In this document: positions 1-64,000 of the stretch, one piece after another
Numbering within the stretch: position 1 is the first letter of the stretch
Layout: every line of letters starts with the position of its first letter
Assembly (NCBI GenBank): GCA_026023565.1
Contig: JAPETS010000027.1
Span: 248,001-312,000, forward strand
Direction: 5' to 3'
DNA length: 64,000 nucleotides
Source: Cirrosporium novae-zelandiae
Lineage: Eukaryota
The notes under the pieces: model-generated
Databases searched by the model: none
What the model was told of the DNA's origin: nothing
Seen by the model: only the letters and a program-made list of their open reading frames with translations
Translations under genes and position numbers: made by a program

Positions 1-34
1 CTACCAATACGTTTATTTTTTCCCTTCAATTACC

Positions 35-67
35 CTTCTTCTTCTTCTTCTTCTTCTTCTTCTTCTT
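35..67. repeat. (CTT)11 microsatellite in an AT-rich low-complexity stretch
   Basis: Perfect CTT x11 read directly; the flanking 1-450 is AT-rich with TAGG/TATA-type simple repeats. Confidence 0.95.
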
Positions 68-1162
68 CAAGGTTCTTGAATATTAGAGAAGGGTAGGCAG
101 GTAGGTGTTTATGGGGATAGAGGTAGATTAGAGTATTGAATAGGAAGGAAGGGAGGGGGGAGGGATGTGTTGAGAGAGTTTGAATTTTAGATTACTTATT
201 TAAGATAATAGATAGGGGGAAGGGGGGATAAGAGTATATACCTACTGATCTACTATATAATTACCTAGGTAGATATAAATCCGCGTGTAAAGAAGAAGAA
301 TAGATAGGGTACCTACCTACCTATATCATGTTAATAATAATAATAATGATAGGAAAAAAAAGCGAAGGTATTTTATATATATATATTTGTTGATCATTAA
401 GAAAAGGAATAGAATATCTAATTAATCCTTTGTTGTTGAGAACCGATTAACGCGCATCTTATCAGATGTGTTAGGGGATAGGTGCGCTAGCATGTGTATA
501 GAGGGGACAGGGGGGCAGTTATTGATGTTTACTGTGTATCTGTATCTGTGGAGCTGTTGTATCTATCTCCCTTTTCCCCTTCCAATTGATAATTGACAAA
601 TATTTCTGTTTTTAAAAGCATTTGCAACAAGTCTTCCGCAACTAATAAGCATGTAAGACGTTGAAATAATTAATAGCCCTAATAATTACTGTACATTACT
701 GTATAGTACTAAGCCACGCGTCTGTTGGAGAAATTCAATGCCTCTAAAACTTTTATGATGACGTAGCAACTACCTTGAAAGATCAACGTGATAGATACAT
801 TTAGGTTCATATATCTCTTTAAGCATACTGTGTGTATAAACTTATCATTAGAAGAACTACTGGGTGTAAGAGGAAAACAGAAAGTTCATATCTATCAACT
901 TCGTCCCGCCAACCCCGTTCAACGCCCGAAGGGCATAAAAAGACTGCGCACTCGTTTAAAGGTATCAAGAATCGTAAGGTAATAATGGCATCCGCAATCC
1001 GCCACTGTCTATCAGATTGCACATTATTTCACTGCAGCTCATGTAGGCATTTAATGTCAACTTCCCCGATGTCCTCATAAGAAGAACCTGCCCGCCCACT
1101 TGTGTTCATTTCGACGAGCTTCAAATACATAGAGGTGCTCATCAAGCGTATATGCTCCCTCT

Positions 1163-3661
1163 TCACTGCACCTGACTGACTATTTCGTTGGCTCGTGACA
1201 GTGATTCAACCATTTGCTGGCATTCCTTCCGTCGTCTAGTCGTGTAGTCACTTTCTTTCAGTAAGTTGTCAAGTTCGTTTGTTCGGTAGAGATTTTCAAG
1301 CAACTCGCGCTGCATTTCATCTTTTGAAAATCTGTCGCTAGGTAAGCCGAGGTTTTATCACCAAGTATAATGCACGTCTTGAACTTACTGGACCAGATTA
1401 AGCATGATTGCCTTCGGTACCATATCGATCATTGTTCGTCGAACAATGTTATAGTAAGAGTTGATGAGTAATTCTAGCATTGTATATTAGTATTCGACTA
1501 TTGTGCTACAATTATCAACATGCACTTACTGATAACCTCAACTTCTTGTCCTTCCTTATCAGAGAGAGTTCCGGATGCTTTCAAGGTTGGTGGGGGAGCC
1601 TCCATTGCTGCCATTTTTTTCTTGTTCTTTACAGCAAAGAAGCTTCCAAAGAACCCACCGTTGCCATCAGTCAAGGTATCTATCGAAGGACTGGCAGACC
1701 GTGGTGGAACAGCTGGCGGTAGCGGCTTGCCCGTCTTTGGGTCAACCTGGGTAGGTTTTGCTGCATTGTGTCGTTCGTGGACAATAGCCATAGCCTGATA
1801 ACAAATTAGATGCTACATACAAAACTGTAAGCACATGATCACATACCCTTTGACCATTCAAGAAATCCGGGTGGCCGGTGTTGATATAACACGACTCCAT
1901 TGCTACCAAATCTCTAACTAACTTATTAGTTGGTTCCATCGTCTTCTTGAAAAATCCTACCACCACGGCATGGAATTTTTCCTTTAACCCAGGATACCTT
2001 CGGAATAATTGTTTGTTCAATAGCTGGGCAAGGATGCGCACGAGTTCATCATATACCAATGATGCGCATTTAAGACTTGGGTCCTCTAATCGTTTGATTT
2101 GCTGTTTAACAATCAATTCAAAGGCAGTAGTCCCAACAAACAAAGCTGGAGCGGAGCCGGAGGAGTTGTACAAAATGGTCCGAATGTCCACGTCTTTGAC
2201 CTGGTCAAATGGATCTACTGCTTTCACGCCATTGGAATAAAGCTCGTGGAAAACGAAACTAATTCTCGCGCCGCCAGAAAGTTCTGTGCTAGATAGCTCT
2301 TGATTGTTACCGTCAAGAATTGTTCGATATTCATTGCAGAATTCCGTGATGATGTTCAATACAATATTGGCACTATTTCCAAGGATTGAATCTCCAAGTT
2401 GGCCTAATTCCGCGGAATACTTTTGCAATGATGATGTTATCCGGGCTTTGATGTCTGGGAGGGTTTGTTTGATATGCATCATTAGGATCTAGGAGCCCGT
2501 TAGTCTCGCCTATCAATAAGTACATTTTACTAGGGCGTACCAAATTTAGTTTTCGTGCAAGATATGGGGTTCCACAGTACGAGCTCTTATTCCTGTATGC
2601 CTTGTGGTTGTCAAAGAACTGCTTTTCATGTTCTAGAGCGTAAGAAATCGCTTTCTTATTCTCAATGTCTCGTTGACCTCTGTTTACCACAGGAACATAA
2701 CCCAATCGAAGGGGGATAATGCGACCAGCTAGAATATCAACGACATCTGTGCCATCATCCATCAAATCAACCTTCGTAAGAACACCAATGGTTCGTTGAC
2801 CCTCTGGGTCAACCTCACGTGCCAATTTTAGACCATCCGAGTTGGCTAGATCGGTGTTGGCTGCTGTAACAGCTAGTATAATTGCATTGGGCTTGCTGAT
2901 TTGCTTTAAAACCATCTCTTTGATTTGTCTCTCAATGTCTCGAGGCTGGTCACCAACAGGGACTTTTGTCAAACCTGGCAAATCGACCAGTGTCAGGGTT
3001 AGAACATTCGGCGAATATATCCGGAGGTTGATTGGAGCTGGTGATATGCCTGCATTACGACCGGTTTTTGATTCTGTCTCCTTGACAATCTCGTCTCTGA
3101 TCTTATTGAAATCATGGAATCTCTGGCCAGGGATGTGTAGAAATTCCCCCCACTCGTCGGTATTGGCTTCTTTATCACTTGTATTAAGCTCTCCATCAAC
3201 AGCACCATTCGTACCATTCGTCTTCGGAGGAGCCGCCCGGTTGATAAGCTGAAGGACCAAAGGTCGCCTTGTAACTATGCCAGTCCCTCTTGGTAAACTT
3301 GGATTTCTAGTCAATATGGTTGCCTGGAGGATATATTTCTAGGACAACTCACAAATCACGTCCGACTATATTCTCAAGGACGGAACTTTTCCCACTTGAC
3401 TGGGACCCAACAACAACTATTTGCGGTAAATCGATAGGATTTTGAACCTGCGCAAAAGGGGGGACGGTTTAGCTTATGAAGGACTCCAAGCAGCAAACAT
3501 AGAATATGACGTACGCCGACAGTTGTAAAGACATCTTGTAGTTTGTTGACGAGAGTGATCAGACTTGGGTCATTGACATTTATGCTGGCAGTACTGATCA
3601 GCTTTGTTCATGGAGAAAGAGTACAGTTAGGCACTTACGAGTACCCCGAAGGAGAGGACAT
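1163..3661 (-). CDS. VPS1: Dynamin-like GTPase Vps1 (8 exons, 7 introns)
   Basis: Spliced N-terminus [31 protein letters not shown]; dynamin motifs [33 protein letters not shown]; middle domain [17 protein letters not shown] ending ...[14 protein letters not shown] 3661-3659, stop 1165-1163. Confidence 0.96.
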
Positions 3662-4170
3662 GGCGGGGGTAAAAGAGACTGGGCTTTCTGGTGTTGGATG
3701 TAGTTTTTTGTTATATGAAGAGGGAAAGGAACTAGACTATTCAAGTTAAGCAAATATGGGTGCAGTTTGAAGCGACGTGGATGGGATAGATCATAGATCT
3801 TTGGGGGTTCGGTGAAGCTGGTAGTTCTTGTTGTTGGTTGTTGGAGGAGTGGCTAGGCCTGTGGCTGTGGCTGTGGCGTCTTGCACCTGGACTTGGACTG
3901 AGCTTTCCAATAACCTTGGCACACAAATGGGACTGACTAGACTACGAACTGACTAGAAAACGAGGGAACGTTCAAATTCTCAATAACATATATTGTTATT
4001 GGATGGAGTGCCAACAGTTATTTGAGTGAATATACACACGCGCCGCGCCACCAAGGAAACCGAATCCCAGATCCTATCTTCCCCTCCACCCTTGACCACG
4101 ACAACAACACCATGGTCTCCGATTCCGAAACCGAAACACCACTCAGGAAAATGATATCAATATCACGAAA

Positions 4171-4640
4171 CTGCACGACCTCTCCACACGTGTGACGCTC
4201 ATAGCCCACGACTTCTTCACCAACCAGCCGGTCCATGGCGCAGATATCTATCTCTTCAGATAGATTCTACACAACTGATCCGTCAAGTACAGCCTACAGA
4301 TTTTAAAGTCCTTGATCCCGGCCTTGAAACCTGGTACCCGCATCGTTATCAATGACGGAGTGCTGCCGGAACCAAACACGGATCTATCTTTCTCCTTTTC
4401 TCTATCTCTTACCAAATACAGATTAATTTCCCCTCTCTTCTCTCCCCATAGAACCATGGACCTAGTAATGTTAACCCTCCTAAACACCCAAGAACAAAGA
4501 GTAGCGGAATGGAAATCTCTTTGAACAAGCAGATCCTCGGCTCAAGTTCATAGGTACCACACGACCCAAAGGATGTCGCATGTGGATTATCGAAGCCAAG
4601 TGGGATGGGGAAAAGAAACCTGAGAAGGTTCAATCGCCGT
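4171..4640 (+). pseudogene. Degraded SAM-dependent O-methyltransferase (fungal secondary-metabolism type), C-terminal part only
   Basis: Reads LHDLSTRVTLIAHDFFTNQPVHGADIYLFR*ILHN*SVKYSLQILKSLIPALKPGTRIVINDGVLPEP...RTMDLVMLTLLNTQEQRVAEWKSL/EQADPRLKFIGTTRPKGCRMWIIEAKW. Stops at 4261 (TAG) and 4276 (TGA) sit where Trp is usual; frameshift near 4521; no N-terminal half found. Confidence 0.88.
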
Positions 4641-5084
4641 CGGATGATGATGTTGTTAGTGGTGATATGGTACAAGTACAACAAATACAAGTATCATCAC
4701 TTCAAGAGAAGAATCAGGAGAATGATAAAAGGAAGAAAAGGATGCCACTCTTTCTTTTTTTTCGACAAGGAAATACCCCGGGTACCCGACATGGGATGTG
4801 TAACGTGTGCTGTGAATGGTGTTTCGCCTTCCTCTTACATATGTTTACTAGTTGCTAGCTTGTATAACCTTTCCCACAGCCTTGAGTTATAAGGTATGGC
4901 TATGCCTTATAATTTTAAAATTCATGGTTTTCATTTTTCTACTAGAAAGTAATATAAAACGTAAGTTACCCAAAGTTGGTCAGCGACCGAGAGTTGATCA
5001 CCGAGCATCATTCATTTCACCAACCATGTGATTATTGTTAATTACAATGTTTTATTTTATTTTAAATACTAAAGTTATTAGAAA

Positions 5085-5212
5085 CTCAGTTGTAAGCTCA
5101 ATGGAAGTCTCAGTCAGATGCTCAATATAAACCTCAGTCAGCGCCTCAGTAAGAAGCCCAATCACGATCTCAATCAGTACGTACACGCTTCAATCACAAC
5201 TTCAGTCAGAAC
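5085..5212. repeat. Degenerate 12-bp-period tandem repeat (CTCARTnnnnnn), about 10 units
   Basis: Units ctcagttgtaag/ctcaatggaagt/ctcagtcagatg/ctcaatataaac/ctcagtcagcgc/ctcagtaagaag/cccaatcacgat/ctcaatcagtac, then after a short gap ttcaatcacaac/ttcagtcagaac. Confidence 0.75.
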
Positions 5213-7791
5213 TTTTACGTGCATTCTAACAAAATATTAATAAATAGAAATACCAAATCTCAAGTAGCTTTAATTGTTAAAATAAAAAAAAATATTATAA
5301 TTCAAATTAATAAAATAGTTGGTGATACTCGAGTATAAGAAGTAGATTTTTGGCGAGTGTTCAACTCTAGGTACCTAATTTAGGTTAAGGTTAACATACA
5401 CAGATCATAAAAAGTGTATATTTTTGAATAATCCAAGGATGGCTGAAGAGTCAACCCCCTGCTAGCTCTAATTAGGCTTAGTGCGCTTCTAATAAATGGA
5501 TACCTAGGTATATAAATTCTTTATTTCCCATCGAACTCCCCCTCTTTTCTTTTTATTACCTAATGTAGATTGCCCTGTTCTATTCTCAAATCAATCTTCA
5601 GAACTTCTGAAGATAGATAACCATATAATAATCAAATCTTTGAAACCAAGGACCATAAGGTATATATGTGATAGATGAATAGTATACTGAGTCCTTTATA
5701 TTCTTTTCTCATCCGTGACTCTCTGCTATTTTACGGTCGCATTTTATATCTTGTTTTTAATCGTTTTTGTCATAAGCGCAATAGGTTTATATGGCTAGAT
5801 ACATTGCTCGCTTGGTAACAAGCGGGTAGTCACGCCCTTTTGGCCCAGTTCTTACGACGTCTAGGATATGGGCTCAATGAGGCTCTTATCTAGGGGTATT
5901 ACTGATGTGGATATGTTGACTAAGGTCTAGAATCTAAGGTGCGAGGCTCAGGAATCTATATACAGTGGGGGAATCCCCTCTGAATGATGATTGTTAGAGA
6001 TGAAGAAGAAGAAAAGATCTCGAGATGAGAAATATGGACTATCCATGTTTACACTCTTAAGGATAGACGAGGCCCGAAAAAAAAAGGCAGCTACCCTCCA
6101 TTATACCACTTTACTTTTAATAATAGCAATAACAGCTAGCTAGTTCTTTCCTACATCTAATCTTTATTTCCACAAACGCCACACGGAAGGCAGCTTCCTA
6201 ACCCCCCCCCCTTTTTTTTTTTACGAGGTTCCGCAAATATCCTGGACTAGGTACAGTACATTTACGCCTACCTATATACTACTGGGTGACTATTGACACA
6301 TTCATGGAAGGCAGAAAAATCTAGAACTGATGCTACACTCCATGGCTCTCCCTCTGTTATATGAAATACCTAGATTAGTAATGTTTAGAGAGAGATGGAG
6401 GCGGGGGCGGGGGGTGCTGGAACTACGATCCAGGATCTTTTTCTTAGTTGTTATTCCTGCCTTTAACATCTTGGATATTTCATGCCCTGAGGTGTACAGT
6501 ACAGTCATGGCAGTAATGGACGCCTGGTACTGTGTCTGCGCATCCCCCCTCCCCCAAGGCGAATAACATCTAACATATTATCAAATTTTCCATTTACTCG
6601 CAAAAAAAAAAACCGTTCAAGCCTATTGTCGTTCTTGGAACTAACAAGATGCATTTGATCAGCAGCACATCACTACTAGTTTTTTGTCGTTATTTGTGTG
6701 AAACTTGTCCCTCGTTTCTTTCTGAAGATGTTCTCGGAAACCATATTGACAGCCAGCCCCCCCTGCTACTCAGATCCTAATGCTATTTTCATTTCTTCCC
6801 TTACGTTATGTAAGTTCAACTAATTAGTTCGTCGATCTAATCTTTATCAAGCGGGGGCTTGAGGGATGATAATTGCTTCATCTTCTTTTTCTTCAAATTG
6901 CCACACCAGTTGGATTGTAGACCCGCTTTCTTATCAACTACTTTGGTATATATACCTATCTTTCCTTCTTTAACTCTCGTATATACGCTTTTTCCTGTCA
7001 CGTCGTATATCTTCCGTGAGGCTGACAAAGTTGTTTGATGTCTTCCTGTTAACCAAACATATCAGTACCCAGAGGCCTAGAGTAAAATATAAATAAGAGC
7101 CATAACTTAGATATCTCAAGTATTCTTTCACATAAAAGGAATCTTCCGTCTCCTCATACTCATACCCCTATAGCCGCAAATAGCTCCCTTAATCATAAGG
7201 CTTTTAATCACCAAAACTCTTCATAAATACTCCTTCTGTCTCTGGAGGTACATGTACATACGGAAGTCGATTTTACGTCCATGATTTATTACAACATGAC
7301 TATAGACAATAAGTAGAGAAAAATAATAGTATTGGATATACTGAATATGTTTATCGAGTTAAATCAAGTTGTAGCAGTAGCAATCTTCAAGGTTCATCTT
7401 TTCTTCTTCCTGTCTCAGATGCGCTGAATGTCCCAGATGTATCGTGTACAGTCCCAGATGTACGGATATTGTTGCACGGCGTGTGCTAAACCCCTCGTGC
7501 TGGTAGCACGGGCAAGGAAAGTTTTCCTTCTGCGTGTCAAATACCTTCCAACAGCTCATTAGACATCCACTTCTAGATAGTCTACTTCTTAACTCACGCA
7601 TGGTATTATTTACACCAAAGTCAACAGGTATTTAATTCCGTTCATGTGCCTAAGTTTTAATCTATCATGCCCTCGGCATCATGAACAATTCACCGTGCCT
7701 TTGGCCACATTATGCTACAAGAACTAGACGTCCCCAACAGGGGACGGTTACCCTCTTCATCTCTTGATCACTGTACCTAATATTGTGCTCA

Positions 7792-10017
7792 CTATTCATC
7801 GCTGACTGATGCAAACTTCTCAGTCATTCCTTGTAGGATATTGTCATACTAGATTTTACATGTTAGCTCTGATCTGGCTATGAAACAAAGACAGAAAACT
7901 TTACCTTCTTGGAAATTTTCTCCTCGCCTTCACTTGGTACCTCAAATTTCATGTTTCGCAATTGACTTTGGATATCGCCGGTTGCTTCACGGATCTTAGT
8001 CCAGCTTTGCCCTTGAGCCACCGCTTTCTGGGCTTCGTCATGATATTGCATGAATGCCTTCATCATATATTCCGTTTTCCAGATTGGACAATACTGGTCA
8101 TAGTCACTGTAGCCATTTTGTTGGAGGAAATCATCTTTGAGCAATGCTGCAATATCCAGCGTGATCTTGTCAGGGTCACCAAGAGCTTGTTTCCCGACAA
8201 GTTGTACAACCTGATCAAGATCTTCGGAATTAGAAAGCAATTCTTTAATGCGGTCTCGTAAGCGAGGGAATTCTGGATGCTCCTTCTCGTAATACTTGTC
8301 CAGAATCGTGGTATATTTGCTGTAAGAGACGGCGGTGTTGACAGAAGGGAAATGCTTTCTTTGGGCAAGTTTTTTGTCCAATCCCCAGAAGACCTGTACA
8401 ATGCCCAATGTACTACTGGTCACAGGATCTGAGAAATCTCCTCCAGGGGGACTAACTGCACCAACTATACTAACACTTCCTTTTCGTTCTGGACTTCCGA
8501 GACACAATACTTGTCCAGCTCGCTCGTAAAAGGAGGCCAATTTTGCACCGAGGTATGCAGGGAAACCTTGGTCAGCAGGCATCTCACCAAGACGACCAGA
8601 GATTTCACGGAGAGCCTCTGCCCATCGAGAGGTGGAGTCAGCCATCATAGCAACATCCTTGCCCTGGTCTCTGAAATATTCAGCAACAGTAATTCCAGTA
8701 TAAATGGAGGCTTCTCGAGCCGCCACTGGCATGTTTGAAGTATTCGCAATAAGAGAGGTACGCTTCATTATTGGTTCTTTTCTCCCCCCCACATCAATTG
8801 AAAGCTAGATAGAGTTAGCATTATCGATAGAGCAATGAACAGGGTATATACCTCAGGAAAATCCATCAAGACCTCTGCCATTTCATTTCCTCTCTCTCCG
8901 CAGCCTACATAAATAATGATATCGCTGTTAGAGAACTTCGAAACACTCTGACTGATAACTGTTTTCCCACAGCCAAAGGCGCCTGGAATACAAACTGTGC
9001 CACCTTGTACACTAGGGAACAATGCATCAAGAACACGCTGGCCGACAATGAAAGGAGAAGAGGATGGTAGCTTGTCAGCTGATGGTCGAGGCACTCGGAC
9101 AGGCCAAGTGTGCATCATTGTGTGTTCAGTCTTCTTCCCTTCGAATTCAACTTCCAGCACTTTTTCCGCAACGGTGTAGCTTCCTGCAGGAGCGATCCAA
9201 GTGATTGTGCCCCTTGCACGAGGGGGCAGAAGGATTTTATGGTCATTGAGCAAACTATTCTCAAAAACCGACCCAAAGACATCCCCACCGGTGATACGAT
9301 CACCAACCTTGAACTTGACTGGTTTGAAATCCCACTTTTTTTTTCGATCCAATGAAGGAACAGCAATTCCGCGAGGGATATATATACTCTGAGACTGGTT
9401 GGAGATCTCCTGCAGCGGCCGTTGTATACCATCGTAAATAGCTTCCATCAAACCTGGGCCAAGTTCAACGGACAGTGGCTTACCTGTCCGGAGTACAGGA
9501 TCACCAACAGTTACGCCAGCTGCCAGCAATTAGTCTTTGACCGTTGTAAGCTTTCCAGTTTTGATGCTGCCATACCAGTTTCTTCGTAGACTTGCACTGT
9601 AGCCTTATCTCCATCGATTCGAATAACTTCTCCAACAAGCTGGTCGTGGCCGACTTTAACCTATGCAAGAGAAGAAAGCTATCAGACATGATTATTCAAG
9701 CATTTTGTGGGTGCGACATACCAGTTCGTACATGGCGCATCCAATCATATTTTCCGCAACAACGACGGGGCTTGATCAAATTAGGAAGTATTAAACAAGG
9801 CAACAAATAGATCACATACCCGGAGACAGAGAAAATGGATCCTAGGAGAAGGCAAGTTAGCGGTTCTATTATATTATGTTAATTCGGCCAGGTTGTAAAT
9901 ACATACCATGGTACTCCTCGTCGGCTGGTACGCCGTTGGATTTCTGAAAACGAAGGTTAGATGGTGAAACCAAGTAAAGGTAATTGCTAGAAAGAAAGAA
10001 TTTCTTACAGAAGTCAT
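7792..10017 (-). CDS. VMA1: V-type ATPase catalytic subunit A (8 exons including 9-nt and 22-nt exons; no intein)
   Basis: Spliced start [53 protein letters not shown]-loop [22 protein letters not shown] uninterrupted; [17 protein letters not shown]; stop TAG 7794-7792. Confidence 0.97.
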
Positions 10018-12457
10018 TTTGGTTCGTGGTGGGGGGGTAGAACGTGAACGAGAGGAGGATTGTTTTCTCGAAGATGCTGTGTCGTTGAAAGTTAGTAGGT
10101 CGGGAGCTGGCAGCAGAAAATCGTCATTAAGCGGTAACGAACTCGGAGATGGCTCAGATGGCTGTGGCTGATAAAGGTCGTCCAGCCGCCTATGGACGAT
10201 GACTTCAACAAATGACCGACGATGAGAAAGTCGAGGTCTCCCAAGTCCAAGCATATACTGTAAAGGTACTACAGTATTAATGATTTAGATATACTTGTTG
10301 TGTATGATGGCTTACTTACTGTACTGTGGATGGAGACGATAGTAGAAGGTAAGGTAACGTAGACCAATGATATAGAGAAGGATGAGAACGGTGAGATCTC
10401 TTTACATTAATTAGGTAGTTTAGTACATAGTAGTGGAGCTCAAATACACAAGGAAAAGCTTCCAAGGCTCTTAGAGGCAGTAGGCATTGAGCCAACGAGC
10501 TTAGGTGGTCTACAGTTATCTGCCCGTACTCAGACCGAACATCGAATAAATATCAACTACGTTTGAATTAAGTACACTCAAGGGTCAGATAATCACATTA
10601 ACTGTCTACATATGTCCTGGATTCGGTCCTGCACAACATATCGAAGGGATGGATACCTAGGTAATTAGTAGGAACCATGCCTCAAAAATCATCTTTGCCA
10701 CGTACTAAAAAGTAGTTGATATTCCATCCAATGGTCAAATGACCTGTGTATTAATGTGTTAATGATCATTACCTGAAACTTTACTTGAAAGCGGTCCTGT
10801 TTTCAACATGCCTTCCCAAGTTTCAACTGGTTCCGTTCCTCTTATCTATCACCAGTAGTCATACTTTGGGTTGGAAAACAAAGGATCCGGAGGGGTTTAA
10901 GGTACTGGATCTGGGATAAATACCGGCTGTATTTAATTGATTTCCAAAAAACAAAAACAAAAAAACCCGCGACATAGATATAGATATATTATAATAAAAT
11001 AGGCATATTAGTGGCTAATAATTTAAGAGGTTAAGAGCATAAAATAATTACTAAAAAAGTCTTTGGGATCAGCTGGTGTAAGGGCCAAATGTATTTAACA
11101 AGGTCCATGGAACAGGCACGGCAAGAGGTACCTTCGCACCAAGATAATACGGGGGGCACGGGGGTGACTATTGAGGTGTCTTGGGCTCTCTTTCGGCTTT
11201 AGGATGGTCCCGCTTACTGCAAGTGGTTAAACCCCCCATCAATGCCTGCCGACGAGCATCATCATCAACTCAGGGTATCTCAACCTCCACCGAAACTGAT
11301 CTGGGACACCTCACCTTTCACTTTACCGTTGTGGTCTATATCGACTTCTTAGCCATCGACAACACCATTCTAAACTATATCCGTATATCAGTGCCCATTG
11401 CATTCCAAATACGTTTACTGATAACCTCCGAGGTACCTACCCAAACTGTCCGCCGTGACTCGAGTTATATCCTGTCTGGACAAGTTGAATATTCCACAAT
11501 AGCTAACTAGAACGCTTAAAGATACCTCCAACGACGTATCAAGAATACCACCTATCTAATTGCTGTATATCAGATAAAATCCCCCAAGAGCAAATAGATC
11601 ATCCCCTTTCCTTCTCGTCACCACTGTCGGCATCTACGATTCCACTTCACCGTAGTCGAAAGCTTCGCAAACTTTCCATCACCCCCGACTTACATCAGAT
11701 TGCATCAGCGAAAACACGTCGTCAAAGGATCCTGCTTTGTATGCATATGATTAAATCTACCATTTGTGATCCGACTAGTGCACTGTGAATACCATTTGAA
11801 GAACCGGAGGGCGGACTGACGAAAGTCTTGACCAACCTGCCGAACTTGAAAGCCATAAGACCTTCTTTTGGCGAAGTGTTATTGGATAAGAAGCCTTTCC
11901 TACAGTTAGGCTATCTTCATCCACTTGAATAAGATCAACAATTTCGCTGGCCCAGACCTTCAGGGATAGGTAGACTCGCAGTGCTCAAAAGCTCTGGGGA
12001 AGACTGATCGATTCTACGAGGGTTAGTCAAAGCTATTGTGCTTGACCTCTTGAACTCCTGCCGAGCAAGTCTCGGCACTGCCGTCCTGGCAGACAATAAT
12101 TCCCCTTATATCCATCCCCCAATCAATTCCGACCGCCCAACCACATCGCCATCCCTATCTAATACTTCTACCCCAGTTATCTCTGCCCATTTATTAACCA
12201 ATACTTCAACAGCCAATCAGGAAGAGCAAGCTACGCAAGCTCAAGGAGAAACAACCAATATACACCAAATCCCCGATAGTCGTCCCCACCGACGCCGTCG
12301 TCGGTCCAGCTCATCTGAACTTGAGACTGTTTTTCAGGGTAGTTCGCACTCTCATCCCGAGCCTTTAGGATCTATTCATTCTGCTACTCCCGAAGGTGCC
12401 ACACAAACAGGCAGGGGGAGCCCTCTACGAAAACGCCGAAGATTATCAATTGAGACG

Positions 12458-14547
12458 ATGCGGTTTGATGCAGAAAATCCAAATACGAGCTCGAACAGAA
12501 CTCAACCTTTTTCTAATGGTACATCAGTCTCTGCGCGATCTAAAAGTGTTTTATCGAATATCACAAATGGCCATTCGCAAGACGGACTTAATGGGTCCTC
12601 GGCATCACAGCAGAATAATTCAAAGTGCATATCTCGTCATTCGGTAGTATCAACATACTTTGGTCATGATCGGGAAGAAATAACAAGACTTATAATCCAA
12701 AGCCTTGGCGATCTCGGTTATTCCAATGCAGCCGAGGCTTTGACTCGAGAAAGCGGGTATGAACTGGAGAGTCCATCAGTTGCATGTTTTCGATCATCCG
12801 TGTTGGAAGGGGATTGGACCGAAGCCGAAAGTTTATTATTTGGATCTCGTCCACCGGATATTGGAGATACTTCGATCAGTAATGGATATTCGAATCAATC
12901 AGGAGGCCTTATGCTTGCTGAGGGGGCAGATAGAAATGAGATGCTTTTCTGGCTGAGGCAGCAGAAGTTTCTCGAATTGCTGGAGCAGCGAGATGTTGGA
13001 TCTGCATTAATGGTTTTGCGTGAAGAACTCACTCCACTCCGTCAGGATGTTGGGAGGCTACATGCACTGTCAAGGTAGAATATAGATGAAGGTTGGCTGG
13101 TTTTTATTCAATCTCAGCTAACGTCTGCTTTAGTCTTGTAATGTCTCATTCATCTGACGATCTTCGGGCACAAGCAAATTGGGACGGGGCTCAAGGATAC
13201 TCTCGCCAAATGCTCCTATCTCAGCTTTCCCGTTAGTTGCATGCTACCTGAACCGTGAATAGGTATGGGTTCTAATTTTATTCTTAGGGTATATATCTCC
13301 TTCCGTCATGCTTCCCGAGCATCGACTTGCGCTCCTGCTGGACCAGGTAAAACAGAATCAGATAAACCAGTGCCTATTCCATAACACTGTTGTCCCTCCA
13401 TCATTATATTCGGATCACCTTTGTGATAAAGCCCAATTTCCATTGAACATCGGAACCGAAATGAGCTACCATTCCGACGAAGTATGGTATCTAGACTTCT
13501 CTCACGATGGCACTAAACTTGCATCCACAAGCAAGGACAGCCTACTCCTGGTTTATGAAACGTATAACTTTGATGTTCTTCAGAGGTTAAGGGGTCATGA
13601 GCAAGCAGCGACCTTCCTTGTTTGGAGCCCAGATGACACCAAGATAATTAGCTGCTCTTGGGACAATACAGCTCGAATCTGGGACTTAGCAGTGAGTCTG
13701 CCTCTGCCTGCTTGAACTGTAATTATTGGATGCTGACTTGAGCAGACTGGTCAATGTATCCTGACTATTGATCATCATAGCCAGCCCGTCACTTCGGCCG
13801 CATGGACCCCTGATGGAGAGTCTTTCGTCACTGGGTCTCTAGATAGCCAGTCACAACTCTGTTTGTGGAGTCTTCAAGGCCGATTACTCCACTCTTGGCC
13901 TGGAGGCTACCGTGTACAAGACCTCAGGGTATCTCCCGACGGCCGACGACTGATCACGATTTCATCGGAGAAGCGACTCTACGTCTACAATCTCTTGACT
14001 CATGAGGAAGAATATGACCTTGCATTTCCGGTCAATTTGACATGTATAAACATTAGCATGGACTCCCGATATATGCTTGTGAATATGGCCAACAGCCAGA
14101 TGCAACTCCTTGACATCGACAAGATGGAAGTAGAACGCACTTTTGAAGGTCAGAAACAGGGCCGATTCGTAATTCGAAGCGCTTTCGGTGGAGCTGGTGA
14201 GAACTTCGTTATCAGTGGTAGTGAAGGTTAGCTGTCCCCCTTTCTATTGTGCGCACACTTTGTACTAAGAATAAGTAGATTCAAGGATATATATCTGGCA
14301 TAGAGGGAATGGGTCTCTCGTTGTATCTCTGGATGGCCACTCACCTGGTTGTGTTAACGCAGTAGCTTGGAATCCGAAGGACCCTCGGATGTTTGCCTCG
14401 GCTGGAGATGATGGAAAAGTTCGGATGTAAGTTTTAATCCTTGCATAGCTGTGTTATATCCTTGCTTATTTTTGATATAGATGGACCAATAGAGATGGTC
14501 CTGTTGTCAAGAGGAAGCTTAATTCTAACGGCATTAGCACTTTATAA
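12458..14547 (+). CDS. GID7: LisH/CTLH + WD40 protein, GID/CTLH E3 ligase subunit Gid7/WDR26-like (6 exons; the true start may be a non-AUG codon upstream, e.g. CTG 12086)
   Basis: YFGHDREEITRLIIQSLGDLGY (LisH), FRSSVLEGDWTEAE and LRQQKFLELLE (CTLH), MLPEHRLALLLDQ, WD repeats (HSDEVWYLDFSHDGTKLAS; GQKQGRFVIRSAFGG; SGSED). Five GT-AG introns; stop TAA 14545-14547. Confidence 0.88.
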
Positions 14548-15648
14548 CGACCTTCAAGAACCACAACGAGTTTTCTCTTGCAATACAAGCTAAAATAGCC
14601 AATATTCTATTACTGGCTCCTGAAAAGAGCTGACGCAAGACCATCATGTTATTTCTTCTCCGACCAAACGATGGGTGGCAGGCATTTTTAGCGGGGTGTC
14701 GGACGTCCAGGAACAGGTTTCAGGTGTCAGTGCGTCGGTACTCCGGAGTAGGAATTCTTGTTGCCAATGTTTTTATATAAGATTCATCAAGTCACGAATA
14801 GATCGCATTCATGGGTTATTTTGTCCATCCACCTGGTAGGTTGATCATTACGGGGGCAGGGTGGCGTGATGGGGCAATGTGGAGCCTGTCTCGATATCAT
14901 ACACGCACATACTGCTGTGGTTTCTGTGGTTATTGTTTCCTATGCATACATGGATGGCATGGTTGGCTGTTTATGGTGGGTTGGTCTGAGGTTGGTCCCG
15001 GTTAAACTCTCTTTTGTTTTCTTTTATATTATCTTATAGCTTAGTTACATTTTTTTGTATTTGAGGGTGAAGTCTTATGGGAGCGCGGATCGAGAGAAGA
15101 AGAGAAAGGGGGACGAGGAGGGGGGGGACTATTCATAAAGATTGAACGGAGGATGAATATTATAACTATGTGAAACGATGAGAGGATTATGTAGATAGAG
15201 TAAGAGATATGTGCCTCGTCCTTTTTTGCCTTTGTTTATGTAGATGCTATTGGAATGATTGCAAGGTATTGTTAGTGTTGCAGAATATGTCTGTATATAG
15301 GCCCCTAAAGCCATTATTGAATTTATTTTTTCATATCGTATTCTTCATGGGATATCAATAGTTAGATGTATAGTACATGTACACATCTAGAGAGACGTAA
15401 AATATATTGCAGGTAAATAGCCGTTCTAGTTTCCCGCGGCCCATTCTTTTTTGTCATTTCCATTAAACAACCTTTCCACTCTTTTTCTGCCTGTAGGATA
15501 ATAATTAGCAGTCCCTGAACGCCGTTGGCTATGCAGTTCAATAAATAAGGGAAGAAAAAAAATATAGAGTTTCTCCTTCAACTCTCAGCTTGTTGTGAAC
15601 CACCGCCCTTTCTCAAAGTCATCTAGTTCGACCATGGTCACACATAGA

Positions 15649-17391
15649 TTATACCTGCAACCTCTCCTTTCTCTTCTTCTCCGCATCGCGTCTGAATTTC
15701 TTGAACAAGGTGCTGTGCTCTCCCTTCTTTTTCTTCAGCTCCTTGTTCCTGCTCTTGTTATACTCGATATACGCCATATCCTGGCCACCGGAAAGATCTC
15801 CCAGTTTCGCCGTGCTTCTCTTAACGCCGCTCTTCTTGGCGCGCCCTGCCCCGAGGCCACTGAATAGGTCGTCGCCAATCATCTCGACGTCGGCAAGACT
15901 TTCGTTCTTCTCGTTTTCTTGGATGACCTGCAGAAGAAGCTCCATGCGCTCCTTTGGAGTGGAGAAGGCTAGGCTCGGCATACTCTCCATGCCTTGGAGG
16001 TGCGTGATGACCTTGAAGGCGTAGCCCTGGTCTACGAGGAAGGCTTGCCGTTTTGAGGAATAGTACATTTCTTGTGTGTCTTTGGAGACGAGACTGTAGA
16101 AAAAAGCGTTAAAACCCTCGTCATTACGACGTTTGGCTCGGAGGATACGGCCGAGACGTTGGGCTTCTTGACGTCGGGAACCATAGTGGCTGGAGATTTG
16201 GATGAGGCAGGTGGCTTCGGGGAGATCGAGACTGGTGTCGCCAATTTTTGAGAGGAAAATGGTATTGACGAGTTCATTGTGCTGGAAATTCTCCAGGATG
16301 CGAAGACGCTCCGCTTGAGGTGTGCCGCCGTAGATGTAAGCTTTGTTGAGCTTCTTCGCGTATAGCTCGAGCGCGTAGACATTGTCGGAGAATACGATGA
16401 CTTTGTCTCCGCGCTTTTCGTGATAGTCGATTAGGAACTGGCATGCTTGGAACTTGCGGGGATTCATGATATAGAAGAGGGAGCGTTTCTTCGCACTACC
16501 AACACGGAGATATTCCTGATAGAATTCGGTAGTCATGGGGCACCAGACTTCGGCGCATTGAACTTTGGCTATGTGGCCCTGCTCGCTCAACTCCATCCAG
16601 TTTGCTTCGTAGAGTTTGGGTCCAATCAAGAAATTCAGATCTCGGATCTTATCGTCTTCTCGTAGGAGGGTTGCGGTGAGGCCCAATTTGCTATGACAAG
16701 CAATTGCAGACGTCACTTTTCTAAAAATAGCTGCAGGTACGACGTGGACCTCATCTAATAACATAAGGCCCCACTCCCTTGCCTGTAGGAACTCCATCAT
16801 TTTGGCAGCATCATGAGAGCGCCCCCTAGTTTGGGTAACCATTGAGTAGGTGGAAATAATAATACCAGTCCTTCCGGTAAAAGGCTCCTTGTGATCAGAG
16901 GTGAAGATAGCAATATCATTTGGACTAATGTCCGACCATTTCAGGAATTCGTTCCTCCACTGGACGACTGACATGGAACTGGTGCATAGTATCACACAGC
17001 CTTTTCTTATGGTACAGGCTGCAGTAATTCCAACCAATGTTTTACCAGCTCCGCATGGCAGCACAATGATACCGCTTTTAGCACGGGTATTACCGAACAT
17101 CTTACTCAAGGCCTTTTCTTGGTAGCTGCGAATTTGGGTGCCGGGCTTGAGATCAATTTCTAAGTTCGGGTTCACTTCATCATTCTTGAAGTCATATTCC
17201 TCAAGGATAGGAAATCCAAGTTCGAGACATCTCTTTTGTACAGGCTCAACGCCTTCTCTTTTGCATTCGAAGCTGTGAACAACACCTAAGGAGTCCTCCT
17301 CATCCTCATCCTCTCGAAGGGCTGAGAGTATATCACTCTCTTTCGCAGACCCAGATCCAGACGTTTCGGTGGCGGGTTTTGGTTGCTGTTG

Positions 17392-17422
<31 letters not shown>

Positions 17423-18159
17423 ATGCTTCTAGCGCCTTTCGTCCCAGGAATGACCATACCATCTTTTTTAGGCAGAGCAGACGCAGCCGTCAAGTCGGAT
17501 CCTTCGACCCTTTGGGGCCCAATAACTTCATCTTGTAACAAAGTCCGTAGCATGGCAGGGTCCGTACTTTCCACGAAGAATTTATTATGCTTCAATACGA
17601 GTTTGACCTTTCCATAAGATGCAGTGCATCTTTCGATGAAGCCTCTGATGGCGTCAGGGATTGGCGTCTTAGACATACGGTCGAGGGTTTGTATAATATC
17701 TTTTGGTTGAAGACCAACAGAAACAGCAGCATACAGGCTGTGTGGGGTCAGTGAATATTCCCATAGAAATGATGGCCGTGACTGCGGTTCTGCAATAGTT
17801 GTTAAGAAATCTTGCGCAGCATCTGCCATTGGGGAGAAGCTCTCCAGGATAATTCTTCCTTTCTCAGGATCTATCCATAACGGTCTCAGATCATGATCTA
17901 GTTTCAGTGATAACCACGAAAAGTCCTTCCCCGGAAATACAGATCCAGAAGACCTGATCGGTCGGCTGGGATTACCCTCTACTGCAAACTTTTGAACGGC
18001 TTTGGTGATATTCTCAGCCTCGCTCTCACTGGCTTCCAGACCGTCTTCAGTATATTCATCACTACTCCCAATACTCTGTGGCGTCCCGGGTAAAGGTGTA
18101 GTTCTCTTCGAGGCACGGCTACTATTTGTCCTAGAGGTGGGTTTGCGTTTTGGAGGCAT
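15649..18159 (-). CDS. SSL2: TFIIH DNA helicase/translocase XPB (Ssl2/Rad25), intronless
   Basis: Single ORF from MPPKRK; Walker [13 protein letters not shown] box, [31 protein letters not shown]. Confidence 0.97.
17383..17421 (-). repeat. CAG/CAA repeat encoding Q13 inside SSL2
   Basis: 39 nt of ctg/ttg triplets on the + strand; protein reads SM-Q13-PKP. Confidence 0.95.
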
Positions 18160-18642
18160 AATGGTCACCCTTGACCGGAATCGAAGAAATCTAGGTGAAT
18201 CTGTCCTTGGTAGTTAAGAACGCTTTCTATCGGTCGTGTCGGTTGTCGAAAGGAGCACTGATTAATTTTGAAGGATCTGCCAGCAGGTTTGGTGTGCGAT
18301 AAATGGGTTTAACGATCTACCACAAGTAAGAGGGTGAGGGGATGGAGTGTATTAAATAGTAAAGAATTAAAGCATGCAGTAGTTGAAGGCTGAGAGACAC
18401 CCGCACGGACCATACTTGAGGCTACAATGCTGATGTAATAAAATCTAATCTTATCAGAACCTTAAATCCCGAGCTCTCCGAAATACCATCGTACGGTATT
18501 TAAATTTAAAGTCGCCTCTCCGTTTATCATATGTGCATGCGAACGTTATTGAAATCAACTCATCCGACCTAATCTCCTCTCAAAGAATAATTGATTAAAA
18601 CAACTCTTCTCAATTGGGTTTTTATTATTATATTCTGCAATC

Positions 18643-19096
18643 ATGAACACCGTAAGTCTACTTCATCCAAGCATACCAAATCGCTAAGCTTACGTGCAAA
18701 CAGATCAAATCTACCTATTACGGCTGGGGAGCTCTTATCATGGGTATGTCGATCTCTTTGCTCATACCTTACACTAGCTAACTACTGCAAGCCGGCGGTG
18801 GTGCCTACTACTTCGCTAAAAAGTCTGTGAACGCTGATAGACAAGCTCGATTCGAAGAAAGGCAGAAGAAGCAAGCCATGATACGAGCCCTTGAAGCCAG
18901 TGCTGGACCGTCAGGAATCTTCACGAACGGCAACCATCGCGATGGGGATAATGCTGCAAACCCAAGCTCCGAAGCGAGTTTGGATCCAGCACCTACCAGA
19001 CATGTGCCAGAGAACGAGGGACAAAGGGTAAGGGAGAAGAGTAAATTTGAGGCCAGCGAGCCATATCGGAGTAGGAAGGGAGACCGGTTAAATTAG
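18643..19096 (+). CDS. Small conserved fungal single-TM protein, DUF4748-like (3 exons)
   Basis: Spliced MNT|IKSTYYGWGALIMA|GGGAYYFAKKSVNADRQARFEE...EKSKFEASEPYRSRKGDRLN*; donors GTAAGT and GTATGT. Family name recalled from the GWG..AGGGAYYFAKKS.NADR motif. Confidence 0.8.
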
Positions 19097-19362
19097 GATC
19101 AAATAAGATATGGATAGACGGAAATTTATCTCCTGGACTTACTCTAAACAACTGTCCCCGGGCATGACAAAATGGCACCGAGTAATATTTTGGCAATATT
19201 GCAATCTGGATGTTTGGTACTGTTGCCGGCAAAAGAATAGGCTTCGATGCTACTAGAGACAATGTTTTGTCAAACAAAGGTGGACTATTGTATATGATAT
19301 AACCTCAACTATTGTACAGCTAATATATGCATGATCATGGTTTTGCCCGCAAAACAGCCGTT

Positions 19363-21255
19363 TCATCGCTGCCACCCACCTCTTCCTCCCATTCTTCTTG
19401 GGTCATAATTATTGTTATTACCTTGATAGCCACCGCGTCTCCCATATGAGAGGCCTGAGTACCCTCCTGGATATGTATTCTGAGGGAACCTTGGATCTGT
19501 TTGCGGAAAGGGATGAGGCCCACCTTGATTTGGGAATGGCATTTGATTTTGTTGATAACCAACTAAAGGCGGTGGGATAAAACCAGGAGGACCACTGTAC
19601 TGACCATGTCCCTGCGTACCAGTAATATTCGGCGGGGGAGGTGGGGGGGACCAAGTTCCGGTGTAGTTTGGTGGTGGCGGGGGAGGTGGTATAGGCATTC
19701 CTCCTGGTAGAAAGACACCTCGTCCCATTGAGGGGTGAAAAACAGGGGAGGATGCATTTGGAGGTGGACCTGGAGGGAAAATGTTGGCACCAGGCGGTTG
19801 AGGGGGATATGCAGTTGGTATATTGCCATGCAGTTGGGCCATAGGAGGGTTGAACGGTGGTGTATACGACGCTGATCGATTTCTTGAACGGGGTCTAGAA
19901 TCCTGATTTCGAAAGCCCCGTGGAGACCTAGACTTGGAAGAGCGCCTTCGCGGGCTCCTAGAACGTTCATTTGACCTATTGCCGCTCCGTGAAAAACCAG
20001 GACCTGAGATCCTTGACCTGGATCGTGATAGCGATGACTCCGGTTCTCTGCTTTGACTTCTGCTCCTACTACTCATAGAATCACTGTATCTCCGCCGCTT
20101 TGAATAGTCCGAACTATAGCTGCTGCTAGTACGTCGTACAACCCTTGATCTCTCAGGAGAGCCTTCCCCATACCTTCTTTTCATTTTCTCGCAGAAGGAC
20201 CTCGACCATCCGTAATAACTCTCTCCATTTATAATATCCCCAGAATCCTCGTCACGGAAAATTGGTTGTCCGAGTTCATCAATTTCAACTACTATGCCTT
20301 CATCCTCAAAGTTATGATGTGGATTGTAAATATTGTCCATATCTGATACAAGACTCTGCACTGCCGAAGCTAATTTTTTATCGGCGGGGCCCGCAACGAA
20401 TTGCAATGGTTTGACAAGCTTAGGATTGATTGGTGTAGTAGAATTAGGAATTATATGAGGCATAAGGTTCCCGGCAGGCAGATCATAATATGGAGTAGAT
20501 AGATCGCCATGTGTTGCTGGCATAACGTAAGGCGCATCTTTTGCGATTGCTTTATTTGCAATTCCTTGATCACAACCTTGATCACGATCTAATATATCTG
20601 ACGCGCTACCCTGCAATTTTTCGCCATACTTGATGGTTTCTCGAAGCTTTCCAATGTATTCTGGACTGTAGTAATGGTTCTGGCTCCATATATCAAGTAA
20701 GGTATCAAGCTTGTTGTAGTGTTTGGGGTACTTGTCAATCTCATATGATGCTGCAGAATTAAACAAGTTGACAAGAAAGCCTTGAATGGCGCTACTGAAA
20801 GTTGTGAATCCCGATTGAATACTACTATGGTATTTCGCGTGGTGGAGTATATCGTTCAAGAGGTAAAGTATGTGCAATCTCCTGCGGCGGGATGAAGGCG
20901 ACGATAGCTTTTTGGATTCAGTGTTTCCATTCTGTGTAGTGTCCGCATCCGCGAAGGAGGCTGAAAGGGCTGAAAGATACTTCCCCAGAACCGTAATTCT
21001 GGAAGAAGACACAGTATTCTGAAGGAGCCATGTTTTGCAGGTCTATTCTCGCAAGCGACTTTAGTCATGTCATTGCTTCGGCCAAGAGACTTAGTTTCAA
21101 ACCTGGATATTCGATGGCGAGCATTTCGAGACCACTCTATCAAGATACGCATGAAAATTGGAAATCTCATCTTTAGAGATGGAGGTTGGGTCAGGTCTAA
21201 GTAAACCTGCCGAGAAGGAAGCTTTTGCAATGGCGAGCTGATGAGTTGCAGCCAT
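19363..21255 (-). CDS. CID (RNA Pol II CTD-interacting) domain protein with RS-rich and Pro-rich tail (CHERP/SCAF6-like), 2 exons
   Basis: MAATHQLAIAKASFSAGLLRPD...CSPSNIQ|TCKTWLLQN (intron 21043-21102); RRLHILYLLNDILHH CID motif; PYYDLPAG motif; SR repeats, polyproline and an RGG-like end. Confidence 0.82.
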
Positions 21256-21845
21256 AATGCTGGAAAGGCGTTTTCTTGATTGGTGTTCGGAAAATAAAAG
21301 TGAAAGTGAAAGTAAAATAGCTAAATCATAGTTTCCAAAACCTCAAAAGTTACGGAATAGTAGATTATAAGACTGTGGAGGAAGGTATCTAATAAGAAGG
21401 AAGGGTATCGCGAGAAGTTCATCTTGAAAACTGAGAACGCCAAAAGCTGCCCTGTAAGTATGACTAAGGATGTGGTTCGTGCACCTCCGCAGTTACTAGC
21501 CTAGCACGACTAATTACATATTACAGTAATTACTTTACTTACCACCTTACTACACAATAGCACATACTATATAATATTATTATAACTCTCATCTCAACAA
21601 TAAACCCTCTAATAATTCTTTATTACCGCCTAGATACACCTCATAATAGTGTTCCTCTGAGAAAATAGAAAGTTACCCTCGAATGTGATATCATCAAATC
21701 ATCGGCTAAAAACATTGAATCATGTCCCAAATTTTGTCTTTCTTTTGCTCCGTTCGCCATTATCAAGTCATCACCTTTATCAAAGGCGAAGCGGGGATGC
21801 ATATAGGTAACCTATTTCCTTTAATGTCCCAATTGTCAAAGGTAT

Positions 21846-22810
21846 TCATGTAGCCGCTACTGTAGCTTCGGGAGCCGCTGCACCATCTACGGGAATCTTG
21901 GACACGGAATAGTCCTTGAAGAAATCAGGATCATTTGAAATTTCTTCTTTAACCTAAAAGAGGATAATTGAATCAGCTCATCTAATCACACTCGAGATTA
22001 CCAGTTGAAAGGTTGAAAATAACTCACAATATCCAATCCTCCAACAAGTTCTCCGCCAATCCAGAGTTGTGGGAACGTGGGCCAGTCTGCGAATTCCTTC
22101 AATCCTTGCCTAACATCCTCATCTGCCAAAATATTAAAGAATCCGTATTTGACCCCCTTTTCTCTAAGTATGCCAACAAGCTGGCGACTGAACCCACACT
22201 GCGGAGCAGATGGTGTACCTTTCATGAACAACATGACTGGAGCAGCAGAAACAAGGTTTCGTAGTCGTTCAAATAACGCTTCTTTAACTACCTCAGGAGA
22301 GGTCTGCTGAGGAGTGGTTTGAGAGTCAGAGGCTGTTAGGGATTGGGTTGCAGGATTCTTTGCAGGCGCAGAGGTGCCATTTGTGGTTTGCGACTGTGGT
22401 GTAGTTTCTAGAGCTGGGGGGATTTTAGAAATGACTCCATTTTTGTCGCCTACTGAGGCGCTTTCTTTCCCAGAATGTCTTTCTACTGCATCCCGAACCT
22501 TGCTCGCGTCTGACCCGGAGACAGTCTCCAGCACCTTTCCATCGCGAACGAGCACTAGGAAGGGCACGGCGGTGACATCGTAGGTCTCTGAGATTTCAGG
22601 AAGATCTTCGGCATTGATAGAAAGGAAGGAGATGGTGGGCGGATTCGTGGGCGGGTAAGTGGATGCGAGGGTGGATAGAACAGTACGCATTTGCGCACAG
22701 GGGGCTGCCCAGGGAGTATGAAAGGAGATAACAAAGAGTGTAGAGTGTGGGAGTGATGCGACATGGGAGTTAAAATCCGGGGCCGATGTGATTTCGGTAA
22801 TTGTAGACAT
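21846..22810 (-). CDS. GRX4: Monothiol glutaredoxin Grx3/4 (Trx + Grx domains), 2 exons
   Basis: Trx-like WAAPC; Grx LFMKGTPSAPQCGFSRQ; WPTFPQLWIGGELVGGLDI|VKEE (intron 21954-22027). Confidence 0.95.
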
Positions 22811-23228
22811 GGCTACGTTGATGGTGGGGTTGAACCTGGAGAAGCAAGCGGGGTGAAGTATTTATGAAAATGTTAATGGTGAAGAGGTCCTGAAAGCCCA
22901 ATGAAGAATTTTGGTATGAGGGAGGAAATCCTGGATAATAGATGATCACTATAAAGGAATATCCACAGCAGGTTTGGGAGAATTTTCAAAGGTTAGTTGC
23001 AGAGTGATTAAAAAGAATGCAAAAGTATGACAGATTGTTATCTAATTAATCAGTCTGATAATTTTGATCGCACTAAATCTTACTTTGATGTCATCACACC
23101 ACGTGATTATTTACTTTCGAGCTCCAAATGGAAATTCCTATTCTTGCCTACAATCGGATTATAAAAATGATATAAATTCATCTCGTTTCCTTCATTCATA
23201 TAGCTATCTCTAACATTCACTCACCTAT

Positions 23229-24830
23229 TTAGCAATGTTGTCGAAAAAAACTGCTAAATGGTTCCAATATATCCTCCGGTAGTTCCAATCTTGGAGGTTC
23301 TGATTGCATCTTAGTCTTGTTAGTGTTGATGTCATCCAATGCATCTGTTGGAGGACTCATATCAACACCGAGATTATCCCAATTGTCATCTGAGAATCCG
23401 TTGCATGCATCTGTTGAACCATCCGAATCGATATCAGTGTTACTAAACAACTCCTCCCAATATGCGTCCAAAGCATCCTCCGTTTGTTCCACAAGGGCGT
23501 CGACCTCTTTCCAAAATTCATCCACAATACTATTCAAAAGGTCTGCGGGGAATTCCAATTTCGGTACTGGAAAATTCGGGTTTTGCCTTTGCAGGAGCTC
23601 TTCCTTTGTTGCGTGTTGGAAGTAAGTCCGTTTCCGCCCCCACTTGCAATAGTAACCCTGCGGGCTAGGCCTAGATAACCAAGAAGAGGGAGCTTCTTCT
23701 TGAAATTTGTCAGATTCTCCAAAAAGTTCCATGAGATTGAGACTAGGCTTAATAGTAGATTCACTGTTTTGGGAACCTTGTCCTACCCTCAACGGGGCCG
23801 GGATTGGTTCCTGAGATCTGCTGTTTGACAATGCAGGCTGAAGCCGTTGCGTAGATAAAGGCCCTGCAAACCCGACCCGAAGACATGCTGGTATTTCTGG
23901 AGTATGTGTCCGTTTGAGCACTTTTCTGGGCTCGGATCTCTGTGGTACGGGGCGTTTATAAGGCTTATAATATCGGCTGGGCGGGTCTAGCAGTCGATAA
24001 GGATAATATGACCTTATGGAATTATTTCCATTCAGCGTAGGCAGCCTTGATGCGTCTCGTAATGCCCGCTGTACTTGCTTAGTACGTGAAACGACAGTAA
24101 TAATGCGGCGAGGAGTCGGTAGTATGTCTCGCCGTTCTATAAGGGAACATACCTTTTTGCTCCTGACTTTAGGGAATTTACCTGCTGAATATGTGGCTAT
24201 CCGCCCCCTTTTGGGGGACAGCGACCTGGTTGGTCGCTGCTTCAGCGGTGGCACCTTAATAAGGGTAGATTCATCATGAGGAGAAGAAAGTTTGGATGTA
24301 GAACTAATAGAGCCGTCCAGGTAGAGATGCGGGAAGGGACTGTTTTTGAAAGTAAGATTCTTTAGGAAAGAGGTTTCGCCCGAGGGTTGCAATAATTGGC
24401 GAGATACCATACTACATTTCATTTCGGCCTCCGAATCCTGATTGGGAAATGATGCTTGGACCTCAGAAGACCTAGTTGTACTATCTCGTCCATGGCCAAA
24501 TAAGAGTTCATCATATCTAGACGATGTAGATGTCCTAGGGTGAGGAGAGTCTGGATCCGGGTTTACAACACGAAGACGGAATGCGTCATATCGTATCGTT
24601 ACGGTGGTCGCTGAGTGAGGTGATATGGAAACTTGGTGGGCGTCTCCAGCAGATCCTGTTGAAAGGATAGAGATAGGGCGGATTGTAAAAAGAGAAGTCT
24701 GAGACCCATCCCCTTTTACCTTCTGAATATTATGAACGTTATTATCGGAGTTCATGATCTTATCATCCCTCTGAACCAATACTGGCTGGTGGCGACGTAA
24801 GCGTAAGGCAGTTTTAATTACTTCCGCCAT
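23229..24830 (-). CDS. Hypothetical 533-aa protein; Ser/Pro/Arg-rich with acidic C-terminus, no recognisable domain
   Basis: 1.6-kb uninterrupted ORF with good start context (accATGG); no homology recognised. Confidence 0.65.
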   Translation of the reverse strand: MAEVIKTALRLRRHQPVLVQRDDKIMNSDNNVHNIQKVKGDGSQTSLFTIRPISILSTGSAGDAHQVSISPHSATTVTIRYDAFRLRVVNPDPDSPHPRTSTSSRYDELLFGHGRDSTTRSSEVQASFPNQDSEAEMKCSMVSRQLLQPSGETSFLKNLTFKNSPFPHLYLDGSISSTSKLSSPHDESTLIKVPPLKQRPTRSLSPKRGRIATYSAGKFPKVRSKKVCSLIERRDILPTPRRIITVVSRTKQVQRALRDASRLPTLNGNNSIRSYYPYRLLDPPSRYYKPYKRPVPQRSEPRKVLKRTHTPEIPACLRVGFAGPLSTQRLQPALSNSRSQEPIPAPLRVGQGSQNSESTIKPSLNLMELFGESDKFQEEAPSSWLSRPSPQGYYCKWGRKRTYFQHATKEELLQRQNPNFPVPKLEFPADLLNSIVDEFWKEVDALVEQTEDALDAYWEELFSNTDIDSDGSTDACNGFSDDNWDNLGVDMSPPTDALDDINTNKTKMQSEPPRLELPEDILEPFSSFFRQHC

Positions 24831-25315
24831 GGTAACAATGGTGTTTAAGTAATTCTCGGGCAGATGTGAAATTGATGAAGGGTGTAAACTAGCTACGCTG
24901 CTAATATTAAAATGTAAAAGGGGGATCTCGTACTATTGGCGGTCTTTTAGTGCTAAAGGAAAAAAGGAAGGGATCAAACCAAATTCGCTATTGTATTTAT
25001 ATGAGTTACCAGTTTGTGTTGTCGGTTTCCTTCAATAACGACTCGACAATGCCATTGTTCAAAACAAAGGAAAGCGAAAGTCAACATACCATAACTAACC
25101 ACAATGCATTGTTCATTTAACAATGATAAGAATTAAACAATAGTCATTAATTCTTGTTTGTACCAATGAACCTACATCATCCATAGCCCGAGACAGGATT
25201 TGGAGTCATATGCTCGATGCAAGTTCAAACATCTCCTTTGTTTGCCCCCAGATTCGCTCAGTATTGTCATAAACTTTCTTTACACTAGAGATGAGAGAGA
25301 CAAGCAAGAAACAAC

Positions 25316-26824
25316 TCAATGTGTCTTCCATGTAGGGTCAAAAGTATCCCTACTCAAACTGCGCAATTTTGACATCCAGACGTCAGTATCGACATAACCC
25401 CCTTTCAACCACCTCTCACCACTATTTGTATCGAAAGCTTTCCGAGCATGTAAAACCCGCCTGTTGTTAAAGATGACACATTGTCCAGGTTCTAGCCTTT
25501 TCTCAAGTACCATATCTGGACTGTTGACAATCTTGTCGAACTCACGAGCGGCAGCCAGATAGAGTCGAAAGCTTTCACTGAAAGTACTTGGAAATGCACG
25601 ACGTGGCGTGAAGGGGGCTTGAAATGGCGGACTCCAATTAACATGCTTAATCTTAGAATGAATTTGAGCGTAGTGGTCGGTCACAAGAAGATCACCAGTC
25701 TCAAAGGTAGGAAAATTATCGAGCTCAATTGTTGGGCGAGTGTAATGGTAACGTTGATCTCCATTAAAATAGCGATAGCTAACTGGAAATTGGAGTAGTG
25801 ATTTGAACAGCTCAATTCGTGACCATCTAAGGATAACTGCTGCATTGAGTGCATCAGAAAATATCGATTCACCACCATTGCAGGATGAACGAAGGCAATG
25901 AAGTAGTTGCAGGCCAGGCGGATCAGCCATATAAAGGAGATCCATGTGCAATCCCAAGTGCTTGTTGGTGTAGGCAACGTTTTCGGCATTTGGTTTCGAT
26001 TTCACATCCCATGTTTTCCCGTAAAATGTATGGCGCAGGCCCCCAATTCGTGATGTAATCACTTCGATAGAGTTTGGGCTATCGGGAACATTATGGATGA
26101 AAACCAATCCGTACTCCTTCAGATGACGAAGAGCGGTTAGAAGACTGCTGTCCTCTTGGCAAATGTCACTATATTCTAAACCGCAACTAAAGTTCTCTCC
26201 TAGTTTTGGAAAGACTGAGATTGCATCCTTCCCCCACGGGCTCTCGTTTGGAAGCCCGTTAGGTTTTTCCTCCAAGCCCATTGAGTCGGCCTGATTGCTC
26301 AACCAGTTGCAGCTGAAGTTAGTAACATGATCTTCTCCATATCCATCTATATCATGGTCCCAATACAAATGACAGCCTTGTTCATCAATCCGGACAGCTT
26401 TTATAGTGATGTTTTCTGGGATATCGGATGACTGAAATTGCTTCTGGGTAGTTGAAGGGTCGATACAATGTGGACATGAACACAAATCTCGAAGAAAAGT
26501 ATAGGGGAAGGTGCTAGTAGCTTGTTTGCCAGTTACTATAAGTGCTTTTAGGTCATCGCGGACCTGTACCCCAACTCTACAACGTTGATCCATGTCTAAA
26601 ACCCTCAAGGACTCAGAGAGCAAGTTAGAATGCATCGGGTGTCTGGTATTTTGTGTTGGCCATTGTTGTTCACTATTTCCTTCCAACCGGATTGGTGTTG
26701 ATCCAAAACGTCTCCGTACCGCATATGCATAGAGCTTTTGTAAGGGTAAGGCACGGTTTATAGATCCAGTTCCCCCCTTACAGAAAAGACATTGCACCAT
26801 TGGACGAGTAAAGGTATACGACAT
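25316..26824 (-). CDS. Gamma-butyrobetaine/trimethyllysine dioxygenase family Fe(II)/2-OG enzyme (BBOX1/Aim17-like), probably mitochondrial
   Basis: N-terminal FLRDLCSCPHC...H Zn-binding module; TauD-like core NVAYT..LGLHMDLLY (HxD), FNNRRVLHAR, GERWLKGGY; Arg-rich presequence-like N-terminus. Confidence 0.9.
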   Translation of the reverse strand: MSYTFTRPMVQCLFCKGGTGSINRALPLQKLYAYAVRRRFGSTPIRLEGNSEQQWPTQNTRHPMHSNLLSESLRVLDMDQRCRVGVQVRDDLKALIVTGKQATSTFPYTFLRDLCSCPHCIDPSTTQKQFQSSDIPENITIKAVRIDEQGCHLYWDHDIDGYGEDHVTNFSCNWLSNQADSMGLEEKPNGLPNESPWGKDAISVFPKLGENFSCGLEYSDICQEDSSLLTALRHLKEYGLVFIHNVPDSPNSIEVITSRIGGLRHTFYGKTWDVKSKPNAENVAYTNKHLGLHMDLLYMADPPGLQLLHCLRSSCNGGESIFSDALNAAVILRWSRIELFKSLLQFPVSYRYFNGDQRYHYTRPTIELDNFPTFETGDLLVTDHYAQIHSKIKHVNWSPPFQAPFTPRRAFPSTFSESFRLYLAAAREFDKIVNSPDMVLEKRLEPGQCVIFNNRRVLHARKAFDTNSGERWLKGGYVDTDVWMSKLRSLSRDTFDPTWKTH

Positions 26825-27292
26825 TTGTATAAGAATAAATAAGATAGGTGAATTTAAAAACGCTGTAATAGTTTTAAAAGAGATGAAAATAAAGAAATTA
26901 TGTACAGGAAGCTAGAAGCGTTAATATAACACAGAACTTACCTAGGTAATCATATGAAGAGAGAATTGAAGTACAGAGGAGAGATAAAGTACCTTTAGAG
27001 GCTCTTAGGTGGGTTGTAATTACAATACCTCGGTAGAGCAGAGCGATGGGTAAACTGACGCGGGTAATTATTATCCATAGTTTACACGTATTATATACCA
27101 CGGTATTACTTGAATACATTTCTAAATAATTAATTATTCCGGACTTAAGGACACAACTGGAACCTCGACGCGGTACCTCAATACTCGCCGTTTTTGGTAT
27201 CCGTTCGTCCGCGTCCATCTTGTGCTTGCCTACTATTTTAACCCCTGCCAATTAACTGCCACGCAATACAGATACTATTAACTGGTAGATGC

Positions 27293-28413
27293 ATGTCTGG
27301 CGAAGGCCGAGAGCGCCTCAAGGATGAGGTACGCTGGCCTTGGTTGATTACATCTCGGTTTCTATTGACTGTCGAGTTTAGGGCTCCAGAGAGCAGGTCG
27401 TTGTTGCTGGCGCAGTTGCTGGCCTAGTTTCTAGGTATTTCATGAAAGCTAGCATTCTCTACGGTCGCATGTGTGTTAATTCGGGATAGATTCTTCATTG
27501 CTCCGCTAGATGTCATCAAGATTCGCTTGCAACTCCAGATTCATTCCCTCTCTGATCCGTTGTCTCTGCAAGGTGTGAATGGCCCAGTCTACAAGGGAAC
27601 TCTTCCTACGCTCAAAACAATCCTTCGAGAAGAAGGACTTACTGTATGTTGAATACCCTGACGCATGGATCACATGCCTAACCTTAGCAGGGTCTTTGGA
27701 AAGGCAACGTTCCCGCCGAACTTCTCTACCTCTTCTACGGGAGCTGTCAGTTTACTACTTATCATAGCACAAATCATCTACTTTCAAGTCTCCCTAGACG
27801 CCTCCCTCCTTCCGCCGAGTCATTCATCAGTGGTGCTGTCGCTGGTGGCATTGCCACAACTACCACCTATCCCCTTGACCTCCTACGAACCCGTTTCGCA
27901 GCCCAGGGAAATGATAAAGTTTATACGTCGTTAAGAGACAGTATCCGTAACATATGGCGGTCTGAAGGCCCCAGTGGTTTCTTTCAAGGTTTAGGAGCTG
28001 GCGTGGGACAAATTGTTCCATATATGGGTCTATTTTTCTCGACCTATGAAGCCCTCCGTCTTCCGCTAGCCGAATATAATCTTCCTCTAGGTACTGGCGA
28101 TGCAACAGCAGGCGTACTCGCAAGTGTGTTTGCTAAGACGGGCGTGTTTCCCCTCGACTTGATACGAAAGCGGTTACAGGTACAGGGCCCGACCCGGGAG
28201 CGTTATGTACACCATAATATTCCAGTTTACAAGGGTGTTTCGCAGACTATGAAAGACATTATCAAAGCAGAGGGTATACGGGGGCTTTATAGAGGCTTGA
28301 CCGTTAGTCTATTCAAAGCAGTACCAGCAGGGGCAATTACGGTTTGGACTTATGAGCGGGTATTAAATGTTATGCGTGAAATGGAAAGGCAGGCTAACAT
28401 AATGAATGATTAA
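27293..28413 (+). CDS. TPC1: Mitochondrial thiamine pyrophosphate carrier (4 exons)
   Basis: [95 protein letters not shown] - three carrier signature repeats. Confidence 0.92.
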
Positions 28414-28776
28414 TTGGAATTAGCAGCATTTAATAGAATGTATATTAACTAGAGGATATATAAAAATGGTCCAAAATTGAATTAGGCTTATCAATCGTCA
28501 ATTAATTAATTACTACCTACCTAGGTAGGTACTTTCGACTATGTAGGTACCTAAGTACTACTTATATGTAGGGGAGACCAGAGACCTCCGCAGCCTCCGA
28601 AATAAGGTTTTCGGCAATTAGAGCTAGGCATGCACGTGCTAGACCATCATTTCTGAGTTGAACTCTTGGCGCCTCACCATAATTTTTTTAACTAGGAACC
28701 GACTATTTGTATGGTAGCTGCTGCGATACAAGCTAAATTATTGTCGACACAAAGACCATATATTTGTGCTTTCAAA

Positions 28777-29833
28777 ATGGCGACTCCAGTGGCTCCTTTC
28801 ATCAAGGAAATCAAGCCCCGTAATGCGCGGTCGAAAAGAGAACTAGCAAAAAGAGCACCGCTAGTTAAAGAAAACCCGAAGAAAGCACTATTCCTCGAAT
28901 ACACAAAATGCTCGCAGCCGCTCCATTCCTTAATGACCGACCTTTGCTCAATAAAGAAGCCGTATGATTCCCTGCATTATCGTCGAAAGTATTTATGCTA
29001 ATTGCTTTTTCAGATTCTCCGTTAGATTCAATAAGAAAAATGACGTTCACCCTTTCGAATCGACAGATTCTCTAGAATGGTTCAGTCTAAAGAATGACGC
29101 TAGCTTATTGGTATTTGGCAGCCATTCAAAGAAGCGCCCGCATTGCCTGACCATGATAAGAACCTTTAATCACAAAGTCCTAGATATGATGGAGTTTCTC
29201 GTGGTAGAGGGAAGCTTAAGGACGATGGGTCAATTTGGAGGCGGGCGTAAAGCTAGCGTTGGCGCGAAACCGCTTCTTGCTTTCCAAGGTGCAATTTGGG
29301 AGGATCAGAGTAATGCGACCTACACCCAGGCCAAAAGTCTTTTGTTGGATTTCTTTCGGGGCGAGGAAGTCCAGACTATAGATGTCGAAGGCCTTAATTT
29401 TTTCATCGCTATCTCAACTGGCGAATCTGTCATGGACCAGCCCTCTCCCCTCATACGCCTTCGCGTCTACCTCATTAAAACTAAGCGCAGTGGTCAGCGG
29501 CTCCCGCGAGTTGAGCTCGAGGAAATGGGTCCCCGAGTCGATCTGCGGATAGGAAGGATCAAGGAGCCCGAAGAAGCAGTCATGAGGGAGGCGCTGAAAA
29601 AACCGAAGGGCACTGAAGAGAGACCGAAGAAGAACATTGAGACTGATATTATGGGTGATAAGTTGGGAAGAATTCACTTAGGACGGCAGGATTTGAAGGG
29701 GTTACAGACGAGAAAGATGAAAGGGTTGAAAAGATCGAGGGATGTAGAGGAAGATATGGACGACGACCAAGAAGACATCATATCTACAGACGAAGAGGGG
29801 GATGTGGGAAGCAAGCGCTACAAGGCTGCATGA
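28777..29833 (+). CDS. RPF2: Brix-domain ribosome biogenesis protein Rpf2 (2 exons)
   Basis: IKPRNARSKRELAKRAP; KKNDVHPFE; KNDASLLVFGSHSKKRPH; LPRVELEEMGPR; LGRIHLGRQDL..LQTRKMKGLK; intron 28962-29013. Confidence 0.95.
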
Positions 29834-29990
29834 TCTAAAAAGTATGGTGCTAATATACATGTATGCTTGGTTTAGAGGCGGTGTTATCAAGAGGGACAAA
29901 ATATCATGTTTTCTATGGGTATCGTTTCCTAAGATCGCAGGAAATCCTTGCTATTCTATGTGGATTTTATTACTGGCCTGATTATGTCAA

Positions 29991-31158
29991 TCAGGCTTCT
30001 TCTATGATTCTAGGTTTCTCGAGGGGTTCTGCTGGCGTGCTTTTAATCGAATCTTGGTTTTGCACAAGTCGCTGTATGCTATCAGAATCTGCAAAACCAG
30101 TCTAGATAGAGGCTACTCTTACCAGGAGATTTCTCATGAGTATAGCAATGGTAACTTTTCCAATTGCTGGAACATATATTGAGGCTTTTTCTTTCACTTC
30201 TGGTCCAAAGTTCTTCGGAGCGCTTAGCATCCACTCGCTCACAATTCAAATTCAACGACCTACCTTCTCGCTCGAAAAGTTAATGCAAACAGCTCCTTGT
30301 CTGAGTAAATGTATTGGGAATTTGAAGTCCCCAGGTACACCGCTTATAACGACGTCGCTCAATGGGATACATTCCTCGAGTTGCATTCCTGGCTTCTCAT
30401 GCACTGAATGTCGTCGCTTCTTTATCCCCTCTCCACGGGTGAACTGATGAACATCACTTATATCAACTGAATATACACAAGCTCCATCGTTGGCAAGTAG
30501 GGCAGCAAGTGGTCTTCCCACAACCTCAGAACGGTTTACGACTGTAATGGTATGGCCAAACAATCTATTCCCATATGGCAAAATGGAGTTATAGATATGT
30601 AGGTATTCTAGAATTTTGATAATGGCCAGAGGTGTGCAGGGCAATATACTCTTTTTTGTCTGCGCATCATCTAGGAATCGTATATTCTGGTACATGTTGA
30701 AGAGGTATCGGTGGCTGAGTCCTTCCACATCTTTTCGAAAATCTGTAATCTGTTGGAGATACTGGTCCTGGCGGTTTCCAAAGATGGGATAGTAGATTAT
30801 GATACCGTCGACATCGGAGTCAGTATTAGCATTGAGAAGCTGCTCCTCCAGACTTTCTCGGTCTACTTCGCGTAAAGAGAACTTGAAGCCACTATAGTAT
30901 TTATATCACTCTTAGTGTCACCTCGTCGATAATACTAAACGAAAGGGGATGGCACGAACACGGTGCTCACTTTTCTGTGCAAGTTTTTCCGGTCCATTCA
31001 GCATATTTCCGCGAGGCTGGGTCAGAATTGGAAAGAAACCCCACAAGGTGGGGAGGTCGTCCAAGCTTCTTCAGGCCATCAGACACCTCTTGGAGGAGGC
31101 TTTTGGCGATTGTGCCCGCGAGTATGACTTTGCAGGAGGGCGACTCTGTGGAAGCCAT
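29991..31158 (-). CDS. MTD1: NAD-dependent methylenetetrahydrofolate dehydrogenase (4 exons)
   Basis: CKVILAGTIA..PHLVGFL..YAEWTGKTC; DGIIIYYPIFG; KDVEGL; ILPCTPLAIIKILEYL; NRSEVVGRPLAALLANDGA; last exon RLVQNQ...IIEEA*. Confidence 0.95.
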
Positions 31159-31460
31159 TGTTTTTGGTTAGGATAATGTAAATTAGCCCGTAAAAAAAGA
31201 AAAGGCAATGGTGGTAAAAGAATAGAATACACAGCGCACAAAGCAATCTTAATGGAATGAGTAGAGGGGGGGGGAAACTAGGAAAACGGAGCCAATCTTT
31301 CGAATGGTTTTTTTTAATGTTCCTGGAGCCCCCGCGATCAGACTTATCGATAAACTACGAAGCTAATAAATTGGTCTTTGTCCGACGTCACTCTCCACAA
31401 CAAATTTTAGGATCCATTTAAAGAATTAATGAAATTTTTTAATGGACTACGCTTTGCAAC

Positions 31461-34400
31461 ATGTCTACTGACGTCCAGAAGTATTTGCTAACTGTCGATG
31501 ACAGTAAGAGTGATGCAGCAGAGATTGCAGCAGAAACTGTGAAAAGTAAGTATTTTTGTCGTAAAAAGATTCAGGCCTACAAATACTTATGCTAAATTGT
31601 GTGACTTAGAACTTGAAAGCAAAGAGACAAGTCTAATAGATGTGGTCCAATCACTTGGGGAATATATAAATGAACAAGATGTCACCATCCGCTCAAAAGC
31701 TGTTTCATACCTTGCCGCTGTTATTGCTGCACTTCCTCCAAGGTTCTTAAACCGACAGCAGATACAAGTGCTATGCCAGTTTTTCTGTGATCGGATAGAA
31801 GATGGCGGGGCATTGGGAGGTCTCCTGGGTCTACAGGCTCTGGATAGGTTCAATGAAGATATGGCAGTTATGATAGTTCGAGCGTGAGTGCGTGCTTCCC
31901 AGTTGAAAGTAACCGGTTGAGAAAGACGTCTATCTTGTCATGCTTGCCCCTGGATCTGTATACATAGGATGAGCGCAAAATAGATATTGATGGTTTTACA
32001 GAATGTTTGATAGTTTCCAAGACCTCCAACTGCGACCGCAGGGACAAAGATACCAAATTCTCCAGTTACTGAATGAACTCATGTCCAATCATCGCAAAGG
32101 TAGGCTACTCTCCTCATTGTCTTGGGCAGCAGTCTCTTATTTGCGAAGCCATTAGAGATCTCGGAAAAGAATCCCTGGTTGGGGTTACAGACCTTGTCAG
32201 TGGGGAAAAAGATCCTCGGAATCTGATGGTAGTGTTTTCGATATTGAAGGTTATAATGGCTGAGTGGGACATCACTGACCACGAAGAAGTATATAATTCT
32301 GTAGGACTTTTGGTCATATTATTATACTTACCATATCACAGACATTATTTCATTCCGTATATTGTTATTTCCCTATAACTTTTCGGCCGCCCTCAGATGA
32401 TCCATACCGTATCACAGCACAGGACCTAAAAGATCGCCTCCGAGATTGCATTGCTTCCAGGAGCCAATTTGCCCCTCACACATTTCCGAATATGATTGAT
32501 AAGCTAGACTCGACCTCACCGAATGTCAAGGTACGTTGAGTTCGCAAGCCGTATTAAGCAGGTGCTGAAAATCAAAAGAAAGACTGTCTGCATACCATAA
32601 CTGCTTGTGCCCTGTCGTACGATGTAGCTGCCATATCACGGTATTCCATCACGCTCTGGGATTCCCTAAAATTCGAAATTCTAAATGCTCAGTCGGAAGA
32701 ATTGGCAGAAGAAGCGTTGATAGCTTTGCGAGCTATTGCAGTTCGACTGTCTGATACAAAGACGCCAGAGTCTGATCAATCATTCTTAGCCCAATATCTA
32801 CACCCCATTACGAAGGAATGTATGGAAGAGCTGCAGGAGGTTCAGCAGAAAAAAGTGAAACAATTAGGCCAAATTCTTGGGAGACTATGTAGTGCATCAG
32901 CCCCAGCATTCCTATTAATTGAAAAAGGGGTAGTTCCTTTTCTGTTGACAATATATCAAGATAACCTGGGGGAGATTCTCAAAGAACGAGTTCTTCTGGA
33001 AGTCTTCGTGCAATTCTTCGAATCTGCTATTGAGGTGTTTGGGAGCTGGAAATCAATACCAAGTCATGGAAATGCATTCACACATTCACCATTGGGAGGC
33101 TTCAAAGACCGTCTTTTTGAAATCTTCAGCCAAGCTCTCATGGGGTCGCTAAAAGAAGAAGTCTCATTCAGGGTAATAGCCATAAAAGGTTTACTACTGA
33201 TGTCTAAACTGCGACATTTTTTCGAAGACGACGAAATCGGAATGATTGTACAATACTGCAATGATATTTCCCTCGTTGAGGAATCTTATGGGAACGACGA
33301 CATCAAAAAAGAGGCTATCCAGTGTTTAGCCAATATATCGACATTCAAGCCAACCCTTATTATGGACATCACGTTCCCAGCATTTATGGCGAAACTGCCT
33401 GATTCTGATACAGGAGGAGATAAACAGTACCTGACAACATTGGAAGGGCTTGCCCTCATTAGTGTTGAAAAGGACATATCTGAGACATTGATCCGGAGGC
33501 TGCTAAATAAACTAGATGTGATTCTACGAGGTAATGCTCGTCCCACATATGCTCATGCAGTTTTATCCACCATCCTCTACGTTCTTGACAAGAGAAAGGA
33601 AGAAGAAGATCCCAACCTTCACAGCTACTATGATAGGATCATCGTAGGACTCATTCGCAAAACGGTACTTCCAACAATTGGCCAAGGTTCTTTGACAGCC
33701 CTGAACGATCCTGCCGTTATGGAAATTCTAGGGCAACTGTGCAATCTCGTGATTCATCGGCTTCGAGGGGAGAAACAAGATGCAGCTTCGAAGGAAATAT
33801 ATACCCTTTTCAGCGGTATCGAAGGCTTTACGCCGGTTCCTCTCTGTGGGAATTATTCTTCGGAGAGAAGCAATACCATGATATTATCCACTTATCTCCT
33901 CGCTGCACTGAGGCCAGATGTAAGCACCTCTCGATATACCCCTGCCAAATCACATGAATAACTGATATTCCCAGGTCGACCTTACTTTTTCCCAAGAAGT
34001 TCAAACTTCTATAACCGACTTGCTCCGTGCTATTGTCACTCAAGCCCTAAACACATCTCTCAGTACATCTCCTTCCGCTCGCCTCTTCATTCTTCGTCAC
34101 CTTGCCCTTATAATTAACAAATTTCTCCTTAGCTCTTCTCTCTCGTTGGCTGAAAACCTCCTTTGGGAATTTGATTCTGGTCTTCTGACCCTCATAGAAG
34201 ACCCATTAAAAGCCGAGGCTTGTATTCGTCCGATTTTCTGGATAGCTAAAGCGTTGCTCCTGCGATTACACCAAACGGAGAAACTCCTTTCGTCCCTAAT
34301 GGACCTTTTAAAGTCTGATGTATATGGAGCAACGGCTGCAAGAGGTTTTACCCTTCTTCTCTCTCCCGACCCCATCCTCTCTCGTTCAAACGGCGCCACT

Positions 34401-35007
34401 ATCCGCCTTCTTGCACCCCAAAAGATTTTCACGATTTGTGCTCCCGGTCTCGAATCTCTCTTCCGCTCAACTACTGATCCCACAATCAAACCCAATTATC
34501 TTATTGCGCTATCTGGGCTGTTAAGGTATGTAAGTAGCGAAATAATGATGCAGCAGCTTGGTACGTTATTACCATTACTCCTACAGAGTTTAGAGTTAGA
34601 AGAAGTGGAAACAAAGGGTGCGACTGTGGAGACATTGATAGTGATTGTGAGGGAGAATCCGGGGGCATTGGAGGAACACGCGCAAAGTTTGATTACAAGA
34701 CTTCTCAAGATATCTTCGGAGACAAAGAAAACCCCTCCTGTAAGACTCCTATCTTCCATTGCATTTGTTCAAATCCATGCATACAAATTCTAACCCTGAA
34801 TAGAGCATTCGCCGTGCATCTCTTGGGGCCCTGACCCTCTTCCCTATGCAACTGAGCCATACAGTTCTTCTTCCCTACAAACGCTCGGTAGATCGAAGCC
34901 TACTAACAATATTAGATGATCCAAGACGTGATGTTAGGAGGCAGGCGGTGGATTGTCGAGCGAAGTGGCTAGGAATGGATGACCCAAAGGATATAGATGA
35001 AGACTAA
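31461..35007 (+). CDS. MMS19: MMS19/Met18 HEAT-repeat cytosolic Fe-S assembly targeting factor (8 exons)
   Basis: LIDVVQSLGEYI; GEKDPRNLMVVF; CYFPITFRPPSDDPY; IDKLDSTSPNVK|KD; LLPLLLQSL; LDDPRRDVRRQAVDCRAKW; stop TAA 35005-35007. Confidence 0.93.
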
Positions 35008-35767
35008 AAATGAGACCCAGTGACTGCCTGGGTATTGCGAGAAAGGTTAATTGGTTTGTTAGAAGCATGTCACATGTCACGTAAGACAAAGCATGAAGAG
35101 CTACCCGCCGAGGAGTTGATATTTGATGGGTCAAATTGTTTGCTACTTATACTTTGATACCATGGAGTACTTGTAATATACTTGAAGTAATTGCTGTCCT
35201 ATTTTAATTAATTACAAGGCTGAAACTATTCCGAATTTGGGCTAACGGGATCTCCGCAAGTCAGTAAATCGGCGTAATCTTATTCCCCGTCCGGAATCGG
35301 CATTGGTCGGCATTACGTCTTCCAGGTCTGATGGATCTGTATAGCTCCAAAAGTTACAGGGTTGGCTAAGCCTTTCCGTATATTATCTGAAACCTTTGGA
35401 CACTTCCTTCTCCGTTCATGCCTGCAGGCCTGTTACCTTTGTTTAGTTACTTGGGTAAGGTTTCAACATTTGACATTCTCGTTTTTTTTTCTAATCACTG
35501 CTGAATTTTCCACCTTTGCTTATTCACTCATTTGCTTGCTTGGTGAGATGAGAAGTTAAGCGGTCTCGGTGCGCCCTAAGCTACTCTAGACAAGTGCTCA
35601 GCCGCAATGAAATCACGACAACATAGTCCTCAAGCAGATTCCGTACGTCTAAAGACCTATAGACTAGATATGAGTGCCGGTATGTAATTATACGTCTCAT
35701 ATACCATATTGCTTTATCCAATCTACCTCTCATATTTCTCATCGCAACAACATTTTCATTATCTACA

Positions 35768-36868
35768 ATGCCTTTCAAAAACAAAAAGCCACCCAAAACA
35801 AAGATGGTATCTAACTATCCTCCAGAGTTGCCCCAGCTTCAATTCGACGATGTTTTCGACTCTACTCTGGACATGAATGGTTCAGTCGGGTCCCATGGAG
35901 ATCATACAGCTTCAAATGGAAATGTCCCTAGATCTCAATCTCCTACCACCCTCTCAAACGGCGCTGGCACCACTTCCTCTAATGGTGACGAGAATGGATG
36001 CAGTACACCATACAAGAAATCATCTACCAATACAAGTTCTTGGGCTTCACCGAAGCCTTCCGAGCCCGACGCCTTTGGCTCCGTTTCACATGGGGACTCC
36101 CACACCGATTCACCCCCTCATGATCAGCAGCAGCAGCAATGGTCGTCTGCGGTGGGACGAGCAACAACAGGAAAATCTGGTCGTGTCATTGAGCGGTTGA
36201 TGGGCGAAAAGGATAATCTGAATAGAGAATGCCATGTATTGCGCATGCGTTGTGAGGAGGCGGATAGACGATTTGATTCTGCAAAAGCGCGGTCAAAATT
36301 ATTGGAGGAGGAGAATTCTACTCTCAGGCATATGAAAGACATCGATAAGGCTTCCTTGGCCAGAAGAGATCGAATTATCGAAAACCTCAAAGCTGATCTA
36401 ACAGCGGAAAAAGAGAGAAGAGTAAAGGCAGAGAAGACTACCCAAGATGCTACTCTGATTGCAAACCAATACCAAGAGGCTTCGGCATCCTATGAGACAA
36501 AGTTGCAGGTAGCTTCAACATCGTGGGAGAAATTCAAGTTAGAATTACAGTCTCAGATTGATGGGCTCCGGAGGGAACTGGAAAGACTACGCAAATCCCA
36601 GAAGGATGACAGGAAGAAAGTAGCTCAGTGGGAAGCTCTATCGGAACAGAAGCAGCGCGAAATTACTATTACCAATCAGAAATATGCAGCACTTTTACAG
36701 AAGCTCAAACAATACCAGGATACCAGCGATCTTGAACTACGGACGATCAGAGAAGATTCAATGAGATCGCAGGAAAAAAATGAGGAATTGGAGGAGGAGA
36801 TGAGGAGGATATTGGGCGAAATGAAATGGGTCATGAATGTGAAGAAAGACGTCTCTAGTGCTCGATAG
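35768..36868 (+). CDS. Coiled-coil protein with She3-like conserved motif
   Basis: Disordered Ser-rich N-terminus, then WSSAVGRATTGKSGRVIERLMGE and a long heptad region ending MKWVMNV; motif recalled from Pezizomycotina SHE3-domain annotations. Confidence 0.7.
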   Translation: MPFKNKKPPKTKMVSNYPPELPQLQFDDVFDSTLDMNGSVGSHGDHTASNGNVPRSQSPTTLSNGAGTTSSNGDENGCSTPYKKSSTNTSSWASPKPSEPDAFGSVSHGDSHTDSPPHDQQQQQWSSAVGRATTGKSGRVIERLMGEKDNLNRECHVLRMRCEEADRRFDSAKARSKLLEEENSTLRHMKDIDKASLARRDRIIENLKADLTAEKERRVKAEKTTQDATLIANQYQEASASYETKLQVASTSWEKFKLELQSQIDGLRRELERLRKSQKDDRKKVAQWEALSEQKQREITITNQKYAALLQKLKQYQDTSDLELRTIREDSMRSQEKNEELEEEMRRILGEMKWVMNVKKDVSSAR

Positions 36869-37881
36869 GCAGTGCCATTAGTTGTTGGCGATGAATCATT
36901 CGTGATGGATGGTAGATGGCATCGGGTTATGACGACAATATCTGCATCTTATAGGCGCCCGGGTGTTCTTTTAGCAGCGGTGTTGAGTCAGTGGCGTGCC
37001 ATTTCTCATTCTCACCCAATGCGATATACCAGAAGGAAAAGGCGCATAAAAGCAACGGCAATGTTGTTACAGCTTGGAGTTAGTGAGGGGCTCGGAAACT
37101 CATAGTAGGCATTCCACAGGAACACATGTCTAATATCCTCGGGTTCTATACGTGGTATGAGTTCTTGTTGGAATAGTTGTTTTTAATGTACATCTAAAAC
37201 TTCGCGACATGAAGGTGGGTATCCAAGCAACTGGTATTATAGACAGGCAGATAGGGGTTACAATCATGTTAAGCCTGTTCATTGTTTATTGACCTGCTAA
37301 AAGAAAGGTACGTTAGGACCAACATACTATCTCGACAGCTATACCAGCCCAGTACTTGAATCTAATATCTCTATAGTACTACTCATCGTCCCATGTTGCT
37401 CCAGTACCTACGTTTGTTTCTTAATGTCGGACGACGTACAGTACAATTTACCCACTCACGAATATACGGAAAGAGCATGATGGCCTGCAGCCTATCATAT
37501 TCTTGCATATTAACTAATGTAATTTTTCTATTCATTCACTGCAAGCTACATACAGCCAAAATAATTGATAAATTCATATGTATTGAACATTACGGGGAGG
37601 GGGTGAGGATAATATTCTGCATGCACTCTGCCTTCCGTTCCTTCACTCGCCCCTCAACCAAATCCCTTGTCCACCTGCGGCCATCTTAAATTCCCTCTTC
37701 TCTTCTCTTCTCTTCTACCTTATTTAACAAATCCTCTCTGCTCAACCGCTTCCACTCTTCTTATCTTCATGCTCAACTTCAACGGTTGGATGACCCTTCT
37801 AAACCAAATCAAATCATATAAGAAAGAGTGCTTACTTTCCCCTTCTACTCTAACATCTTCATCTCCAAATCCGAACTGAAG

Positions 37882-40800
37882 ATGGCAGCAAAGAACCAAG
37901 GATTTATAGTAAGCTCCTTGTGGAGTTTTAAACCTGAAGCGGTAAGTCTTCTTACATACGCTACTGGAATTCAATAAGTTAAAAGAGCAATAGGAACGTC
38001 AAGTCCTGAATGAGTTCAGCACCTATTCTCAGAATGGGATAGCTAATTTTTCGTACAACCAAAACTCTGATTGCTTCATTGTCGAGAATTGTCAGGCCAA
38101 CGACGAAAGGCCACTGGATGCTCTCCTAAGCACGGTAGCATCGTTCATCAAAAGGGAGAGAGACGGAGGTAATGATCCTAAGGTGTGCAGTGATTTGTCC
38201 CTATCGATTCTATCTTCGGCTACTAGGAGTCCCGATTAACCTATATGGGTTCATAGAATGTAAAGATTGAGAGAGTTGACAAGGAAGTTAATCAACATCT
38301 CCAGCTAAGTCTAGGATTTCAGCTTAATAAACTTGATAACCTTGTACACAATCCAAATGGTGCTCCAGAAAACCAAGAGCTCGGGTCAGTTTCAGCGGGT
38401 GAGAACCAGAGCCAACAATTCTCACTAGCCCTTCCCCAATTTAGAAGGACGTGGCAAGCCAGTAGAGAGTTTCACGAGATCTTTCCACAATTCACACAGG
38501 CATACCTAACATCCATTGGCGGACAGACCAACTCTGAACTTTCAGTTGACGAACCGCAATTTCAGATCGGAATACAAGGACACCAGGAGAATGATGTCGA
38601 GGAGGCTTTGAAAAGATTACAGAACCTGGCCTGGACCTTTGTAAGTATAAGACTCAACTTCCTGTTTTATTGCTAACTTTGAAGCAGTTTACGGCCTTCC
38701 ATCCAATGTCAAAGCACCTTCTCGACGTCGATGCCAAGATCACCAGGAAGATTGGACTATATTTTACCACGCTCCAGGAGGAGGGTGAAAGGACACTGAG
38801 AGGTACCCTCCTCCCTGACACGCACATCGACCTGAAGGACAGCATTCATAAAATGAAAATGACCCGACTTTCTCTATTCAACCCAGTAGTCAATAAGTAC
38901 GAACGGATTCTACTTGATATTCACCCTCTCCATAACAAAAGTTCAAGCGAAGTGGCACAGCAAGTTTTCAATGGTTGGCGCTGGGCTGAGATTGGTGACG
39001 AGACTCTTGACCCTGGAGTACTTAAAAATACGTCGGTATATTTGTTCGAAGAAAGCCAATATGGGCAGAATATGACGAATTTTGGGAGAAAAAATATTCT
39101 GGACTGGGTTGGTAATACAGAAGAGCCAGAAGAGCCTGAAAGAAAGATGAGCACAACGTCTAGCCTTAGCTATACGGGGGTGATCGCCGTCAGTCCTCTC
39201 GATCAAGTTGGAGTGGTTGAAACGCCTGCACAAGAACCTCCTCATAGAATAAGACCAGGAAAGAGGCGCATAAAGAAGGGAGGTGATACAAAACCGTCTC
39301 ATCTGCAGACAAAAAGTGAATTGACTAAGCAGAAAACATCTTCAGAACCAGACTCGGTAAATTTGAAAATTTCACTTCAACGGTCAGATGGCGCTGTTAC
39401 AAATGATTTAGTATCACTCATAGGGGCAGGAAGTTCTACCTCTCACTCTGTCAACATTCCAAGAGTGATAGATGAAAATAATGACAAGGAAACTTTCAAA
39501 GAAGATGAAGGTACAACTGGTGGCCCACATGTCCAATTTCCTCTGGACCTCGACTTCTTCGAGAAGCGATTAGAAACCAGTCAAGCAACTGCGAGAAAGG
39601 GCATTGCCGGTGATCATACCACTCAAAGCCTGGAGCAGCGCAAGGAAAATTACGAGACTAAATACGAAGGAGCGCTGATTCCAATAGGTGTCCCTCCACC
39701 CTCAACTACCGGTGTTTCTGAATCCTCGAAAAGTGTATCCGCAAGAAATTCAGTATGGGAGTCTGAGCATTCGTTTACTCCACGATACTATTCTTATCAA
39801 GATAGCCTTGCTCGGGATCAGCAGAATAGCTGGGCTAACCAGTCAGTTCACCTTGACCACCAGCATGGCTCAGGGACATTAGTAGAAATAGGCGCCGGTA
39901 GGCCCCAGAAGATAGGGCAGAAGGCTAGGAGCGGTCCTCGTAGTGAGAAACAGCTTATCAACAACTTAGCTTTCAGGCGTTCAAATCAAACCCAGCAACC
40001 ACAATCTCAACAAAATATCATAGGCCAGAATTTTATCAAGTCAGTGAAGGAAAATGACAAATCCAAGGAAACGAGACTACAGCCACTTATAGACCTGCGT
40101 CCTCCACTACCACCCACTCCCTGGAAACCAGTCAATCCGAACTTGAGAGGAGATCTTACTGATCTTTCTGAATATCCTGCTCTGCCTATCCCCACACCTG
40201 CTCAACCCCAGACACGACCTTCTTCATCTATCTCGACTCTTCGCATCACCGATGAAACAAAAACGCGAAATTTTAAAAAGACGATGGGGCAACAGTCGCC
40301 TCCACCTATGGATATTGAAATATTCGACAATCATGTTCTTGGTGATAAAAGTCCCGTAGGTTTTGAAGGGAAGGACCAGAAGTACACTGGAAATCTCCTC
40401 GAAATAGCTCGCCGTTGCGCTGGTCAAATCAGGTTGAACGTCCAGATCGGGCGCATAGTGATTCCTCGTTTAGCACATACGGAGCATGACCAATACGATA
40501 TCGCAGAATGGCACAAAATCTTTGACAATTCTCATGGGGCCCAGCCACCAGATATCCATTTCTTACCGGCGCTAACTTCTTCTGGTCAAGATGTTGACTT
40601 CATAACATTGCTCAAGTTAGACGATGGTAAACCAATGTTTAAAAGTATTCGTGAATACGACGTCATTTATTGCTTTAAATGCAAGACTCCTGAAGGAACG
40701 ATTATGGAAATTGAAATTGCAGAGCCCCCTGAAGCTGAAGATACTGATGAACCTAGTGAAAAACCTAGGTACACTGTCTCCCAGCCCATTACCATGGGTA

Positions 40801-41435
40801 CTATCAGCCGTCATTTCCCACGGCATTCTTGGGATGCAGCGATGACTTTAAAGTGCTATGATTTGAATGCTAGATTAGACCGTTTCAGTCAACCTGCCAA
40901 GGAGCTGGCCGACCACCTTCGAGTTCCACCAGGTAAGGAAAATGTTGAACTTTCAACTAAAAACTCATTCCTGGACCTCAGAGTCGAGAGTGTTTTAGTC
41001 CGCCGCCGCTGTTCGTATGAACATCATCAGCATAGTGATATCATACTGAATATCACTGAAGTCCAAGTACTTAATGTTCAAAGGCTCGAGGAAAATCAAG
41101 CTATTCTTCGGGCAATATCTTGTAACATTCCAACGATGATTAGAGATCACGATCGCTGGTACGAGGTTTCGCTAACTTCGCAATTCATTGACGAGGTGTT
41201 TGATGAGAACATGGAGCTTGGTATAGGAGAGATCGCCTCTTGGACTCCGGATATGATACTTAATAATACTGAACAAAGTGTTCCGTCGTTATGGAGTGTT
41301 ACTAGAACGCTCGTTCATGCAATCGATAACGTTGGCTTTCACAACAAGGGGCCAAGCACAGCCCCTCCTCTGGGAAACAAATTGCAGATCTGGTCAAAGG
41401 AACACCACGGATACACAACCCCTTACTTCTGGTGA
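37882..41435 (+). CDS. Large uncharacterised protein (about 1126 aa, 4 exons); possible degenerate KH-like segment and a folded C-terminal domain
   Basis: Exons 37882-37941, 37994-38182, 38257-38640 and 38688-41435 join in frame through three phase-0 GT-AG introns with no internal stops. Confidence 0.8.
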
Positions 41436-42160
41436 ATTTCAAGCTTGTCTGGGCAGGAAGGTATGTACGATCCTAACAATGGGAGCGCAATATAATTCTG
41501 TAAATAGCAGATTTAAGATAGCTAGCTAATATTTTCAGCTTACCATAGGAGAATTCTTCTTCAAGCTTGTCTAGTCAACACGCACACTCAATCTTTGTGG
41601 ATCCTCCTAAGATACTTCCAACCCTTATGAGGCGATCTGCCAACCTAAAATATTTCTTTCGTCTAATGCACTCTGCCTTTTTTATCCTTCTTATGTGGTT
41701 CCCTTCTACTCAAGTTTCAACTGTACTTTCATTCAAGCGATTCAGCATCCGCTATCTGTACCTTCTGCTACACTCTCAGATATGCCCCTCGAGCGTGTTG
41801 AAAGCTGCTGTTTGCACATTAAGAATTCTAGATAGATTCTGTTGCAATGCAAATGTTCAATAGGTTAATGCTTGGGTATTCCAATGCGTAGTTGATATCC
41901 ATAAATTAGTTACCAGATTACTCAATTGGGCGGGGTAACGTAGTCAATACCATGGAGACAAGAACCTAAAACAGCCATGTGTAACAACAAGAAATTTTCC
42001 AAGGCAATGAAATACAACAGCAGTTAAAAGTCCATAGTTGATTCAGACAGTATAATCCCATAGAATTTAATGTTTTATTGATACTCATTCTGCGCCACAA
42101 AACGCCCTTAGCAGTTCGTAGGTCCTTAGGTCCAATAAATACGATATATCGAAGGCATTC

Positions 42161-42960
42161 TTATTTCTTGGACTTTTTGCCCTTATTGCTCTTTCGACTT
42201 TTCAGTCCGTTTTCTGCCTTAAGCGTCTCTAGTGTCGCGGAATTTAGAGGGGCCTCAGATTCTTGAGCAGTCGGGTCTATGAAACCAGCTGGCGCCTCGC
42301 TCTTCTTAGCTGCCCTAGAAGGATCGGCTTTTCCTATAACAGGTACAGAAGATGCCAACCAATTTCTCAATGCCTCCTCCACAAATTCCCCATCCTGGGT
42401 GAACCATTGGGTAAAACTACCCTCATACGTCTTCTCCTGCAGCGGGGCGCCGTCATTCTTCCCCCAACTGACTGTCAGATAATATATTGGCTTATTCTTC
42501 TTCGCTTCCGTCCGAATTGCAATTTTATTGCCTCCCTTGGTCCCAACAAAAACCGTTCCCTTCTCAATGAAGTAAATCCATGCTGTCAGTAAGGTGTTGA
42601 GAATGAAGTACACAATGACCGTATAGAAAGTGTAATGTTTTGTGGCCTCGAAGCCGAGCTTGTAGTCATAGTAGAAAGTGATAGCGGCGATGGTGACGGC
42701 GGTGTAGCCTAAGGCCAGGCGAATGTCGGTGAGGTAGTAAGAGGGAACGAATGCGAGGCCGCCCGTAGAGGGGTGAGAGGAGAGGTAGAGGGGAAGGTGG
42801 TCATCTGTTGTATTTTTGAGGTCTATAGAGGAGATAGTTAGCTTGGCCATAATGGGGGTAGGGCAATAGCGGCCCTAGTTAGAGTAGCAGAGAGCCCCAG
42901 AGGAGATAAGAGAACATAGATACCGGGGAGAGAGTATTTGTTAATCTTAGCCGTCGCCAT
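42161..42960 (-). CDS. SPC2: Signal peptidase complex subunit 2 (Spc2/SPC25), 2 exons
   Basis: MATAKINKYSLP|DLKNTTDDHLPLYL (intron 42823-42923); LTDIRLALGY, two TM helices, FTQWFTQDGEF; KK-rich C-terminus. Confidence 0.9.
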
Positions 42961-43541
42961 GGTTAGAACGGGCTCCCTATTCAGAATCTGACTAAAGAAA
43001 ATTAAAGAACTGTGAGACTAGTAATTCTTCCTAGATAGGGCTAATGGAAAGGAGGAAGCAGTGAACGAATCCTCAAAGATTCTTTGTAGACGTTAAGTTT
43101 TGAATCGTGTTAAACTGGTAAACTGGCCTCAGAGGATATTATGGATAGGGTTACACAATCGATAGGGCCGATCGAAACTAGAATTTTTTAGGTTAGAAAC
43201 AGCCCTAACCCAAGAGTCAATGTGAACTTCATCTCAAATGCTTAGATCTACATGTTTCGACCTATGGTATCAAACTAGTATCTCTTTTGTTTTTTCTTTC
43301 TCTCCATCTATTGTCCTTTCTTGCTTGTTTCATCAGGTCAATGATACCCGCAGAGTTACAGGTTGAATTTACTCAATCGTGTACAACCGTCGTTCTCAAA
43401 TATTTCTTTTAGCCGTTAACTTCTTGATACATTGTCATAACCGCTAAATATCATTTCATTCCACCTATTCGAACTTTGTTTTACTACCCAAAAACCTATT
43501 GACACGGTTTCCTATATTCATCTTTCTTCGCTTGGGCTGTC

Positions 43542-44399
43542 ATGGGGAACACGGATGCCATAATTTCAATACCATCTCTTCTTGCAACACTTAAAATTGT
43601 CCCTTTAAGCCACCAGAAATCCATAGGTACAACTGTGGGAGGCAAGAGCTGTCACCAGCGGTTAGCCAAATCTACCCAAGATAAGGCCCGAGAGCATATG
43701 GTAAACTTATCAGAGTATGATCCCTCAATGACGAAGTTTGGATATGAGCTCAGCCACCTAGCCGGCTCACTGCTATGCCAGCAAAACCATCAAGACCAGA
43801 AAACCCTGATTTTCAACCGTTGGTTAGCATTGGTACAGACTTTTATGCAGGAAACCCAACTTCCGATCCTAGCCAGGTCATCCAAGATTCAGGAGCCTAG
43901 GATAATCAAATCTTGCACTCTTCTTAAGCAAGACCTACAGCACGAGTTCGTGAAATATTGTGCTGCAAGGTTGAATATAAGGTTAAATAAACTCACGGGA
44001 AACTTTCTCGCCGCTATCATTGATACAGGGGCTAGGGTGTCTGTCATAGACCTAGATGTTCTGAAGAAAATTGCTCCCGAAATGGATATAAAGCAACTAG
44101 GAACTCCAACAATGACGAAGGGCGTCGGCTTAGGGTCGGCCTATACTCTGACAGCATGTGCTCTCCTGGACATATATGTCCCAGGGTTTATGAACGCTAA
44201 TCCATCACGGCCTGTTATGGCTAAAATTTCCCGATGGGTATTAGTTATGGATAATCGAGGAACAGACATGGTTATTGGTGTAGATATAATGGACCCAGAG
44301 AAAATGGTTCCAGATATTTCTACCAAGATACTCAGAATTAGAAGCTGCCAGGGCATAATAGCACCGTTGACAATAACGTGGGAAAATAGTATATCTTGA
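43542..44399 (+). CDS. Cys/His-motif N-terminal domain fused to a retrotransposon-type (Ty3/Gypsy-like) aspartic protease
   Basis: Intact 285-aa ORF; AIIDTGARVSVID (catalytic Asp codon 44022-44024), flap-like KGVG, and DMVIGVDIM; N-terminal GTTVGGKSC...LSHLAGSLLCQQNHQDQ...RW. Confidence 0.75.
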   Translation: MGNTDAIISIPSLLATLKIVPLSHQKSIGTTVGGKSCHQRLAKSTQDKAREHMVNLSEYDPSMTKFGYELSHLAGSLLCQQNHQDQKTLIFNRWLALVQTFMQETQLPILARSSKIQEPRIIKSCTLLKQDLQHEFVKYCAARLNIRLNKLTGNFLAAIIDTGARVSVIDLDVLKKIAPEMDIKQLGTPTMTKGVGLGSAYTLTACALLDIYVPGFMNANPSRPVMAKISRWVLVMDNRGTDMVIGVDIMDPEKMVPDISTKILRIRSCQGIIAPLTITWENSIS

Positions 44400-44810
44400 C
44401 TCTTCTAACTTGCTTCTTTCGCGATACTGTCGGACATAATAAAGCATTATAGTATTAGCCATTACCTTCGTTGGTGTAACCAAATGCTTGGAATTACCAC
44501 TCTATGCAGGTCGTATTTTGGAAGCATCAATGGCGGCGATTGGAGGATGGATGCAAAGGTCGTTTAAAGGGCGATGTTTGGGGCTAGGGAAGAATGCTCT
44601 TGAGCATTTTGTCGAGGGCAGATTGGGCAACAGAGAAAGACGGAAACTTCCAATAGAGTAAATAGATCATCTATGATAGTTTAATCGAAGGTTATGTTAT
44701 GATACAGATTATATATAGTTACATTCCATATTCATTTTCTTTTCACAATTGCAAAATATACAGTCCATCTTATTAGCTATTTGGTGTCAATGCTTTCGAC
44801 AAAGAGAAAC

Positions 44811-44896
44811 GAACGTGGTCTTGAAGAGGTCTTCAAACAAGGCTAGTTTTTAATAAAAAAAACAATTTTGTTTGAAGGCCTCTTTAAGGTCACTTC
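44811..44896 (+). repeat. Inverted repeat/hairpin with 26-bp arms
   Basis: gtggtcttgaagaggtcttcaaacaa (44815-44840) pairs with ttgtttgaaggcctctttaaggtcac (44868-44893): 22 Watson-Crick and 4 G.T pairs. Confidence 0.85.
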
Positions 44897-45107
44897 CAAT
44901 CTACCTTTCGAAAGGGAGGAGAGGATGGCGAAGAAATCTGGGGCTTTGTTCTCCGCATCTGCTCTCTCAAACCCCGAGAAACCGAGAAGCTTGGCCAACT
45001 CTAATTTTACAGTATCCGATACGTTTATCAAAAAAACCTCCGCCAAAACCACCACCAACACCCACAGTTATCGCTCTACGACTAGTTGCATATAAACCTT
45101 AGCAACC

Positions 45108-46381
45108 ATGGCCCAAGAAGCTATGAGTGAGCAGTCGATCCATCGGGATCCAGCGCTTTTGTATGTGAAATTCTCCCAATCATTAGCAAAAACCACTGTA
45201 GATAGCTAGATCTCCCCCCCGTCCTACTGTACAAAAAGTGACCATTAGCTGACTTGAGAAATGCAAACCTAGCTACTGGATCCTGATTCCGATTACGGTA
45301 GTTATGGTATATATTCACTCCCCCCCCTCCACCATTCCCAACCAATCCCAAACCAACCCTCACCCCCCGCTAGATCCTCACAGGCATCCTCCGACATTAC
45401 ATAACCGTCCTATTATCTCCCAAACCCAAACCTCAGCCCCTACCCGCCCTGCGCGAGCAGCGGTCCCTCCTACGGGGGACGTATCTCCGCAACAACAGCC
45501 CCGCGATCACGACAACGTCCTTCACCTCCCGCCGCAACTACATGGTGAACGCCTACAAGAACGGGGCGTTTCTGAAAAACCCAGAGAGCAGGGGACAGCC
45601 GCCCGCGAACCCGATGACGGATCCTGCAGGCATGGAGCAGATGATGGGTATGATGAAGGGGAATATGGCCATGATGGTGCCGCAGAGTTTGATCATGGGG
45701 TGGATTAATGCGTTTTTTTCTGGGTTTGTCGTTAGTATGTTTTTGGTCTCTTTTTCTTCTTCTTATGATATATATTTCTACTGCTCATTACGCTTCCCCC
45801 TCACCCTTAAAGCAACTTGGAAGGGAGGGGGGGCTCTCTAAGTTAGTTGGGAGTGGTAATGAGATGGAAGAGCTAACATCAAGCGACACCTAGTGAAACT
45901 CCCCTTCCCATTAACGATTCGATTCAAAAGCATGCTCCAATCCGGCGTCGCTACACGAGACCTAGATGTCCGATGGGTATCTTCTCTCTCCTGGTATTTC
46001 CTATGCCTATTCGGATTACAATCCGTATTCATATTCCTCCTCGGAAATGATAATGGTACGTTTTTTTCTTTTCTTTTCTTCTTCTCTCTCCTCCTCTTTC
46101 TCCAGCTTATTGTTCAATTAACTTCCCAAACTGGTTTTTTCTTTCCTTTTCACTATCCTTCGTATATATCCCTTTTAAAAGCTAACATTGAAAAACAAGC
46201 GGCATCGCAAATGTCTCAACAGATGGCGCAAATGAATCCGGGGGCACAGGCTGGAAACATGTTCGGTCCGGGTCAGGATCCGGATAAGATGTTTAAAGCC
46301 GAGGCCGAGAACCTGGAGGTCCTGGATCATTGGTGTGTACTTGAAGGTGTAGAGGATAGGCTTTTAACCAGTATGGCATGA
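45108..46381 (+). CDS. EMC3: ER membrane protein complex subunit 3 (5 exons)
   Basis: EQSIHRDPALF|YWILIPITVVM|ILTGILRHY; PPANPMTDPAGMEQMMGMMKGN; MGWINAFFSGFV; KLPFPLTIRFKSMLQSGV; WVSSLSWYFL; FKAEAENLEV. Confidence 0.95.
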
Positions 46382-46844
46382 AATTTTTTCCTGGGTTGAG
46401 AAAGGGGGGAAAAGGCAAGGCTGTTCACGCATTACTCGGCCACTCGCAAAGCTCTCTCTCCGGAGGCTGTCATACGAGTTGGTTGCGACTTGAACAAACA
46501 TTTTGAGGTCTGGGCGCGTTTAGATTTGATTTATAGAGGCAAGCTCTGCCAGGTAGATATTCAAATGATATAAAAAACGCCTATACCATCCATACCGGTA
46601 GCCACTGTGTATGCACACCCAAATCCATGTCCATATCCAATTACATTCCTAAAACCCCCATAGTCCGTTGTTCGTATTTCACATATCTAGCAAGATCCCG
46701 AATCTTCTTCTCTTCCCTTTCAGCTAAAGTCCCACATATCTTAGTTTTCTGAAAACTACTCCTTTGCTTCTATGATAGTCGATATATGACTTCTAGAGTA
46801 TGTCTGTCTTCGTGGATATGGGAGGGAGACACCGGTGAAGGGGA

Positions 46845-47880
46845 TTAAACATTATGCCACAATAAGTTCCTAAACGAGTCCCAGTGGTCGGAATCCGCGT
46901 ATCTATGCATTAGACATCCCGTTAGCACGTTTCTTCTCATATACACTTCTCTTTCCCCCCACTCAAAGCAACACGAATAGCAAATAGCGCACATCACATA
47001 CATATACTTCATGCTACTCCTTAAGCTCCCTTGCATGCTATCAGGATACCACCTAAAAATATACATGACGAGACCCCAACTAAGACTTGCAAACACGGGC
47101 CATGCATGTTCTCTCACTTTTTCCCTAGCAGGCTCCGAGAGGAAGGCATGTAAGGGGCTAGTGGGATGCGAGAGGGATAGTTTTCCGAGGGCGAGGAGGA
47201 CGCGCGCAAAAACGTATACGACGATCTGTTAATGCGTTAATATAGGAAGAGAGCTAGAAGAAGGTGGTGGAAAGGAGGGAAAAGGCGTACCTGCTGAGAA
47301 ACGCTGCTCATTCTCCTTCCAAATACAACATAGCCGCCTAGGAGTCCTGCCAAGAATGTATCATAGGGTCCTTCCTTGGGAGTGAGGACATCGGGATTGG
47401 AAGGGAGGGGGGAAAGCAAGGGCGGGAGGCGCGAGAGTAGAAGCATGGTTGTTTTATAGCAGACTGCGAAGGTGGCGAGATTACGCGCATGTTGGCGGGT
47501 TGCGCGCAGGACGAGAAAGAGCTTTTTGCGGAAACTTTAGAAGGGGGACAGGTGAGTATTAAGTTTTCCATGAGGGTGGGGTAGGAGAGGAAATAGTACC
47601 TCCCAGAACGGAAGAGGAAGATCATACTGTGTAGGAGATAGAAACGTCAGCATTATTCAACATTAGAAGATGCTCGGGAGCCAAGCTTACACCAAAGCAT
47701 GCGGAAACCGCACTTTTGTTCCGTAGACTGCGCCATTGCGAGCGCCTTTGAGAATCGCGAGGAAGGGAGCATAATTAGGGTCATGAAGGACAGAGTTGGC
47801 TATTTCCTGCGCAAGTAAAATTGTTAGTCGGTTGACTGGTGATGGCATCAACATAATAGATGGACCTTTATCGACTCCAT
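46845..47880 (-). CDS. Peroxisomal membrane protein 4 (PXMP4/PMP24; Tim17 family), 6 exons
   Basis: MESIK|EIANSVLHDPNYAPFLAILKGARNGAVYGTKVRFPHALV|MIFLFRSGS|FRKK..ATRQHARNLA; DTFLAGLLGGYVVFG; WPVFASLSWGLVM; SLRSSMKY|YADSDHWDSFRNLLWHNV*. Confidence 0.93.
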
Positions 47881-48578
47881 ATTACACGACGACGGTTCCT
47901 CTAATTACGTTTGCGAGTGAATGGTAGGAATGAAAAAGTAGATGATGTGCTCATTGGGGAACTTCAATTGGAGCTAGCAAGTGCTCAAATATAAAATAGC
48001 GTAGTCATTTGAGATAGAGGAGTAGGAGAGAGAGGGAAAGAACTGGAGTTGGATTTGGATTTGGATTTGACATTATCCGTTCCATGTGATTGAGAGAGAC
48101 TATGACGATTGTCAATTCGAACGGAATAATTAACGAAGCAACCCCCCTTGTTCCCGACCACTGCCTTGCCGACGCCGAAAACATACCTCGGCCGTTTACC
48201 CCAACGGATCCCATGAATCGTTAACTAGAAAGTACCTCGTATTTACAAATTACAAGCGATTGGGAAACATTTCCAAGTACAAGTACAGAAGGATTGGGGA
48301 AGCAATAATATATTCTTTATATTTTGCCTGAATAGCTCACGTAACCCAGTGGCGAAGCTCCATTATCCCCAAAATCTCCGTCAGATTGACCCTTTGCCGC
48401 CATGTGTATATTTACAACAGCCAAAGATACATGGCGTCTTGACCGAATATTCACACCCAAGAAAATAAAACCCCATCTGCCATCTACAAAACCCTTGGTC
48501 TAAACAAACAACATAGGAAATCGCTCAAAAACCATAGCAAGAAAGCACACAACCACCATCAACTTCCAAAGTCCCACA

Positions 48579-51438
48579 CTATCTTAAATGCCTCATCGCA
48601 AAGTTCTCTGTCTGACTTCTCCGCATGGCTCTAGGTTCCCACTGCGGCAACTCTTCGTTCGTATCCGACCTCACGGCCTGAGATCCTATAGTGCCCCTTC
48701 TGTCATCTAATCTCTGATCTGCCGAGTTTCTAACACCCTGCTCCATCAAGTCCTGGTCTTCACCGGCGTTCCCGACACTATTTCCTCGCATACGATTTAT
48801 GAAACGGTTATGGTGTGTATCCTTGGATGCACCGCTTCGGGCGGCTGATGCGGTGGAGGTACGGCGGAGGGAGAATCGGCCATGGGAGGAAGAAGATAGT
48901 CTAGCACCAGTTGCTACTGCACTGGCTTCATCCTCTTCTCTGATTGTAGCTTCACGTTCTCGGGAACGGGACGATGACTGATCACGAACTAATTTGGCCA
49001 TTCGTTCCGAAGTACTCTTACGATCTTCATAGATATCGCTTATAGGGTCGCCAGAAGAAACAGAGCTCATACCAAGAGAAAAGTCGACACGTTTAGCCAT
49101 TGTGGATAGAGACTCGCCACGCTTGCGAGAACTGCGAAGAATTGAAGGGTGCTGGTTGGCTACAGAGGATGTGTTTTGCGGATCGTGTGAACCATCGGCG
49201 GAATTCTGAGGTTGAGTGCCCGCAGGATAGTTGACAAAGAATGGTTGTTCTTGTTTCTGGCCAGGATACCGCATACGTGGACCTTCAATGCCGAGTTCTT
49301 GCATGGAGACCATCATTGCGCAGAGGAACTTGTTGCGGCGCTGAAGACGGAGAAGTTCATTTTGCCAATTGGATTTGTAGAAGAAGACAACGTTAAGAGT
49401 GATCGAGTGAGCTTCAGTGACTGCACGAAGCTCGGTCAAGATGTTGCTTTGATATTCACGCTTCTCCGAGATGACGAATTCCAAAAGGCGTTGACGAAGA
49501 GCATCAATTTGTTCGAGAGAGGTTCCAAATTTGATGATGATGGGAATTGCTTCTGCCAATCCACCAGAACGGCGCATGTTAAGAATGAAAAGAGTGTTAA
49601 GCTCGCTGTTCGGGGCTTGTACGACATGACCTTCCATCTTCTTGAATTCCGTATACAAGAGAGCGATTTCCTTGACAAAGTAATCGTCACCAGTCAATGT
49701 GCTTCCGGTATTCCCATAGATGGAGACTCTGTCACCAACATCAAACGGATGCTTCACAAATACGAAGATGATCGATTGTAAGAATTCCTGGGCAGTAGCA
49801 GAGAGAAGCCAGGAAAGAGCGAGGACAGTAGAGCCAGCAGACGTAAGGACTCCTGCGGCGGATGCAGACACCAAAGAAAGGAAGACAACCAGAGTGATGA
49901 TAACCACAACAAAAAATAAAACATCGTCAAACTTGGCAACGACCGAATCTAAATCTTTGAGTGAAGCAGTAATGGACTTGCGTTCACGACCAATTTCAAC
50001 ACAAACAGCTTCAAGTTCCTCCATAGAGATATCACCATTCATATCTTTGTCGAACATGGTAAATGCAGCATCAGCTTCATCGTCGTTGTCAAAGGCGCTT
50101 TTCAAGTCCCCGGAAAAGACGGTGTCGAAGCCATCTCGGACAAAGGTACGATAGAGACGTCGAGCTAGGACTTGGCTGCCAGAAGTGGTATGAAGGAGTG
50201 TTAGGACCACTTGATGGGGATGTGTACTCTTGGCCACTTTCCTTCCAGTGAAATCTCCAGCAATTTTGCCAGCAACATCACCAACCTTGTGGAGGACCTC
50301 CTTTGTGGCCCTTTGCGCATTTTGTGCCAACACTCCAGGAGTTCGCATTCCGGATCTTGGCCGGCTTTCATCGTGCTCCTCGAACTCAGAATCGTCCATA
50401 GCAATGCGCTCCTTTGAAAACTTATACAACTTTGCCAAACTCCCAATCTGAAATTTGTTGACCTCAATGCGATCTGCATACGTTCGGAGATGAAAGCTAA
50501 TGGCAATGAGTTGGATGATAATTTTCTCGATAAAGTTGAGAATGCACCCGACGAAAATAGCCACAAGGACCTTGTTCATGGTCCTTTCCCACTCTTTAGT
50601 TCTCTTGTCGCTATCAATATGGTGGTTTGTCATGGTTGGCAAAAAGGAAATCTCTACTCCGAGCCACCAGAAGAAAATGGTAGCTGGAACTTCGAGTTGC
50701 TTGCCCAAATCTCGCCATTTCTTTTCGTTGTTGGTAAAGAGACTTGCAACTACTCCTAGAGGCCATGGGATCATTTTAGCAGCAATCTGTAAATACTGTC
50801 AGCTTCTTATTTCATTAAATGATTAAATTCTAATAACTTACTCTTCCTCCCCATAAGGTGAGCCAGACAATTTCAAGCCATATACTGAACCAGAGGAGCC
50901 TGACGCCACCAACACTAGATTCCTTGAATAATAATGCTCCAAGTAACAGTGGGATAAGGAGAATGGCGAAGATTGGTACAATATATGTGAAATATCTGAT
51001 CAAGAAACTAGATTGATGGACTTTTTTGAAGAACTTGGCAGCACTGCTGGATGGATTCTCAGGTGGTCTATAAAGGGCTGTTCTCTCATGAAGAGGATTT
51101 GTAGCGATATCGAACTCATCGACAGGCTCGGTGTGGCGAGACCTCGACCGAAACATAGAGGCCCCTTCCTTATCCTTTTCAGATTCTGTATTAGAAACAA
51201 CCCGCTCAGCTTGGAGCATAGCCAGTTCATCATCCAGTCGGCTCTCCTTCTCTCTGGTCGCGGAAGGTGATGGCTGGACCTTGTCATGAAAATCGGTTTC
51301 ATGAGATATTTCCACCCTTAGATGGCTATGTTCATTGTCTCCGGCACTTCCAATAACGGTTCCATCTTCATCTGAGGATCTAGAGTTGGAGGTGTTGGGA
51401 TAGTGAGGTTCAGGGATTTCGTACACTGGGGTTGTCAT
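48579..51438 (-). CDS. MscS-like mechanosensitive channel with EF-hand (Msy1/Msy2/MscA type), 2 exons
   Basis: [20 protein letters not shown]-hand [42 protein letters not shown]; intron 50787-50841. Confidence 0.93.
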
Positions 51439-54400
51439 GGTGAAAAAAACGAAAGTACAGTCGAATTAGTTGGACTTAAACGGTAGTAGAGAATTCGAAA
51501 TTAAATGCAACAGCTTTCAGGTAGTAAAGTAATTGGCATATCACCCAGAAGAACAACCCGATAAAAAAGAATTTGTTGTAAAAAGGTATCAAGCCGGTTC
51601 ACCTACAGATAACGTCGGGTGATGGCGATAAGTATCTTTTCGGGAGGGGAAAATCCTGGAGGGTAGGATGATTAAGAAGAGAAAAACCTGACTGCCAAGT
51701 GCAGCAGAGAATAAGGTGCAGGATGATTAATAGAAAAGTGGATGAAGATCAAAGATGAAAAAAAGAAGATATGAAGCAGCGTGGGGGGATTAACTATGTG
51801 ACCTTCAGATCCATTGAAGACGCTTGGGCCTTTGGTCGAATCAGAGCAAGGACTGGATGATGGATCAAAGAACGAACTTGACTAAATTAACCAAGGGACA
51901 TAAGGACATGGCGAATTGCGACTAAAGTTGAATGCAGCTAAAAGAGTCGGTGGAGTCTTTTTGTTCGTGCCATGGAGTCTTGACTTGTTCCAAGCAAAAT
52001 AGGAGTGCTGCAGGATACCAGTAGGAGAAAGATATCAAGGACCCCTCGACACCAACCGCGTCAGTGGCCAAGTAATCGAAGCTTCAAAAGAGTTACAAAG
52101 TGGCTAGAACAAACTTTCCACACCAAGGTTGCCATCCGGAAGGCTTCCTTGAACTAATTAGCCCTATTTGACTAACAAGTTAAATGCCACTTAAGCACAA
52201 TTAACGTTTTCTTTTTCTTCTTTTTCTTGAGCGACTAAAGTACCTAGGTACCTACCAAGGTATCTTGGTATCGGAGGTATTGCTCGTATTATCGTCAAGT
52301 TACCATGTCGATCGGCCCACCAAGAATCACCTGGGTAAAGTGTGAATATAATAGTCCAACAATAAATTAAAGCAACCAGCCGAAAGGTGGATATTATGGA
52401 TATTGCTATTATTACTATTATTATTGTTATTATTATCGTCATCAATGCGTATTTTTTTTTGATCGATCATAGACCATCGCCTGAGTCCGTCGTCTTCGGT
52501 GTTGACCATTTTAAGGGTATCAACCTCTGATAGTCCAAGACAAGCGAAGTTCTTCGCTTCATTCCTGACCCACCCACCCACCCACTCTACCCACCACACA
52601 GTAGATTTTTTTATTGTTAATCTCCAGTAATAAAGAGGATGCGTGCAACAAAGATCTAATTAAAAAGAAAGATCAAAAAGTCTATTTAAAGCTCTTGGTT
52701 CTTAACTTATTGTTAGATGGTTATAAATTATATGAAAAATATATCATCCCACTGATAGTATTTAAAAAGTACCTTTGTACAGATGAGGTGACACATGCAG
52801 ACTGATACAAACTACACAAGCTCATCCCCTGCAGATTCCCAACCAAGTTCAAAGTACATTAGATTCGAAACACAGTTATATTTGAACTATACCTAGATAA
52901 GTCTAGGTACTCTTCTGAACCTTGAAGTTTTGGCTGCAGTGGCTGCATACCGCTTCGACGCCTTCAGGGGAAATCCTGAGATTTTATCCAAAACCCTGTC
53001 TACAAAAAAGCCACCCCAGGCCATCCAGTGCCATTTCAAACGCCTTTTGCCCTTTTTCGCCCCAGTGGCTGGATAGCCCTCCGTAGCCTATCCACCTATC
53101 AGACCCGTTCTTTCTTTCTTCCTTTCCCTGGCATGCTTTTTACTTCCCACTTTCTACTTTCCAGCTACAAGTCCTACGTCCACTATCCACTTTGCTTAGG
53201 GAGGTAGGTAATGTATTCCTTCCTTTTCTCCTATCACTGCTGTGAATTCATGACGGCATATTTTCTTGGCCGTCATCGCAAATGCATGTGTATGCAGTAC
53301 AGTATCAAACACTACCTTTTCATATTCTTTTTCGCTTTTGTGTTTCAAGAGTTTGATTCCAGACACCCTCAGTTACAAGACCATGCACCTATTGCCTAGT
53401 CCAGTCCTCTTGCCAAGGAAGAAGTAACTACCTATTTAATTACTGCTATCTCTTAACAACCCTTAACAATGCTTGGAACCCCAACAGATACAAAGTTTGA
53501 GGTGTGATACCTCCAATCATGAAACACATAACTTACATCCCACTCAGTATGCATCTTCGCTTGGAATACGAGATTTCATCATTCATTTGTGTACGTTGAT
53601 TAACTATCGTGGCTATCTGCTATGGTATCTATTTCCCAAAACTCCTTGCTTACTTTGCGGAACAAATAGAAAAATAGTGAAAATAATCCAAATGCAATAG
53701 TTGCATAAGACCATGCTGCGCAGATGGCAACAGTGTCCTTCAAAATATTCCATTCAAACGCTACATTAGTACTGTGGACAGGACAATAAATCCTTTCTTA
53801 AAAACAACTGAAAGATCCGAATGCCGATGACCGTACAAGTGTTTATTCATGGTCGGATCTAAGGATGGCTTGGGGAGCCTCCCGCCAGTTAGTACCATCA
53901 CAGATCAAACCCTACCGAGAAGTGAGCCACAAATACTGAGCAGTGATCACCTTAGTTGGTGGTTAGTAAAGTGAAAAAGAATTGCCTTTTAACTAAATAT
54001 TCTCCAAACTAATGTTGCTCTCCCCGACGTCCCGACTAAGCCCGCTGTCTATTTCTAGTTTGCTCCCAGTAAACTACATAATTCGTCATCCTTTGCCTCT
54101 ATCCATGAACTTTAGGAAAAGGCCAAGTTGGTGGGGCCCTGGCATAAATAGCAACGCTGGAACAAGCGTAAACAACGACAACTCTATGACGAATTACGAG
54201 CGCCTCGTTAAATTTCCCTGTGAGAGCCGTTCAAATGCTTCGATCGTTGACTTAGCCCCTACAAATGACTTTGCTGTAGGTCGCAATCAAGTTACAACTA
54301 AAACGCTCTCTACCAACAGCGCTCGAAATTTTGGCAAACCAAGGTGAAGAAGAGCATACAAATCGGAGGATATATCACACTAGTACAAGTCTTCGTGCCT

Positions 54401-55450
54401 GCTGATAGAAATAGTCTTATTAAACTTACGATCTTAAAGCTCAACACTCCTATCCATTTGCGATTATTGTTTAAACCAAAGTTACTACCCTCCGGCGCGG
54501 CCAATAATAGCTAAAACATATTCAATCTAGAGTAGATATATTACTATGAGTTGAAGTGTTGTATGGCTGTCTGGTAGTGGTCTAATGGTGGTGGTCTACG
54601 ATTTGACACGTTGGCAAGAAATCAACTGGATTTTACGAGGCTTATGTTTACTGGTAGACTGCCATTGTACTGGCCTTGTACTGGAGGAGTCATTTGAACC
54701 ATGGGCGTAGGATGACTGTTCTCAGCAGGCGTTCTGTCCATTGAGCGTTTCTCTCGCAAAATCAAGCAATTATCAGTCAATGCATTGTGGTGAATCAGGC
54801 TCCATTCTTTAGTAGTATATTTCAGTTCACTATATAAAGAAGTAATATAGATTATTTAATAAAGGCTAGTTTAGAATCACTAAACCAGCGACTTAGTCCA
54901 TCGGTGAAAGGGTTACCCCCCCAGCATTCTATATACCAGAGCTCTATTTCAGATCAAAATTTCCCCTTTCAACATTTCCATGGAAGTTGAAATGCCATAT
55001 TCTTACTTCGATATATTTTCCCCATCCTAGCTTGCGGTATGCTTGCCTATTCCTCCTAGTGGTTCTAATCCGATTTTAATGCATCTTATACTGTAGGATA
55101 AGAATGATCGCACTAGGTTCTATCAAAAAATAATTCTATAATCTCCGCGAATAATCTCTGGAGAAGTTAGTGTTTCGAAGAGGTGGTACGATCGTATGCA
55201 TCTACACATCAGTACGCCGTTGATAGAGGTTGTAGGTTGTAGTGGATTGTGCACTTTTCAGCTCTGGCCTCTTTCTGAATTCCTAGGGTGGTGTACCCAT
55301 CCAGAGATATAGTACAGATAGAAATATAATAGTGTAGATTTGATACTTGTTCAATTAGAAAATGCAATTTAAGAAATATGGCACCAAGCTCAAGTTTTGA
55401 CCACTTACTCTATTGACTTTATAATAATAGAGATATTACACAGTAACTAA

Positions 55451-55480
55451 ATGTTATCAAATGTTATCAGATGTTATCGG
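55451..55480. promoter_or_regulatory. Three 10-bp tandem copies containing GATAA (minus strand), about 250 bp upstream of the alpha-tubulin ATG
   Basis: atgttatcaa atgttatcag atgttatcgg read directly; a regulatory role is inferred. Confidence 0.4.
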
Positions 55481-55720
55481 TAGGCTGGGTTCCAGGTAGC
55501 TGACAATTCAGGAACAGTTTGGCGACTGGCTCAATGCAGACTAGTTTGTCAACAACACTTTGACCACCACAATCCATAGACCCCACACCGCCTCTGTGTT
55601 CCCCACGAGCACCTCATTTTCGCTTTCAACAACCTCTTTGCTTGAACCTCACGTACATACTTTCTTCCTCCTTTTTCTCATTGCTCCTGCAAACCCATTT
55701 GCTCCAATTATTCAGTCATC

Positions 55721-57443
55721 ATGAGAGGCGAGGTGAGTTCCTATATCCATCGTCCCTTTTTTTATCCCATCCCATATCAGATCTGTTTCAAGATCTTAAG
55801 CTATCTCATTTTGCATTAGAATTAATATACTGACTATGCTCTATCATAGGTGTGCCATTTGCACATTGGACAGGCTGGCACTCAGCTTGGAAACAGTGCT
55901 TGGGAATTGTAAGCGTTCCCTTTTCACCGCAACTTCACCTTTCTATTTCCTACAACTACTACATTCCCGTTGAAGGAAATAAACACTTATGAATATATAG
56001 ATATCTTCTTGAACATGGCTTAAAAGTTGATGGACGGCCTGATCCCGAGGCCAAGGACATTGGTGAACCTGGCTCATTCGACACCTTCTTCACCGAAACT
56101 GGGAATGGCAAATATGTTCCACGATCGATTTTTGTCGATCTTGATCCATCGGTAAGTTTAAAAAGATAATCCCCAAAATTGGAGTGCAAGACTCATTTTC
56201 TACCAGCCAATTGATGAGATTCGAACTGGTCCCTACCGGCAACTCTTCCACCCTGAGATGTTGATCAGCGGAAAAGAGGATGCTGCCAACAACTGTAAAC
56301 TATCACAAGTCTTAGATGACAAAAATTTTAGAAACTGATCCTGGTTATAGATGCTCGTGGACACTACACAATTGGCAAGGAGCTTGTCGACAGTGTTATC
56401 GACCGTATTCGTCGCGTTGCAGGTGAGAGGATTGTGAATCTCAAAACGTTTGATTTACTAATCGACCTTCAGATAACTGCAGCTCTCTTCAAGGGTTCTT
56501 GATTTTCCACTCCTTCGGTGGTGGTACTGGCTCTGGCTTTGGTGCTCTCCTCCTCGAACGTCTCTCTACCGACTATGGCAAGAAGTCGAAGCTCGAATTC
56601 GCTATATACCCTGCTCCCCGGGTTTCCACTGCTGTTGTGGAACCATACAATGCTGTTCTCTCGACTCACAGCACTATCGAAAACTCCGACTGCACCTTTC
56701 TTGTAGACAACGAGGCTGTTTATGATATCTGCCGCCGAAACCTTGACATCCCACGGCCAAGTTACGACCACCTGAACCGCCTTATCGCTCAGGTCGTAAG
56801 CTCCATCACCTCCAGTCTTCGATTTGACGGTGCTCTGAATGTGGATTTAAACGAATTCCAGACCAACTTGGTCCCATACCCCCGTATCCACTATCCTCTC
56901 ATTAGTTACGCACCTGTCATCTCCGCCAACAAGAGCTCACATGAAAGCTTCAAGGTCTCCGACCTCACCTTCCAGTGCTTTGAACCCAATAACCAGATGG
57001 TGGTTTGCGATCCCCGCAATGGGAAGTACATGGCTGTGGCTCTTCTGTACCGCGGTGATGTTGTTCCCCGTGACTGCAGTGTCGCTGTTGCTGCTCTCAA
57101 GGCCAAGACCTCCTTCAATCTTGTCGAATGGTGCCCTACCGGTTTCAAGCTTGGCATCAACTATCAAAAGCCCATGCGCGTGCCCGGCGGCGAACTCGCT
57201 GATGTCGACCGCTGCGTTAGTATGCTTTCAAACACCACGGCCATTGCCGAAGCATGGAGCCGTCTCAACCACAAATTCGACCTTATGTACTCGAAACGTG
57301 CATTCGTGCACTGGTATGTTGGCGAGGGTATGGAGGAAGGTGAATTCAGCGAAGCTAGAGAAGATCTTGCTGCGTTGGAGAAGGATTATGAAGAAGTTGC
57401 TAGTGATAGCATAGATCCTGAGGAGGAAGGTGAAGAGTATTAG
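55721..57443 (+). CDS. tubB: Alpha-tubulin, divergent tubB/alpha-2 type (6 exons)
   Basis: [47 protein letters not shown]-terminal EEY. The MRGEV start (rather than MREVI) marks the tubB paralogue. Confidence 0.95.
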
Positions 57444-58317
57444 AATGTGGTGGAATTGAAGCACCAACTAGGTAGATTTTAGTGGTGGTTTTGTGTTGGT
57501 GATACAATAAGCAAGGTAGTTCTTTAATGGCTCTGCAGACAAGATATGTAAGGGATGTGTCCGTAGGCTATCGTTATATAGACAGAGCTGGGCGAGCGTA
57601 ATACTGCGATTAGTGATAACCTTCTACGAATAAAGATTGATTTTGTTCTTACTACAACTTACTTACCTAGAGAGCTCTCAGGTTGCACAGACTTGTCAAG
57701 GATTTTGGTTCCTGAGTTAGGAGGCAATAATAGCCTAATTTAGCATAATTCTAATTAGACTATTTTATCACAGCACCACACACTAACTACTTTGTAACCT
57801 CCGACACTGTCCGCATTCACCACTCTTCCTCTTCCATTTCGACCAAATATATCGTCAGATTGATTTGGGGTTTAATAATGCTTTGCATGATAATATCTAA
57901 TTGATGCATCTATTTTCAGTCTTTACGCTTGGTATATTTGTAGCAGGCTACATCACTGCGAGGTGGGATCTTGTTACACGTTTAATTGAGTTGACCATTT
58001 TTGCCTGGCATCACGGTGTCATTGTGAGTCTCTTGTTGCACACTGATCTTCCTCACTAACTAGAGTACTGATTTTCTGTTCTTCTTCTATTAGAGCCGCG
58101 CTGCGAAAGGGTTTGCCATATTGACCATCTTTTTCGTCATGATCACAATTCCCTTCCAAAGACTCGGAGCACAAGAGGCCACTTTGGTATACCAGTCTGA
58201 TACTTTTTTTCATGGCCTCGGCTAACACTTGTCCCTCTACTAGCACCCTCGAGTAGTACCAGGCATATCTGCGCGCGAACAGTTGAGACGACGTGGTTCG
58301 TTCTAATATTGGAGGGG

Positions 58318-60508
58318 ATGTCATATAAAAATGAGCCATTACTGCGCGTCTTTTGGCCTTCAGACTTGCCTCGCTCAAGGTCCCCGGGGGTTATAATAGG
58401 ATGGAAGAATTCTGAGTCAGATGTCTTCGTTCTCGCTATTCTCGAAGATGTGGAGGTAATTTTCCATCAGCAGAGAGGGGTATCTTGGAATATCCTAACG
58501 CGCACACCAGTTGAAATCTGTTGAAAATGCTTTACGTGCCGGCATACTATATCGCAATGGACCACACCCTATTGCTAGAATTTTTCAGCTATGTGGCAGA
58601 CCTTCCATGCGCGTCATTGGGCTGAAAAATGCTAAGAGCCTATCGACAAACCTCAGCTACTCTTACCTCTATGCGTATACGAACCCAACGTCGAAATTTC
58701 CTTCTATCTGGTGTGAGGCTGACAGTAAGGTTACTGTGCAGATAATCATATTTGACAGGCCTCATCCGACAAGAATGCAGTACATGTCTCTAAACCCAAT
58801 CGCCCTTGCTCTAGGGGATAAGTATGTCAATATTGGGAAATCTGCGACGGAGCTTGATGGCCTTGATAGCCTTGATGCCGCAGAAGAGAAGGAGCGTGCT
58901 CGCAAATTGAAATTAGCTAATAAGCTTCGTATGCACACAGTTATAAGACACCAGTCTACCCAAAAGGAACTTTCTTTACCTTTGATTATCACTCAAGTTA
59001 ACTGCTCCTTTGAAATGGGAAAGTTGCTTGAGAAGAATGCTGGACTTGTTGGTACCCGACCTAAACGTAGCCTGAGCATGGGGGAAAGAGTGGTTGAATC
59101 AGCAACAACCTTATGGGATTATGCGGTGTTTGGACTATGGCATGTGATTACTGTTTGGGTGTACCAAGTCGTTATTGTTCGCCTGTTTACCTGTGGGCTC
59201 ATCTGTCATCGAGTAATAGCAGAAATAGTCCTCCGAATCCTGGAATGGCGAGCCCGCCCTGAGACTGCAGCTTTAAAAGACATATCCGCGACCGCCCAGC
59301 AAGTCGACGTTCGTCTCCAACAATTCTGCTACTGGCCAATCCAATACTTCACCCTCCGACGCCGAAAATACGACTGGGAAAGTGTTACTACTAGTCATCC
59401 AGATTACATCCGCTTCTATAATAGCCTCTGGCTGGTGGCTAACGATGTCATCATCGGCATCGGGCTTGGTTCTTACCTAATCGAGAATGCCCCCTGGTTT
59501 GCCTCCGTAATGAATGCTATACTCACAAAATACACGACCGAAGGCTTGCAACCTATGATCGCATGGTTAATGGGCTGGCCAGCGGGTTTGAAGCTCAACA
59601 CCGAACTCGCTGTCTTCCTTGGTGACCTCTTCCTATGGGTGATCCAATACTGGACTGGTTGCATCGCCAATCTTCAACCCCATCTTCCACAACTCATATA
59701 CTTTATCGGCTTCTCTAGCTTTGCCGGCGCTAGCATGCCAATTGCCCTTGTTAGCGACCTTCTCTCCATCCTCACCATCCACATCTACTATTTCTATGTA
59801 GTCTCGGCCCGCATTTTCAACTGGCAGCTCACCATCCTACTCTCGCTCTTCTACCTCTTCAGCGGTAAGAAGCGCAACGTTCTCCGCAACCGGATTGACT
59901 CCTGCGACTATGACCTCGACCAGCTTCTTCTCGGTACAATCTTCTTCACCCTTCTCTTCTTCCTACTCCCTACGGTCCTGGTCTTCTACCTCACATTTGC
60001 AAGCGCCCGAATGATTATCATAAGCCTAAAAGCTCTCTTGGACACTTGCCTCGCATGTCTAAACCACTTCCCCCTCTTCGCTCTCATGCTGCGCGTAAAG
60101 GACTCTCGTAGGCTGCCGGGGGGCATCAAATTTGAACTCCGGGATCCCCCATCCGATCTTCCTGCCCCCCCACCATCCTCTTACGCCTTTTCCTCCCTAC
60201 ATGCCCCGCCAACCTCGTACATTCACCTGAAATCAGTGCCCCTCCCCCTGCACACCATGTTCTCACAATACTTCCAGTTAGCACATCGAATCCGCGCTCA
60301 CTATCTCTCAACCAGAGTCATTTTCTGTCTCGCGACGGGGCAGTTTGTGCCGCCCATTCATCGGATGAATCTGTATAGTTTGCAGTATAGCATGCTGCCA
60401 AAGCAGAGGGCGGGGATTATGGAGGTGTGGAGACGGTTGACGGAGCGCGAAAGGGGCCGGGGTGGAAAAGTGTTTATTGGAAAGGGGTGGTGGGATAGGA
60501 GATATTGA
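58318..60508 (+). CDS. GPI1: GPI-GlcNAc transferase subunit Gpi1/PIG-Q (2 exons)
   Basis: LRVFWPSD..GVIIGWKNS (exon 1; intron 58456-58510); SATAQQVDVRLQQFCYWP; YIRFYNSLWLVANDVIIG; WLMGWPAGLKLN; GKKRNVLRNRIDSCDYDLDQLLLGT. Confidence 0.95.
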
Positions 60509-61092
60509 TTGATATTGGTTGGATGGTGGGAAATACAGGATACAAAAGCACAGAGAAGAGAGGTCTGGATTCATTTAATGTAAATATGGACTAAATAGCA
60601 ATGACAGACATACTTGAACATATCTTCAAATGCTTTGAACAATGACATGAAAGGTAATTCAACTAAAAACACATAGCTACTATAGGGCCGCGAAGGGCCT
60701 AGCCAAACACAAATAAAATTCAAAGAGAAGGGGGGGGAGACGCCCCAGAAGACCCAGACTTCTATCAATCAATCCAAAACAATCGATAAAACCATCCACC
60801 ACCAACCGTTAAAAAAACATCGCCTCCTAAGTTCATATGATCATATCAAATATATCGAAGGTTAAAGATATGAGACATCAGTCAAGTCCAGTCTTTTGTC
60901 GCGTTCCTTGCATTGTGTCCTACCCAGGATGACCGTGACCATATCCATGTAACTCCATCCCGGCCATGGCCAACCAAACCATAATTAAATCAAATTGACG
61001 CCTACGTGCAAGTTTGCTAAAACCGCAGATCCCCAAGCTAGCCTTCAGGCATGGCACCCATAACTGTACTGTTTGAGCCAGGCACCATGAAA

Positions 61093-61783
61093 TTATAAAG
61101 GAAGCATAGCTTTCGCCTCCTCGTCGGTAAGGATAATCTCGTGGACTGGATCGGGCTTGCGTTCGAGGGCAGAGGCATCAAAGTCAAGGTACGAAGGGAG
61201 AAATATCTCTAGAGGCAGCGTTAATACGAGTTCTTCATTCGGATAATGTTAAAATAGCGTTGGACTTGCCTTGGTTCCAGTCGAATCCCTGAGAAGCCTT
61301 AACGCAGGTGATCTATGTCACCATCAGCGAGATATTCATAGAGTTTCCTTGATATGGACAGAATGAAATGATACCTACCAGTCGAGGAGGACCGTCAGGG
61401 TGTCCGACATTCACTACCGTGTGCTCCTGTTGGGCCAACGAGGAACCTGAACGAAAAAAGCTAGTTAGCAACAGCCGAGACATTTGATGAAATAGCAAAT
61501 CATATGCAAGTTGCAAGAGTATATACAGTAGATTCCATATTTTGTTTCGGGATAGGACATGTCATTCCGATAGGGTCCACTCACTTAGCAAGCAAGGCCG
61601 AGGCTCATAGTAAGGCCCCCAAGCCGCCGACTTCCTCGGGGTAGATGATCCGGTTGAGGAAGATGAAGTTGGTGACTGGTGAGGGGTTCTAGGAGAGCTG
61701 GAACACAGTGGGAAGCTCGACCAGCTCCTATGTGACTGTGAAGAAGGGCTATCCCGACGAGGGATGTCGATGGACGCAGACAT
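61093..61783 (-). CDS. Small conserved-looking fungal hypothetical protein (4 exons; last intron GC-AG)
   Basis: MSASIDIPRR...RPCLLS|SSLAQQEHTVVNVGHPDGPPRL|ITCVKASQGFDWNQE|IFLPSYLDFDASALERKPDPVHEIILTDEEAKAMLPL*; exons join in frame. Confidence 0.8.
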
Positions 61784-62661
61784 GGTAATAAATAGTTTTG
61801 TTGGAATCAGGGTATCTGTTTGACTCAAAGAACCAAGTGAGGAGGCGTTAAGCTTCAGTAGGCGTTGATAGAATAGGGCTGAAGAGATGAAGCGGTGGAA
61901 GAAGGAAGAATCTATATGTATTTAGTGTACTGGGTATGAATCGCCCTGGATGAACTGAGTGTTATGAGTGTTATGAGTATTATGGAGAGTATGAAAAGTA
62001 GAAAGAAGAGTTCGAGTCAATACTTTCTACATCTGAGGTGGTTGTTGGAAGCTGCAGGGCAGGGACCGGGGGTCGGGTACTGTTTAACCGTTCGACGTCA
62101 GGTCGACCAGCGGATTCGACTCACTCGCTAATAAGTAATTATTACTGGTAAGTTACAGAGTAATTAATCTAAAGACCGAAACGCTTCGCTTTCGTGGAAG
62201 GCTCTGGTGATTTTATTACAGTATAAAATACATGTGCCTATAGATATTTACGAATTTATAGAATTTGCCCAAAATGAAGAATTTTTCTTTTGCCCTGAGA
62301 TGGTGGCAATCGGAGATGGCCAGGAACACTGAGACAGTGAGATTGGACCATGTTACAGAAGTAACAGGACCACCAGAACCGTGCCTTACTCTTTCACTGC
62401 CTACAGATCCGATAAGGAATGGCGCTTTCACTCCACTCGATCACCGATAACGCCTAAGTACCGCAGATCATGTGCCCCGCTCGTCACTAATTTCCCTTTG
62501 ATTACGCCACCGCTCGCTCCGCCGCATTATTGTTTTTCCTTTTCGCCAGAACTTTCCTACCGGAAACCCCAAGATTCAAGATCCGGAGGCTCAAATAAAC
62601 AACACTTCCTGGATATTGGCACCATAATTTCCCTCCAGATTGATCTCGGTGCTTTGCAGCA

Positions 62662-63400
62662 ATGTCACAATATCGTAAAATTGAGCTCCAATCGCCTGCC
62701 GACTTTGCATACTTGATTTCCAATGTGGAGCGTGTCGCCCGCGACAAGCTAGATTTGCATTTACCCCCTGCAGCTGCAGACAAGACAGGAGATGGCGGCG
62801 AAGACAGATTCAGGAAGCGCGTAGGAGAATTGGTTGACGAGGTACACCGTTTCTCACCACAACACCAGAGAAAATGAGGATATCAAACTTACCATACCCA
62901 ATCAGTATATACACCAAACTTTTCAACTCGCCTCTTCATCCATTCTCCTCAATGGCCTTCCTGCCTCCGAATCATCCATACTCGACCCCCAGTCTCTGGG
63001 CCTAACAGCTACCGAGGAAGATGTCTACGAGACTCATGATCCCACCCTGCTGACACGCCTTCAATCCCTCTATGACGCTCTCGAAAACGAAACCACACGC
63101 GTGGCGAAATTGCGGCGAACGGCACCAGCACATGCAGCAAAGGCATATGCTGCTGCTTTAGAAAAGCAGATCAAGGATGAAGAAAGGGTAATGAAGAAAG
63201 AAGACGCTGAGAAGGTTGAAAGGATCAAAAGAAAGGAAGTGAAGGTGAAATTAGAGGTCGAGAGGTTGGATGAGATAGAGGAGACATTTGAGATGGGCGT
63301 AGAAGGGTTGACGAGGCTGAGAGAGGGAGTGGGAGAAACGAGAGGAAGGTTAGAAAGGGCCGGGGAGGCGGTAAAGGTTGTAGAGGGGATGAGGAGTTGA
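62662..63400 (+). CDS. NSL1: MIND/Mis12 kinetochore subunit Nsl1/Mis14 (2 exons)
   Basis: RKIELQSPADFAYL..KLDLHLPP..RVGELVDE|YIHQTF..SILLNG (intron 62842-62905); VAKLRRTAP; RLERA. Confidence 0.85.
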
Positions 63401-64000
63401 GTTTCTTCATCTACAGTTTCTTGCTGGGTGAGTCAAGATGCTGGCAGTCAAATTGGCGTTTGGTATAATACCCTGGCTCACGAATCGGGAATATGAGCGA
63501 AATGATACCCATGGTCTACGCCGAAATTCAAAAGGGCGTTGGTAGACAACCTGTCTTATTTACGAATAGGGATTATGAGGTGTTAACTGCAATATAACTT
63601 GCTAAAGACTAGTCATTGGCCTTCTATATCGCTTTACATTTTACGCCTTGGGGGTAGATTCATGTCAGGATCTGGAAATCAATCAAATCTTTCAAAGCGA
63701 GGTGGACCTGAGAAAGAAATTCCAGATTCAACAGCAGAAATAGCGTTTATTCCCAGTCTACGATGTCATTTAATGATCCTTCACATGTATATTCAGCCTA
63801 AAGATGATTTTGTCCGCGCCGAGCCTCTAAGATGGAAACAGCAGCCAGGCTAGAAATCAAATTATTTGTGAATCAAGGAGAACAAGAGAACTTGATTGTT
63901 GAATACAAAATTCTCAATTGCCTCCAGGATAACGCCACATAACATCCTCCGAGCCTCCATTATTTATGCGCATTTCTCTCCTTGCAATGAGCGAATTACA

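Follow-up and report, generated by a model that had tools for sequence, protein, structure and literature searches.

A Cirrosporium novae-zelandiae open reading frame that joins an unnamed Ascomycota helical module to a Ty3/Gypsy-type retropepsin domain, a probable domesticated protease gene

The window, by which we mean the whole 64-kb stretch of Cirrosporium novae-zelandiae DNA that was analyzed, contains at 43542..44399 on the + strand an intact chimeric open reading frame, here called P0001, that begins with ATG, encodes 285 aa and has no stop codon in its translation. On one side lies SPC2 (42161..42960, - strand; Pfam SPC25, E 2e-52; start at 42960 inferred from sequence), and on the other lies EMC3 (45109..46381, + strand; Pfam EMC3_TMCO1, E 1e-9 and 3e-11), which has several exons and an approximate start. 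The ORF translation and these Pfam matches bear out the original prediction of an intact 285-aa frame between the two genes. SPC2 and P0001 are arranged head-to-head, with 581 bp separating their starts if that of SPC2 is correctly inferred. The further neighbors, a DUF7905 gene (38706-41435, +) and a gene for an MscS-type mechanosensitive channel with an EF-hand (48579-50774, -), are ordinary. The locus lies within one unbroken contig of even depth, which probably derives from the same source data.

Protein and DNA searches both find the P0001 locus once in the genome, which settles the copy-number check that the original prediction had proposed. Among proteins of 156-499 aa in a 90% cluster set, the sole match is M1834_004412, the model that NCBI gives for the P0001 locus, which is 351 aa long because it adds a predicted 64-nt intron (44389..44452, +) and a 3′ exon; this 3′ extension matches none of the transposon flank profiles. 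The codon-usage score of P0001 (-0.009) is below those of all 13 host ORFs (0.003-0.049), and wrong frames reach 0.055, so the score does not discriminate. A sigma-70 scan near P0001 was at chance level and is not meaningful for a fungus. Whole-protein AlphaFold from the single sequence gave a pLDDT of 32.6, an Atlas search with the whole protein returned only retropepsin-like clusters, all below threshold (0.76), and no transmembrane-like segment was found in P0001 (maximum hydropathy 1.45).

The C-terminal part of P0001, aa 114-282, which begins at the IIKS strand and ends with the PLTIT strand (43881..44387, +), was recognized as a Ty3/Gypsy-type retropepsin domain by sequence and profile search and by a dimer model. 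It carries the catalytic D161-T162-G163 (44022..44030, +), an ILG-type second motif at I245-G246-V247-D248 (44274..44285, +; alignment) and, in the alignment, the flap glycines G194-V-G196 at the template position, where the template positions for second motif and flap are those given in the available part of PMC2642776. P0001 thus has the catalytic motif, the second motif, the flap and the homology to solved retropepsins by which single-domain (clan AA) retropepsins are recognized in sequence. All of the motif residues quoted in the original prediction are in place (D161-T162-G163, G246 and D248 here, and Ser27, C37, C79 and H83 in the N-terminal half). Its call of a C-terminal Gypsy-type retropepsin stands, with the correction that the transposon-derived part begins near aa 114-122, at the IIKS strand, and not at aa ~160.

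A search of 1.84 billion representatives returned 133 hits, namely the P0001 locus itself, 129 proteins matching only the C-terminal part and three matching only the N-terminal part. The two domains occur together in none of the 132 other hits, and hence an orthologue was not found in this set. Cirrosporium novae-zelandiae is placed in the Xylobotryomycetes, which the available part of PMC6712537 describes as an isolated lineage, and for this reason absent orthologues tell little about the age of P0001. The best E value among the 129 protease-domain relatives is 3.7e-12, and RVT_1 was found in 13 of the 64 that were scanned, several of them also having RNase H, integrase or Chromo matches (two list a Chromo domain). 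Because these hits carry reverse transcriptase, the source of the protease is a fungal Ty3/Gypsy polyprotein, as originally proposed. On sequence and profile evidence, residues ~114-282 of P0001 are the domain that serves as protease in Ty3/Gypsy polyproteins of the Pezizomycotina. The protease of the chromodomain-bearing elements is homologous to aa 114-282 and has the DTG motif, flap glycines and IGxD motif in common with it; P0001 differs in having no Gag finger, post-protease domain, reverse transcriptase, RNase H, integrase or LTR and a host N-terminal module instead, in its altered FRxxxY and RExHxVxxLxA motifs and in its identity of at most 35%.

The domain is a diverged member of its family. 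Identity to the 116 near-full relatives does not exceed 35%, and by nearest-neighbor distance P0001 ranks third of 117. The D-[TS]-G motif is kept in 96 of the 116 relatives. P0001 keeps 29 of 47 strongly conserved columns (62%, against a family median of 79%, with 18 of the 116 members lower), and its non-conservative changes at conserved columns are E232W, H234L, L239R and V192T. On a protease profile built from 49 training rows, four of them stand-alone proteins, P0001 scores 120 bits and ranks 61 of 68 held-out sequences, all of the hits having been chosen by their likeness to P0001. Four Pfam retropepsin families match P0001, all under the cut-off (E 0.015-0.13), and the single sequence found no retropepsin match among solved structures, while the family profile found DDI1 as its best solved-structure match (E 1.2e-5), a result that also bears on the predicted retropepsin origin. 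Ddi1/Ddi2 (PF09668) belong to the same protease clan. P0001 was rejected as a Ddi1 orthologue, as it scores 15.9 on PF09668, for which the cut-off is 26, and neither a ubiquitin-like nor a UBA match was found in it; a separate, full PF09668 match of 173 bits lies elsewhere in the genome, on contig C46, and is 22% identical to P0001.

Retropepsins act as homodimers, with one Asp contributed by each chain. When aa 114-285 were modeled as two copies, the score was 0.73 and that of the best control 0.00, with contact agreement between runs of at least 89% and pLDDT of at least 76, and in the modeled homodimer D161 contacts D161′ and T162 contacts T162′. The homodimer modeling suggested in the original prediction gives a dimer with the Asp dyad, with a score that may merely reflect similar dimers already solved. 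Since such dimers are already solved, we take the model as likeness and not as binding. In calibration on microbes, 21 of 30 solved pairs reached the dimer mark and none of 23 single chains did so; on eukaryotes the counts were 17 of 29 and 0 of 30. Where no older solved relative existed, only one of seven reached it.

The N-terminal part of P0001, aa 1-105 (43542..43856, +), is an unnamed Ascomycota helical module with a C-C-C-H pattern, identified by alignment, profile and an AF2 model. It scores 74.2 bits on a profile of nine other members, which themselves score 48.7-90.0, whereas shuffles reach at most 8.2, and it starts at the usual start position of the module family in the alignment. 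These results support the original prediction of a helical C-C-C-H module in which Ser takes the first Cys position. The sample is ten alignment rows, two pairs of which are near-twins. In P0001, Ser27 (TCC) replaces the first Cys, which is Cys in all nine other rows, and C37, C79, H83, Q84, Q86 and W94 are kept, so the profile homology is joined by the conserved G, C, C-x3-HQxQ and W of the family. The substitution is one base away from a Cys codon, and only three of four putative metal ligands are kept; His24, common to P0001 and three relatives, is a possible substitute ligand. The C-x9/10-C...C-x3-H pattern suggests a metal site. The AF2 model from the ten rows (pLDDT 85.6, pTM 0.79) has four helices and a small hairpin region. 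A Foldseek search of PDB and BFVD with this model found nothing at E<=0.001, and the VIA best match (Z 5.4, rmsd 4.1, 96 aligned) is in the usual range for helical bundles and gives no evidence for a new fold. Neither Pfam nor NCBIfam has a model for the module. A short linker of about aa 106-113 (43857..43880, +), between the end of the module match and the start of the protease profile at aa 114, marks the host/transposon junction and is a candidate self-cleavage region.

Other proteins with the C-C-C-H module have different partners. In relatives the module is followed by a low-complexity stretch and then by one of two partners: a RING-like domain in P0101, L002, L003 and L036, or a T5orf172/MUG113 domain, recognized by Pfam in L037 and L046 and by likeness to L046 in L031-L035. 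By structure, the module homologue P0113 resembles RING-CH-type, RINGv and T5orf172 clusters (TM 0.60-0.75). P0001 differs from these Ascomycota proteins in having the protease as partner, Ser for the first Cys and no long low-complexity linker. The same genome holds three further module genes. One of them, L046 (G000:C99:19919-20839), is a native gene of module plus T5orf172, and because it is native, RING-like, T5orf172 and protease partners all occur in one species. The other two, L002 (G000:C90) and L003 (G000:C121), are module plus RING-like genes within a 2-kb duplication of 91% identity that has no RIP signature, though resident retroelements are strongly RIP-damaged; L003 also contains a 433-bp inverted repeat, and an ORF upstream in it is presumably kinase-like. 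For P0130, no longer relatives of aa 1-100 were found among 60 candidates, which is weak evidence.

P0001 does not look like an ordinary transposon remnant. When the 16 long hits were compared with the 64-kb window by tblastn, none gave a reverse transcriptase, RNase H or integrase match, and 14 of the 16 were significant, all inside 43773-44387. No LTR-like direct repeat was found within 41400-46500. Profiles of the domains that precede and follow the protease found nothing at 42900-45300 of the window and detected decayed resident copies at up to 59 bits. These three results uphold the prediction of a protease with no linked pol or LTR. The frame of P0001 stops three residues past the protease domain and is trimmed to it. 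Intactness, single copy and loss of the mobility domains, which are the marks of domestication that can be read from one genome, are all found in P0001. An intact Ty3/Gypsy element was excluded, there being no Gag, reverse transcriptase, RNase H, integrase, LTR or multiple copies.

The genome does carry resident Ty3/Gypsy elements of the same clade as the P0001 protease. A Gypsy protease query found eight places in the genome, of which seven have stops and only P0001 is open. The proteases of four resident copies are 17-30% identical to P0001 and occupy other parts of the tree. Contigs C35 and C47, which are matched at identical coordinates, look like duplicates in the assembly. Four stretches from two resident elements have RIP composite indices of +0.38 to +0.70, and the RIP-type copies show low GC together with depletion of CpA/TpG, while two other retroelement stretches are not RIP-like (L010, -0.22; L026, -0.05). 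The index of P0001 is -0.53, compared with -0.17 to -0.80 for three host genes, and P0001 retains 15 CAA/CAG codons and three TGG codons. With the frame intact and no RIP-type damage in P0001, an ordinary RIP-decayed remnant was excluded. The available part of PMC10799480 states that RIP requires duplicated sequence. We expect that RIP would also spare a lone diverged copy that lacks a similar partner, a point against the selected-gene reading given below. As a separate observation, near a contig end (L010/L020, G000:C3:378-2639) there is an open Gypsy-like pol frame of 1080 codons without stops or RIP signature, unlike the other copies.

P0001 is not the only protein in which this protease type stands behind a non-transposon N-terminus. 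A transposon flank domain is present in 100 of the 130 proteins that bear the protease. The other 30, which have none, are P0001, 19 short fragments, P0041, P0091 and eight proteins of what we call the 'ARWLFW' family (P0048, P0049, P0050, P0078, P0087, P0092, P0107 and P0126). The 'ARWLFW' proteins have in common an unnamed helical N-domain, for which Pfam and NCBIfam have no model, followed by the same protease type, and they end 3-59 aa past the protease; the catalytic triad is intact in seven of the eight. Named members come from Meristemomyces frigidus (two, with consecutive locus tags) and Oleoguttula mirabilis. In P0126, a weak C2H2 finger remains between N-domain and protease. P0041 (Candelina mexicana M1836_002321) has the protease behind a non-transposon N-terminus and ends 8 aa past the domain, and P0091 (Xylographa trunciseda) has a non-transposon N-terminus but no triad and could represent a fused gene model. 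Like P0001, the 'ARWLFW' proteins combine a non-transposon N-domain with the same protease type, to which P0001 has a weak tree affinity; unlike it, they have an unrelated N-domain and are known here as protein sequences. Because relatives exist, this family is a stronger domestication candidate than P0001. From the existence of the family and the weak affinity of P0001 to it, we conclude that stand-alone proteases of this lineage appear to recur, through either one old capture followed by domain swaps or several captures.

The P0001 protease could have come from the older domesticated 'ARWLFW' family by a swap of N-domains, an origin that is compatible with our preferred reading below and that we rate somewhat short of an even prospect. 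On a profile of the stand-alone family P0001 scores 119.8 bits, above all 93 transposon-flanked members (maximum 119.2), and its preference for this profile is +12 bits where held-out transposon members average -62 and reach at most +0.6, although 'ARWLFW' members themselves favor their own profile by 14-72 bits, mostly by more than 40. A maximum-likelihood tree of 31 sequences, in which 20 of the 93 transposon members were included, unites the P0001 protease with the family (SH-aLRT 85.3 / UFboot 68) as the best of 57 placements, but 16 of the 57 are not rejected and six of these are on branches outside the family. Several departures of P0001 from the transposon consensus are common to the family. 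An identical signal would arise from long-branch attraction, or if residues specific to polyproteins had been lost convergently. The ARWLFW helical N-domain is absent from P0001, whose own N-module is unrelated to it (hhalign probability 0.3%), and there is no other member of the family in the genome.

We propose that P0001 is probably a functional, lineage-restricted host gene whose product is a domesticated aspartic protease that acts as a homodimer and has an N-terminal adaptor domain. In favor of this reading are the sole open frame among the eight protease places and its lack of a RIP signature, the trimming to the protease domain, the distance from every sampled relative, the family-like score and confident fold of the N-module, the dimer model as far as likeness goes, and the eight stand-alone proteins of like design. 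Against it are the lack of an orthologue among the hits, Ser for the first Cys, the low retention of conserved protease columns and the low rank on the protease profile. That P0001 is a selected protein-coding gene appears likely, and if it is under selection, its protease is very likely active. The detailed adaptor model is tentative, and we hold it with some doubt. By domain shuffling, the usual C-terminal partner of the C-C-C-H module (RING-like or T5orf172) would have been exchanged for a Ty3/Gypsy protease domain. The product would be soluble and intracellular, and two chains would pair through the protease domain to form the D161/D161′ site. The N-module would serve as an adaptor for targeting or sensing and probably binds metal. 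It would direct the protease onto its target, a protein or nucleoprotein of the host, or alternatively it may restrain the protease until a cut is made in the linker at aa 100-120. The specificity would have shifted away from polyprotein sites. Self-cleavage in the short linker, by analogy with ASPRV1, is possible.

An unlikely alternative to a selected host gene is that a Gypsy fragment from an unsampled and now lost lineage inserted in frame into a dispensable C-C-C-H paralogue, and that the chimera is under no selection, open by chance and decaying. The C27S change at one base from a Cys codon would suit such decay, as would a retention of conserved protease columns below the family median, the lack of an orthologue among the database hits and the presence of three other module paralogues in the genome. 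In a neutral simulation the whole P0001 frame stayed open in 27% of runs at 4% amino acid change, in 3.9% at 11% and in 0.15% at 20%, for an assumed indel rate; an open frame by chance is thus plausible at small divergence, whereas the frame would seldom survive more than 10-20% change, which favors selection given the distance of P0001 from its sampled relatives. Against chance insertion, P0001 is trimmed at both domain borders, the genome is without a close donor element, core residues are kept in both domains, and several departures from the transposon consensus are common to the stand-alone family. The argument from divergence fails if the donor element simply went unsampled.

We consider it very unlikely that P0001 is kept as a restriction factor against Gypsy elements, acting by heterodimer poisoning of their protease or by premature cutting of Gag-Pol. 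The dimer surface is intact in the model, by likeness to solved dimers, and elements of the same clade are present to be targeted; however, every same-clade protease found in the genome is broken and shares just 17-30% identity with P0001, and a pure poison would have no need of the intact catalytic motifs.

Returning to a domesticated host protease, P0001 would be a case of a known kind of co-option, of the ASPRV1/PEG10 type, and the suggestion in the original prediction of a new gene type was overstated, with co-opted Metaviridae proteases known in mammals (from the available part of PMC11402058) and other stand-alone fusions among our hits. According to that part of the same paper, ASPRV1 is a homodimer activated by self-cleavage. 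ASPRV1/SASPase and PEG10 are likewise host genes in which a retropepsin of retrotransposon origin follows an N-terminal region, as far as the available sources describe them. P0001 differs in being fungal and of independent origin, in having a host module and not a Gag-like region at its N-terminus, and in having no transmembrane-like segment; it is known here from its sequence, its activity and conservation being putative, and its profile match to ASPRV1 is weak (E 2.1).

In fungi, the available part of PMC8778642 raises domestication of retropepsins only as plausible. A kingdom-wide fusion screen (PMC10799480, available part) counted 296 and 232 candidate fungal fusions that include a protease domain of retroviral type, so the category has been published. 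In the first 32 of its 201 PF13650 supplement entries the protease is joined either to UBA or ubiquitin-like domains or to others that include zf-CCHC, zf-H2C2 and integrase, and we read these 32 as Ddi1 or unmasked polyproteins; of the 316 PF13975 entries, two were covered. As described in that part of the paper, the screen required Pfam hits on both halves and occurrence in several genomes, and P0001 has neither. We found no description of the module-protease fusion, the C-C-C-H module or the ARWLFW family in a literature coverage that leaves out most subscription papers and all bioRxiv supplements.

Judged from its sequence features, P0001 is real, well-formed and probably functional, and other fungi seem to have similar tamed proteases with different front ends. 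If confirmed, it would be a fungal counterpart to ASPRV1 and a co-option within a genome that has active RIP, and it would open the C-C-C-H module and the ARWLFW proteases, two unstudied families, to a simple self-cleavage assay. A broader reading, which is speculative and on balance rather unlikely, is that a group of host retropepsins from one Gypsy lineage exists undescribed in filamentous ascomycetes, plugged into different helical adaptor modules, and that the C-C-C-H module acts in sensing or targeting and can be wired to three chemistries (a RING-type ligase, a T5orf172 nuclease-like domain and an aspartic protease), as in a modular genome-defense or signaling system.

It is highly improbable that P0001 is cargo or a component of an unrecognized mobile element, given that it is single copy at the DNA and protein levels, has no matching terminal repeat upstream and has housekeeping genes for neighbors, even with a dispersed palindromic element 415 bp downstream and two module paralogues within a 2-kb duplicated segment of 91% identity; an assembly chimera, graded no higher, was rejected on the unbroken contig of even depth that spans the locus (probably the same source data). 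The palindromic element (44815..44893, no strand assigned; repeat search) is short, MITE-like and probably unrelated to P0001. No target-site duplication or parent element was found for its family, and no second copy lies upstream of P0001. The genome has 120 occurrences of its 16-base arm at one mismatch or fewer, compared with one occurrence for a control, and the copies (L054-L063) are often inverted pairs spanning 55-173 bp. The copy in the window, at 44815-44893, has a hairpin z-score of -6.4.
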